DNA of 64,000 bases from Mobula hypostoma (taxonomy: Eukaryota), in contig NC_086098.1 in NCBI RefSeq assembly GCF_963921235.1, positions 236,778,001-236,842,000 of the forward strand, in the 5' to 3' direction. Made by a program: the position numbers and the translations under genes. Shown piece by piece: positions 1-64,000 of the stretch. The notes under the pieces were generated by a model. That model had not been told where the DNA came from. It saw nothing but the letters and a program-made list of their open reading frames with translations, and did not search any database. Numbering within the stretch: position 1 is the stretch's first letter; every line of letters starts with the position of its first letter.

Positions 1-659
1 GTCTCTCTCTTACCCTGTTGTTTATGTTCCTCTCAGTCGACCTTTAGTTTAACACGAGGCCCAGTCACTCAGCGACTGAGCTCCTGTGTGTTTCTGGGTA
101 GGCTGGGATGTAGATAATCCAACCCTTTCTACTGCACCCCAGCTGGAATCTCCAGAGGCTTGGTTAAACCACTACCATTTGGTCTTCACATACCTAAGGA
201 CTCAAACAACTCCGACAAATGTGAAAGGTCTTCACCCCTCAAACCGTTCTGGTCAACCGTGGACTGAAGGAGGGCCATCTGCCTTTGAAGGGTGTCCTCA
301 ACGTCATCAGGTGAGCCATTGTCCAGACCCCGGAGGATGACGAGTGCACGTACTTCAAGCTCATTGCAGTGAGGGACCAAATGTGGGTTTTACCTCCTTC
401 CCCCTCAGAGGACTGAACTAGGAGGAGCCCATTAGACTGGTCCCATCTCCGGGGTATGGAGTGGTGGGGGTCAGAGGTGCAGTCCATCAAGGATACAATT
501 GGGGACTTTGGGTAGGTGGGAGGATAGTGATTTTAAAAATGATTAGCCTTATTTGTCATGCACATTGAAAAATAATGAAACACGTTTGTGTCAACAACCA
601 ACACAGTCCAACGATGTGCTATGGGAATGCCCCTAAGTAGCGCTTGTAGTGCTGACATA

Positions 660-845
660 GCAAGCCCACAACTCACTAACCCTAACCCATATAGCGTGGA
701 AAGTCGGAGGAAACAGGAGCACCCAGAGGAAACCTATGCGGTCACGGGAAGAACATACAAGCTCATTACAGACAGTGGAGGGATATGAACCCCCAATTGC
801 TGGCACTGTATCGTGTAATGCTAACTGCTATGCTAGCATGCCATC
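660..845 (-). mobile_element. V-SINE-like SINE; further copies at ~8740-8900(-), ~40300-40490(-), ~41640-41880(+), ~51190-51450(+)
   Basis: V-domain core gagtttgtatgttctccccgtgaccgc...ggtgctccggtttcctcccaca. Confidence 0.65.
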
Positions 846-1119
846 CCTATGAGCCACCATGTAGCATGATGGGCCGGTGTTCATGATTGAATGGTTGGGT
901 CACAATTGTGGGCATGTTCATGAAAGTGGGGGCGGGGGGGGGAAGGAGAGGGATTTATAAGGTGAGTAGCGTCCAATGATTGGAGAGTGTCTGTTTCTTT
1001 AGGAAGTTCCTCTGGGTGGTGGGGGTAGGCAAAACTGGTGGTACATTCTGTGACAGGGAGACCAAAAGTGGGCTGTCAGAGGAAGATCATTTGGTTATCA
1101 AGTTTCCGAGTCAGCAGAA

Positions 1120-1880
1120 TCTAAATCAGGTTTAATATCATGGGTGTATTTAGTGAAATTTGTTGTTTTGTGGCAGCAGTGCATTGCAATACATAGTAAT
1201 AAAAACCATAAATTACAATAAGAGATGTATATAAAAAAAATAAATTAAGTGGTGCAAAAAGAGAGGTAAAATACTGCAGCAGCTTTTGTAGGTTTATTGT
1301 CCATTCAAAAATCTGATGGTGGAAGGGAAGAAGCTGTTCCTGAAATGTTGAGTGAGTGTTTTCAGGCTCCTGTACCTCCTCTCTGACAGTAGCAATGAGA
1401 AGAGAGCATGTCCTGGGTGGTGGGTGTCCTTAATGATAGATGTCAGCTTCTTGAGCCATCACCTTTTGAAGGTGTCCTGGATGCTGAGGAGGCCAGTGCC
1501 CATGATGGAACTAGCTGAGTTTACAGCTTTCTACAGCTTTTTCCAATTCTGTGCAGTGGCCCCTCTATACTAGACAGTGAGTTAGAATGTTCTCCACAGT
1601 ACATCTGTCGAAATTTACAAGTGGATTTGGTGACTTAACAATTTTCCTGAAATTTCTAATGAAATATAGCCACTGTTGTGTCTTCTTTGTGATTGCATTG
1701 ATATCTTGGGCCCAGGATAGATTCTCAAGAGATACTGACACCCAGGAATTTGAAATTGCTCACTCTTTCCACTTCTGATCCCTCAATGAGGACTGGTGTA
1801 TGTTCTCTCGACCTACCCTTTCTGGTCCAAAATCAATTCCTTGGTCTTACTGATGTTGAGTGCAAGGTTATTGTTGCAAC
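1120..1880 (-). mobile_element. Rex1/Babar-like LINE 3' fragment
   Basis: Reverse complement of the RT C-terminus seen at 11883-12700, with an (ATTCTG)-type tail. Confidence 0.75.
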
Positions 1881-2214
1881 AGAGTACAGAATGTTGCTGG
1901 GCTGTGGAAGATTAAAAGGGGTGGGTCAAGCCTGTGATATAGACAGCAAAGCTCACACTGAGCAGTGTCCACAAGCTGTGGGAAGAGATCCCATGGGTGG
2001 GTAAAGGACAGACCACATAGCAGCATCCGGAGGCTACATATGAGTAGGCTGACCTCATACTAAAGAGCAATGTCCACATGAGAAGATAGGCACATGAGTG
2101 ATAGAAAAATAGACCGCTATGTGGGAGGGAAGGGTGAGATTGATTTTAGAGTAGGTTAAAAGGCAGGCACAACATCAAGAACTGAAGAACCTGTTTTGTG
2201 CTGTACTGTTTTAT

Positions 2215-4985
2215 GTTCTAAGATCTGCAAGGCAGATGATCTTGTAGTGCAATTAAAGACTGGCAGGTACGATATTGTGGGCATTACTGAGTTGTGGCTG
2301 AAAGAAGATCCTAGCTGGGAGCTTAACATCCAAAGATACACAATGAATCAAAAGGACAGGCAGGTAGGCAGAGGCAGTGTTAGTAAAAATAATATCAAAT
2401 CCTTAGAAAGAAGATTGGAAGATACAGAATCCTTGTGGGTAGAGTTGAGCAACTGCAAAGGTAAAAAGACCGTGATGGGAATTATATACAGGCCTCCGAA
2501 CAGTAGCTAAGACATGAGATACAAGTTATGATGGGAAATATGGCATGTAAAAAGGTCATGGGGGGGGGGGTGGTGGACTTCAGTATGCTAGTAGATTGGC
2601 AAAATCGGGGTGGTGATAGATCCCAAGAGAAGGAATTTGTGGAATGCCTATGAGGTGTCTTTTTAGAGCAGCTTGTGGTTGAGCCCACTAGGGGAAAGGC
2701 GATCTGGATTGGGTGTTCTGTAAAGAACTATATATGATTAGGGAACTTAAGGTAAAGGAAATGTGAGGAGACAGAGATCATAATATGATAGAATGCACCC
2801 TGCAGTTTGAGAGGGATAAGCTAAAGTTTAATGTATCTGTATTACAGTGGAATAAAGAGAACTACAGAGGCATGAGAAAGGAGCTGAACAAAGTTGATTG
2901 GAAGGGGACACTAGCAGGGATGATGGCAGAACAGCAGTGGCTGGAGTTTCTGGGAGCAAATCTGAAGGCACAGGATAGATACCCTCAAAAGATGAAGAAG
3001 TATTCTAAAAGAAGGATGATGCTATGGTGGCTAACAAGGGAAGTCAAAGACAGCATAAAAGCAAAAGAGAGGACACATAATACAACAAAAATTAGTGGGA
3101 ACTTAGAGTATCAACTAACTATAAAAGCAATTAGCAGAGAAAAGATATAATATGATGGTAAGCTAGCCAATAACATAAAAGAGGATACCAATTTTTTTTT
3201 TCCAGATACATGAAGAGAAAAAGAGAGGTGAGAGTGGATATCAGATTGCTGGACAGGTACGAGTAATGGAGGACAAAGAAATGGCACACAAACTTATTAA
3301 GTCTTTTGCATCAGTCTTTACTGTGCAATTCACTAGCTGTATGCCAGAATTTTGAGAGTATTAGGAGGCAGAAGTGAGTGTAGTTGCTACTACTAAGAAG
3401 ATGCTTGGGAAGATGAAACGTCTGAAGGTAGGTAACGCACCTGGTCGAGATGGACTATACCACAGGATACTGAAAGTGGTAGCTCAAGAGAATATGGAGG
3501 CATTGGTAATGATCATTCATGAATCACTAGATTCTGAAATGGTTCTGGAGGACAGGAAAATTATAAATGCACTCACTTCTTTAAGAAGGAAGGGAGGCAA
3601 AAGAAAAAAATTATATGCCAGTTAAGCTTGACTTCAGTGATTGGGAAGATGTTGGAGCCCATTATTAAGGATGAAGTTTTGGAATACTTGGAGGCATATG
3701 ATAAAATAAGCTGAAGTCAGCACGGTTTCCTTAAGGGGAAATTTTGCCTGACAAACCTGTTTGAACTCCTTGAGGAAAAACAGGTCGGATAGATAAAGGA
3801 GAGTCAGTGGATGTTGTTTACTTGAATTTTCAGAAGGCCTTTGACAAGATGTCGCACAATGCTGCTGAACAAGAGCCTATGGTATTAGAGGAAAAGTACA
3901 AGCATGGAAAGAAGATTAGTTGACTGGCAGGAGATAAAGAGTGAGAATGAAGGGGGCTTTTTCTGGTTGGATGCTGTTGACTAGTGGTGTTCTGCAGGGG
4001 TTGGTGTTAGATTTGCTATGTTTCATGCTATACGTTACTGATCTGGATGACGGAATTGACGGCTTTGTGGCCATGTTTGCGGACAATATGAAGAGAGTGA
4101 AGGGGCAGGTAGTGTTGAGGAAGCAGAAAATCTGTAGATGGATTTAGAATAAGAAAATGGACAAAGATGTGGTAGATGGAATTTAATGTAGGGAAGTGTG
4201 TGGTAGAAGGAATAATACCAATAATAATTTTAAAATCAGGGAATGAATTTAAAACTCAGAGATTCAATTGGATTTCAGAGTCCTAATGCAGGATTCCCTA
4301 AAGTTTAACTTGTAGGTTGAGACAGTGATAAGGAAGCCAAATGCAGTGTTAGCATTCATTTCTAGATGACTAGAAAATAAAAGCATGTAATGCTAAGGCT
4401 TCAATAAGGCATTCGTCAGGATGCACTTAGTGTACTGTGAACATTTTTTGGCCCTACATCTAAGGAACGATTGGACAGGATCCAGAGAAGGTCTATAAGA
4501 ATTATCCCAGGAATGAAATGGTTAACCTATAAGGAGTGTTTGATACTCTGGGCCTGTATCCACTGGAGTTTAGAAACTTTAGTAGAGGGGATCTCTTGAA
4601 ATCTACTGCATACTGAAAGGACTGGATAAAGTGGATATGAAGAGGAAGTTTCCGAAAGTGGGAGAGTCTAGGACGATAGGGTACAGCCTCAGAAAAGAAG
4701 GACAATACTTTAGAAAGGAGATGAGGAGGAGTTTCTTTAGCCAGAAGGGGTGAATTTGTGGAATTTGTTGCCACAGACAGCTGTGGAGGCTAAGCCAAAT
4801 ACAGTGTTAGCATTCATTTTTACATGAGTAGAAAATAAAAGCAAGTGTGTAATGCCGAGGTTGATAGGTTCTTGGTTAGTAAGGCATCAAAGTTAACAAG
4901 GAGAATGTAGGGAAATGGGGTCAAGAGGGAAAATAAATCAGCTGTGGTCAAATGGTCTAATTTTGCTCTTATATCTGATAATTCA
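2215..4985 (+). mobile_element. Degenerate CR1 LINE ORF2 (APE endonuclease plus RT) and 3' UTR
   Basis: YDIVGITELWL, IYRPPNS, TSGVLQG...FADN fragments with stops and frameshifts. Confidence 0.88.
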
Positions 4986-5192
4986 ATGTTCCACTGGTCT
5001 GTAGTATTGGCTAAATCCATTCTACAGAGCAATGCCCACAGACAATGGGAAGAGATCCATGGGTGGGTGGGTGAAGCAGAAAGTACTGCAGTGCCCATAG
5101 ACCCCGCTAGACGGCATTGCTAAAGGCAAAGGTATCTGACTGCAGAAAACCCCCCCTCTGATCCAGCACTCTCATGTCTGCAGGGAGAAGAG

Positions 5193-6866
5193 ATGCTGTG
5201 GGGAGTGAACGAAAGAAGATGGCTGATCCTGACCCTGCTCCTGCTGGCTTTTGTGCGAGGCTGCCCAGCTGACTGCCCCACCTCCTGTACTTGTGGTCTG
5301 GGGAACGGGACAGTGGTGTGCCACGGTGCCCAGCTCACCACCCCTCCAAGACTGCTTCCTGACGGGATGACGAGGCTGGACTTGAGCAGCAACTTGATTG
5401 AGTGGCTGGGCCGGGGAACCTTTGGCAATCTGACCGAGCTACAGGAGCTGGACCTCAGCGACAACCTGGTGTCCAACATCGAGGATGAAGCATTCTGTGG
5501 CCTGCCCAGTCTCCTCACCCTCCGGCTGCGCGGTAACCGTCTAGACACCATTCAGCCCGGCGTGATGAGGGCCTTGCCCAACCTCCGCAGCCTGCAGCTG
5601 GGTGATAGGCTGTCCCATGTGGAGGCTGGAGTCTTCGCTGGCCTAGCACGACTACGGCATCTATCCCTGGGCATGGCGTCTGCCGCCCGCCAGGTGCCCA
5701 TTGCTTCCCTCTCATCACTGCGTGGCCTCCGGTCACTGCGCCTTTCCGGCTTGGGGGCCAGAACACTGGAGGCCGGCTCCTTCCATGGCTTGCGACACCT
5801 CCGCCACCTGCGCATTGACCGCTGGCCTCAGCTGGAGGAGCTGAATCCAGGCGCTCTGGACAGCCTCAACCTCACCAGCCTTTCGATCACCCGCTGCAAC
5901 CTGAGCTCAGTACCGGGCCACTCCTTCGCCCACCTGGTCTACCTGCGGTGTCTCGACCTCTCACACAACCCCATCACTGCGGTGCATGGGAGTGCACTGA
6001 AGGGCCTGGCTCGCTTGCGTGAGCTGCGGTTGGCTGGTGGCGGCCACCTGGCTGAGATCTGGGCTGGAGCCTTCCGGGGCCTGCCCAGCCTCCGAGCCCT
6101 CGATGTGTCGGGCAACAAATTGGTAACACTAGAGGAAGCGGCCTTTGAATCAGTGGGCAGCCTGGAGTCCCTGGGACTGGGCTCCAACCCACTGGCCTGC
6201 GACTGCCGGCTCCGCTGGCTGCTACAGGCTAAGGCGCCTGGGCTGGACTGGGGGCGGCGGCTGCCCACTTGCACCGACCCGGAGGGGGTACATGGCGTTC
6301 AGCTGGTGGAGCTAGGCGCTGCCGAGCTTACCTGCCGCCGGCCCCGTATCAACATCCGACCCCAGGCCCAGGTGTCGGTAGCTGAGGGGCAGACGGTGAG
6401 ACTGGCATGTGGGGCTGTGGGCTGGCCAGCTCCGTTGGTGAACTGGGTCGCGCCCGACCTCCGGTTGCTGAGTGGTGGCAAGGGTGGTCGGCTCCAGATG
6501 CTGGCTGATGGCTCGCTGGAGATCCGCCTGGCCCAGGCCGGGGACTCTGGTCTCTATCTGTGCACCGCGTTTAACCTAGCAGGTAACGACTCTGCCTCTG
6601 CTCACCTGCTTGTGAGCGGCTGGGGCACCCCCACCACCCCTGCCTCTGCTGGTCCTTCCCTGCTGGACCCTCCGACGTTGACAGTTGTCCTGACCCTGGG
6701 CTTGGCCTGCTTCCTTGGCGTCACCGTGTTCTGCTTCACACTTCTGCTGCTCTGGAGTCGGCTGAAGGGCCCCATCAAACGCACCGGCAGCGTGGAGGTG
6801 CTCAGGCACTCAAGCAGCATCAGCGCACAGTCCGAGGCCATCAAGTACACCACCAAAATGCTGTGA
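5193..6866 (+). CDS. LINGO-like: LINGO-family LRR and Ig domain transmembrane protein (557 aa, single coding exon)
   Basis: Signal peptide, LRRNT (CPADCPTSCTC), LRR array with LINGO hallmark segments (WPQL..., LNLTSLSITRCNLS, HLVYLRCLDLSHNPI, NPLACDCRL), Ig domain, TM helix (LGLACFLGVTVFCFTLLLLWSR) and short tail ending KYTTKML (LINGO1-3 end KFNMKMI/RFNMKMI). Splice acceptor tctgcag ends at 5183, so an upstream exon is implied. Paralog number not assignable by eye. Confidence 0.93.
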   Translation: MLWGVNERRWLILTLLLLAFVRGCPADCPTSCTCGLGNGTVVCHGAQLTTPPRLLPDGMTRLDLSSNLIEWLGRGTFGNLTELQELDLSDNLVSNIEDEAFCGLPSLLTLRLRGNRLDTIQPGVMRALPNLRSLQLGDRLSHVEAGVFAGLARLRHLSLGMASAARQVPIASLSSLRGLRSLRLSGLGARTLEAGSFHGLRHLRHLRIDRWPQLEELNPGALDSLNLTSLSITRCNLSSVPGHSFAHLVYLRCLDLSHNPITAVHGSALKGLARLRELRLAGGGHLAEIWAGAFRGLPSLRALDVSGNKLVTLEEAAFESVGSLESLGLGSNPLACDCRLRWLLQAKAPGLDWGRRLPTCTDPEGVHGVQLVELGAAELTCRRPRINIRPQAQVSVAEGQTVRLACGAVGWPAPLVNWVAPDLRLLSGGKGGRLQMLADGSLEIRLAQAGDSGLYLCTAFNLAGNDSASAHLLVSGWGTPTTPASAGPSLLDPPTLTVVLTLGLACFLGVTVFCFTLLLLWSRLKGPIKRTGSVEVLRHSSSISAQSEAIKYTTKML

Positions 6867-9800
6867 AGGGTTATGGGGGGGTGGGGGGGCGATAGGGTGG
6901 TCAGTTCCTTGGACTGGACTGGTGAGCAAGTGCTGGAATTAAGGACAGTCCCCTTCCCTCCCCTCATCTCCCCTTCCCTAGTGTAGAAGGCGGACTTGGT
7001 GGAAGGGGTTGAACTAATCTCCGCTCTCAGTTGTGAAGCCTCCCCATGCCTGATGTCACCTTTCCCCCTTGCCTCACCTGCAAAACTCAGCCCCATGAGT
7101 GACCCCCACTCCTCTATCTCACTTGCTACAGAGTTAATGAAGTGTTTTGCACTGGAGGGGGTGCGGTGAAGCTTCGCCCATGTGGTGGCTGGTCTGGAGC
7201 ATTTCAGTGCAATGGAGACACTATACAGACAAGGTGTTTTCACTGGGGCAGAGGAGGCTCGGAGTGTCCTGCATGGGGTGTATGAAATCATGAGGGTGAA
7301 ACATAAGGAAGATTGTCAAAATCTTTTACCGTATGGCTGGTGGTGTGAGTGGGGGGCAACTAAGATGAGAAGGCAGAGGCTTAGGGCGAGAGATGGGACA
7401 TTCAGAGGGATTTGAGAGGGAATGTTTTTGCACAGAGGGGTGGTTAGAGTCCAAAACATGCTGCCGAAAGAGATGGTGGAGACAGAGGAACTCTCACAGC
7501 ATCCAGACAACAGTTTGAACTGTCGAGTCCCAGAGGAGGTCCTGATGTGGGATATGGACATAGGTACAGCAGAGGGTGTGAGTATAATGGGTGGAAGGGC
7601 CTGTTTCTGTACTGAACAGTTCTATGACTGTCACACACAAAACGCTGCAGGGACTCGGCAAATCAGACAGCATCCATGGAGGGTAATAAACATTTGACAT
7701 TTTGAGCCGAGACTGTTCACAAGTTCCTGGGGCATTTTGTGTGTGGGCTGCTTCTGCAGAACCTCATGAACAATGGTGGAGCAAACCCAATGGGCTGAAT
7801 GGCCTAATTCTGCTCCTTTGTTTTATGGTGTTATGGAGCATTGCTGGTTTGACATTAGTGTAGTCAGTACCAGTACCATGGATTTATGTGACCTTGGCCT
7901 ATAATCATTGTCTGACATTGAGTTGCAGGTGGACACACACCTTTCTACCTCCAACCATTACGTACCTACCCACACTCATCCCCTTTTATTCTCCCCACAT
8001 TCCCATCAACTCCACCTTAGATCAATCACCAACCTATGCCAGCAGGGGGGCAATTTCCAGCAACTGACTAACTTTGCAGCCCATGGCATTTCTTTCAGTC
8101 CACTGAGTCTGTACAGACCATCAAGAAGCCATTTATACTGATTCTACACTAACCCCTATTTAACATTCCCCTGCAGATTCCCATCAACTTAATTGTGAGC
8201 CCATAAAGTTTTATTCCCATTTGACCATAGGACATAGGAGAATTAGGCCATTTGGCCCATTGAAGCTGCTCCACCATTCCATCACTCTGATATTTATCAT
8301 CTCTCTCAATCCCATTCTCCTGCCTTCTCCCCATAACCTATGATGCCCTGACTAATCAAGAACCTATCAACCCCCATTTTAAATATACTCAATGAGTTCC
8401 AGAGATTCACCACCCCCAGCTAAAGAAATTCCTCTTCATCTTTGTTCTAATGGGCCATTCCCTCTATTCTGAGGATGTGCCCCAGAACATTAACCTACGC
8501 AGTAAGGGGTTCAATTTACAGCATTAACTTTCCAATCCACAGTACTTCTCATCTGCTATTGTCCTTGAAGAGGTGATACTGAGCCAGAGCTGAAAAATAG
8601 ACCTATTGGCCATCTGAATCCGTGCTGACCTTTAAGAAGCCACTTTCACTAATCCTACATTAATGCTTTTTAAATATTCCCCTCCACATTCCGACCCAGA
8701 TTCCAACTCCTCACCCACACACCAGAGAGGCAGGTTACAGCGGCCAAGTAACTCACCGACCCCGCAGGTGATTGAGTTGCAGGTGAAAACTAGAACAGCT
8801 GGGGGGGGGTGGGGGAACCCATACGGTCATAGGGAGAATGTGCAATCTCTGCACACGCGCGACCTGGAGATCAGGATTGGACCCAGGTCACTGGAGCCGT
8901 GAGGGCAGCTTGAGGAAACATGGGCAGAGTGCTGAGGTCAGACATGAAGGGAGGGAGCAGGTGTACGTGGAGCATGAAGACTGGATTCTGTAACACAAGA
9001 GGTTCTGCAGATGCTGGAAATCCAGAGTACACACGCAAAATGCTACAAGAACTCAGCAGATCAGGCAGCGCCTATGGGGGGGGGGGATAAACAGTTAACA
9101 TTTCAGACCAAAACCTTTCACCTTGATATGATCTTTTATTCCAGTGTGGGAGGGAGTGCGGGAGTCTCAGAAGCAGCTCTGCTCCTTTCCGTGTCTGAGT
9201 GTAGATGCAAAGCTCTTGTGTGTGTATGTCTGGATCTGGCTCCTCCAACCTTCCCTCTCCACCCAGGCCAAGCTGCTGGGGAGCCTGGTTCTCCTCACCT
9301 GCCTTTCAGTCTGCAGCTTTCAAAAGGTGATCCATCAGGAAGCAAATATTGAGCCTTTTCACCCATTACAGGAAGTCTCCGGCACAAGGTGAAAAACAGC
9401 CTCCACCCTTGGGCCTGGATTCAAATAATATGCAACTAAGGTCATAACTGTACTGTTTCACAAGATATTACAGGATTATCAAAGCTTTATAAAGATGTGC
9501 ATTTTTTGTTATTAATAAAATATCTGGCAGTTCTTGTGCAGTATTTTCTGACTGTGCTATCTGTTAAGCAGCTTCTACCCAGCAGCTCAAAGGCAAAAAC
9601 TGAGAATGCAACTCAGATGACGCAAGGGATCAGTTATGACCTACTGAAGGGTAGGGAAGGCTTGAGCTGAATGGCCTTCCTGATGACCTTATGGACATAG
9701 GGTTGTGTAATCAGTTGGCAGAGATAGAGGTTGTAGCATGAATGCAGACAGGAACTCTCTATCCAGGTCCCCAATCTTAACATTAGGACATTTAAGAGAC

Positions 9801-11882
9801 TCTTGGATAGGCACATGGATGACAGAAAAATGGAGAGCAATGTAGGAATTCAATGTTAGATTTAATCTTAGAGTCGGTTAAAAGACTGGCACAACATAGT
9901 GGGTTGAAGGGACTGTATTGTTCTATAAGAGGAACAAGGTCCCCTCCCCTTCCCTCTCCCTGTCTCTCTCTCTCTCTCTCTCTCCCACCCTTCTTTCTGC
10001 CCTCCCTTCACATGTGCGGCTTGACCAGTGAATTTATTTCCGGCATTGTCTGCTTTAATTCAGATTCCTAGCATCTGGGGTATTTTACTCCACCACCTAG
10101 TCTATGTGGCGGGTGAAGCTTAGGGTTTCATTTGAATGGCACTGGGTCTCTTCCCCAGTTAGAGCAGAGGGAGTGATAAACTCAGCCTGACAGTAAGGGA
10201 CCGGCTATTCGGAGGTAGAGCTGGACCCACTGCCTCATGCACTTGGTGAGAAGGGATTCGGACTATTCCCTAAACCTGAGCGAGTGCGCCACCCGCTGCC
10301 CACAGCACGCTACTACAAACCTGAGAGCTTCACTTGCTGGGTGCCGCAAACCCCATTGTGCAGTGCGGATACTCTCCGGGGTATAACTGGGCACAGCAGA
10401 CTTATTCTGTGTTAAAATCCACATCCCTTGAAACAGACCCTGTCCAAGTTGTGGGTCTTATCTGTAGACACTGGGCAAGGCAGGGCTGGGAGTAGCCTTT
10501 CTGTGGAATAGTGGAGTTTGATGCACGGCTGGAGGACACAGGACAGGGAGTGAGGCTGCTCTGTATACTTGGGATTATGACAAAGATGTGGGAGAGAACC
10601 CATGTGCGCAGATGGGGAGGGCTAAGGAAACTCAAGATTAATTGTAAGCAAGTTGTGAGTGAAATCCACACCACCAGGTTCAGGAACAGTTATTATCCCT
10701 CAGTCATTGGGCTTCTATTGGGGAGGATAACTTTACTCGCCCCAACAATGAAGTTTTCCCATAACCTTATGGACCCACATTCAAGGACTCTTCATCTCAT
10801 ATTCTTGATATTTATTGCTTATTAATTAATTCATTTATTATGTTTGCTTTTTTCTTTTATATTTGCACAGTTTTGTTGCCTTTTGCACATTGGTTGTTTG
10901 TCCATCTTATTGTGTGCGGCTTTCATTAATTCTGTTGTGTTTCTTTGTACCTACCCACAAGAAAATTAATCTTAGGGTAGCATATAGTGACACATATGTA
11001 CTTTGAAAATAAATTTACTTTGAAATTTGAACTTTTCTTTTTGTTGAAAAGAAAAGCCCAGGACAGCTGAGGTTACATACAGAGTATAACTCCTTCCACA
11101 CAGTCCTATCATGTACTCCCAGCGCCGGGTTAGATACGGAATAAAATTTTCAAGAAGAAATAATCTTAAAAACGATTCTTCTGAGCTCCTATTTGAAAAT
11201 TCTCATCCAGATCCAGGATGCATTTAGAACATAGAACAGTATAGCACAGTACAGGCCATTCGGCTAATGATATTGTGCCGACCTTTTAACCTACTCCAAG
11301 ATCAATCTAACCCTTCCCCTCTACATAACCTTCATTTTTCCACCATCCATGTCCATATCTAAGAGTCTCTTAAAAGTCCCTTATATATCTGCCTCTACCA
11401 CCACCAGCAGGGTGTTACACACACCCACCATTCTCTGTGTAAAAAAATCTGCCTCTGACTTCCCCTCACAGTAGTTTCCACCAATCACCATAAAATTATG
11501 TCCCCTTGTATTAACCATTTCCACCCTGGGAAAAGTCTCTGGCTATCCATTTAGTCTATGCCTCTTATCACCTTGTACATCTCTATCAAGTCACCTCTCA
11601 TACTCCTTCACTCCAGAGAAAAACCGTAGGTCACTCAATCTTTCCTTATAAGACATGTTCTCCAGCACTTATCCCAGAACACATTCCCAGCCTCTCTTTA
11701 TAACTCATGTCATCTGGTTCCAGTAACATCCTTGTGAATCTGGAGAGCTTGCCCCCAACCTTCCTAAATCCTTATAAATGAAGTCTTGCATACAGATATC
11801 CTTGGCATGTCTCACATAGCGCCACAGAGCAATACAGCACAGATAAAGGCTCTTCGCCCCAACCAGTCTATGCTGACCATAG

Positions 11883-12998
11883 TTGCCAATTCCTCTTAAT
11901 CTCTGCATTTGGATCCTTGACTTCCTATCCGGAAGACCACAATCTGTGCGGATTTGTGATAACATATCCTCCTCACTGACAATCAATACTGGTGCACCTC
12001 AGGGGTGTGTGCTTAGCCCACTGCTCTACTCTGTATACACACATGACTGTGTGGCTAGGCATAGCTCAAAAACCATCTATAAATTTGCTGATGATACAAC
12101 CATTGTTGGTAGAATCTCAGGTGGTGACGAGGGGGCGTACAGGAGTGAAATATGCCAACTAGTGAAGTGGTGCTGCAGCAAAAACCTGGCACTCAGTGTC
12201 AGTAAGACGAAAGAGCTGATTGTGGACTTCAGGAAGGGTAAGACGAAGGAACACATACCAATCCTCACAGAGGGATCAGAAGTGGAGAGAGTGAGCAGTT
12301 TAAAGTTCTTGTGTGTCAAGATCTCTGAAGATCTAACCTGGTCCCAACATATCAATGTAGTTATAAAGAAGGCAAGACAGTGGCTATATTTCATTAGGAG
12401 TTTGAAGAGATTTGGCATGTCAACAAATACACTCAAAAACCTCTATAGTTGTACCATGGAGAGCATTCTGACAGGCTGCATCACTGTCTGGTATGGGGGG
12501 GGGGTTGCTACTGCACAGGACCGAAAGAAGCTGCAGAGGGCTGTAAATCTACTCAGCTCCATCTTGGGTACTAGCCAACAAAGTACCCAAGACATCTTCA
12601 GGGAGCGGTGTCTCAGAAAGGCAGCATCCATTATTATGACCTCCAGCACCCAGGGCATGCCCTTTTCTCACTGTTACCATCAGGTTGGAGATACAGAAGC
12701 CTGAAGGCACACACTCAGCGATTCAGGAACAGCTTCTTCCCCTCTGCCATCCGATTCCTAAATGGGCATTGAATCCTTGGACACAACCTCAGTTTTTTTA
12801 ATGTACAGTATTTCTGTTTTTTGTACTTTAAAAAAATCTATTCAATATACATATACTGTAATTAATTTACTTGTTTATTTATTATTATTATAATTTTCTC
12901 TCATCTAGATTATGTATTGCATTGAACTGCTGCTGCTAAGTTAACAAATTTCATGTCACATACTAGAGATAATAAACCTGATTCTGATTTTGATTCCA
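11883..12998 (+). mobile_element. Rex1/Babar-like (L2-group) LINE, 5'-truncated RT plus 3' tail
   Basis: [33 protein letters not shown]; ends AATAAA plus (ATTCTG)n. Confidence 0.88.
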
Positions 12999-13229
12999 GG
13001 TACCTATCCAAGCTACTTTAATGGTACCTGCCTCAACCACTTCCTCTGGCAGCTCATTCCGTATACACACCACCCTCTGCATGAAAACTCTATCCCTCAG
13101 GTTCCTTTTAAATCTTTCCCCTCTCGCTCTAAAGCTATGTCACATGGTTTTGGACTCCAATACCCGGTGGGGGGGGGTGTATCTATGTCTCATTACATAT
13201 GTTTTTATATAGTCACGGTCTCACTGTCT

Positions 13230-15197
13230 ATTCGCTCGGGCTTGATTCACATACGTACATCAAGTTGCTGGCTATTGATTACAGTTTGATGATCAACACC
13301 ATCATCTCCTCAGTACTAATCAACAACCTGTGCCTCTATGCCTCCCCCTGCAACTGTATCCTTGACTTCCTTCTTAGGAGATTGCAGCCAAAATGGACTG
13401 GTAATATCACCTCCTCCTTGCTGACAATCAACACTGGCACACCTCAAGGTTGCATGCTTAGCACACTGCTCTACTCTCTCTCTACACACAAGACTGTGTG
13501 GCTCGGCACAGCTCAAGCACCATCTATAAATTTGCTGGTGACACAACTGTTTTTGGCATAATCTCAGATGCCGATGACGAAGCATCGACTGGTTGAGTGA
13601 ACAACCTTGAACTCAACGCCAGCAAGACCAAGAAATTGATTGTGGACTTCAGGGAGGGAAAGACCAGGGAACACACACCAGCCCTCATTGAGGGGTCAGC
13701 AATGGAAAGGGTGAGCAGTTTCAAATTCCTGGACATCAATATCTCAAATGCTCTATCTTGGGCTTGACACATTGATGCAATCATGAAGAAGATAGACAAG
13801 CAGTGATATTTCATTAGGATTTTGAGGAGATTTGGAATGCCAACAAAGACACTCGCAAATTTCTGCAGATGTACTGTGGAGAGCATTCTAACTGGTATGG
13901 ACATTCCAATGCTCAGGACTGGATAAAACCACAGAGGATTGTAAACTCAGCCAGCTCCATCATGGTACAACCTCCCCGACATCGAGGACATCTTCAAGAA
14001 GAGATGCCCTATGAAGGTAGCATCCATCATTAAGAACCCTTCCCATCTGGGCCACACACTCTTCATCTATGAGGAGGTACAGTAGCCTAAAGACATACAC
14101 TCAATGTTTTAGAAACATAGAAAATCTACAGCACAATACAGGCCCTTCGGCCCACAAAGTTGTGCCGAACATGTCCCTACCTTGGAAATTACTAGGCTTA
14201 CCCATAGCCCTCTGTTTTTCTAAGCTCCATGTACCTATCCAAAAGAATCTTAAAAGACCCTATCGTATCCGCCTCCACCACCAATTCCGGCAGCTCATTC
14301 CACGCACTCACCACTCTCTGCGTAAAAAACTTACCCCTCACATCTCCTCTGTACCTACTGCCCAGCATCTTAAACCTGTGTCCTCTTGTGGCAACCAAGA
14401 CATCAGGATTGGAAAAAAAGATGAGAAGTCAGTGTAAGATGCTGATGGGAGGAGGAACTACAAGGTGATAGGTGATAGGTGAAACTGGGAGCGGGAAGGG
14501 GGTGAAGTAAAGAGTTGGGAAGTTGATTGGTGAAAAGGTTAAGGGCTGGAGAAGGGGGAATCTGATAGGAGAGGATAGAACACCATGGAAGAAAGGGAAG
14601 GGGGAGGAGAACCAGAGGGAGGTGATGGGCAGGTGAGAGAGGGAAATGGGAATGGGGAATGGTGAAGGAAAATGTGGAGGAGTAGGGAGCAATTACCGGA
14701 AGTTTGAGAAATCGATGTTCATGCCATCAGGTTGGAGGCTACCCAGATGGAATACAAGGTGTTGTTCTTTCAACCTGAGTGTGGTAAAGAACATCTTCTT
14801 CCCCCACGTCTTTAGACCCATGGGGGACGTCGACTCAGACCATGAGAGGCCTGCGTCGGGCATTTTCATGCCTTACAAGGTGCAGATTGGCAGTCTGTGT
14901 GGGGTGCCATTCCTCGCACAGACACTAGAGCAATGTGTGCTTAAGTGCCTTGCTCAAGGACACAAACACGCTGCCACAGCTGAGGCTCGAACTAGTGACC
15001 TTCAGATCACTAGACAAATGCCTAAACCACTTGGCCACGTGCCCATGACCCATGAACCCCCCCCTAATTCTTCTTTTACACTATTTATTTACTTTGTAAC
15101 TTTGAATAATGTTAAAGCTTTGCACTGCACCTTGTCACTAAACTACAAATGCAACGACATATGTCAGTAATGATAAATCTGATTCTGATTTGGATTC
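13230..15197 (+). mobile_element. Second Rex1-like LINE with nested CR1 3' end (~14110-14395), Penelope fragment (~14400-14780) and SINE
   Basis: NTGTPQGCMLS; the element resumes at ~15050 and ends with an ATTCTG tail. Confidence 0.75.
14791..15044 (-). mobile_element. tRNA-derived SINE (CORE-like)
   Basis: Minus strand shows A box TGGCCAAGTGG, B box GTTCGAGCC, then gtgtccttgagcaaggcacttaa core. Confidence 0.7.
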
Positions 15198-15224
15198 ATT
15201 CTCCTAAGTTACTACGAATAAAGA

Positions 15225-16060
15225 CCATAAGACCATGAGATATAGGAACAGAAGTAGGCCATTTGGCCCATCATGTCTACTCCGCCATTTCATCATGGCT
15301 GATCCATTTTCCCTCTTAGCCCCTATTTACAGCCTTCTCCCTAAAACCTTCATACCCTGTCTAATCAAGAATCTATCAACCTCTGCCTTAAATATACATA
15401 AAGACTTGTCCTCCACCGCCACCTGTGGCAACGAATTTCACAAATTCACTACTCTCTGGCTAAAAAAATACCTCCTAATCTCCATTCTAAAAGGACATCC
15501 CTCTATTCTGAGGCTGTGTCCTGTGGTTTTAGACTCACCCACCTTAGGAAACATCCTCTCCACATCCACTCTATCAAGGCCTTTCGACATTCCATAGATT
15601 TTAATGAGGTCACTCTGCATTCTTCTGAATTCCAGTGGGTAGAGGACCAGAGCCATCAAATGCTCATCATACACCAAACTTTTCAATCCTGGAATAATTT
15701 TCGTGAACCTCCTTTGAGCCTTCTCCAATGTCAGCACATCCTTTCTTAGATAGGGGCTCCAGAACCACTCACAACAGTGAGGTCTCACCAGTGCTTTATA
15801 AAGCCTTAACATTACATCCTTGCTTTTATATTCAAGTCCTCTCAAAATGAATACTAACATTGCATTTGCCTTCCTCGCCATCGACTCAACCTGTAAATTA
15901 CACTTTAGGGAATCCTGCACGAGGATTCCCAAGTCCCTTTGCAGCACAGAATTTTGAATTTTCTCTCCATTTTATAAAATAGTCTATGTTTTTATTTTTT
16001 CTACCAAAGCGCATGACCATACACTTCCCACACATCTGCACTTCTTTGCCCATTCTCCTA
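15225..16060 (-). mobile_element. CR1 LINE 3' fragment
   Basis: QRDLG...LYKALVRPH...FFSQRVVNL. Confidence 0.85.
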
Positions 16061-16062
16061 AT

Positions 16063-17150
16063 CCAGTGGTCCCCAAACACCGGGCCGCAAAGCATGCGCT
16101 ACTGGGCCGTGAGGAAACGATATGATTTGGTGATAGGAGTCAGCTGCACCTTTCCTCATTCCTTGTCATGCCCACTGTTGAGCTTAAACGCACGCGAGGT
16201 CATTACCCACGTGTCATCCATGTCAACTCCTCCAGCTTGCAAGTGACAGCGGGCTGAAAAGTATGTTTGGCATAACATCTCTGCCGGCATTCTGGATCAA
16301 AGTCAAGGCTGAATATCCTGAGATAGCCACGAAAGCACTGAAAATGCTGCTTCCATTTCCAACATCATATCCCTGCAATGAATGCAATGAAAACTAAATT
16401 GCGGAATAGACTGGAAATAAGGAACCCCGTTCGAGGATCGCTGTCTCCCATCACCCCTCGATAGGACCGTCTTGTTGCAGGGAAACAAGCCCAGGGCTCC
16501 CACTGATTCAGCGATATTGGTGTGTTGCAATGATTTTATATGTTCATACAGGGAAAATATGTGCTGTGTGTTTAATATCCAAACGTTACTTAAAATGTTA
16601 TGATGCTATTGACTTACTTATATAACCATATAACAATTACAGCACGGAAACAGGCCATCTCGGCCCTTCTAGTCCATGCCAAACGCTACTCTCACCTAGT
16701 CCCACCGACCTGCACTCAGCCCATAACCCTCCATTCCTTTCCTGTCCATATATCTATCCAATTTTTCCTTAAATGATAATATCGAACCTGCCTCTACCAC
16801 TTCTACTGGAAGTTCTTTCAACACTTACTTCAAGCTCCCCTGTCCTCCCCGATAATTGACTTATCACTATATTCATGCGAGGAAAATATGCGCTGTGTGT
16901 TTAATATTAAATTCGTTAGATAAACCCTTTTAGAAATTAAATTGAGTGTATTAGCATTTTATCACCTATATTCCGGTCGTGATTAACACCCCCTGCCCCC
17001 CGACAGAATCACCAAAAACGATTTGTAGAGAAAAATTGGCATGTACGCACATGCACACTGGTGCCCGCGCAAGGCTTCATGGTCATTGTAGTCTTTCTCA
17101 GGGTAAACCCAATGTATTAGACTGCTACTCTTGTCCGTCGACAACCCTAC
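16063..17150 (+). mobile_element. hAT (Charlie/Buster-like) non-autonomous DNA transposon remnant
   Basis: Terminus cagtggtccccaa; transposase C-terminal remnant EYPEIATKALKMLLPFPTSY...KTKLRNRL...KQAQGSH*. Confidence 0.75.
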
Positions 17151-17164
17151 CACCCCCACCCCCC

Positions 17165-17905
17165 CCACACCTGCCCCTACACTTCCTTCCTCATTACCAT
17201 TCAAGACCTTAAACAGTCCTTCCAGGTGAGGCGGCACTTCACCTGTGAGTCTATTGGGGTCATATACTGTGTCTGATGCTCCTGGTAAGGCCTCCTGTAT
17301 ATTGGTGAGATCTGACGTAGATTGGGAGATCACTTTGCTGAGCACTTATGCTCCGTCCGCCAGAAAAAAACGGGATCTCCCAGTGGCCACCCATTTTAAT
17401 TCCACTTTTCATTCTCATTCCGATATGTCTATCCATGGCCTCCTCCACTGTCGTGATGAGGTCACACTTAGGTTGGATGAACAACACTTTATATTCCGTC
17501 TGGGTAGGCTCCAATCTGATGGCATGAACATCGATTTCTCGAACTTACGGTAATGCCCGCCACACCCCTCCCCCGCTTCACTACCTTTCATTTCTTTTTC
17601 CCTTCTCTCACCTTATCTCCTTGCCTGTCCATCACCTTCCTCTGGTGCTCCTCTCCCCTTTTTGTTCTTCCATGGCCTACTGTCTCTTTCACCAGTCAAC
17701 TTCTTAGCTCTTTACTCCCCCTTCAGGTTTCACTTATCACCTTGTGTTTTTCTCTCTCCCCTCCCCCTACCTTTTAAATCTACTCCTCAGCTTTTTCTCT
17801 CCAGTCCTGCCAAAGTGTCTTGGCCTGAAACGTTGACTGTACGCTTTTCCACAGATGCTGCCTGGTCTGCTGAGTTCCTCCAGCATTTTTTTGTGTGTTA
17901 CTAAT
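17165..17905 (+). mobile_element. Penelope-like element, GIY-YIG endonuclease end plus 3' tail; others at ~34209-34766(+), ~49530-50030(-), ~63520-64000(-)
   Basis: FTCESIGVIYC...[16 protein letters not shown] and RLDEQHFIFRLGRLQSDGMNIDFS. Confidence 0.82.
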
Positions 17906-18367
17906 TCTGAAGTATGTTGGCTTTTAACATGAAGATTATATTGCTATTAATACTGGTATTATCTTAGTGTGCTTAATGATTGATAGTGTAAATAAGGAAT
18001 TTGAATATACACAATATTATCAACTGATCATTAGTTGTATTCAACTAGTTAATTTATGTATAAAAATATTTTACACAGGAAAATTTCTTTGTTCAAACTT
18101 TAGTACAATTTGGTGCACAGTCCTCTTTGTGCACAAGTGAATAAAGTGTGAGTGAAGAGCAATTTTCCAGAGTCCAGTTAATTGGTGGCAACACAGGAAA
18201 TATCCTGGTAAATCTTTCTGCAGTCTTTCCAGGTTCTGATATCAGGGTGACCAAAACGGTACACAGTACTCCAAGTGTGGCAAGTGGTTGCTCTAGTCTT
18301 GTGAATGGACCGGACTCCATTGAGGCAGCCCATCCTAACTTCCCAATACCAGGAATTATTGGAGGAT

Positions 18368-19080
18368 AAGACCATAAAACATAGGGGCAGTATTAGGCCA
18401 TTCAGCCCATTGAGTCTGCTTCACCATTTCATCATGGCTGATTTATTATCCTTTTCAATGTCATTCTCCTGCCTTCTACCCATAACTTTTGGTGCCCTTA
18501 TTAATCAAGAACCTAATCAACCTCTGCTTTAAATATTCCCAAAGACTTGGCCTCCACAGCCATTCATGGTAATGAATTTCACAGATTCACCACTCTGTGG
18601 CTAAAGAAATTCCTTCTCATCTCTGTTCTAAAGAGATGTCCCTCTATTGTTCATCTATAGAGGGTTGTCCCTTCTAGTCCTAGACCCTCCCACTGTTGGC
18701 AACATCCTCTCCACGCCCACTTATCTAGGCTTTTCGATATTCGATAGGTTTCAATGAGATTCCCCCCCTCCCCCACCAAACTCCAGTGGGTACAGGCTCA
18801 GAGCCATCAAATGCTCCTCACCCATTAACCCTTTCATCATTGGAATAATTCTCGTAAACCTCCTCTGGACTCTCTCCAATGCCAACACACCTTTTCTTAG
18901 ATAAGGGGCTCAAAACTGCTCATAATACTCTGAATGAGGCCTTAATAATGCCTTATAACGCCTCAGCATTACATCTTTCCTTTAATATTCTAGTCCTCTT
19001 GAAATGAATGCTAACATTATATTTGCCTTCCTTACCACCGTCTCAACCTGCAAATGATTCTTTACAGAATCCTAGATGGG
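18368..19080 (-). mobile_element. CR1 LINE 3' fragment
   Basis: Same family as 15225-16060 and 27720-28650. Confidence 0.8.
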
Positions 19081-20432
19081 GTTTCCCAGGATCAATTGGA
19101 CAAACCCTCTCCATCAACTACAACACCTCATAAAATGTGCTTTCAGTACCGATAGAGTCTCTTTGAGTATACACCTCTGTAGTCCGGGGAAGACGACAGT
19201 GGTCGAACCAGCAAAAGGCTAAAGCTCCCCCCCTGTGCGCGCCCCCCGCCCCCAGCTTGATAACAGGTCTGCACTCAGGGCTCAGTGATAAGCCTTCACC
19301 TCTAAGGCAGAAAGTTACCCTCCCCACGACACACAGATTCAGGCTGATACTCCTCAGTGCAGTACCAAGGGTCTGGCACATTGTAAATGCTGTAGCAGTA
19401 TGATAAATCTGTGTCATTAAAGGGCAGGAGTGAGGAAGCACTACACAGACGTTGGGACAGTAATTAGGGAGTGATACTCCATAGAACAGGCAGTACTGTT
19501 AGAATTGAGATTGCTTCATTATTGTCACATCCACTGAGCTACAGTGAAAAACTTATCTTACAAACTGTTCATACAGATCAGATCATTACACAGTGCAATG
19601 AGGTAGAGCAAGGGGAAACAATAACAGAATGCGGAGAAAGTGCAGTGCAGATAGATTAGATTAGATTAGATTAGATCATGAGGACACTCAGTCCTCGTTT
19701 ATTGTCATTTAGAAATGCATGCATTAAAAATGATACAATGTTCTTCCAGTATATCACAGAAACACAAGGCAGACCAAGACTAAAACTGACAAAAAACACA
19801 TAATTATAACATATAGTTACAACAGTGCAAAGCAATACGGAAATTTGATAAGAGCAGACCATGGGCACAGTAAAAAAAAAGTCTCAAAGTCCTGATAGCC
19901 CCAACATCTCACGCAGACAGTAGAAGGGAGAAACTCACCCTGCCATGAGCTTCCAGCGCCGCAAACTTGTTGATGCAGCATCCTGGAAGCACCCGACCAC
20001 AGTCCAACTCTGAGTCCGTCTGAAAACTTTGAGCCTCCAACCAGCCCTCCGACACCAAGCACCATCTCTGCCGAGTGCTTTGACCCTGGTCCCAGCCGCC
20101 AAGCAACAGGCAAAGCCGAGGATTCGGGGCTTTACCTTCTGGAGATTTCAGATCACACAGTAGCGGTGGCAGCGAAACAAGCATTTCAGAAATTTCACCA
20201 GATAGATAATAAGAAGCAAGGTCTAAGGCAGACTGTGAGGTCAAGAGTCTATCTTATCATAGTAGGGAACCATTCAAGAGTCTTTTAACAGTGGGGCAGA
20301 GACTGTTGTTGAGACTGGTTGTATGAACTTTTAGAATTTTGTACCTTCTGCCCAAAGGGATGGTGAAGAAGAGAGAATGTCTGGGGTGGGTGGGGCCTTT
20401 GATTATGCTGGCTGGTTTATTGAGGCGAGATG

Positions 20433-22122
20433 TAGAAACATAGAAACTCTACAGCACAATACAGGCCCTTCAGCCCACAAAGTTTTGCTGAACATGTCCC
20501 TACCTTAGAAATTACTAGGGTTACCCATAGCCCGATACTTTTCTAAGCTCCATATACCTATCCAAAAGTATCTTAAAAGACCCTATTGTATCTGCCTCCA
20601 CCACTGTTGCCGGGAAACCATTCCACGCACTCACCACTCTCTTCATAAAAAACTTACCCCTGTCATCTCCTCTGTACCTGCTCCCAAGCACCTTAAACCT
20701 GCACCCTCTTGTGGCAGCCATTTCAGCCCTGGGAAAAAGCCTCTGACTATCCACACGATCAATGCCTCTCATCATCTTATACACCACTATCAGGTCACCT
20801 CTCATCCTCCGTCGCTCCAAGGAGAAAAGGCAGAATACACTCAACCTGTCTTCATAAGGCATGCTCCCCAATCCAGGCAACATCTTTGTAAGTCTCTTCT
20901 GCAGCCTTTCAATGATTTCCACATCCTTCCTGTAGTGAGGAAACCAGAACTGAGCACAGTACATGAAATAGGGTCTGACCAGGGTCCTATATAGCTGCAA
21001 CATTACCTCTCAGCTCCTAAATTCAATTCCACGATTGATGAAGGCCAATACATCGTATGCCTTCTTAACCGCAGAGTCAACCTGCGCAGCTGCTTTGAGC
21101 GTCCTCTGGACTCGGACCCCAAGATCCCTCTGATCCTCCACACTGCCAAGAGTCTTACCATTAATACTATATTCTGCCATCATATTTGACCTACCAAAAT
21201 GAACCACCTCACACTTAACTGGGTTGAACTCTATCTGCCACTTCTCAGCCCAGTTTTGCATCCTATCAATGTCCCGTTGTAACCTCTGACAGCCCTCCAC
21301 ACTACCCACAACACCCCCAACTTTTGTATCATCAGCAAACTTACTAGCCCATCCCTCCACTTCCTCACCCAGGTCATTTATGAAAATCAAGAAGAGTAAG
21401 GGTCCCAGAACAGATCCCTGAGGCACACCACTGGTCACCAACTCCATGCAGAGTATGACCGGTCTACAACCACTCTTTACCTTCTGTAGGCAAGTCAGTT
21501 CTGGATCCACAAAGCAATGTCTCCTTGGATCCCATGCCTCCTTACTTTCTGAAGAAGCCTTGCACGGGGTACCTTATCAAATGCCTTGCTGAAATCCATA
21601 TACACTACATCTACTGCTCTTCCTTCATCAATGTGTTTAGGCACACCCTCAGAAAGTTCAATCAGGCACCACCTGCCCTTGACAAAGCCATGCTGACTAT
21701 TCCTAATCATATTATACCTCTCCAAATGTTCATAAATCCTGCCTCTCAGGATCTTCTCCATCAACTTACCAACCACTGAAGTAAGACTATAATTTCCTGG
21801 GCTATCTCTACTCCCTTTCTTGAATAAGAGAACAACATCCGCATCCTTCCAATCCTCTGGAACCTCTCCCATCCCCATTGATGATGCAAAGATCATCGCC
21901 AGAGGCTCAGCAATCTCCTCCCTCACCTCCCACAGTAGCCTGGGGTACACCTCATCCGGTCCCGGTGACTTATCCAGCTTGTTGCTTTTCAAAAGCTCCA
22001 GCATATCCTCTTTTTTAATATCTACATGCTCATGCTTTTCAGTCCACTGCAAGTCATCACTACAATCACCAAGATCCTTTTCCATAGTGAATACTGAAGT
22101 AAAGTATTCATTAAGTACCTCT
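20433..22122 (-). mobile_element. Relatively young CR1 LINE (RT domain to 3' end)
   Basis: [44 protein letters not shown]; same subfamily as 30181-33270. Confidence 0.93.
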
Positions 22123-22365
22123 GTAGAGGGAGGCTGGTTTCCATCATGGGCAGAGCACTTGCTTTTCTAAATTGTGATGCTTCCAAATAGAATACTTTAT
22201 ATGGTGCACCAATAAATTTTGGTGAGGGTTGATGGGCATAGCTGATTTTATTTACCCTCCTGTGGAAAGGTAGCAGCGTATAAGGGATAGCACTGAGTTG
22301 CTGGAGGGTCTATATTCCCCTGTGAAACATGGCGCTTTTCAGACAAAGTGCCAGATCAGAACATG

Positions 22366-23880
22366 AAAAAGATTGTGAACCCTATGAAATTATCTGGTTT
22401 TCTGCATTAATTACTCATAAAATGCAGTTTAATCTTAACCTAAATCACAATAATAGACAAAAAAAATCAGCCTAAACTAATAGCATGCAAACAATTGTAC
22501 TCTTCTTGTCAATACTGAGTACAGTACACCATTTAAACAATCACAGTCTAGATACACAAAAGTATGCGCCTTCTATAAAGAGGTAGATGTTCCAATCAAT
22601 GAAATGAGATTGGAGTTGTGGGTTGTAGAGGTGCTCTACCCTTTAAAAAAGACACACAAAGTCAGGCTGCTGACAGAGCCTGCTCTCCTCAATAAAGATC
22701 TGTTTATGTGCACCATGCCTCGATCAAAACAACTTTCAGAAGATCTTAGAAGAAGGATTGTAGAGCTGCATCAAGCTGGAAAAGGCTACAAAGCATTTCT
22801 AAAGACCTGAGTGTTCATCAGTCCACAGTAAGAGAAATTGTCTACAAATGGAGGAAATTCAGTACTGTTGCTCCTCTCCCTAGGAGTGAGTGTCCTACAA
22901 AGATCACACCAAGAGCACAACATGTAATGCTTAAGGAGGCGATAAAAAACCCAAGGTTACAGCAAAACACCTGCATAAATCTCTAGAACTTGCTAAGGTC
23001 TCTGTTCATGTGTCTGCTACAAGAAAAACACTGAACAAGAATGGTGTTCATGGAAAGACACCATGGAGGAAACCACTGCTCTCCAAAAAAAAGCATTGCT
23101 GCTCGTCTCAAGTTTGTGGACAGATGAGACAAAAGTTAAACTTTTTGGTAGAAATGCACACCACTATGTTTGGAGAAAAAGAGGCACTGCACACCAACAT
23201 CAAAACCTCATCTCACCAGTGAAGCATGATGGAAGGAGCATTATGGCTGGGGCTGCTTTTCTTCCTCAGAACATGGACAGCCTGCAATTGTGGAGGGAAC
23301 AATGAATTCCAAATTGTATCAAGATACTTTATAGGAAAATATCAAGGTAATGGTCCGTCACCTGAAACTTAATAGAAGTTGGATGATGCGACAAAACAAT
23401 GATCCGAAACGCAAGAGTAAATCAACAACAGAATGGTTTAAAAATAAGAAAATTTGTGTTTTGGAATGGCCAAGTCAGAGTCCAGACCTTAACCCAATTG
23501 AGATGCTGTGGCATGACCTGAAGAGCGCTGTTCATGCAGATATCCCAGAAATACTGATGAACTGAAACAGTTTTGTATGGGGGAATAGTCTAAAATTCCT
23601 TTCCAGCATTATGCAAGTCTGATCAGCAGCTACAGGAAATGTTTGGTGGAGGTTATTGCTGCTAAAGGAAGTTCTATTAGTTATTAAGGGTTCACATACT
23701 TCTTCCAGATGGACTGTGAATGATTAAACAACGTGTTCAATAAATACATGAAAAGTACAATTATTTGTGTTATTAGTTTAGGCAGATTGTGTTTGTCTAT
23801 TATTATGACAGATCCCCATTTTATGAGTAAGTAATGCAGAAAACCAGGTAATTTCAAAGGGTTCAAAAACTTCTTGCAAT
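22366..23880 (+). mobile_element. Tc1-like DNA transposon, degenerate transposase ~22715-23687
   Basis: ~200-bp inverted terminal repeats; MPRSKQLSEDLRRRIV paired-like HTH; WTDETK, QNNDPK, WPSQSPDLNPIE catalytic motifs; frameshifted. Confidence 0.92.
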
Positions 23881-24599
23881 TTTATATGTATTTTTTTGAT
23901 TTCTCAAGATACCCAAAGAAGAATATGGAATTGTGTGACTATATCCAAATCAACTTCTCTACACAAGTTTATCTGCTTCTTATCAGAATGCTGTTTCAAG
24001 ATTCAAGATTTAATGTCATTTCCAGTACACAAGTGTAAAGGAAATGAAGTATTTGTTACTCCAGATCCAATGCAGCACAAAATAAAACAAGACTGGAACA
24101 CCATTAATAAAAAAAACTATAAATTTGTAAGATAGCTTAGATTCATAGATTGATTGTATGCCCATAAAGTGACGCTAGGCACAGGAGTGTCTGCACATAA
24201 GGTGACGAACAGGAAATGAGAAAGTAGTGAGTGGGATCTTGCTGTGCACAGAGGGGTGGGTTTTCTACAACAGCTGCTGAACACTGACGTCCTTCCCTGA
24301 CCCCGATAGTCCCTGGGTTTATCCAGAAAAGATGGGCTGAGTGGAGGAAAATCTTTCAGCTCTCTAATAAATTTACGCTTCCTCAAATCTACGTGAGGTG
24401 GAGGGAGGCGGTGTGATGTTAGTAAGGGCCGAGTGTATCCCCATGTTCCAGTGACGGGCACAACTCACCCGGTAGGGGGCAGATATGAGTCCCTCCCAGG
24501 GGTAGTCGAGGTACTGGGACGTATCTAACTAGATGTGAGCCCATTACAGTATTGGGCGAGGTAGGGACAAATCTAGTCGGTGGCAGCTGTGAGCTCTTA

Positions 24600-25020
24600 T
24601 CTCAGAGGAGGGCGAGCTACTGGGGTCAATTCTGCTCAGCAGGACAGAAGAAACGTGACAAAACGGGCAGGCAAACCTAACCCGCCGTCCCTCCATCCGC
24701 ATGCTCCCCACCCGCCCGCGGGTCACAGGCGACCGCACCCCTGCCACTGCGGCGTTGCGTGTGCGGGAGGAGCGGCGGCCGCTCCCGACGCACGGAAACG
24801 TCGCGGGGGCGGTGAGGGTGTGAGTGTGTGAGAGAGGAAGGCACTGGCAGCATACACACACAGCAGCGGCTCCTAGCACCGGCAAGATGCTGAACCTGGA
24901 GCTCTTGCTCCTGGGTCACCTCCTGATCTTGGGCTCGGCCGAGAGGGTCCCACGGCTGAAATTCGCCCCCACAGGTACACCAGCAGCGCCTCAGCATCCC
25001 GCAGCCGCCCGTCTAGGTGC
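24600..25020 (+). promoter_or_regulatory. CpG-rich promoter/5' region of the semaphorin gene
   Basis: Local high GC and CpG density with GC boxes (cccgcc) directly upstream of exon 1, in an otherwise CpG-poor background. Confidence 0.65.
24887..24974 (+). CDS. SEMA7A: Sema7-like exon 1 (signal peptide [18 protein letters not shown]...PRLKFAPT)
   Basis: ATG in aagATGc context within a CpG-rich region; hydrophobic leader; donor CAG|gtacac, phase 1. Confidence 0.85.
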
Positions 25021-28000
25021 AGCTTTTTAAATTCCTAGCCTTGTCTATATTTTTCTCACTTTTATACCCCTCCCCACCTTTTCCTTGGGATCTCGTTCTG
25101 CCGTCAGCTGCATTGCACCAAATGCGCACCCCGTTGCGGAACAACCATGAACCCTGCCGCCCGCATTTCCTTTCCAGTCCTGTTTATTCCCCTCCATAGA
25201 TGCTACCTGACCTGCTGAGTTCCTCCAGCATTTTGGTGTAGGTTGTTTTGAAAAATCTGGGATCTTCCTGTGTAATCTCTCCTGCGCTCTCTGTGTGTGA
25301 CAGAGAGGGAGACCCGTTCCTGTGTGTGTGTGAGAGAGACAGACTGCGATCCGTGAGTGTGTGTATGGGGAACGGGTCAGTTTCAATCCAGGGGGTGCAA
25401 AATTCACTGCTTTCATTGCCTGTCCTCTCTCCCTCCCCCAGATCAGCCCCGGGTGAAGTTTGAATCACCGGCTAGGTCCTCGGTGGGATATCACGATGAG
25501 AAGTCGGACACTCTATACCTTGGATCCACGGGAAGCGTGTACCTCCTGCAGTTCACCGACGCTGATGTCTCCCAGACTCCGGTACTTAGTGCCGCCCCGC
25601 CGCTTGGTAGTCGCCGTCTGGCAACTGTCTAGGGATTTGGTTGGCGCAGGCAAGATCGGGTTTTGTAGTGGAGCCGTGAGAGAACCGATCAGGCTAAAGG
25701 TCTCTTGTAAGAGTGGGATCCTCTCGCTGTGCGTTCCCATCTTCCCGAGACAGCAGGAGTTTTTAACTGGAAAATGAGAAGGGGAAGAGGGAGTAGAAGA
25801 GGGAACCATTAAAGGGGAGAGGGGGAGGAGTTGAGAGAAAGTTGTGGCAGGAAGGAAAAGTGGGAAGGATGCAAATAGAAAGGGCCAGATAGGTGAGAAT
25901 GGAGGAGATGGCAGAGGCTGAGGAGAGGAGGATGAAGAAAAAGGAAAACGGTATACAAAATTATGAGGGGCGTAGAGAGGATGAATGCTTGCAGGCTTTC
26001 CCTCCTCAGGTTGGGTGAGACGAGAAGTAGAGGTCATAGGTTAAGGGTGAAAAGTGAAATATTTAGGGGGAACCTCTTCACTCAGGGACTGTGAGTATGG
26101 TGGATCCAGGTTCATTTTCAATATTTAAGAGAAGTTTGCATGCATGGGAGGGCTATGAAAGGCTATGGTCCAGGTACAGGTAGATGGGAATAGGCAGAAG
26201 GCCAAACCAACATGGCCTAGATGGCCTGAAGGCCATGTTTCTTTTCTGTGCTATAATTCTATAATAACTGAATTATTTCAAGTGAATGTTGTTCTGTCAG
26301 ATCCCCCTGTCGCTGGATGACAACACCAGAAAGAAGTGCCAGAGCAAAGTGTCAGCAAGTCAGGTAAGGACAAGCTGTGGTATCAGCACGTACCAGCTGG
26401 AACTAGACTTGAGTATCTGCAGATGGTTCCATTCTGTCAAAATGTGTCGAGAGTTAATGCCGTATGTTACCGTCTCAGGTCTCTCCTCTGTACCCAACAC
26501 TGAACACAGCTGATAACCAGTTACTGATGAGATCACCATGGCATAGCTACTGTTGACATTGATTGATTTGTACATGTACATTTGTACAGCCTACAATGTT
26601 GTGCCAACCCTTTAATCTACTCCAAGATCCCTGCCACATAGCCCTCCACTTTTCTTTCATCCATATGCCTATCTAAGAATCTCTTAAATACCCCAAATGT
26701 ATCTGCCTCACCCCGGCATTGCTTTCCACGCACCCACCACTGTGTAAAAAAAAACTTGCCTTTGGCATCCCCTATACTTTCATCCAAACATTTTAAGATT
26801 ATAAGACCATAAAATATAGGAGCAAATATATGGTCCACCCCGGGAAAAAGCCTCTGGCTACCCACCCAATCTATGCCTCCCATCATCTTGTACACCCTTT
26901 ATCAAGTCACCTCTCATCCCCCTTCATTCCAAAGAGAAAAGCCCTAACTTGCTCAAGCTACCCTTGTAATACATGCTCTCTAATCTGGGCAGCATCCTGG
27001 TAAATCTCATATGCATCATCTCCATATCCTTCCTATAATGAGGCAACCAGAACTGAGCACAGTACTTCAAGTATGATCCAACCAGGGTTTTATAGAGCGG
27101 CAACATTACCTCATAGCTCCTGAACTCAATCCCCTGACTAATGAAGACCAAAACAACATATGACTTCTTAACCACCCAATCTACTTGCATGGCACTGTGG
27201 ACCCCAAGATCCCTCTGTTCCTCCACACTGCTAAGATTCCCACCATTAACATTGTATCTGCCTTCAAGTTAGACTACCAAAGTATATCATTTGGATTCAA
27301 TGGCCCTAGCCTGTCCCAAAGAAACCATCACAGACTGGCTTTGCTGTGCGGACTTGTGTGTGAAGTCAGCCTGATACAGGGGACATGATGATGATGTTCA
27401 AATATACCCACGTAGAATCCACAGCACGCAAACACAACATTATACTGGCAAATGGGACAGGCTCATGGACTGGAAACAGCTTAGAGCTGAGTAGACCAAA
27501 TGCAGGCAAATAGGACTAGGTCAGGTATGCAACTTGGTTAACATGGACAGGTTGGGCCAAAGGGCTTGTTTCCCAGCTGTAAAACTCTGTAACTGTAAAT
27601 TAAGCACCCCAGCCACATCTCACTGCCCCAACTGAGACTTCCTCCACTATTTCATCCACACCAGAGCCACAAAAGGGAATCTGTGTCAAAACTGTGGGAG
27701 ACCTTAAACCAGAGGTGAAGGACCATAAGACATAGGAGCAGAATTAAGCTATTTGGCCCATTGAGTTTGCTCTGCCACTCAATCATGGCTGATTTATTAT
27801 CCCTCTCAACCCCATTCTCCTGCATTCTCTCTATAACTTTTGATACCCTTACTAATCAAGAACATATTAACCTCCACTTAAAATATACCCAATGACTTGG
27901 CCTCCACATCTGTGGCAATGGAAATCCACAAATTCACTACCCTCTGGCTAATGAAGTTCCTCATCTCTGTTCTAAATGGATATCCCTCTATTCTGAAGCT

Positions 28001-31000
28001 GTGCCCCTCTAGTGCAGGACTCCCCCCATTATAGAAAACGTCCTCTCCATATCCACTATCTAGGCCTTTCAATATTTGATAGGTTTCAATGAGGTCCCCC
28101 TACCCGTCATTTTTCAAAACTCCACTGAGCATAGGCCCTGAGCCATCAAGTGTTCCTCCATACATTAACCTTTTCATTCCCATAATAATTCTCATAGATC
28201 TCCTCTGGACCCTCTCCAATTACTGCACATCATTTCTTAGATTAGGGGCCCAAAACTCCTTACATTACTCCAAGTGTAGTCTGACCAATAGCTTATAAAG
28301 CTTCAGCATTACATCCTTGCTCTTGTATTCTAGTCCTCTTGAAGTGAATGCTAAGATTGCATTTGCACTCCTTAAAACTGGCTCAACCCCCAAGTTAACC
28401 TTTAGGGAATCCTGCATGAAGACTTCCAAGTCTCTTTGCAATTCTAAGTTTTGAATTTTCTCCCCATTTAGAAAATAATCTACACCTTTATTCCTTCTAC
28501 CGAAATGTATCACCATACAATTCCCTACACTATTTTCCATCTTCCACTTCTTTGCCCATTCCCCCAATACATCTGCCATTCTGCAGACTCCCTGCATCCT
28601 CAACACTACCTACCCCTCCACCTGTGTTTGTATCGTCTGCATACTTGGTCGCCAAGCCAAGTAGGTGTAGGAGAGAGTTACCCGACTCACTGACGGCAGA
28701 GATGCTGCTTACAACTCTTCATTACAGAACAAGGGACAGAAATTAACAAGTAAAAATGTTACAGCATGCCATCCGAGTAACATGTTTGTCCTTTACTTGT
28801 CTTGTACTATGAAGATCACAGGCAAGGCCATCTGCAGTTGCCTTTGAACCACGTAGCTTGCTGCTTCATCAAAACTATACTGTTCTATGTTCTAAAAGAC
28901 AATTCCAGGCCTAGTAAGCCACTGTGGATCTAGAGTCATGCAGTATAGGGACTGATGGCAGATCTCATCAAGCAGCACAGAACAGGCCTTTCAGCCCATG
29001 TTGTCTTGTCAAGCACACCAAATTAAGTTAATTTCTTCTGCTTACACATGGTCCATATCCCTCTGTTCACGAGCCAATCTGAAAGCCCTTTGAACGCTGA
29101 AGTCAAAGTCGAATTTACTGTCGCATGCAAAAGTCCATGTATGCATAGGTGCAATGCAATGCAGCTGCACCATTCTCACGTCTGCCACCACCACCAACCC
29201 TAGCAGCACACTCCAGACACCCACCTGTGTAAAGAAAACATGCCCGGCACATTCTTTTTACTTTCACCCCTCTCACCTTAAAGCTGTGCCCTCCAGTATT
29301 CAAAACTTAGAACAGTACAGCATAGTACAGGCCCTTCCCTCCCGCATAGCTGACCATTTTTTTTCATCCACGTGCCTATCTAAGATTCTTCTTAACGTCC
29401 CTAATGTAACTGCCTGTACCTCTACCCTGGCTGCTTGTACCACATACTCACCATTCTGTCTTTAAAAAAAAACTACCTCTGATAGCTCCCACCGCCCTTC
29501 CCTCCAATCACCTTAAAATTATGCTCCCTTGTATTAGCCATAATAATACAAGGGGACATAATTTTTCTGCTCAACCTTTTCTCATAAGACATGCTCTCTA
29601 ATCCATGCAGCAAAAACTCCTCTGCACCCTCTCTAAAGCTTCCACATTCTTCTCATTAAAAACTACTGAAGGGGTCTCCCTCTCCCCCTATTTGTGACAT
29701 TTACTGGGAGTTTGTCTATGAAGGGCTGAAGCATTGTTGATGATCCCTACCATCCATCCCACAGTCTTTGACCCACTACGATCTGAAAGGCGTTACAGGA
29801 GCATCAGGACTTGGACTGCCAGAAATGGTGCTGGTTTCTCCCCTCAGGCAGTGAGACTAATGAACACCCTGCCACCACGAAGGTTTCGTACCTTGGACAG
29901 CAAGTTGTTTACTGTACTGTTTACCTGTGCTGCGCACTTTGAATATATTTTATTAACTAACTTTTGGTAATTTACTACAACTAGAGGTCATTGGTTAGTG
30001 TGAAAGGTGAAATGTTTAATTGGAACATGAGAGGAAAATTCCTCACTCAGAGGGTGGTGAAAGTGTGGAGTAAGCTGCCAGTGGAAGTGTGGATTTGATT
30101 TTGATTTCCACATTTCAGAGAAGTTTGGATAGGTACATAGATGGTAGGGGAATGGAGAGCTATGGTTCAAGTACGGTTGGGACCTCTTCAGGGGCAGGTG
30201 TGACCTGTACAAAAAGGACAGGTTGTACTTGAATCCAAGGGGGACCAATATCCTGGTCGGAAGGTTTGCAAAAGTTATTGGGGAGGGTTTAAACTAGAAT
30301 TGCTGGGGGGTGGGAACCGAACTGAAGTGACAGAGGAAAGGGAGGTTGGCTCACAAAAATGAAAGTTTGGAAACAGTGCGAAAGGGAGGATAGGCAGGTG
30401 ATAGAGAAGGGACATGCTCAGTCCAATGGTTTGAGATGTGTCTATTTTAATGCAAGGAATATCATGAATAAAGCAGATGAGCTTAGAGCGTGGATCAGCA
30501 CTTGGATCTAAGATGTGGCCATTACAGAGACTTGGATGGTGCAGAGGCAGGAATGGCTACTTCAAGTGCCAGGCTTTAGATGTTTCAGAAAGGATAGTGA
30601 GGGAGGCAAAAGAGGTGGGGGCGTGGCACTGTTGATCAGAGATAGTGCCTAGGCTGCATAAAACGAGGAAGTCATGGAGGGGTTGTCTACAGAGTCTCTA
30701 TGGGTGGAAGTTAGGAATACGAAGGAGTCAATAACTCTACTGGGTGTTTTTTATAGACCACCCAATAGTAACAGGGACACTGAAGAGCAGATAGGGAGAC
30801 AGATTCTGGAAAGGAGTAATAATAACAGGGTTGTTGTGGTGGGAGATTTTAATTTCCCAAATATTGATTGGCATCTCACTGGAGTGAGGGGTTTAGATGG
30901 GGTGGAGTTTGTTAGGTGTGTTCAGGATGGCTTCTTGACACAATATGTAGATAAGCCTACAAGAGGAGAGGCTGCACTTGATCTGGTATTGGGAAATGAA

Positions 31001-34000
31001 CCTGGTCAGGTGTCAGGTCTCTCAGTGGGAAAGCATTTTGGAGATAGTGGTCACAATTCTATCTCCTTTATCATAGCATTGGAGACAGATAGGAACAGAC
31101 AAGTTAGGGAAACGTTTAATTGGAGTAAGGGGAACTATGAGGCTATCAGGCAGGAACTTGGAAGCATAAATTGTAAACAGATGTTCTCAGGGAAACGTAC
31201 AGAAGATATGTGGCAAATCTTCAGGGAATATTTGCGTGGGGTTCTGAGTAGGTACGTTCCAATGTGACATGGAAAGGATGGTAGGGTACAAGATCCGTAG
31301 TGCACAAAGGCTGTTGTAAGTCTAGTCAAGAAGAAAAGAAGAGCTTACAAAATGTTCAAAAAGCGAGGTAATGATATGAATCTAGAAGATTATAAGGCTA
31401 GCAGGAAAGAGCTTGAGAATGAAATTAGAAGAGCCAGAAGGGGCCATGAGGCAGCCTTGGCGGACAGGATTAAGGAAAACCCCAAGGCATTCTACAAGTA
31501 TGTGAAGAGCAAAAGGATAAAACATGAGAGAATAGGTTCAATCAAGTGTGACAATGGAAAAGTGTGTATGGAACAGGAGGAAATAGTGGAGGTACTTCAT
31601 AAATACTTTGCTTCAGTATTCATTATGGGAAAAGGATCTTGGCAATTGTTGGGATGACTTACAGTGGACCAAAAAGCTTGAGAATGTAGATATTAAGAAA
31701 GAAGATGTGCTAGAGCTTTTGGAAAGCATCAAGTTGGAAAAGTCACCAGGACCAGATGGGATGTACCCCAGGCTACTGTGGAAGCGAGGGAGGAGATTGC
31801 TGAGCCTCTGGCAATGATCTTTGCAACATCAATGAGGACGGAAGAGGTTTCAGAGGATTGGAGGGTTACGGATGTTGTTCCCTTATTCAAGAAAGGGAGT
31901 AGGGATAGCTCAAGAAATTATAGGCCAGTGAGACTTACTGCAGTGGTTGGTAAGTTGATGGAGAAGATCCTGAGAGGAAGGATTTATGAACATTTAGAGA
32001 GGCACAATATGATCAGGAATAGTCAGCATGGCTTTGTCAAAGGCAGGTCGTGCCTTACGACCCTGATTGAATTTTTTGAAAATGTGACTATGCACATTGA
32101 TGAAGGTAGAGCCGTAGATGTAATGTAGATGGATTTCAGCAAGGCATTTGATAAGGTACCCCATGCAAGGCTTATTGAGAAAGTAAGGAGGCATGGGATC
32201 CAGGAGGACTTTGCTTTGTGGATCCAAAACTGGCTTACCCACAGAAGGCAAAGAGTGGTTGTAGACGGATCATATTCTGCATGGAGGCCGGTGACCAGTG
32301 GTGTGCCTCAGGGATCTGTTCTGGAACCTGTACTCTTTGTGATTGTTATAAGTGACCTGGATGAGGAAGTGGAGGGATGGGTTAGTAAATTTGCTGATGA
32401 CACAAAGGTTGGAGGTGTTGTGGATAGTGTGGAGGGCTATCAGAGGTCACAACAGGACATTGATAGGATGCAAAACTGGGCTGAGAAGTGGCTGATGGAG
32501 TTCAACCCAGATAAGTGTGAGGTGGTTCATTTTGGTAGGTCAAATATGATGGCAGAATATAGTATTAATGGTAAGACTCTTGGCAGTGTGGAGGATCAGA
32601 GAGATCTTGGGGTCCGAGTCCATAGGACACTCAAAGCTGCTATGCAGGTTGATTCTGTGGTTAAGAAGGCATATGGTGCGTTGGCCTTCATTAATCGTGG
32701 GATTGAGTTTAAGAGCCAAGAGGTAATGTTGCAGCTGTATAGGACCCTGGTCCACTTGGAGTACTGTGCTTAGTTCTGGTCGTCTCTTCATAGGAAGTAC
32801 GTGGAAACCATAGAAAGGCTGCAGAGGAGATTTGCAAGGATGTTGCTTGGATTGGGGAGCATGCCTTATGAGAATAGGTTGAGTGAACTTGGCCTTTTCT
32901 CCTTGGAGCAACGGAGGATGAGAGGTGACTTGATTGAGGTGTACAAGATAATGAGAGGCATTGGTCGTGTGGATAGTCAGAGGCTAACATGAGAGGGCAT
33001 AGTTTTAAGGTGCTTGGAAGTAAATACAGAGCAGATGTCAGGGGTAAGTTTTTTTACGCAGAGAGTGGTGAGTGTGTGGAACGGGCTGCCAGCGGCGGTG
33101 GTGAAGATGGAAATGATAGGGTCTCTTAAGAGACTCCTGGATGGTTACATGGAGCTCAGTAAAATAGGGGGCTATTTTAGAGCCTAGGTAGTTCTAAGGT
33201 AGGGACATGTTCGGCACAGATTTGTGGACCAAAGGGCCTGTATTGTGCTGTATGGTATCTGTGTTTCTATGTCAATGAGACTAGGCAGTTTAAATGGTTT
33301 AGCACAGACTAGTTGGGTCGGAGGACCTGTTTCTGTGTTGTAAAGTTCTATTACTCTATATTTTGTTTTATATGCTTTCTGTGATATATGTTTTGTGGGT
33401 GTACCATTGTCCAGAGCACTGTTGTTTCATTTGGTTTTATATGTGTACAGTCAAATGACAATAAATTTTATCTTATAATGAACTGAACATTTCTACCCTC
33501 GGAAAAACATTCTAGCTGAATACATTTATCCATACCCCTCATAATTTCATAAACTTTTGTCCCCTCAGACACTGTTGCTGTAAAGAAATCTAACCAAATT
33601 TGTCCAACCTGTCCTGAATGCCCCTCAATCCAGGCAACAATGTTGTACATCTCTTCTGAACCCTCTTCAAATTCTATACATCATTCATATAATGGGGTGA
33701 CCAGAAATGCATGCAGTACCCCAAATCAACCAATTCAAAGTTTTATACAACTACAACATGATTTCTTGCCTCTTCTGCTCAATGTTCCTAGAGAAGAAGG
33801 CACAGGGCATACTTCAACTTTCCTTTACTGAAGGGAATTAGTGAACCAAAGATCTTGGTTTAAAAGCAATCTAGTTCACTGTTTTTTCCACTGGTATATT
33901 GCAGATTTGTTTCATGAACTGATTTGTCCAGCTGCTGTGCTGGGATTCAAACCTGGATGATCAATCATCTAGTTACAGAAGCATTATGCAAGTGTAAATG

Positions 34001-37000
34001 GTGTTGGTACTGGGGGTAGATCTGGTTTCCATATCATAAAAATAAATTTCTAGAAAAGGCAGAAATCACATTTTCAGAATGGTGCCAGAATGAAAGGTTG
34101 TATCAGGATGAAGGGTCTCAGCCCAAAATGTTCACTGTTTATGCCCCTCCTTAAATGCTGACTGATCTGCTGAGTTCCTCCAGCATTTTGTATGTCTTGC
34201 TGCACATCCTGTATATTGGTGAGATCCAACCTAGATTGGGAGACCACTTCGCTGAGATCTCCCATTTCAATTCTACTTCCCATTCCCATTCTGACAAGTC
34301 AGTCCATGGCCTCCTCCACTGCCACGATGAGGCCACACTCAGATTGGAGGAGCAGCACCTTGTATTCCATCTGGGTAGCTTCCAGGCTGATAGCATGAAC
34401 ATCAATTTCTTGAACTTCTGATAATTGCCCCCCTTCACCATTCCCCATTCCTGTTTCCCTTTCTGATCTTAACTCCTTACCTGACTATCTCTGGTGCTCT
34501 TTTCTCCTTCCCTGTTCCCTTTCCTCCATGGTCTTCTATCCTCTTCTATCAGATTCCCCCTTCTCCAGCCCTTTATCTCTTTCACTAATCAATTTCCCAG
34601 CTCCTTACTTCACTCCCCCCCCCCTTCCCGGTTTCACCTGTAACCTACCACCTTGTACTTCTTTCTCCGCTCCCCCACCTACTTACTCTGACTTCTCATC
34701 TTTCTTTCCAGTCCTAATGAAGGGTCTCAACTTGAAGTGTTGATGGTTTACTCTTTTCCATAGATGATCCAGATACAGAAGCATTATGCAAGTGTAAATG
34801 GTGTTGGTACTGGGGGTAGCTCTTGTTTCCATATTACAAAAATAAATTTCCAGAAAACGCAGAAATCACATTTTCAGAATGGTGCCAGAATGAAAGGTTG
34901 TATCAAGATGAAGGGCCTCAGCCCAAAATGTTGACTGTTTATGCCCCTTAAATGCTGACTGACCTGCTGAGTTCCTCCAGCATTTTGTATGTCTTGCTAC
35001 ACATCAGCACACGTCCAACATGATATCCACTGTGCCACAAAGCCCATAAAATTTACTTTTCTATTACAGGAGCTCTGTGAGAACGTGATCACTGTGATTC
35101 AGAGGGTCAACAAAACAACAATCATCATCTGCGGGACTTATGCTGGAAGCCCCAAGTGCTGGTTTTTGGTAAAAAAAAATACATGTTTAATCAGAATTAA
35201 CAGTTAAATGTGCAGATTTATAATCAATCCACACACCAGGTCTGCCCAGCTTCAAGCTGCTTCTCTCCATCTCTATTTTGCAGCCCAACAACAGGACTCA
35301 GCTAGCAAGTGACAAAGAGGGGCGCCAGATAATAGTGCAGGACGGGAGGGACATCACACCTTCGGTGCCAAGACAACGTCCTATTACCATCACAGTCGGT
35401 GAGCTTGGGGATTTTAAACTTTCCTAATGTAGAATGGAACTTCCATAGTGCAGGGATTTAGATAGGAATTTGTTAAGAGTGTTCAAGTAAGTTTCTTTTG
35501 GTAATATGCAGAGGGCTCTTCCAGGGAGAGGACAAAGTCAAGACTTCTTGGCAAAAAGGACAGTTCAAGTGTGAGCTGTATTTTAAATTAGTTATGGAAA
35601 AAGACAGATCTTCTCAAATTAAAGTTCTAAATTTGGTCAAAGTATTTTGTCCATTTGTTCCAGATTCCAACATCTGCAATCTCTTGTGCCTCCATAGTTT
35701 ATAAGGACTTCAGTAAAGCCCTTGATGAGGTTCTGAAGGGTGGGCTAGTTAGGTATGGAAAGTTAGATTGCATAAGATCCAGAGAGAGCTGACTAATTGG
35801 ATACTGAATTGGCTTGGAGGTAGGAAACACAGGGTGATGGTGGGGATTGTTATTGATACAGGAGGTCTGTTTCTCAGGATGGTGCTAGGTCCATTACTAT
35901 TTGTCATCTACATCAATGAGAATGTACAAGGCATGGTCAGTAATTTTCAGGACATTAAAATAGGTGCTGAGTAGACAGTGAGGAGAACTGTTAAAAATTG
36001 TAGCACAATCTTGATAGCAGGGTATGTGGGCCAAGGAATAGCAAATGTAGTTTAGACCACAAGCCATAGGGGCACAATTTGGCCCTTTAGCCCATTAGTT
36101 TCCTCTACCATCAATTACGACTGAATTATTTTTCTTCTGCCTTCTCCCCCCACACTTTACAGGAAGGATGTGGAGGTTCTGGAGAGGGTGAAAAAGCGAT
36201 TCATCAGGATGTTGCCTGGATTAGAGTGTATAAGCTTTGAGGAAAGATTGGATAAACATGGATTGTTTTCTCTGAAGCATCAGAGCCTGACAGGAAACCT
36301 GATAGAAGTGTATAAAACTGTGAGGCATGGACTCTTTTCCCCAGACTGGAGAAGATTCTTGGCCCGAAACGTTTACTGTTTACTCTTTTCCATATATGTT
36401 GCCTGGCCTTTTGAGTTCCTCCAGCATTTTGTGTGTGTCACCAAATGATACATTTTAGGGAGGATAAATCAGGATAGGACCATCACAGTGAACAGTAGTG
36501 TCATGGGGAGTGCTGAGCAAATGAGGGACCCAAGAGTACAACTATACATTTTTTTTAAGGTGCCATCACATGGACAGGTAGTGAAGAAAGCTTTTGGCAT
36601 GTTGGCCTTTATCAGTCAAGCTTGGGATGTTGCAGCTGTGCGAGATGTTGATAGATATATTTTTGCATTGCAGGGGAATTAAAGGCAAGTAGGTGGATCT
36701 GAGGCCACAGCCAAATTAGTCGTAATCTTATTGAATGGTGGAGCAGGGTCAATGGGCCAAGTGGCTGACTCCTGTTCCTATTTATGTTCTGTTCTTGTGA
36801 AACTGGGTGTCAGGCTGCTTTGTAGGCATCGGAAACGCATGAAATGACACAGCAGCTAAACCCTGTGGAGTGCTGGGGAAAGTGATCGTGTGGGGCTGGT
36901 GAATATCAACCATCTGCATTCAAGAGACTCCAGCACCATAGCTAGGCTGGCTCACTTGAGGCAGTACAGCTATGCAGATGGGTGGTGTCACAGTTCTGGA

Positions 37001-40000
37001 GAGGACTGGACTTGTTTCGAGGAACAGGGTTGAAGAAGCTCTGCATTGTTGGAGCTCCGATGTTTAGGACCAGAGTTAAACTGAGGCCCTAACATTGAGC
37101 TGGGTAGGGTTTGAGCAGTGTCTTGTCATGCATACTCAATTCCTGGTGGATACTTTGGGATTGTGACACCAGGAGAAACAGCTGTTGCGGAACAGAGACC
37201 TCACAGTGGGATTTCATTGTCCATGTGAGTCCATGGGAAGGCAGTGTTATTGAAATGCAAATGTTCAGTTTCTCCAGCACTTGAACACAGAGCATTGCAG
37301 CACAATAGAGGCTCTTCAGCCCACAATGTTGTACCGACCTTTTATTTTACTCCAAGATCAATTTAATCCTTCCCTTCTACATAGCCCTCCTCCCCACCAT
37401 TTTTCTTGTGTTCCTGTCCTTAAGAGTCTCTTAAAATTCCCCAATGTATCTACCTCTACTACCACCCAGTGTATTATTCTGTGTGGGGGAAAAAAAACTT
37501 ACCTCTGACATCACCTTTTACTTTCCTTCAGTCATCTTAAAATTACGTCTCCTCATATTAGCCATTACTGCCCTGGGAAGAAGTTTTGGCTGCCCATTCT
37601 ATCTAAGCCTCTTATTACCATATACATCTCTATCAAGTCACTTATCTTCCTTCTCTCCAAAGAGAAAACCCTAACTCGCTCAACCAAGATTGACTGAACA
37701 CACCGGTCAACAATTTTTTTTCAATAAGTGTTGTTTCCTCAGAAGTCTTTTTTGTTTATGATAGACCAATTGAAGTTGAACACAAATATAATTTCAGACA
37801 ACTTGTAATACAGAGGAATTTGGAGGAAGAAAAAATTAACTTTTATTAAATATGATGCATTTAATTGCATAATGGTGCTGATGCTTTGCAATACTTCAAC
37901 TAAACTAAAAATGTTTTGTTGATGATTTTCGTTTGCACTCGGTGTCTGAGGCTTTTTGCTTAGGTGTCGAAGAATGATCAGCCAGCATTAATGGAAGCCA
38001 GTTGCCCTGACACCAGTTCTCCATGACGGCAATGACCTTTCACCATGGTCATCACTGACAGCAATAAGATTTGCAGGGAAGAAGTCTAAATGGGAATGCA
38101 GAAAATGAATCTTTAATGAGATGTTGCACTTCACAGTTTTGTATGCTTGAAGCATGTTAAAAAACCAGCTGCACATAGCTTGGTGCTCTGTAGTTGCCAA
38201 GAAAATTTTCAGCAACATCCTTGACTGCCTTCTATGCGATTTTTCTCTGGTTCCACCAGAATTTCTTCAATCTGTCAGTCATTGATGATCTGCTTGATTT
38301 GTGGACCACCAAAATTTCCTTCCTTAATCTTGGTATTAGTTATTCTGATTTGAATTATCAATTGAAATAACAAATATTGGCAATTTAAAAATGGTGCGTG
38401 ATAGGGAAATTTCACAGTGATTTGCATTATCAGCAGTCCAAAATCCATAAGGTACACCAAAAGTATTACCTAGAACATAGAAATTTATAGCACATTACAG
38501 GCTCTTCGGCCCACAATGTTGTGCCGACTATGGTAACCTACTCTAGAAACTGCCTAGAATTACCCTACCGCATAGCCCTCTATTTTTCTAAACTCCAATT
38601 ACCTACCTAAGAGGCTCTTAAAAGACCCTATAGTATCTGCTACCACCACTGCCGCCAGTGCATTCCACACACCCATCACTCTGTGTGGAAACCTCACCCC
38701 TCGGTATCCATTTCCAAGTACCTTAAAACTATGCCCCCTTGTGTTAGCCATTTCAGCCCTGGGAAAAAGCCTCTGGCTATCTACACCAGGGATCCCCAAC
38801 CTTTTTTGCACTGCGGACCGGTTTAATATTGACACTATTCTTGCCGACCGGCCAACCGGTGGGGGGGGGGGTGTTCAAAGAGGGTTAAACTCACCTCAGC
38901 ATGTCTTTTACAGTTAGGGTTGCCAACTTTCTCACTCTTAAATAAGGGACAAAAGTAGCAGTCAAATCCCAGGACACTTTACCCCAGGACAGACTACCAT
39001 GACCATGAAGCCTTGCACGGGCACCTGTGTGCGCATGTAATGTGCACATGAGTGTACATGCTGTTTTTTTTCCCCCACAAATCCGTTTTGCCTTCATCTT
39101 CCCAACTATACTGTACATACATTATTTCTACTTTATATAGGTCATGTATTTATCATATCATTCCTGCATTTACTATATGTTAGCGTTATTTATTTTCGGT
39201 TTTATGTGTTATTTGGTACAATTTGTTAGGTTATTTTTTGGGTCTTGGAACGCTCAAAAATTTTTCCCATATAAATTAATGGTAATTGCTTCTTCGCTTC
39301 ACGCCATTTCGGCATAAAAGGTTTCATAGGAATGCTCTACCTTAGCGGGGGAAATACGGGATAAACCAATTTAGCCCAATATACGGGACAGTTGGCAACC
39401 CTATGTTCAAGTTCAACAGTGCATGACAGGGAATGAGGAAAGGTGCAGCTGACTCATATCGTTTCCTCACAGCCCAGTAGCACACACCTTGCGGCCCGGG
39501 GGTTGGGGACCGCTGATCTACACGATCAATGCCCCTCATCATCTTGTACACCTCAGTCAGGTCACCTCTCATCCTCCATCACTCCAAGGAGAAAAGGCGA
39601 AGTACACTCAACCGATTGTCATAGGTACACTCTCCAATCCAGGCAACATCTTTGCAAATCTCCTCTGCACTCTATTTTATTCAGGAAACAAAATTTTTGT
39701 TGTCCAGTGATATCAGCAGAGATCCATCCAGATTCAGCACAGTTACTCAGTCGTGTCTCATTCCTCTTTTGGCTCTAGGTGAAGACCTGTACTCAGCCAT
39801 TAGCAGCACGAGCCAGAACAGTGGTTCCATTCAGCGCAGTTACGGGTGGATGAAACACCTGAAGTCTGAGGACAAATGGTTCCAGAGTAAGTAGTGTTCA
39901 GCTGCTCAGAGAAGCCACACCGATGAGGTAACTTCCCCACACAAGGACTGACTCACCACAGAGGTGGTAGCAGTTCTAGTTCAACATCCAGGCTCTCCTA

Positions 40001-43000
40001 CCGTGCAGTATCAACACTGTCAGGGGCACCATTGAATCAATCAGGCACTTAATAGAAACTGTATGTGCTCTCACAGGCCCCTGTCACACTGATAAAATCA
40101 ATACAGATACACATATCCAGAACATTATGTTAAAGGATGGTTGCCGAGAAGATCCTGAACACTCAATGTTTTGGGAACAGCTTCTTCCTCTCAGCCATCA
40201 GAATTTTTATTTTATACAGTGTGGAACAGGCCCTTATGGCCCTTTGAGCCGTGCCACCAGAAACAATCTGATTTAACCCTATCCTAATCATGGGACAATT
40301 TGCAATGACCAATTAACCTACTAATTGGTACATCTTTCGACTGTGGAAGAAAACCAGAAGACCCAGAGGAAACCCACATGTTCAAAGGGAGGACATACAG
40401 AGGCACCTAACAGATGATGTTGGAATTGAACTCCAAACTCTGACACCACAAGTGTAATATTACTATCCGCTATGCAACTGAGGCACACAGTTCTGCAAAC
40501 TCACTGAGAAACAGTGAACACTTCCTCACTGTTTTGCTTTTTACTTTGCACTATATTTTTTATATTTCCTATTGTATAGCAATTTATGTACTGCACTGTA
40601 CTGCTGTTGCAAAGCAACAAATTTCACAATATATGTCAGTGATGATAAACCTGAGTCACGAGTTTGTATTTTCTCCCGTTAGATCCAACATTTGTGGGAT
40701 CTGCTTGGATTCAAATGACAGACAGGAACAAGGACGAGGTTTACTTCTTCTTCAGGGAGACCAATGGCAGTACTGCGTTAGATGGAGAGCCTTACAGGGC
40801 CTATGTTGGACGTGTCTGTAAGGTAAGATGGGCCCGGATCAGCAGTAAAAACATTTACACCATTCACTACTTGGATCCTGATACTTACACACTTGGGACA
40901 TTTTACCCAGGAAATAACACCAGGGGCGGGGGGAGCTGAAACTTTTTCCCTTCTACAGGTGCAGAAGTAGGGGATGTCTCTCTCAAGTATGAGCAAGGAA
41001 CAAGGTCAACGGAGCAAAGCAAGGTACTGTATGGTACACCACTACAACACCACCACAGTCCAAAGACGTACCGGTTAGTAGCTTAATTGGTCATTGTAAG
41101 TTGTTTGGTGATTAGCCTAGTGTTACCTCCAAGAGGACCACAAATTGTCATAGGTTTTGGAGGCTTGCTTGCTTCAATAAACTCTCCAATGTCCAGCTAT
41201 GTTGGCTAGAGTCAGGGTTTTATGCTTTGGGTCTAGGTAGGGTCACCGATGCCTAACAGGTCAAAGGGTAGGGTCCAGACTAATAGTGGTCCGCTGGACC
41301 TCCTGGTTCAGGGGTTCAGCTTAGGACTAACCACCCTGACTGGTAAAACAAAATTGTAACGGAAACAGTAATGAAGATTCCTTCTACATCTGCATGCAAC
41401 GGCATTCCTGAGTGTCCACCCAGGACTTGAACGACGGACAGTAGTGAAAACCGAGAGGAAAGTACTGACCTGATGAAGGTAGCCCTATATACCACTAGAG
41501 ATGAAGGACCTTCATTGCTCACTAAACGCCAGCAGCGTAATGGGCCGTAAGTAAGATTAATATTAAATAGGTGGGTTGCTGGGTGATGCGGCTCATTGGG
41601 CTGAAAAGGCCTGTTCAGCACTATTTCTAAATAAATAAAACAAAATTGGGGTTCAATTGCTGTAAGTGGTTTGTACATTCTCCCTATGACCACGAAGATA
41701 TGCTCCGGTGCTCTAGTTTCCTCCTACATTCCAAAGACATAAGGGTTAGGGTTAGTAAGTTGTCGGCATGCTATAATGGTATCCGACACTTGTGGGCTAT
41801 CCCCAGCACAATCTTCATAATGTGTTGCTTATTGCTGCAAATGATATATTTCTCAGTACGAGTCAATGTACATGTGATGAAAGCTAATTAAAAAAGAGAG
41901 TGGTGATATACTGTAGATCTGATACGTGTGATTGGAGGTCAGAGGCATTCAGAAAATTGATTGCCTTCTTATTATCTCAACTTAAGGCTGAGCCCTGATG
42001 CTAACTCTGATTGCAGAATGAGCTGTCAACTCTCAGTCCTGGACCACTGCCTAATATCACCATTCCCAGCAAGATTTTCCCAAATCTACCTGTCTAGTTA
42101 CACCTTTTTGGGCTTTGCCAGATCGACGAAGGTGGATCGAAAACGGCTGGTCAAGACTCGTTTACCACGTTCTTGAAGGCACGACTCATCTGTGGCTTCC
42201 CAACAGAATCCAGGCTCTTCAACAAGATTGAAGACGCGTTTGTCCTGCATGCGGAGGATGATCCAAAGAACAGCATGGTGTACGGGGTCTTCTCCAGCTT
42301 GTGGTGAGTGGAAGTTCTCTGCTAACCGAATGTGGTAGATTCCACTCCACATTTTGTGATTTACCACTCAGTCTGCCTGTTGTAGTTTAACATGTACAAA
42401 ATGATGGAGGAACTCAGCAGGTCAGACAGCATCTATATAACAGTCTACATTTTGGGCTAACATCCTTCATCAGGACTAGAAAGGAAAGTGGAAGAAGTCA
42501 GAATAAGAAGGTGGAAGCTGGCAGCTGTTAGGTGGGAAAGATACAAGTCTGGGTGAGCACATGGTCAAAGAGTTGGAGGGTAGCAGAGATCACAGAGGGG
42601 GATCAGTGAGAGAAGGTCTCACTGAACTCACGTTGAGAAGATTTAACTTCTTCAGGGGAGGTATATCTCAGAGACTCAACAGCAGAGCAGCAAGTCATAA
42701 ACACAAGAGATTCTGCAGATGCTGTAAATCCAGAACAACACACGCAATGCTGGAGAAACCCAGCAGGGCAGCCAGTATCTATGGAGGGAATAAATAGTTG
42801 GAGTTTCAGACTGAAACACGTTTTTTTTCTATTTAATGTGTACAATGACCCAACAGTCTTCATTCCTGGTCAGTGTGATGCCCATCCTTGCTGGCATCTT
42901 CACAAGCTGCTGGTAAACTGACTGAAAGCTGGAGGGGGGAGGATGAGTTTTCCAGAAAACATGGCGCTGCAGTGACTGGTGCTCACAGACCTAATTTTCT

Positions 43001-46000
43001 GACATTCTACTCTCTGCAGGAACTCCACTGGTATCTGTGCCTATTCCCAGTCGGACATAGAGCAGGCATTCCGAAACCCAAAACTGAAGGGCTTCACCGG
43101 CAACCTACCTGGGGGCCAGAGGCCAGGAACGGTATGAACAGTTTTAGGAATGAGTTCAGTGTGTTCTTGCCCATTTGTTGCTTGGACCAAAATTTATTTT
43201 GTGGAGGACAGAAGTAGGGAAGTGTAGGAGGAAAGGTTTAGAGGACAAACATGGGCAAATGGACAAGCTTAGATGGGAATTTTGGTCGGCAGGGGCCACA
43301 GAACACAGTAAAGCACAGCATAGCATAGGCCTTTCGGCCCACAAGTCTCTGAAACGCTAATGTATCTGCCTCTATCACCACCCCGGCAGTGTATTCTATG
43401 CACTCACCACTCTGTGCAAAGGAAACCTACTTCTGATATTGCACATTACCATACATTCTTTCAATCATCTTAAAAGGATACCCTCTCATATTAATCATTG
43501 CTGCCATGTGAAATAGGCACTGGTTATCCACTCTATTTATGCCTCTTATCATCTTTTACACCTTTATCAAGTCACCTCTCATCTTCCTTCATTCCAAAGA
43601 GAAAAGCCATAGTTCAATGTTCTCAAGACATGCTCTCTGTTGTGTATGTGGCCTGGTTACACAACAATGCTATTAATAAGAACGCTGGAGACGGGAGCTA
43701 CGGTTCATGGTTCTTTACTGGCAGAAACTGAACTTGGCACATATGTACAGATCAATACATGCCTAATAGCACATGCTCAATATATGCCTAATAGTGCATT
43801 CAACAATGTGTTATTAAAACATAAAGTAGTCCCTTATTATACTGCAGGCCATACGGTACACTCCTCCCCTTTTATTTTAATACTGTATCAACTTTTTTTT
43901 ACTGGGGCACTATGGTAAACAAATATGTTTACCCTTAAGTGCCATTTGTTTACTTAGTAACTTAATAATACCAAATTATAACAAAGTAACGTAATAATAT
44001 TAAATTATAACAAGCCTTTTAAAAAAAAAATCTTTTGGTCTAAGACCCATTTATAACTCAAGTCTCTTGCGGGGGGGGGGGGGTCCTTCTCTGCCTCTCC
44101 GGGTAACGTCTGTCAATAAACTTGTTTGTTTTAATTCGGATTTCCATATAAAAGTCATGAAAAGTTGATCTCTGAGCATAGGGAGTTAAGAAGATGTGCG
44201 CCTCCAACTTGCTGAAAGTTCTAGGCAGCAGATCACCTTCATATAATGAAGACTCCTCTGTGCAGCTGTCCTAGATATATCCGCATCTTTGCGCTATCAC
44301 TTGTCTTCTTTACCCATATCTCATTTGTTCCAACACAGCCAATCTTCGTATTGTCCTTAGATTCCAAATAGATAGCCTGACCTTTATGATACCATTTCCA
44401 TAATATAACTTTCCATCTTCTATTTGTGCTTCATGTTTTTGTGCTGGTGATTCAGCAGGAGTGCTGGGAAGATGCTCAGGAGAAGATGGAGATGCTGGTC
44501 TTTTTGGAGATTTAAACTTATTGAGAGTTCGCAGATCTTCCATCATCTGTTCCTCTGTTAGCAAGTACAAAGTTTGTAACTTAACTGCACAGGTGCAGGT
44601 TGTCCTCTTTTGTCTGTAATTGGAACAGGGTCATTCGGTCTCCTCCTTAGTTTCCTAGTCATTATTGGCTTTACCTCCATAGAATCTCCTGTGAGTTCCA
44701 TTGTTAGCCTCTCATTCTCAATCATCTTTTTTTCTTCCAACTCAATCTTTTTAATCTTCAGATTCCTTCACTGCTGCTTTCTTCTCTTTAATATAATTCC
44801 TTTTCACTTGTTCTGTCTCCAGTTGCAGAAAAAGCTCTGCATTTCGTATTCTTTCCTTGTATTGTTGATCTAGTTTCTTCATCCTTTTCTGATACTCCTG
44901 CAAAGTGCCTTCCTGTAACTGCTGTAGCTGTCTTTTGAGAGATATCAATTTCTCCTGGTACATCTGCTCTTTTACTTCCAGGTAGTCTTCATCATCCCGC
45001 TTATTGGCAATATCTGTCTCCCTTGCATCCTCTGTATCTTCATCCGAGTCATGGCCACGGATACTGCATTCGTCCTCATTGTCGACGCTGTCCAGCTTCT
45101 CATTGTTGTAATAGTCGACAATGGGTAAGAGGAGAGCTGCGGACATCTTCCTTGCCGAGCTGCCCTCCTTTGTTGACACATTTAGTGCCTTGATGGTGTG
45201 CCAATCCAACTGGATTTTCCTGAGCCATTCACGTCCCAGCAAAGGTGGTTCTCCATTTTTCAGTACATAGTGGTTCAGCTGCTGTGTTTTGGCTCCGTAG
45301 GTCACTGTCTCTTTAATTTTACCTTTGGGATGCGCTTTCTGTCCTGTGTAAGTCTTTAGCAGGAGTTTAGTTCGTTTCAGAGGTATGTGAGAAAACAGTC
45401 GTTTGTAGTCGTGTACAGAGATCACTGTTAAAGCTGAGCCTGTGTCCAACTCTATTTTCAGTCTTACGCCTGCCACTTGTGGAGTGATATCCTTATTACT
45501 CTTTGATCATGTCTCTTTCACACTGTGAAGTTGCAGACAAGACAATTCACTTTCATCTGAGTCATTTTCATCAGAACTGCTTTCTTTCATGTTGTGTACA
45601 TTATTGTGTTTTCCTTTCTGGGATTTCTTGTTTCTCTGTATTTTGTCCTTTTGCTGCTGTTTACTAGCTTTGCATATTCTGCCAATGTGGCCCTGTTTGC
45701 CACAGTTTCTGCATTCTGTGTCTTTAAACCAAGAGTCATCTGAGTCATGTGACCTATTCCCACAACGGTAACATTTCTTTCCTTCATTTCTGTTCAGTGA
45801 CATTTTATTTGTGGCATATTCCAGAGATTTTTGTTGTATCTCGGAAGCACCCTGTGCCGCTGTTCCCGTTGATATTGCAATGTTTAGCGCTTTCTCAAAT
45901 GTAAGGTCTCTTTCACACAGAAACTTGCCACACACTAACTTATTTCCTGGCATAATTTACATAGTCATAGTATAGTCATAGTCATACTTTATTGGTCTCG

Positions 46001-49000
46001 GGGGAAATTGGTTTTCGTTACAGTTGCACCATAAATAATAAATAGTAATAGAACCATAAATAGTTAAATAGTAATATGTAAATTATGCCAGTAAATTATG
46101 AAATAAGTCCAGGACCAGTCTATTAGCTCAGAATGTCTGACCCTCCAAGGGAGGAGTTGTAAAGTTTGATGGCCACAGGCAGGAATGACTTCCTATGACG
46201 CTCTGTGCTGCATCTCGGTGGAATGAGTCTCTGGCTGAACGTACTCCTGTGCCCACCCACCCAGTACATTATGTAGTGGATGGGAGACATTGACCAAGAT
46301 GGCATGCAACTTAGACAGCATCCTCTTTTCAGACACCACTGTGAGAGAGTCCAGTTCCGTCCCCACATATTACTATTTAATTATTTATGGTTTTATTTCT
46401 ATTTAATTATTTATGGTGCAACTGTAACAAAAACCAATTTCCCCTGGGATCAATAAAGTATGACTATGACTATTGTGAAATTTAAACCTTTCAGCAATGA
46501 CCAGTGGTTTGGGGTTTAAATGCTGTTGGACAGTGTCTACTATTTGCTTGAATGCTTTGTCAGCTGGCTTTTCAGGGGTCAACAAGCTCCGTAGCAGGCC
46601 GTATGTTTTTGCTCCCATAATACTGAGGAAGACGCTGGCTTTCTTTTCGTCCTTAACACTGTTAGCCTCACAATATAACTCCACTCTTTCAATGTAAGTT
46701 GCCCAGTCTTCAATGCCACTATCAAATGCTGTAATGGTTCCAATCATCGCCATCTTTGTTATGTTAATTAAGCCCCGTTTTCCCCTTATTTTCCTTTTTG
46801 ACTCGCGTGTCCTTTTTGCTAGCGCCACGAGCGCACTCTGTCTAGATGTGTGTGTGTGTGTCGCTCCTTTTTATCTCCTTGCTGGGGCAGGCAGACCCTC
46901 AGCCCCTGGGGGGTGAGGGGGGGGGTCAGCACTGGCTGTGGTCTTGGCTGGACGAGCTGCGGCTCCGACTGTGTCTCTTGGTTTCCCGGCATTCCCGACC
47001 CCGGCTGTGCTCCCGCTTCCTTTCAGACTCGTGGCCTCGCTCTGCCTCCTTCTCCCACTCCTTGGCTCGTTCCTTGCGCTCTTCTTCCGAGTGTCATTAT
47101 CAATTAAAACACGGCATTCCAATACGACGCAAGTTCATTAACCTCATTGCCAATTTGTTGTGTATGTGGCCTGGTTACACAACAAAACTATTAATAAAAA
47201 CGCTGGAGACGGGAGCTAAGGTTCATGGTTCTTTACTGGCAGAAACCGAACTCGGCACACACGTACAGATCAATATACGCCTAATAGCACATGCTCAGTA
47301 TGTGCCTAATAACGCATTCAATAACGTGTTACTAAAACATAAAGTAGTCCCTTATTATACTGTAGGCTATACGGTACACTCTCTAATCCAGGCAAGCATC
47401 CTGGTAAAATTCCTTTGCAACCTATCTACAGCTTCCACATCCTTCCCATAATGAGGCAACCAGAAGTGAACACAATATTCTGAGTATATTCTAACTAGGG
47501 TTTTATAGTGCTGCAACATTATCATGTGGCTAGAACACAATCCCCGACTAATGAAGGCCAACATACTATATGCATTCTTAACCACCCCAACAACTTGAAT
47601 GAACCAGTTGGGCTGTAGGGCCTGTACCCTTGCAGTATGATGCAATGATTTGAAGTCTTGAGCAGTTGGGTAAAGTATTGGTGATGCATTCTAGGCTGTG
47701 TGCAGTCTTGAGTACCTTGCTAAAGGAGGATAAACTGGCTTTCAGAGTGGTGCAGAGGACTGCTTACTGCAAAGAGGAAGGTTTGAATCAGTTGGCTCAA
47801 TATTTACTGGTGTTTAGGACAAGGGCTGATCAGTGAGAGGTTGCTTGATGGCGATGTACGATGAACAAGTTTCTCCGGACTGGAAAGATCCAGAGAAACA
47901 ATTTCTTTTTCAGGACACTAAAGGAAATGGAATTCTTCCCCCTCCCCTTCTTCCTCTTTCAGGTCGTCATCTCCCCTCCTGGAGATGAGGAGGAATTGCT
48001 TTTCCCAGAGAGGAGTGAATCTCTAGAATTCTCTGGCCATTACATTACATTACATTTGAGGCTACCTCATTAAATATATTTAAGATAGATAGACTTTTGC
48101 ATAGCAGGGGTTATGGGAGAAGACGACAGGTAGGTGGAGCTGAGTCCACGGACAGATCAGCTGTGATCTACTGAATGGCGGAGCAGACTTGATGGGCCTT
48201 ACCTTAGAATTCAGTGTTTTAATTCCACTTGGGTAAGAAGAAATTGGAACATAAGAATTTGGATGATATTTGGGGTCAAGGCCACAGCTCAGAATGGTGA
48301 GACTTTACTGGATGGCCAGGCAGGCTTGAATGGCTGAATGGACTACAAGCCCACCTCTTTAGTTTCCAAATCCTTTGATTGAGATGCATCAGTGGGGCGT
48401 TCATGGTGGCTAGGTGTCTGGTCAAAAATGAGAACTGGACACACTGGAAAAAAATGACTAAATGGCTTCATTTCCACAGTGCATCAAGGTGACCCCACCC
48501 AAAGTCATTCAAGCCATCAGAAGCTTCCCAGAAATTGAGGCGCCTATCTACCCATTTTTGAATCACCCACTCTACGTTATGAAGCACAACAACTACACTA
48601 GGATTACAGCGGACAGAGTGAAGGGGGCCAACCAGGACGTCTATCATGTCCTATTCCTTGGTACAGGTACGATACATTCACCAGACTAGCACATGTCTCA
48701 GTTTGGTGGGCTGTGACGGGTGGGAAATTCCAGGAATTGAGGCCCAGCTCCAGGCTATTTACAGACTACATCAAACATAATTGTACTATTTCCAGGACTG
48801 GTGAGGCATGGAACAAGGTGTGAAGACAAGTTGCGATAGGGAGGTAGGGAAGCTCCAAGGGGAAGCTAAATGATCAGGCAAACCGTTCAATAAGGAACAA
48901 TGCAATGTCATCCATTGGTAGAGAAAGACCATAAGACATCAGAGCAGAATTAGGCCATTTGGCCTATCAGATCTGGCTGTTTTATTATCCCTTTCAATCC

Positions 49001-52000
49001 TATTCTTCTGACGTCTCTCCGTAACCTTTGACGCCTTACCAATCAAGAACCTATCAACCTTCACCTAAATATACCCACTGACTTGGTCTCCACAGCCATC
49101 TGCGGCAATAACTTCCACAGGTTCACCACCCTTTGGCTCAAAAAAAAACTCCTCTTCACCTCTGTTCAAAAGGGACACCCTTGTATTGAGGCAGTGACCT
49201 CGGGTCCTAGACATCCCCACTACTGGAAACCTCCTCTCCAGGTCTACTTGATCTAGGCCTTTCAATATTCAGTAAGTTTCAATGGGATCCACCCTCATTT
49301 TTCTGAACTCCAGTGAGACAAGGCGTAGAGCCATCAAATGTTCTTCATGTTAACCCATTCATTCCCGTGATCATTCTCATGAACCTCCTGTGAATGAAAC
49401 AGATGTGCTATCTGTGCCATCTTCTCACACAGGTGGCAAGTATTCTTTTCTTAAATTGAGAGGCAAGGAAATATTTAAAAGTTATTTTACATACACCACT
49501 TGAAAACCAGCATGAATTTAGGTGCAATGATCACAAATGCTGGAGGAACTTAGCAGGTTAGGCAGCACCCATGGAGAGGAATAAATATTTGACCTTTCAG
49601 GCCGAGATCCTTTATCAAGTCTGGAAAGGAAGGGTGAAGAAGGCAGAATAAGGTGGTACTACAAGCTAGCAAATGATAGCTGAGCAGGAAGGTGGGTAGG
49701 TGGGGGAGAGAGGGATGAAGTGAGAAGCTGGGAGGTGATAGATGGACGAAGTAAAGGGCAGAGGAAAGAATCTGATAGAGGATAGTGGATCATGAGAGAA
49801 AGAAGGAACAGGGGCACCAGGGACAGGTGATAGGCAAGTGAGAAGGGGTTAAGAGGGGAGTCAAAATGGGAAATGGAAAAAAAGAACGAACGGGGAGAAA
49901 TCACCAGAAGTTAGAGAAATCGACATTCATGCTGTCAGGTTAGAGGCTACCTAGACAGAAAATGAGTTGTTGCTCTTCCAACCCAAGAGTGGCCTCATCA
50001 TGGCAGTGGAGGTGGCCATGGACTGACAAGGTAGGTATAGCAGACAACTGGGAACACAAATGGTATGTTGGCCCTTCTTGCTAAAGGATTTGAGTACCAG
50101 AGTAGGAATGTCTCACAACAGTTATATGGAGTATTGTGTACAGTTTTGACTCCCTATTCACAGAAGGTTGCTATAGAGAGATTTGCCAGACGGATTCCTT
50201 GGATGACAGGTCTGCCATACCAGTAACAACCAAGTGGGATAGCCCTGTGAAATGGTGTTGAGGCAGAACACCAGTTATGGCCTTGTGGTATAACAGTAGA
50301 CAGAGTGGTGAAGAAAGTTGTTTAGCACACTGGCTTTCATTAGTCAGGGCACTAAGTGCAGAGTTGGCGAGTTATATTACAGTTACACAAGACACTGGTG
50401 AGACCACACTTGGGAGTATTGTGTACAGTTTTTGTCATCCTGTTGGAGGAAAGATGATACTAAACTAGAAAGAATGCAGAAGAGATTTACCAGGATGTTG
50501 TCTAGATTTGGGGCTCTGAGTTACAAGCTGAAGTTACGTAGACTAGGACTTTATTCCCTGTAACATAGGAGAGAGAGGAGCAATCTGATTGGGCTATCTA
50601 AGATTATGAAGGGCAAAGGCAAGGTGAAAGCAGTCTTTTCCCAGGGATGGGCTAAAAGCAGAGAGGATTGGTTTAAGATTAGAGGTGAGAGATTTAAAAG
50701 GATCATCAGGGGCAGCTTCTTCACACAAAGGGTGATGCATATATGGAATGAGCTGCCAGAAATAGTGGTAAAAGCTGGGGTATTAGCAACATTTAAAAGC
50801 CATCTAGATACGTGAATGGATAGGAAAGAGTTAGAGAGCTATGGCCCAAACACCCTCAGAGGGAAGTAGTTCACTGGACATCATCAGTATAGACAAGTTG
50901 CGTTGGAGGGCTTGTTTCCATGTTGTATGACTCAATGAATGCTTTCATGCTCCTATGCCTTACTTACATAGTCTGTGAATGGGGCAGGTGTGAAGGATGC
51001 CCTATAGCCATGACGTTTGTATTTTCTTTTCAAGGTAATGGAAAAATCCACAAAGTTCTACTCAACAGTGGGAAGTCCTTCATCATTTCAGAGCTTAGCC
51101 CCTTTACGGCTGAAGCTCCCGTCTCCATCATGACGCTGGACTCGAGCATGGTAATGTTCTGACAGGGAATGACAAGGGCATTATGCCATTAGCAGTTAGC
51201 GTAATGCTTTACAGTGTCAACGATAGGAAGACTAGGGTTCAGTTCCCGCTGTTGACTGTAAGGAGTTTGTATGTTCTTCCCGTGACTGCATGGGTACCCT
51301 TAGGGTGCTCCGGTTTCCTCCCACATTCCAAGGACATACAGGTTAGGGTTAGTGAGTTGTAGGCATGCAAGGTTGACGACAGAAATGTGTTGGGCTGCTC
51401 CCAACATAACCACAAAATAAAACACTAATGCAAACGATGCATTTCAATGTTTGATTGCAACAGTTAAGAGAAGTTTGGATGGAAGTGGTATGAAGGACTA
51501 TGGTCTAGGTGTAGGTCGATTGGACTTAGCAGAATAACATCTTGGCATGGACCAGATTGGCCAAAGGACCTGTTTCTGTGCTGTAGTGCTCGATGACACT
51601 GTTTGTTTTGATGTATAGTACAGGTGACAAATAAAGCTAATCTTTTTATCATTAAATGATGAACTGCACTCATCTCCAGGAGGGCACAGGTTGACTCAAG
51701 TGCCCATCCAGTCCTGTACCTTGCCAGTGGTTGATGTAAGCTACCTTGTTCCATTTTCCATCTGTCACCTCTGGAACTGCAATAACCAAATATGTTTACC
51801 CTGAGCCAACTTCAAGCTTAAGAACTATTTGCGGTGCACACAGCCCAGTAACACAGTGGGATCTACTGATATTTAGGGGAATAGAGCAAGCAGGAACACC
51901 ATATGACTGTAACATCTAAGAGCAGAGTTATGCCATTTGACTTGAGGAGTCTGCTCCACCATTTCACCACGATTGATTTATTATCTCTCTCAACTCCATT

Positions 52001-55000
52001 CTCCTGTTCTGCCCATAAACTTTTGACATATTTACTAATCAAGGACTTATCTACTTCCACTTCAAGTACACCCAATGACTTAGCCTACATAGCTGTCTGT
52101 GCCAATGATTCCACAGATTCAACATCCTCTGGCTAAAGAAATTCCTTATCTGTTCTAAAGGGATGTCCTTGTATTCTAAAGCAGTGCCCTCTAGTCCCAG
52201 ACTCCTCCACTATGGAAACATCACCTTAACATCCACACAATTTCTGTTGTATTCCTTTGTTCTACTGTGAATGCCCGGAAGAAAATAAATTCCAGGGTAG
52301 TATGTGATGCTTTGATAGTAAACTTACTTTGAACTTTCAACTCTATCTAGACCTTTCAATATTCAATAGAAAAGATTCATTCTGAGTTGAGATTCAAGGA
52401 GTTCAGTTGAAATGAAAGCACATAACATCTGCACAAGTTGCTTCATCTGCTCACGTAATCAGTAGTCCTATTCACAGAAGGAACTGTTAGCATCAGCAAC
52501 AGGGTGTGGAGGACACACAACACTGACTCAGAACGGTTTGATCCCTTTCAGGGCCACCTGTATGTTGGAACACCAGTGGAGATGGTGCGGCTCCCGCTCG
52601 CCAACTGCGCAGACTACGGCAGCACGTGTGTGCAGTGTGTTGCTGCCAGGGACCCATACTGCGGATGGAACAGAACCAGTGGGGAGTGTGTGGCTGTCCC
52701 TCGAACCCTCAGTGTTACAGACAGGTACACGCTATTAACAAACCCCTTTTTGACCAACCTCATTACAATGCTCCTTGCCCCCACTCTGCCTTGCTCAGGC
52801 TCCATTTTCTCCTTTTCCTTCTGCATCACTTCTCTCATTTAGGTGCCATTTCCTCATTGCTGCACAGACCCTAGATCAAAAAAGACATCTTTTAGTAGAC
52901 ATAGCTTGATAGGTTCTCATCCACAAACATCAGTCATTAAAAAGTATGGCCCTTCGACCCATCTAGCACATGCCAAAACCATTTACACTGCCTACTCGCA
53001 TCAACCTGTATAGCCCTCCTTCCACTTACCTTCCATGTACCTATCCACATTTTGCTTAAACGATGAAATAGAGTTTGCGTAAACCACTTGTGCTGGCAGT
53101 TTGTTGCACACTCTCGTGACCCTCTGAGTGAAGTTGTTTCCCCTCATGTTCCCTTTAAAACTCCTCAGCTTCCACCCTTAACCCATGACCTCCCCCTCGT
53201 ACCCCATCTGTTACTTATTTTTATGCACACATTCTTTCTCTCACTCTCCTTTTTCTCCCTCTGTCCCTCTGAATATACCTCTTGCCCATCCTCTGGGTCC
53301 CCCCCACTCCTTGTCTTTCTTCCCGGACCTCCTGTCCCATGATCCTCTCATATCCCCTTTTGCCTATCACCTGTCCAGCTCTTGGCTCTATCCCTCCCCC
53401 TCCTGTCTTCTCCTATCATTCTGGATCTCCCCCTCCCCCTCCAACTTTCAAATCTCTTACTCACTCTTCCTTCAGTTAGTCCTGACGAAGGGTCTCGGCC
53501 TGAAACGTCGACTGCACCTCTTCCTACAGATGCTGCCTGGCCTGCTGCGTTCACCAGCAACTTTGATGTGTGTTGCTTGAATTTCCAGCATCTGTAGAAT
53601 TCCTGTTGTTTGTCCTACCCAACCTCAGTGGAAAAATCCTGCTGGCATTTACCCTCAACCTCTATCAAATCTCCTTACAAACTACTTACAGGTGCCTAAT
53701 ACAGACCGTAATGCAGAACTCCAAACTCTGAAACCCACTCCCATCACCTGCCCTGAGGTGTAATAGCATTGTGCTAACTACTATGCTACCAAGGCATTAG
53801 TATAGATGTGGTAAATACATGCTGGCTTTTTCCCCCAAGGTTGGGTGAGACCAGAACTAAAGTACAGGTTTAGAACATGAGGAGTAACTTCACTGAGGAG
53901 GTGGTGAGAATCAGAGAAGTTTAGATAGTTACGTGGATGGGTGAGGGATAGATGGATACTGTCAGTGAGGTAGATGGGAACAGGCTAAGACCAGGTTCAA
54001 GTCTTACCCTGGCTTGTCCTCCCAAAATGCAACACCTCACACTCATCTGCATTAAATTCCATATGAAAATTTTCAGCCCATTTTCCTCGCTGGTCCAGAT
54101 CCTGCTGCAAGCTTTGAATTGCCTTCTTTGCAGTTCACTATGCCCTAAATCTTGGTGTCACCACAAACCTGCTGATCTTTAATATAGATGACAAACAACA
54201 GACACATCATCAATCCCCATGGCACATCACTAGTCACAGGCCTCAGTCAAAGAGGCAACCATCTACTGTGGCTGCCCCCACAAAGCCAAAGTTGAGTTGA
54301 ATTAAATACTCCATCCTGAATGCCAAATGAGTGAACTTTCTGGACCAGTCCATGCAGGACCTTGTCAAAGGTCTTGCTAAAGTTCATGCAGACAACATCC
54401 ACTGCTTTGTCTTCATCAAAACATCCCTAAAATTGGTTACTTACCACACACAAACATTATTAACTATCCCAAATAAGTCCACCTCGATCCAAATACTTAA
54501 ATATTCAGTCCCTTAGAATACTTTCCAATAACTTTTCCACGACTGATGTTAGGCTCGCTGGCCTATAATTTCCTGGCTTATTTTCAGAAACTTTCTTAAA
54601 AAGTAGAACAACATCAGCTATTCTCAAATCCTCAGCACCTCACACATAGCTAAGGATGTTTTAAATATTCTGCTAGGACCCCTGCAGTTTCTGCACTAGC
54701 CTCACACAGGCTTATGGAACATATTGTCAGGCCCTGGGGATTTATCCACCCTAATTTGCCTCAAGAGAGCATACACCTCCTCCTGTGTAATCTGTATAGG
54801 GCCCATGGCCTCGCTGCTGCTTTGCCTCATTTCTATAGGCTCTGTTTGTCTCCCAAGTAAATACAGATGCAAAAAATGCATTTAAAATCTCCCCCATCTC
54901 TTTTGGCTCCAAACATGGATTACCGTTCTGATCTTCCAGAGGACCAATTTTGTCCCTTGTTATCCTTTTTCTGTTAGTATATCTGTAGAAGCCCTTAGGA

Positions 55001-57148
55001 TTCTCCTTCACATTGTCTGCTAGAGTAAACTCGTGCCTGCTTTCAGCCCTCCTGATTTCCTTCTACAGGATTGGCTCGACATTAGCTAGCAAGCACAGAG
55101 CTATGCTGTCCATGGAAAGTGTAAACAAAACCTTCTGGAAATACTGAGCAGGTCAGGCAGCAGAACAGAAAAAGTAACTAGGTTAATAATTCAGTTGCAA
55201 GTCTCTTTCTCTCTTATCCAGTTGTGACAAAGCATCGTTGACTTGAAATGTTAACCCAGTTTCTTCTCCTGTTGTTGCTGAGTGGCCTGCTGAAATTTTC
55301 AAGTATTTTCTGTTGTTAATTCAGATTTTCAACATTTTTGCAGATTTAAAAAAAATTTTTGTACACTACCAGGGTCAGAGACAGAGTGAAGCTCCCGCTA
55401 CACTGTCCTGTCACACACTCCCAAGGCAGGTACACGCTAAAGTTTTTCAACTCAACTTTTCTAGACACAGTGAAGGGTCATAACGGACTTACCCCAACTC
55501 CAGAGCTAATAAATATCAGAAAGACATGGGAAATGATTTCTACAGGAAACTGATGTCATGTGCAATATTATCCTGTAAGGTCACAGGAATGTCATTATCT
55601 ATGTTTATCAGTGTGGTTTGTTCTTTTTGCAGTGACGTTGTCCAGAACATCGATCAGCTCAATGTGTCTGTTTGCGATGGTGCATCAGGTAATTTCCACC
55701 ACGCTGTCATCTACCACAACAGCCCAGCCCCTGGTTCCTGTTCCTCAGCACACCAGGCTATTCAATTCCACGGGACATTACAAGTTAAACCTTCAAACAT
55801 CTGCCAACAAGAGCCCTTGGTATTGGAGACAAAGCTCTTGCAAAGAGAGAAGATTGGCTGCCTGGCAGAAGTCAGGGAATGGGGGATAAAGGAGGCCTTT
55901 TCAGTACAGCTACCAGTGATTAGTGGAGTTTGGGGTTCCACAGGGGACTGCAACTTTTCATGTCCAACACACACACAAAATGCTGGAGGTACTCAGCAGA
56001 TCCGGTGCAACTATGGAGGGAAATAAACAGTTGATGCTTTGGGCTGAGACCCTTCATCAGGACCAAATACCTCATTGTGTACTCTGCAGCTCCTTATTAA
56101 TGGACCAGGAAGGAAAGGGTTAACATGAGAAACATTGGTTGGTTATACATCTGTACTCACTGACACTTAGAAGGATAAGGGATGATCTCATTGAAACCTA
56201 TCGAATATTAAAAGGCTCAGACAGAGTGCATGTGTAGAGGATGTTTCCAAGTGGGAGATCTTCCATTGGTGGGCACAGCTGCAGAATAGAGGGACATCCC
56301 TTTAAAACAGATGAGGAATTTCTTTAGCCAGAGGGTGGTGAATCTGTGGAATTCATTGCCACAGATGGCTGTGGAGGTCAAGTCATTTGGTATATTTAAA
56401 GCAGAGGTTGATAGATCATTGATTAGACAGGCCTCAGGGTTTATGGAGCAAGGGCAGAAGAAGGCATGAGGGATTATAAATTGCCCATGATCGAATGATG
56501 GAGCAGACTCAATGGGTCGAATGACCCAATGTCCAGCCGGTCTTATGGTCTTAAACCATAGCCCAAAACCAGGATATCAGCCAGTGCTTTGTGATGTAGG
56601 GGAACTCTGTCCTGGGAAAGTGTGTTCCTCATGAAAAATGGGGGTACAAAAGATGGTAATTTTTGATTCTTTATTATCCCCTCCCAATATTCTTGTCCAC
56701 TGTTGTGCAATAATGTACAGTAATTGAGAGGAAAGGGGTGGGGTGGGAAGAAGAGGAAATATTGTTGAACATGCAGTATAGGATTTTAATTGTCTTTCTC
56801 TCCTTGCCTCTGGCAGATGTGGTGGTGTTGAGTGAGGAGCCCACAGAACTGATCATCAGTTCAGGAGCGTACCTCTACCTGCCTTGCCCGGTGAAGTCAT
56901 ACCACGCAGTCTATACATGGAGTTATAACAAAGATCAGTTTACATGCACCATCAAGGATGGGTCCTGCCCGCTGATGTTCAATGGGGAGGTCCCTGTGAG
57001 AAAGGGGCTCTTCAAGTGCACAGCCATTGAAGATGGGCTGAGGGAGGAACTCGCTGCCTATAAAGTCACGCTGAACAAGGGGAGCACATTGGGGCTGGAG
57101 CGCACAGCTTTCATTCTCATTCTTACTGTGCTGTGCTACCTGCTGTAG
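24887..57148 (+). CDS. SEMA7A: Semaphorin-7A-like gene, 14 coding exons, 1911 nt, 636 aa (signal peptide-Sema-PSI-Ig-GPI signal)
   Basis: Exons joined by GT-AG with compatible phases: 24887-24974, 25442-25581, 26301-26363, 35070-35168, 35284-35398, 39779-39886, 40683-40822, 42122-42303, 43020-43131, 48480-48666, 51035-51150, 52552-52724, 55633-55688, 56817-57148. Sema motifs [35 protein letters not shown]; PSI RDPYCGW; hydrophobic C-terminus with no cytoplasmic tail. Orthology versus paralogy to human SEMA7A unresolved. Confidence 0.92.
25442..25581 (+). CDS. SEMA7A: Sema7-like exon 2 (DQPRVKF...[15 protein letters not shown]...QTP)
   Basis: Polypyrimidine tract plus cag acceptor; donor CCG|gtactt; LYLG..G.VY sema blade motif. 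Confidence 0.85.
26301..26363 (+). CDS. SEMA7A: Sema7-like exon 3 ([21 protein letters not shown])
   Basis: ttctgtcag acceptor, CAG|gtaagg donor, phase 0-0, conserved Cys. Confidence 0.82.
26590..28650 (-). mobile_element. Cluster of CR1 3' fragments (~26590-27270, ~27720-28650)
   Basis: CR1 RT C-terminal peptides in the ORF track and 3' UTR signatures. Confidence 0.8.
30181..33270 (+). mobile_element. CR1 LINE: end of ORF1 (esterase-like) plus nearly complete ORF2 (EN plus RT), nested in an older CR1 3' end
   Basis: [18 protein letters not shown] (ORF1 end); [37 protein letters not shown]; several stops. Confidence 0.93.
33967..35005 (+). repeat. ~240-bp direct repeat (33967-34208 / 34767-35005) flanking a Penelope fragment
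   Basis: Direct visual alignment with an offset of about 800 bp. Confidence 0.85.
35070..35168 (+). CDS. SEMA7A: Sema7-like exon 4 ([11 protein letters not shown]...[13 protein letters not shown])
   Basis: Canonical semaphorin CxN and CGT..P.C motifs; tacag acceptor, TTG|gtaaaa donor. Confidence 0.92.
35284..35398 (+). CDS. SEMA7A: Sema7-like exon 5 (PNNRTQ...[19 protein letters not shown])
   Basis: Not in the ORF track; tttgcag acceptor, G|gtgagc donor; phase 0-1 bridges exons 4 and 6; aligns to the G-x-x-P-x-x-P segment of SEMA7A. Confidence 0.85.
37701..38465 (-). mobile_element. Chapaev3-like (CMC) DNA transposon remnant
   Basis: [13 protein letters not shown] and [28 protein letters not shown] motifs; CAC-starting terminus near 37701. 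Superfamily assigned from memory of the motif. Confidence 0.6.
38787..39515 (-). mobile_element. hAT-Charlie-like MITE with both TIRs and an 8-bp TSD, inserted in a CR1 3' end
   Basis: Ends cagggatccccaacc / ggttggggaccgctg; TSD atctacac at 38779-38786 and 39516-39523. Confidence 0.88.
39779..39886 (+). CDS. SEMA7A: Sema7-like exon 6 (GEDLYSAIS...KSEDKWFQ)
   Basis: ctctag acceptor, A|gtaagt donor, phase 1-1. Confidence 0.88.
40683..40822 (+). CDS. SEMA7A: Sema7-like exon 7 (NPTFVGS...DEVYFFFRE...VGRVCK)
   Basis: Hallmark sema motifs; AAG|gtaaga donor. Confidence 0.95.
41130..41556 (+). mobile_element. Possible RTE-derived non-autonomous element
   Basis: RTE-like 5' UTR motifs and a (TAAG)n-type end; inserted into a SINE. 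Confidence 0.4.
42122..42303 (+). CDS. SEMA7A: Sema7-like exon 8 (IDEGG...[12 protein letters not shown]...VYGVFSSL)
   Basis: Not in the ORF track in this frame; hallmark [10 protein letters not shown]; TG|gtgagt donor. Confidence 0.95.
43020..43131 (+). CDS. SEMA7A: Sema7-like exon 9 ([10 protein letters not shown]...QRPGT)
   Basis: ctgcag acceptor; S..C.YS and RPG motifs; ACG|gtatga donor. Confidence 0.92.
43638..43860 (-). repeat. 3' LTR (223 bp)
   Basis: Direct repeat of 47156-47378, preceded on the minus strand by a polypurine tract. Confidence 0.95.
44221..45146 (-). pseudogene. SUDS3: Processed (intronless) SUDS3/SAP45 retrocopy, disabled
   Basis: MSAA...DEDTEDA...[55 protein letters not shown]...[27 protein letters not shown]...[15 protein letters not shown]...RIYLGQL...SAA*, near-identical to vertebrate SUDS3 as I recall it. 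Frameshifts near 44753, 44575 and 44398; small deletions; CGA>TGA stops near the C-terminus. Confidence 0.96.
45165..45506 (-). pseudogene. Retroviral-type aspartic protease
   Basis: [13 protein letters not shown] catalytic motif and the LLGREWL motif; same frame as gag (one TGA at 45507-45509) and as SUDS3. Confidence 0.92.
45507..46753 (-). pseudogene. Gypsy gag, interrupted by a LINE fragment (N-terminus 46753-~46474; C-terminus with zinc knuckles ~45950-45507)
   Basis: [16 protein letters not shown]...[10 protein letters not shown]...IAERFKF Mag-type gag; CYRCG..H and [14 protein letters not shown] zinc knuckles. Confidence 0.9.
45961..46473 (-). mobile_element. Rex1-like LINE 3' fragment with an inverted duplicate of its 3' tail, nested in gag
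   Basis: RT C-terminus [20 protein letters not shown] on the minus strand; AATAAA plus (ACTATG)n tails point outward at both ends. Confidence 0.75.
47156..47378 (-). repeat. 5' LTR (223 bp)
   Basis: About 19 substitutions and no indels versus the other LTR by manual alignment. Confidence 0.95.
48480..48666 (+). CDS. SEMA7A: Sema7-like exon 10 (CIKV...YHVLFLGT)
   Basis: ttccacag acceptor; VLFLGT motif; CAG|gtacga donor. Confidence 0.92.
51035..51150 (+). CDS. SEMA7A: Sema7-like exon 11 (GNGKIHKVL...IMTLDSSM)
   Basis: ttttcaag acceptor; G.IHKV motif; ATG|gtaatg donor. Confidence 0.9.
52552..52724 (+). CDS. SEMA7A: Sema7-like exon 12 (end of Sema plus PSI domain, [14 protein letters not shown])
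   Basis: PSI cysteine pattern; tttcag acceptor; AG|gtacac donor. Confidence 0.95.
55633..55688 (+). CDS. SEMA7A: Sema7-like exon 13 ([19 protein letters not shown])
   Basis: tttttgcag acceptor, CAG|gtaatt donor; phase 2-1 bridges exons 12 and 14; V.Q.I...C motif. Confidence 0.85.
56817..57148 (+). CDS. SEMA7A: Sema7-like exon 14 (Ig-like domain plus GPI-anchor signal, stop)
   Basis: [15 protein letters not shown]...FKCTAIEDG matches the SEMA7A Ig pattern; terminal hydrophobic [13 protein letters not shown]. Confidence 0.92.
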
Positions 57149-59109
57149 AGTGGCAGGAATTACGGTGTATGAGAACCTTATTTTGAATGTATGCTCTTTC
57201 ACCCTGGGGAATGAAGTTGGCTTCTTGTCCCAAATTAAATTTAGTTTGAATGCATCAGCTGCAATCTCTCTCTCCAACTCGTGGCCATTTCAATCACTCC
57301 TATCCCCATTTCCTGCCCAAGACACCAGACTCTCCCAGTGTCTGGTCAAAGGCCACTGCTGCCCACCACCTCTCCACTGTGAAGCTGAGTGGTTGAGACA
57401 TGCTCAGACTCAGTCATAGGCATCAGTGGACTCCATCCTCCCCTGCACCAGCTCCACTCACGCTGATCGCTTACTTCGGGAGGGGTGTTGGTGGTTCATG
57501 GGGAATCAGGGCTGGGGAATTGGCATTGGTTTATTATAGTTACATGTATCAAGCTAGAGTGTAAAGCTTGTCTTCCATATTGTTCGTACAGATCTAATCA
57601 GTACACAGAGCACTGAGCTAGAACAATGTTAAGCAATAACAATGCAGAATAAAGTGTAACAGCGCAGAGAAAGTGCAGGCAAACAATAAGCTGCAAGATG
57701 ATCATAAGGAGATTGTGAGGTCCAAACCCATCTGCACATTCTCTCTTCTCCCCCCTCCTCTCAGACAAGAAATACAAAAGCCTGAAAGCATGTACCACCA
57801 GACTCAAGGACGGCTTCTACCCCAGTGTTTTCAGATTCTTGAACAAACCTCGTATGATAAGATGGACTCTTGGCCACACAATCTACCTCGTTATATTACA
57901 TTTGGTTTACCTGCACTGTACCCACTCTGTAGCTGTTACATTTTATTCTGCATTGTTATTTATCAGTGCCACATTATCCTTTACCTGCACTGCACTTTCA
58001 ATACCTTGTTTTCTACTTTGTTTTGGCTTTAACTTGTTCTAGCTCAATGCACTGTGTCGTACATACAAAGCGATGGAGGAACTTAGCAGGTTAGGCGTCA
58101 TCTATTGAGGGAATAAACACTCAATGTTCCAGGCCGAGGCCCCTCATCTGGTCTCCATTGATGCACTGTGCAACAATTTGATCAAGACAAGCTTTTCACT
58201 GTACACTGATCAAGTGGCAATAAACCAATATCAAATATTATAGAAAACAATTTGTACTGTTGTGACTCAGTGCAATACAATCACACTGCCCAGAAAGAAC
58301 TCTTTCTGAAAAAGCTCACTGGTGTAAAGGTAAACTGCTTACTGAGGTGTGGGAGTGAAAACATTATTCTGCAGAAAATTAAGGGGAGTGTTAGCCTGTA
58401 TCTAACCTTTATTGTCTCTGCCCTGGGAGGCTGTGATGGGACAATGTAGTGGGAACTTAACTCCATATCTGACCCATACTGCCTTTGCCTCGGGAGCGTT
58501 GATGGGGCGGTATAGAATGAATTTTATCAACTGGAGTGTAATTGCTTTTAAAGAGCGTTGCTGAGTGATTTTGTGCTGCTGATATAGTGTAGTGAGAAAT
58601 TTAAAGTCAAATTAATTCAGTTGCATCCATGCTTGTTTAATGCCAAAAGTTGCATAGTAACAAGCACGAAATTTGTATCTTCTCAAGGAAATCATTTGAG
58701 ATCCTCTCTACCCACTGTCATCTGTGCATGTGGGACACAGAAAGATTTCAGAATATAATCCCTCAAGAACCCCTCCACACTTGAGGGACATGTGGCTTCT
58801 GGGGTGGCGGGAGGTGTTGCAAGGAATTCAGTCAGTAGCAGAGTGTGCTCTGATAACCAGCAGTGTCACAGGGATGTTGATGACATGCAACAACAGGTTT
58901 CCCTATCCTTGTGTTTCAGGTTTGACATACCTCTCACTGGTTCAGCAGCCCCAATTCGAATGCTGTTCCATACTGCCTATACAGGCCTATTCCATCAAAG
59001 GCTTTCTGAATGGATTTTTGAACTGGGGAGAAAGACTGAGGGATTTTCTGATTGGTTGGTGTGTTAACACAGGAGTTGGTGTTGGAAACGCATCTTTTCG
59101 TGTTACAAG

Positions 59110-60750
59110 TCACTGATTTGGATGGAATTGATGGCTTTGTGGAAAACTTGGTGGATGGGGCAGGTCGTGTTGACTAAGCAGGGAGACTTCAGAAAGACAG
59201 AAATTTGGAGAATAGGCAAAGAAGTGGCTGATGGAATAGTGTCAGGTAATGCATGGTCATGCACTTTGGTAGATGGAATAAAGGCGTGGGCAATTTCTAA
59301 ACAGGAGCAAATTCAGAAATCAGAGGTGCAAAGGGATTTGTGAGACCTTGTGAATGATTCCCTAAAGGTTAACTTGCAGATTGAGTCAGTGATAAGGAAG
59401 GCAAATGCAATGTTTTCATTCATTATATTTCAAGAGGAGTAGAAAATAAAAGCAAGGATGTAATGCTGAGGCTGTATAAGGCAATGGTCAGACTGCACTT
59501 AGAATATTGTGAGCAGTTTTGGGTCTTGTTCACAATTAGTCAGGGCACTAAAGGTTATGGGGAGAAGGCAGAAGAATGAGGTTGAGGAATAATAAAACAG
59601 CCATGATGGAATGGCAAAGCAGACTAGATGGGCCAAAAAGCCTAATTCTGCCTCTATGCCTTATGGTCCTATTGAATTCTGAATGAAGTTGCTTTCTCTG
59701 AGACAAGGACCCACAGCCTCAGTATCATTCAGGGAAGTAGGCTCTTGGTGAGGGCAAACACCAGCACTCTCTCCACTGTACTGCTGTGGAGTGGAAGCAG
59801 TGAACAAGCAGTGGTATTCCAGTCGGTTCCAGGGGACAGCATGTATCATAGAGCACTACAGCGTACAGTTTCAGGCCCTTCAGCCCATCTAGTCTGTGAC
59901 AGTTTTTCTGCATAGTCCCATCGATCTGCATCCGAACCATAGCCCTCCAATCCCTTCTGTAAATTTATCTAACCAAACTTCTCTTAAATGTAACATTGAA
60001 TCCTCATCTACCACTTCCGCTGGCAGCTTGTTTCACATTCACACCACCCAATGAGTGAAGGTTTCTTTATAACTCAAGTGCTAGCAAAATCCTTGAAAAA
60101 TTTCTCTGCACTCTTTCATTCTTAATTACATCTTTCCTGTAGGTAGGTAACCAGAGCTGCACAGAATACTCCATATTCTCCCTCACCAACGTCTCAGATA
60201 ATTTCAACATCCCAACGGCTGTACACTGTGCCCTTATTTATGAAGGTCAATGTGCCAAAAGCTCTCTTGATAATACTATCTACCTGTGATGCTACTTTCA
60301 AAGAATAATGTATTTGTATTCACAAGTCCCTTTGTTCAACCACACAGCTCAGTACCCTGCCATTTACTTTAAGTCCTCCCAAAATGCAACACCTCACACT
60401 TGCCTGCATTAAAAACCATCTGCCATTTTTCCATCTGGTCCAGATCCTACAAGCTTTGATAGCCTTCTTCATTGTCCACTACATCCCCAATCTTGGTGTT
60501 ACCCATAAATTTACTGATCCAGTTTGTAACATTATCACCCAAATCCTCAATATAGATGATAAACAGTAGCAGACCCAGCACCAAATCCTGCAGCCTACCA
60601 TTAGTCAGACCTCTAGTCAGAGGGACAACCATCAACTACTCTTACTAAGCCAATGTTGAATCCAGTTGACCATTTTATCCTGAATGCCAAGTAACTTATC
60701 CTTTTGGACCAGCCTCCCAAGTGGGACTTTGTCAAGGGCATTTTTCAAAG
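59110..60750. mobile_element. Degenerate CR1 fragments (+ at ~59110-59670, - at ~59850-60750)
   Basis: QKSEVQRDL and ISKFMGNTKIG-type remnants. Confidence 0.75.
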
Positions 60751-61152
60751 CACTTTTATAGTAATGAGTCCTACAGTTTTTTTTTAAAAAGAACGCCACT
60801 AGCCAAGTATGGAACACTCTTATTTGAGAACAGTACATACTGACACAGTGCCATGGGACATAAAGCAATTGCTGTTCTACTCACAAGGATCAGAATGCCA
60901 GGTCTGCCAACTTTTTAAAACATTCTTAATCTCATCCATTGCCCATTTTGGTAAAGAAAGTACCTTGTAAGACCACTTCCGAAAGCATTAAGTACCAATC
61001 ACATACATTGTGCTCCTATTGTATCTAAAAAAGCAATCCTTAAAGAAAAAACAGTAATCATAAGGTACATCAGATGAAATTCTACCAGCACTGGGAGTGA
61101 ATGGGATCGATGTTATACTTCATGCTCAGATAAGCTCTTCTATCTATTTCAG

Positions 61153-62261
61153 TCAAGACAACTGGTATCTGGGAACTGAGCAAGGACCAGCTTCAGACAG
61201 GGATGGAGGGGCAGGCGAACATTACATTCCAATAAAGGGTTTGAGATGAGAAAAGAACTACCCACTGCATGACTTTACCACCCTTTTGGTGCAGTTCCAT
61301 CCAAGATGCCTTCCTTGGCTTTCCATTATACATGGCTAGTGTCCTGCAGTCAAAAGATTCATGATGCTTAAAGCGGTAACTTTGGCCTTTATGTAACTTG
61401 TCCATGAATGTGGGGCTCAAGGCATTAAAAACCATTATTTCCCCATTAAAAATGCTTTGCACTGCAAAGATGCTTAAGTATTTTAAAATAGCGTTTTATA
61501 AGTCTATTCGCATATCTATGATCAGAACATCTGGTCCAATCAAACGAATGTGTTTCAATAAACAAGAGTTAACTGGTCTCTATGTAAAATGCAGTTTCCT
61601 TTTCTTTCCATATCCAAGACTGGGTGTGTTAAATGGGGCAAACATTTAATGTGTGCTGCTATAATGAATCCATTGATAAAATACCTTCAGCATAGCAAAG
61701 CATCTCACGGTGGTACATTTGGATTGTAATCCTGAATATAATTTTAAGTCTTCCTGCAATGAGCAAACATATAGTAAAATACTTAGATCTTTTGAATCTT
61801 AAGAATTTTTGGACTGAGGGGCAGAGTGGACAGCTTTCAGTGTAACCAAAATCAAGGGACAGAGTGGAGGGTCTTGTGTACAAATACGGTGGGGAGGGGG
61901 AAGAGAGAGAGGATACCTATACATTGACGCACAAGCAGGAGGGTACTTACAGAGGGGTGTGTACTTGCAGGGAGAGGGGAAGGATACCTGCTCGCACACA
62001 GAAGGGAGAGGGTGAGGTGAAGTGAGACGAGGAGGGGTGATGTTAGGTTAAGGGATGGAGTAAGGTGGGATATGGAAAAAAAACCCGACGACGACGGCGC
62101 GGGGAGATGGGTGAAGGCAGGACGATGCGCAATCGCGCGCGCGCACCAACCGTCCCGCGTGCAATCCTCGCGGGCCGGCGTCACGTGGGAGCTGGGAGCG
62201 CGGGGCGACGACGGTAATCCCGCGCACGCGCGCTTCTCTCACCCGTCACCGACCGCTCCAT
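61153..62261 (-). CDS. Candidate small multi-exon gene, ~102 aa, unrecognised (exons 62261-62243, 61753-61685, 61461-61279, 61190-61153)
   Basis: Strong Kozak accaccATGG; all junctions GT-AG and phase 1-compatible; no recognisable domain; could be a lncRNA. Confidence 0.35.
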
Positions 62262-62860
62262 GGTGGTCGCCGACTCGGTGGCACCTCCCATCGGGCTCCT
62301 CTAATTCTTCCTTCACCCGATCATATTTTTGCAACTAGACACGTCACAGGAGGAACGTGAGCACGTGACAACCCGTACCCGCCGCCGAAGGCTGTACTGG
62401 GAACCGGCTGACAGCACACAGGCTTAAGATCGGGAGGTGCTGCGATGGCGTCAAATTGACCTCTCCGTTGGTGTAACACTATAGAACTACATTGCCCAGT
62501 GAGCCTCGCGAAAATTACCGGCTCCTCCCCTTTCTATGACATAAACCGACTGTTAGGTGTGAAATGGTTGAGATTACAATGATCCGCCCCCTGCGCACTA
62601 CCTATCTATTTTTGTAAATGGAGTTTGCTGCCGCTGCTCATTGGTCAATTGAGTGTGTTCATGGTTGTGATGTCGACGTGCACGCTGATAGGCTTCAATC
62701 GAGGGTGTGTCCCGCCTACCTCTTTCTAATTGGCTGATTCCGAGCCCGCGGGCTGTGATAGACAGGGCCAGCGGGCTCCTGCGGGACCGGTAGGAGGCAC
62801 GGCGAAGGCTGGAAATCTGGACGGGTTGTGAGGTGACTTTGGGGTGGATGGCGGCGTGTG
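62080..62860. promoter_or_regulatory. CpG island, probable bidirectional promoter
   Basis: Dense CpG; ZNF143-type ACTACATTGCCCA at 62486-62498; reverse CCAAT boxes (~62640, ~62729); E-boxes CACGTG (~62182, ~62362); GC boxes; outward-facing donors at 62242 (-, GTGAGA) and 62790 (+, GTAGGA). Confidence 0.75.
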
Positions 62861-64000
62861 GGGTGAAAGGAGAGACTAGGATAGGGGGTGTTGACTGATG
62901 CATGAGCTGTGGGTAACGGTGGGAGGGCCGGATAGTGGTGAAGGGGAGTGTCGGATAGTGGGATATGGGAAAACGGCCGGACATTGGGAGAGAGGAATAG
63001 GGAGGGAAGAGGTGAGATGGTGAGAGAATGCACTAAGGTTTCTGTGGAAAAGGGGAGTTAGTTTCATCTTCCGATCATCCCCACCAGTGCCAGTTAACTG
63101 GTAGACTGGTGACGGGGTGACTTGTAGTTCTCTCAACAGAAAGGATGGATTGAGTTATCACTAGTGCGTCATGCCGATAATTTGCAAAGCTTTTGCGGGT
63201 TGATATAAATCTGCCGGTGCAAAAGCGAAGCCGACACACATTTGTTCATTTAATCTATCTAACTAGATTGAATTAATTGCGGATCTGGGTTTGCTAGGAG
63301 TATTTTATTTAGTTTACTTAGTAATGGGTCTAACAAAGTTTGAAATAGTTCTGGAGCAGTGCTGGAGGAGCTGAGTATCACGTGATGAGTGCCAAAGCGG
63401 TTGGGATGGTCAGGGAGGTAGGGTGCTGGGAGTGAAGACAGAGACTGGTGAAATAAGAAAGACCTCAAAATAAAAGTTATGGTGTGAAGTCTTTGTAAGG
63501 AATAGATCTAAACTTGCAAAGTGCACAAAATGCTGGAGGAACTCAGCAGGCCAGGTACCGTCCATGGAAAAGAGTATAGTCAACGTTTTGAGCTGAGACC
63601 CTTCATCAGGACACAAAAAAAAATGAGGAGTCAGAGTTACAAGATGGGGGGGGAGGGGAGAAAGAAACTCAAGGTGATAGGTGAAACCGTGAGGGGGAAA
63701 GGGGTTAAGTAAAGAGCTAGGAAGTTGCTTGGTGAAAGAGATAGAGGGCTGGAGAAAGGGAAATCTAATAGAAGAGGACAGAAGACATTTGAAGAAGGAA
63801 AAGGAGGAGGGGTACCAGAGGGAGGTGATGGGCAGGCAAAGAGATAAGGTGAGAGAGGAAAAGTGAAGGGGGGGTACATTACCAGAAGTTAGAGAAATCA
63901 ATGTTCCTACCATCAGGTTTAAGCTACCTAAATGGGATAGAAGGTGTTGCTCCTACAACCTGAGTGTGGCTCATCGTGACAGTAAAGAAGCCCATTGATT

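What the first reader, a model, noticed from the sequence alone, without database searches (positions are those of the whole stretch)
44751..45953. Gag-protease-SUDS3 share one reading frame: ancestral polyprotein fusion
Seen: ORF 44751-45476 reads without a break from the protease (LDTGS...LLGREWL) through [16 protein letters not shown] into SUDS3 Met1 (45146) and ~130 aa of SUDS3, including its coiled-coil. Gag C-terminus is in the same frame, separated only by one TGA at 45507-45509. Inference: the ancestor could make a Gag-PR-SUDS3 polyprotein, with SUDS3 occupying the RT position where the protease normally cleaves. A released or truncated SUDS3 might act as a decoy or modulator of Sin3/HDAC silencing. 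An in-frame junction has a 1-in-3 chance of arising randomly, so this is a hypothesis only.
Basis: partly seen in the sequence, partly recalled or inferred. Interest (0 to 1): 0.75.

Follow-up and report, generated by a model that had tools for sequence, protein, structure and literature searches.

The report
Ray retrotransposon with in-frame SUDS3 cargo
This is one dead copy of a ray jumping-gene family whose copying enzymes were replaced by a spliced copy of the host gene SUDS3, joined in frame to its own coat protein and protease; an unbroken frame likely helped the family spread, but nothing shows that the SUDS3 part kept a job.

Summary
The in-frame join is real and family-wide: protease and SUDS3 share a frame in 67 of 75 scorable copies. 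The element is a pol-less Ty3/gypsy LTR retrotransposon. RT, RNase H and integrase were replaced by the spliced SUDS3 mRNA at a 7-nt microhomology shared by RT-bearing relatives and the host 5' UTR. Gag and protease sharing a frame is uninformative, since the parent family has one ORF. The TGA, the SUDS3 truncation and a gag insertion are late damage in this copy; no break is shared by most copies. The decoy idea is not supported: copies decay at dN/dS 1.0, shared SUDS3 changes are mostly amino-acid changing (7:2), and all copies lack eight residues of the dimerisation coil. A second, unrelated gypsy family here also joins cargo (RABEP1, SH3KBP1) in frame after its protease (21 of 24 copies). 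So an open frame, not SUDS3 function, was likely favoured, as in mouse IAP 1Δ1. The scan noted this family many times, and this same claim once, on other DNA.

The parts
47156..47378 (-). 5' LTR, 223 nt, TG...CA
   Evidence: 19 of 223 positions differ from the 3' LTR; 5-nt target-site duplication GAGAG on both sides
47142..47152 (-). primer-binding site, decayed here; in other copies complementary to the 3' end of tRNA-Ser(GCT)
46473..46753 (-). gag N-terminal part
   Evidence: ORF; aligns to residues 1-93 of a fish Gag-Pol
45927..46472. foreign insertion with inverted ends, replacing about 145 nt of gag; not in the 29 other copies
   Evidence: no Pfam hit for its ORF
45510..45926 (-). gag C-terminal part with CCHC knuckles
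   Evidence: Pfam zf-CCHC E 1e-4
45488..45512 (-). stretch out of register between two small indels of this copy; holds the TGA at 45507-45509
45166..45487 (-). aspartyl protease (LDTGS intact) and short linker
45159..45165 (-). 7-nt microhomology GGGCAGC: 5' template-switch point
   Evidence: in the host 5' UTR and in 27 of 33 RT-bearing copies
45147..45158 (-). 12 nt of SUDS3 5' UTR, read as four codons
44221..45146 (-). whole spliced SUDS3 coding sequence (12 exons), with the family's 24-nt in-frame deletion and this copy's own breaks (first near 44753)
44108..44220 (-). 113 nt of SUDS3 3' UTR, ending in a 5-nt microhomology (CAGAC) with the integrase end: type A junction
43861..44107 (-). 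last integrase codons, 3' untranslated stretch and polypurine tract
43638..43860 (-). 3' LTR

Best explanation
This is a dead copy of a gypsy LTR retrotransposon family that carries the spliced host SUDS3 gene in place of its RT, RNase H and integrase, in frame behind its Gag and protease; the family likely spread with enzymes borrowed from intact relatives, and an open translated frame, not SUDS3's function, was likely what favoured it. Steps: (1) Shown: cargo is a spliced mRNA, joined at microhomologies. (2) Inferred: it was taken by RT template switching inside a particle. (3) Strongly inferred: the founder had one open frame of about 400 Gag-PR codons plus SUDS3 lacking eight residues. (4) Inferred: copies were co-packaged with RT-bearing helpers and recombined with them, so gag varied while the cargo stayed one version. 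(5) Inferred, weakest: translating Gag(-PR) through an unbroken frame helped the RNA in cis, as reported for mouse IAP 1Δ1, with SUDS3 as filler. (6) Shown: all sampled copies now decay neutrally.
For: Host gene has 12 exons over 59 kb, one AT-AC intron; copies are intronless. 7-nt and 5-nt microhomologies. 0 of 77 SUDS3-carrying loci hold RT/RH/IN. RT-bearing relatives are as close in gag-PR (9.4% between groups, 8.5% within) and of like age (LTR pairs 10% mean, n=21, versus 8-9% in 3 RT-bearing loci). Shared gag-PR variants are 17 N: 18 S against 346: 97 for singletons (p=3e-4), 24 of 35 also common in RT-bearing copies; shared SUDS3 variants are 7: 2 against 382: 107 (p=1). The one family-wide indel is in frame, whereas 32 of 135 private indels are. 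An unrelated gypsy family joins RABEP1 in frame after its protease in 21 of 24 loci, by two junction forms, with an SH3KBP1 coil inserted in frame. IAP 1Δ1 cis effect: passages of PMC6466679 and PMC7411935.
Against: One junction is in frame by chance with p 0.33-0.47, and the microhomology alone explains its position. The RABEP1 family was picked from earlier notes that had flagged it as in frame, so it is not an unbiased sample. The gag-PR versus SUDS3 contrast (17:18 vs 7:2) is not significant (p=0.15), and gag-PR variants special to SUDS3 carriers (6:5) reach only p=0.08. The cargo's shared history is so short that few breaks were expected anyway. The 77 copies are the best scorers of three searches, not a random draw.
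Confidence: 0.55

Rival explanations
1. Pure passenger: the capture and amplification are as described, but the frame is luck. The RNA spread only because it kept LTRs, primer site and packaging signal.
For: Junction fixed by a 7-nt microhomology; chance 0.33-0.47; dN/dS 1.02 and 1 of 55 full-length copies unbroken, as Poisson decay predicts; most of the purifying signal in gag-PR is shared with RT-bearing copies.
Against: The fixed deletion is also in frame, and a second family shows in-frame entry by two junction forms plus an in-frame SH3KBP1 insert.
Confidence: 0.32
2. One reading: protease released a SUDS3 variant that interfered with Sin3/HDAC silencing and so helped the element spread.
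For: Whole coding sequence captured in frame, just after the protease; Sin3-binding and Tudor segments retained; protease motif intact; an 8-residue loss could make a poison subunit; SUDS3 is tied to heterochromatin (PMC8800102 passages).
Against: No amino-acid constraint at any frequency class. Of 7 fixed non-CpG synonymous differences, 6.7 are expected on the host line alone, leaving 3 amino-acid changes for the element's stem. Unrelated cargo (RABEP1, SH3KBP1) sits in the same slot in another family.
Confidence: 0.1
3. A domesticated copy: this locus or another serves the host as a second SUDS3 or fusion gene.
For: RefSeq lists several 'SDS3-like' proteins in two Mobula species, some nearly full length.
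Against: This copy has several breaks. Unbroken copies are no more common than decay predicts (1 of 55), and 0 of 77 loci have an open frame over the whole gag-PR (some loci are cut short).
Confidence: 0.03

Closest known systems
LTR-mediated retrocopies of animals (Tan et al. 2016, PMC5131818; 12 passages and section 8 read)
   Same: Internal ORF replaced by a spliced mRNA; microsimilarity at switch points (median 6 bp); both LTRs kept; further rounds of retroposition.
   Different: In the passages seen, two fly retrocopies have more than one insertion site; here there are at least 77 and probably hundreds, with the whole coding sequence in frame behind Gag-PR and two alternative 3' junctions.
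Mouse IAP 1Δ1 (passages of PMC6466679 and PMC7411935; the primary paper was not available)
   Same: Non-autonomous element whose internal loss leaves an in-frame Gag fusion; needs helper proteins in trans.
   Different: There the fusion partner is the element's own pol and the cis effect was tested; here it is a host gene and the effect is inferred. IAP is a retrovirus-type element.
Maize Bs1 (passages of review PMC13317346)
   Same: LTR element carrying transduced host sequence that forms a chimeric reading frame.
   Different: Bs1 holds fragments of three genes and is reported as transcribed and translated; here one whole coding sequence, now decayed.
Gag-onc fusions of acutely transforming retroviruses (recalled, no call)
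   Same: Host mRNA replaces pol, fused to gag, needs a helper.
   Different: Those fusions are selected for the host protein's activity; no such selection is seen here.

Membership tests
Ty3/gypsy LTR retrotransposon (derived, non-autonomous) | Two LTRs with TG...CA ends and a target-site duplication | tested here: met
   223-nt LTRs, GAGAG duplication
Ty3/gypsy LTR retrotransposon (derived, non-autonomous) | tRNA primer-binding site and polypurine tract | tested here: met
   site matches tRNA-Ser(GCT) 3' end in other copies; purine run before the 3' LTR
Ty3/gypsy LTR retrotransposon (derived, non-autonomous) | Parent with gag-PR-RT-RH-IN order | tested here: met
   33 RT-bearing relatives; alignment to a 1315-aa single-ORF fish polyprotein with that domain order
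Autonomous Ty3/gypsy element | Own RT, RNase H and integrase | tested here: not met
   0 of 77 loci
Mag clade of Ty3/gypsy | RT phylogeny with named Mag elements | not tested
   label recalled from single ORF and paired CCHC; no tree built
LTR-mediated retrocopy (Tan et al. 2016) | Intronless host mRNA replacing part of the internal ORF | tested here: met
LTR-mediated retrocopy (Tan et al. 2016) | Microsimilarity at both switch points | tested here: met
   7 nt at 5', 5 nt at 3' type A; type B shows no clear match
LTR-mediated retrocopy (Tan et al. 2016) | Further retroposition from one capture | tested here: met
   77 dispersed copies share one 5' junction; 70 of 70 spanning copies show the deletion
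IAP 1Δ1-like cis-acting Gag fusion | In-frame Gag fusion in a non-autonomous element | tested here: met
   67 of 75
IAP 1Δ1-like cis-acting Gag fusion | Translation of the fusion raises transposition in cis | not testable with these tools
   only indirect frame statistics
Transposon-encoded anti-silencing factor (VANC-like) | Purifying selection on the captured protein | tested here: not met
   low power on the stem
Transposon-encoded anti-silencing factor (VANC-like) | Expression and effect on silencing | not testable with these tools
   only contigs of runs guessed to be RNA

The most novel reading that the evidence does not exclude
Ray gypsy elements repeatedly swapped pol for host coiled-coil mRNAs exactly behind the protease and kept them in frame because the Gag-PR-cargo protein itself aided spread: by favouring packaging of its own RNA, or, for SUDS3, by releasing a poison subunit of the Sin3/HDAC complex. 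This would be a germ-line counterpart of gag-onc transducing viruses, amplified to hundreds of copies in a vertebrate.
Probability: 0.15. Interest if true: 0.8.

Novelty: new variant of a known kind. Interest (0 to 1): 0.45.

Why it matters
It gives a likely cause for SUDS3 being a top source of retrocopies in cartilaginous fishes, which a 2026 preprint lists without naming an LTR carrier in the passages seen (10.64898/2026.06.26.734816): one capture, then transposition. 'SDS3-like' gene models in mobulid annotations are probably such copies. If in-frame capture is a rule across ray gypsy families, it makes a testable case that non-autonomous LTR elements need an open frame, which would also explain how host pieces are stitched into new reading frames.

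Tried and rejected
No RNA holder on record was listed for the junction; this says nothing on expression. Contigs of eight runs guessed to be RNA were laid: pieces bridging the junction by 31 or more letters appear for coded organisms A, D, E, G and I, none listed for B, C (table cut) and F; no silent-stretch control, so only presence of the junction is taken from this. The frequent protease stop (33 of 72 copies) was tested as an inherited break and rejected: it is as common in RT-bearing copies (15 of 33) and sits at a CpG. Types A and B show no diagnostic sites elsewhere. Searches for other cargo families by Pfam Slu7, Myosin_tail_1, Myosin_head and PWI returned mainly host genes, so the SLU7, myosin and RBM25 leads are unchecked. 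A first frame call for the RABEP1 family against a distant protein was noisy (9, 7, 5 by frame) and was redone with a closer ruler. The frame test returned nothing through a script error and was redone. A first de-duplication dropped three distinct loci and was redone. No structure or complex was predicted: a pass would only mirror solved Sds3 structures. Literature: searches found no report of this element; the mobulid genome preprint has no mention of SUDS3 in its main text; bioRxiv supplements could not be seen and may list these copies.

Full report
What is there. The minus strand 47378-43638 is an LTR element: two 223-nt LTRs (19 differences), a 5-nt target-site duplication, a primer site that in other copies matches tRNA-Ser(GCT), gag with CCHC knuckles, a protease, then SUDS3, the last integrase codons and the 3' LTR. 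The nearest named SUDS3 proteins are from rays, 91% identical.

The family. A search with the junction gave 1103 first-look candidates, 40 scored; that query also matches RT-bearing relatives. A search with host exon 1 gave 360 candidates. These are not copy numbers. From three searches I kept 77 distinct SUDS3-carrying loci of 97 (20 were duplicates). They are 4-7% from the host gene and at least 3.6% from each other, with little sub-structure in the cargo. LTR pairs differ by 10% on average (6-14%, n=21). None holds RT, RNase H or integrase.

The capture. A pattern for residues that the copies lack hit one place only, the host gene. It has 12 exons over 59 kb, including an AT-AC intron; the cargo is fully spliced. 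RT-bearing relatives exist, about 91-95% alike in the protease. The 5' junction is a 7-nt word present in the host 5' UTR, 12 nt before the ATG, and in 27 of 33 RT-bearing copies, 5 codons before the RT N-terminal helix. There are two 3' junctions: type A (113 nt of UTR, 5-nt microhomology; 29 of 77) and type B (about 340 nt; 29 of 77; 19 unassigned). A can arise from B by a switch onto a helper RNA (inference). This is the mechanism of Tan et al. 2016.

Was the founder's frame open? Very likely. Gag and protease share a frame in the parent family, which has a single 1315-aa ORF in fish relatives, so that part of the finding carries no weight. Protease and SUDS3 are in frame in 67 of 75 scorable copies (2 unscorable). 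No stop or frameshift is shared by most copies. The commonest stops are CpG arginine codons, and the top one is as frequent in RT-bearing copies (33 of 72 versus 15 of 33). This copy's TGA lies between two small indels of its own; its SUDS3 break near codon 132 is in 3 of 77 copies; its gag insertion is absent from 29 other copies.

Was SUDS3 under selection? After insertion, no: non-CpG dN/dS is 1.02; 1 of 55 full-length cargos is unbroken, against 1.0 expected. Before and during spread: fixed differences from the host are 10 synonymous, 3 amino-acid changing and one 24-nt deletion (70 of 70 spanning copies). The host line alone should give about 6.7 non-CpG synonymous changes; 7 are seen. 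The host protein is identical over the affected coil in three ray genera, so the amino-acid changes most likely fall on the element. The deletion removes eight residues inside the coil solved as PDB 4ZQA, the dimerisation region (PMC8800102). Variants shared by 10% or more of copies are 7 N: 2 S in SUDS3, like singletons (382: 107), but 17: 18 in gag-PR against 346: 97 (p=3e-4), as in RT-bearing copies (24: 21, p=0.002). The method thus sees constraint where expected. Against over-reading: 24 of those 35 variants are shared with RT-bearing copies, the gag-PR versus SUDS3 contrast has p=0.15, and the stem is very short. No outgroup DNA was available to polarise the fixed changes.

Was the frame itself favoured? 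One junction is in frame by chance with p 0.33-0.47. The fixed deletion is in frame too, while 32 of 135 private indels are. Following earlier notes, I checked a second family. Pfam Rabaptin gave 88 matches; of the 24 best non-host loci, 21 have RABEP1 in frame behind a protease of a gypsy family with no DNA match to ours. Two loci join further into RT and 22 at the protease end. An SH3KBP1 coil (PDB 2N64, E 1e-11) sits in frame inside the RABEP1 piece; one locus reads protease, RABEP1 and SH3KBP1 in 277 stop-free codons, and the return to RABEP1 is in frame in 2 of the 6 loci printed. This family was chosen because notes called it in frame, so it is suggestive, not an unbiased test. Mouse IAP 1Δ1, whose in-frame Gag-Pol fusion aids its own transposition in cis, is the precedent. 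Unrelated cargo in the same slot argues against a role special to SUDS3.

Distribution and expression. 'SDS3-like' proteins of two Mobula species lack the same eight residues. Junction-bridging contigs occur in runs of five of eight coded organisms, so the capture may be older than one species. The runs are only guessed to be RNA; expression is not shown.

Novelty. The mechanism is known. Eight literature searches found no description of this element; one preprint lists SUDS3 among top retrocopy parents in cartilaginous fishes. The scan itself had noted the family many times and this same in-frame claim once. Verdict: observation largely right, ancestral open frame likely, decoy function unlikely (about 0.1), frame selection plausible (about 0.55). 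Interest 0.45.

Noticed in passing
L162-L185 (Rabaptin matches): A second pol-less gypsy family, at least 80 places, joins RABEP1 in frame after its protease, by two junction forms, with an SH3KBP1 coiled coil inserted in frame.
   Followed up: partly
window 44108 and loci such as L005, L007, L011: Two 3' junction types (113 versus about 340 nt of host UTR) at equal frequency, with no linked differences elsewhere; suggests recombination with helper RNA.
   Followed up: partly
G000:C78:8398854-8395736 (L037): Host SUDS3 intron 7 is an AT-AC (minor spliceosome type) intron; several database protein models differ at this point, probably from mis-splicing in annotation.
   Followed up: partly
P0004-P0008, P0031: RefSeq 'SDS3-like' proteins of two Mobula species; the six lack the same eight residues and are probably copies of this element.
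   Followed up: partly
run X7, record 27 (window 44618-45232): A contig bridges the junction and has 31 gap letters, which would fit the host-type 24 nt being present: an assembly chimera with host mRNA, or an undeleted form in another species.
   Followed up: no
window 45927-46472: 547-nt insertion with inverted ends and a short tandem tail inside gag; no Pfam match; origin not determined.
   Followed up: partly
G000:C68:15.30-15.91 Mb: Tandem cluster of myosin heavy chain genes with near-identical matches.
   Followed up: no

What the first reader, a model, noticed from the sequence alone, without database searches (positions are those of the whole stretch)
43638..47378. LTR retrotransposon that captured a spliced SUDS3 mRNA in place of its RT/RNaseH/integrase
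Seen in sequence, minus strand: 5'LTR, PBS-like motif, gag, zinc knuckles, protease, then intronless SUDS3 CDS and ~100 nt of putative 3' UTR, then the last codons of pol ([10 protein letters not shown]...KRLEL*), PPT and 3'LTR, all bounded by a 5-bp TSD. The catalytic pol core is absent exactly where SUDS3 sits. Known: SUDS3 is a multi-exon Sin3-HDAC corepressor subunit, and host mRNA capture by double template switching is described for LTR elements and retroviruses. Inference: this is a chimeric, non-autonomous retroelement carrying a chromatin-silencing gene, which would need an autonomous partner to move. I know of no description of this family, but cannot check the literature.
Basis: partly seen in the sequence, partly recalled or inferred. 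Interest (0 to 1): 0.92.

Follow-up and report, generated by a model that had tools for sequence, protein, structure and literature searches.

The report
Ray LTR retrotransposon carrying SUDS3 cDNA
A dead copy of a gypsy-type LTR retrotransposon in a ray genome has an intronless copy of the host chromatin-repressor gene SUDS3 where its replication enzymes should be; this is a known kind of gene capture, and it probably explains why stingrays and manta rays carry many SUDS3 retrocopies.

Summary
On the minus strand, 47378-43638 is a 3741-bp LTR element. It has two 223-nt LTRs (91.5% identical, TG..CA) and a 5-bp GAGAG target duplication inside a split LINE copy. It also has a PBS-like motif, gag, a zinc knuckle, a protease and a polypurine tract.

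Four non-chimeric relatives from metagenome and Logan contigs continue from protease into RT/RNase H. The window loses similarity to three of them at 45170-45160 and reads the SUDS3 start codon at 45147. The SUDS3 part is 303 colinear codons in 923 nt, 90.8% identical to Mobula birostris SDS3, and in frame with the protease. About 21 codons of the pol C-terminus follow. RT, RNase H and integrase are absent. No poly(A) or duplication flanks the cargo.

The same gag / protease-end / SUDS3 junction occurs in a Hemitrygon akajei gene model. Seven intron-poor "SDS3-like" models in Mobula and Hypanus share an 8-residue gap with the window copy. That gap is absent from 108 other SDS3 proteins.

[quoted passage not shown] The window copy is decayed, and cargo substitutions look neutral. 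Both the 3' junction and the claimed 3' UTR remain unplaced.

The parts
47379..47383 (-). Target-site duplication, upstream copy (GAGAG)
   Evidence: Read. The flank is a LINE RT C-terminal region that continues on the other side of the element.
47156..47378 (-). 5' LTR, 223 nt, TG..CA
   Evidence: the repeat finder, blastn, LTR alignment: 91.5% identity to the 3' LTR. The LTR end is conserved in L003.
47135..47152 (-). PBS-like motif starting with TGG, 4 nt after the 5' LTR
   Evidence: It is conserved between the window and the non-chimeric relative L003. The primer tRNA was not identified; there is no tRNA gene in the window.
46754..47134 (-). Leader. It is about twice as long as in relative L003 and holds an unexplained 55-codon charged open frame.
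45171..46753 (-). gag-protease coding region, treated as one broken part. The gag start codon is at 46753-46751. The zinc-knuckle Pfam match is at about 45713-45669 and the aspartic protease Pfam match at about 45470-45219. Breaks: 1 foreign insertion and 1 in-frame stop, no frameshift.
   Evidence: Pfam. Frameshift-aware alignment to the L003 ORFs: 103 codons at 76% identity and 258 codons at 77% identity. Nucleotide similarity to L001, L003, L004 and L005.
45160..45170 (-). 5' junction zone, where similarity to non-chimeric relatives stops
   Evidence: blastn end points and DNA alignment A2. The same junction peptide is present in P0146 of H. akajei.
45148..45159 (-). Short remnant of the SUDS3 5' UTR, read in frame with the protease
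   Evidence: The 241-aa ORF 45476-44751 runs from the protease through this stretch into SUDS3.
44221..45147 (-). Intronless SUDS3/SDS3 coding sequence, start codon to stop codon, treated as one broken part: 3 frameshifts and 2 in-frame stops. It lacks the 8 codons that mark the ray 'SDS3-like' family.
   Evidence: Pfam Sds3 scores 28.3 bits against a cutoff of 25.4. PDB 4zqa SDS3 matches at E 1.7e-23.
44115..44220 (-). Unassigned 106 nt between the SUDS3 stop codon and the pol tail. It is a putative proximal 3' UTR ending in an A-rich stretch with an ATTAAA hexamer. The 3' junction lies somewhere in or at the end of it.
   Evidence: No similarity to the 3' UTR of a fish SDS3 mRNA contig, so the origin is not verified.
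44051..44114 (-). Last ~21 codons of pol plus the stop codon, with 1 frameshift
   Evidence: Translations. Likeness to the C-terminal ends of P0152, P0199 and P0230, which are RT-RNaseH-integrase polyproteins.
43861..43873 (-). Polypurine tract abutting the 3' LTR
43638..43860 (-). 3' LTR, 223 nt, TG..CA
43633..43637 (-). Target-site duplication, downstream copy (GAGAG)

Best explanation
This is a non-autonomous derivative of a Ty3/gypsy-type LTR retrotransposon of a batoid ray. Its RT, RNase H and integrase coding region is replaced by a nearly full-length, spliced SUDS3 (SDS3) cDNA.

Most likely origin (inferred). Inside a virus-like particle of the parent element, reverse transcription began on element RNA and copied the LTR, PPT and last pol codons. 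It then switched to a co-packaged SUDS3 mRNA near that mRNA's 3' end and copied it almost to its 5' end. Finally it switched back to element RNA at the protease/RT boundary and finished. The chimeric cDNA kept both LTRs, the PBS and the PPT, so the parent's integrase could insert it, giving the 5-bp duplication.

Spread (shown in part). Because it kept those cis signals, it could be copied again by autonomous relatives. It became a small family in stingrays and manta rays.

State of this copy (shown). It inserted into a LINE, roughly 20-45 million years ago if the neutral rate is 1-2.5e-9 per site per year (my assumption). It has since decayed.

Cargo. SUDS3 lies in frame with gag-protease, so a Gag-PR-SDS3 fusion was encodable. 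There is no evidence that it had a function; a passenger is the default reading.
For: Anatomy of a complete integrated LTR element:
- LTRs, TG..CA ends, a 5-bp duplication inside one split LINE copy, a PBS-like motif and a PPT.

Replacement rather than insertion:
- Relatives L001, L003 and L004 run from protease into RT/RNase H. The window leaves them at 45170-45160.
- On the far side only the last ~21 pol codons remain, matching the C-terminal ends of full RT-RH-IN polyproteins.

Cargo is a processed mRNA copy:
- 303 colinear codons in 923 nt, 90.8% identical to M. birostris SDS3.
- A single blastn alignment to an SDS3 mRNA contig.

No LINE hallmarks around the cargo.

Secondary spread:
- P0146 (XP_072884955.1, Hemitrygon akajei) has the same gag N-terminus (81% identity), the same protease end, the same junction and 5' UTR remnant, and the SDS3 N-terminus.
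- Seven 'SDS3-like' models in M. hypostoma, M. birostris and Hypanus sabinus, on contigs of different length, lack the same 8 residues. These residues are present in 108 of 119 SDS3 proteins examined and absent only from those seven. The window lacks them too.
- The window shares 3 of 5 further family-diagnostic residues.
- The Hypanus model P0017 spans exactly 191 codons plus a stop codon, so it is a single exon.

Mechanism and precedent: Tan et al. 2016 (PMC5131818).
Against: - The template switches are inferred from the product, not observed.
- Microsimilarity at the junctions could not be tested, because neither the host SUDS3 UTRs nor the 3' end of a parent element could be fetched.
- The 106 nt after the SUDS3 stop codon are unassigned, so the 3' junction is only bounded (44220-44114).
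- Only one other copy (P0146) is shown to have the element-cargo junction. They could therefore be LINE-made copies of a copy.
- No other chimeric ORF turned up in two junction-centred protein searches.
- No autonomous element sharing this LTR was found. The nearest relatives are 82-91% identical internally, and the L003 LTR is only locally similar.
Confidence: 0.75

Rival explanations
1. Read-through or DNA-level transduction, as in the capture of cellular genes by retroviruses. A parent element lay upstream of SUDS3 or of a SUDS3 retrocopy. A deletion or a read-through transcript joined protease to the gene, and one later recombination during reverse transcription restored the 3' end of the element.
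For: The end product (5' LTR, gag, PR, host cDNA, 3' end, LTR) would look the same as what is seen. The cargo lies in sense orientation and in frame with the protease.
Against: The 5' junction lies a few nucleotides into a short 5' UTR remnant just before the start codon. That fits copying to the end of an mRNA better than it fits a splice or a genomic deletion, but the exon structure of ray SUDS3 could not be read. The window has no trace of the host gene's neighbourhood.
Confidence: 0.12
2. An ordinary LINE-made SUDS3 processed pseudogene landed inside an existing LTR element, and a deletion removed RT, RNase H and integrase.
For: LINEs are abundant in the window. A 2026 preprint ascribes vertebrate retrocopies mainly to non-LTR elements and lists SUDS3 among the top retrocopy parents in cartilaginous fishes. 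The cargo ends in an A-rich stretch.
Against: There is no poly(A): the longest A run in the last 40 nt is 4. There is no flanking duplication beyond chance. The element is not continuous across the cargo: about 2.7 kb of pol would have to be lost exactly at both cargo ends. The same junction recurs in H. akajei.
Confidence: 0.05
3. The chimera is real but a side branch. The many ray 'SDS3-like' copies were made by LINEs from one expressed retrocopy that carried the 8-codon gap. The LTR element picked up that transcript, or the gapped transcript is a natural splice form.
For: Element flanks are shown for only two copies, the window and P0146. The N-terminal extensions of P0007 and P0008 do not look like protease. 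The protein searches found no further chimeric ORFs.
Against: None of 108 SDS3 proteins from other vertebrates shows the 8-residue gap as an isoform. The window copy and the paralogs share the gap plus 3 of 5 diagnostic residues. Gene predictors do not normally annotate gag or protease, so missing protease in gene models says little.
Confidence: 0.2
4. Assembly artefact joining an element and a SUDS3 retrocopy.
For: None specific. The region is repeat-rich.
Against: There are no N runs in the window. The reading frame is continuous across the junction. Matching LTRs and a duplication bound the whole unit. An independent assembly of another species has the same junction.
Confidence: 0.01

Closest known systems
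LTR-mediated retrocopies of metazoans (Tan et al. 2016, Genome Res 26:1663, PMC5131818), e.g. Drosophila CG17604_r
   Same: A host cDNA replaces an internal part of an LTR retrotransposon rather than interrupting a continuous one. There is no poly(A) or duplication around the cDNA. Both LTRs are kept. The locus behaves as a non-autonomous LTR element with further insertion sites that share the same switch points and the same diagnostic differences from the parent gene. In-frame proteins are possible.
   Different: Those retrocopies are mostly partial, at a median 26% of the transcript. Here nearly the whole coding sequence is carried. The host is a cartilaginous fish, which that study did not sample. 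Copies are seen in at least three ray genera. Microsimilarity at the switch points, a hallmark in that study, could not be tested here.
Maize Bs1 (as summarised in PMC5131818)
   Same: An LTR element whose interior holds host exon sequence. It has one to five copies across related species, all sharing the same switch points.
   Different: Bs1 combines pieces of three genes. This element carries one near-complete cDNA, unless the unexplained leader ORF proves to be a second piece. One is in a plant, the other in a vertebrate.
Cell-derived genes in replication-defective retroviruses (my own knowledge; not tested here)
   Same: Spliced host coding sequence replaces pol. It is often fused in frame to gag, and a competent helper is needed for spread.
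   Different: This is a gypsy-type retrotransposon with no env. The cargo is a corepressor subunit with no sign of selection. The spread is germ-line and old.
LINE-made processed pseudogenes
   Same: An intronless copy of an mRNA.
   Different: No poly(A) tail and no target duplication of its own. It is bounded by element sequence and by LTRs.

Membership tests
LTR retrotransposon, Ty3/gypsy type | Two direct LTRs ending TG..CA, flanked by a short target-site duplication | tested here: met
   223-nt LTRs, 91.5% identical, with a GAGAG duplication. The flanks are adjoining parts of one LINE copy.
LTR retrotransposon, Ty3/gypsy type | Primer binding site next to the 5' LTR, complementary to a tRNA 3' end | tested here: inconclusive
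   A TGG-led motif lies 4 nt after the LTR and is conserved in L003. No tRNA was available for comparison.
LTR retrotransposon, Ty3/gypsy type | Polypurine tract next to the 3' LTR | tested here: met
   A 13-nt purine run abuts the LTR.
LTR retrotransposon, Ty3/gypsy type | gag with a CCHC knuckle and an aspartic protease, followed by RT, RNase H and integrase in that order | tested here: not met
   The knuckle and protease are present. RT, RNase H and integrase are absent from the window element. Relatives have them in gypsy order (L001; P0152, P0199 and P0230). The element is therefore a non-autonomous derivative, not an autonomous member.
LTR-mediated retrocopy (Tan et al. 2016) | An intronless host cDNA replaces internal element sequence. 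The element is not continuous across it. | tested here: met
LTR-mediated retrocopy (Tan et al. 2016) | No poly(A) tail or duplication around the cDNA | tested here: met
LTR-mediated retrocopy (Tan et al. 2016) | Microsimilarity between the mRNA and the element at the switch points | not testable with these tools
   This needs the ray SUDS3 UTRs and a parent element's 3' end. The NCBI ray genomes could not be read, and the fish mRNA UTRs are not alignable.
LTR-mediated retrocopy (Tan et al. 2016) | Secondary retroposition: further copies with the same switch points | tested here: met
   One further copy has the same 5' junction (P0146). Seven more copies share cargo markers, but their flanks are unread.
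SUDS3 / SDS3 (Sin3-HDAC corepressor subunit) derived sequence | Sds3 domain and near-full-length colinear similarity to vertebrate SDS3, as opposed to BRMS1-type relatives | tested here: met
   Pfam Sds3 scores above its cutoff. All top hits are named SDS3, with rays best at 91%. 303 of 327 residues of M. birostris SDS3 align at 90.8% identity. PDB 4zqa SDS3 matches.
Functional SDS3 paralogue | Open reading frame, and substitutions that avoid conserved positions | tested here: not met
   The window copy has 3 frameshifts and 2 stops. In the window copy, differences fall on 10.3% of invariant columns and 11.6% of variable columns. In six of the seven annotated paralogues the two rates also do not differ. 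Only the short model P0004 shows a weak depletion at invariant columns (1/119 against 3/39, p = 0.047).
LINE-made processed pseudogene | 3' poly(A) tail and its own target-site duplication | tested here: not met

The most novel reading that the evidence does not exclude
The founding element expressed SDS3, alone or as a Gag-PR-SDS3 fusion. This altered Sin3-HDAC based repression in germ cells to the element's own benefit, which is why this particular chimera, unlike most, multiplied across stingrays and mantas. It would be a vertebrate retrotransposon carrying a host-derived chromatin factor that it uses.
Probability: 0.06. Interest if true: 0.85.

Novelty: new member of a known kind. Interest (0 to 1): 0.45.

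Why it matters
It is a clean, fully bounded vertebrate example of gene capture by an LTR retrotransposon: almost the whole coding sequence, in frame with gag-protease, with evidence of later spread in at least three ray genera.

It also offers a concrete explanation for a recent survey result. That survey lists SUDS3 among the five genes with most retrocopies in cartilaginous fishes and attributes retrocopies in general to non-LTR elements. If most of those copies carry this LTR, gag and protease, they were spread as cargo of a mobile element and not by repeated LINE retroposition of a highly expressed gene. That would matter for how retrocopy counts are interpreted.

It also flags annotation errors. 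Ray gene models named "SDS3-like" and "Y-box-binding protein 1-like" include decayed element sequence.

Tried and rejected
1. Fetching DNA around the Mobula, Hypanus and Hemitrygon copies. One protein was not on record.
2. Two junction-centred protein searches for other chimeric ORFs. They found only protease relatives and P0004.
3. A scan of JGI metagenome contigs and of IMG/VR with a 19-nt LTR word conserved in both LTRs. It gave two hits with no other similarity, so chance matches, and none in IMG/VR.
4. A scan of IMG/VR with the fusion protein. Nothing was found.
5. Species identification through the intact LRR-Ig gene at 5193-6866. The exact protein is not in the collection, so the species stays unknown. 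It is a batoid ray, judged by the SDS3 family markers.
6. Checking the putative 3' UTR against a fish SDS3 mRNA contig. Only the coding part aligns.
7. Plain tblastn for counting breaks. It ran through frameshifts and overcounted stops, so I replaced it with a frameshift-aware alignment that returns counts only.
8. Pfam and PDB searches of the charged ORF in the leader. No match.
9. Looking for Y-box (CSD) exons in the window, to test orthology with the H. akajei locus. None were found. That gene model spans 77 kb, so orthology is unlikely but not excluded.

Full report

- None was entered into a tool or used as evidence.
- While reading the raw sequence, I also located some of the breaks in my reasoning.
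- I stopped doing this, deleted nothing, and give only counts of breaks below.

**What is there**

Read on the minus strand, window 47378-43638 is a 3741-bp LTR element.
- The two LTRs (47378-47156 and 43860-43638) are each 223 nt and align without gaps. They differ by 17 transitions and 2 transversions (91.5% identity, K2P 0.093). Both start TG and end CA.
- GAGAG flanks the element on both sides.
- The two flanks, compared separately with other LINE copies in the window, map to adjoining stretches of the same copies. The element therefore split a single LINE copy, as a clean integration would.
- A TGG-led motif follows the 5' LTR after 4 nt and is conserved in a relative. A 13-nt purine run abuts the 3' LTR.
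- The element occurs once in the window, and the window has no N runs.

**Coding content**

- Pfam finds a CCHC knuckle in ORF 45953-45507. In the single 241-aa ORF 45476-44751 it finds an aspartic protease (residues 3-86) followed by an Sds3 domain (residues 163-237).
- The gag N-terminus aligns to that of relative L003 over 103 codons (76% identity) with no break. The knuckle-protease part aligns over 258 codons (77% identity) with one stop.
- gag is also interrupted by one foreign insertion of about 0.5 kb with 109-nt inverted arms.

**The 5' junction**

- Four non-chimeric relatives were recovered from short public contigs. L001 is a Tara Oceans metagenome scaffold, L003 and L004 are ENA metagenome contigs, and L005 is a Logan contig of run ERR6050777.
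- L001 encodes knuckle, protease, RT and RNase H. L003 holds LTR end, PBS, gag, protease and the start of RT. L005 is 85-91% identical to the window and continues into RT/RNase H.
- L001, L003 and L004 match the window at about 82% identity from 45920 to 45170 and no further.
- In the DNA alignment, similarity fades within 45170-45160. After that the relatives read RT, while the window reads a dozen or so nucleotides and then the SUDS3 start codon at 45147.

**The cargo**

- The best protein hits are SDS3 of rays (Mobula hypostoma, M. birostris, Pristis pectinata; 91% identity).
- A frameshift-aware alignment places 303 codons of the 327-aa M. birostris SDS3 colinearly in 923 nt (45146-44224) at 90.8% identity, with 3 frameshifts and 2 in-frame stops.
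- A fish SDS3 mRNA contig aligns to 45126-44217 as one piece.
- There is no room for introns.
- PDB entry 4zqa, named SDS3, matches at E 1.7e-23.

**The 3' side**

- After the SUDS3 stop codon (44223-44221) come 106 nt that I could not assign. They end in an A-rich stretch containing ATTAAA. They show no similarity to a fish SDS3 3' UTR. They happen to be open in the frame of the following pol tail.
- From 44114 to 44051 the sequence reads the last ~21 codons of pol, with one frameshift.
- This tail resembles the extreme C-terminus of P0152, and the C-terminal ends of P0199 and P0230. All three are RT-RNaseH-integrase polyproteins by Pfam, found through their protease similarity to the window.
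- The 3' junction is therefore bounded to 44220-44114 but not placed.
- RT, RNase H and integrase are absent. They cover about 900 codons in those relatives.

**Against a LINE-made retrocopy**

- The cargo has no poly(A): the longest A run in its last 40 nt is 4.
- The sequences outside its two ends share at most a 6-mer, which 1045 of 2000 shuffles also reach.
- pol is not continuous across the cargo.

**Not a one-off**

- The exhaustive representative search returned P0146, whose match spans the junction. It is XP_072884955.1 of Hemitrygon akajei, annotated "Y-box-binding protein 1-like".
- Its first ~150 residues are the same gag N-terminus (81% identity), the same protease end, the same junction with the 5' UTR remnant read in the same frame, and the SDS3 N-terminus. 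Identity is 74% across the junction.
- No Y-box exons occur in the window, so the two are probably different insertions.
- NCBI annotates "SDS3-like" proteins on contigs of different length: four in M. hypostoma, two in M. birostris and two in Hypanus sabinus.
- The seven that cover the region all lack the same 8 residues. Of 119 SDS3 proteins examined, 108 have these residues and only those seven lack them.
- The window copy lacks them too. Nine residues of the true gene's segment stay unmatched, against one for a paralogue's segment.
- Of 5 further columns that separate paralogues from true ray SDS3, the window shares the paralogue state at 3.
- Each paralogue is about as close to the true gene as to any other paralogue. 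That is the star shape expected for copies thrown off by one source.
- The Hypanus model P0017 spans exactly 191 codons plus a stop codon. The Mobula models span 1.9 and 3.0 kb.
- I could not read the flanks of these copies. Their carriage by the LTR element is therefore inferred from shared cargo markers, not shown.

**No sign of function**

- In the window copy, differences from true ray SDS3 fall on 10.3% of columns that are invariant across 112 SDS3 proteins, and on 11.6% of the variable columns.
- Six of the seven annotated paralogues behave the same way. Only the short model P0004 shows a weak depletion at invariant columns (p = 0.047).
- After insertion the copies drift. Whether the active source lineage was constrained cannot be told from proteins alone.

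**Mechanism and precedent**

- Tan et al. 2016 (PMC5131818) describe exactly this architecture in fly, mosquito, zebrafish, chicken and mammals. Internal element sequence is replaced by host cDNA, there is no poly(A) or duplication around it, both LTRs are kept, and microsimilarity is found at the switch points.
- In their data, some chimeras have several insertion sites that share switch points and diagnostic substitutions. They read this as non-autonomous LTR elements undergoing secondary retroposition. They cite maize Bs1 as a parallel.
- The ray element fits that model on every feature I could test. Microsimilarity could not be tested.
- A 2026 preprint lists SUDS3 among the five top retrocopy parents in cartilaginous fishes, without linking it to an LTR element. 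Its held supplements do not mention SUDS3.
- I found no paper that describes this family.

**Age and host**

- K2P 0.093 between the LTRs gives about 19-46 million years at 2.5e-9 to 1e-9 substitutions per site per year. The rates are my assumption.
- The host is a batoid ray. The species was not identified.

**Verdict**

The kind is known, so this is a new member: a new cargo, a new host group, unusually complete, and multi-copy. The claim that it carries a chromatin-silencing gene is true as a description, but nothing shows that it matters to the element.

Noticed in passing
window 47134-46754 (minus strand), ORF 47093-46925: The element's leader is 371 nt, against 187 nt in relative L003, and is barely alignable to it. 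It holds a 55-codon, very charged Arg/Ser/Glu-rich open frame ending in a stop. There is no Pfam or PDB match. It could be chance in a purine-rich leader or a second captured fragment.
   Followed up: partly
inside gag of the element (window 46753-45507, minus strand): A foreign insertion of about 0.5 kb with 109-nt inverted terminal arms (93% identical). Its interior has a short frame resembling the C-terminal tail motif common in fish LINE or SINE families. There is no other copy in the window.
   Followed up: partly
window 5193-6866 (+): An intact single-exon ORF of 557 aa with a signal-peptide-like start, LRRNT, LRR repeats, one I-set Ig domain and a C-terminal hydrophobic stretch (Pfam). 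It is probably a real host gene of the LRR-Ig type. The exact protein is not in the public collection.
   Followed up: partly
window 11883-12704, 15438-15947, 20521-22085, 26844-27191, 30674-33000, 47379-47778 / 43238-43637: Many decayed LINE copies (endonuclease and RT fragments, shared RT C-terminal region) fill the window. The LTR element sits inside one of them.
   Followed up: partly
P0146 = XP_072884955.1 (Hemitrygon akajei); P0004-P0010, P0017, P0124: Public gene models in ray genomes include decayed retroelement sequence. A 'Y-box-binding protein 1-like' model starts with gag, protease and SDS3 pieces of this element family, and several 'SDS3-like' models are drifting retrocopies.
   Followed up: yes
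L001 (Tara Oceans metagenome scaffold), L003/L004 (ENA metagenome contigs): Marine and other metagenome assemblies contain contigs of this vertebrate gypsy-type family (82% identical to the window), presumably from fish or ray DNA in the samples. One cluster member from JGI/IMG carries a bacterial transporter name that does not fit.
   Followed up: no
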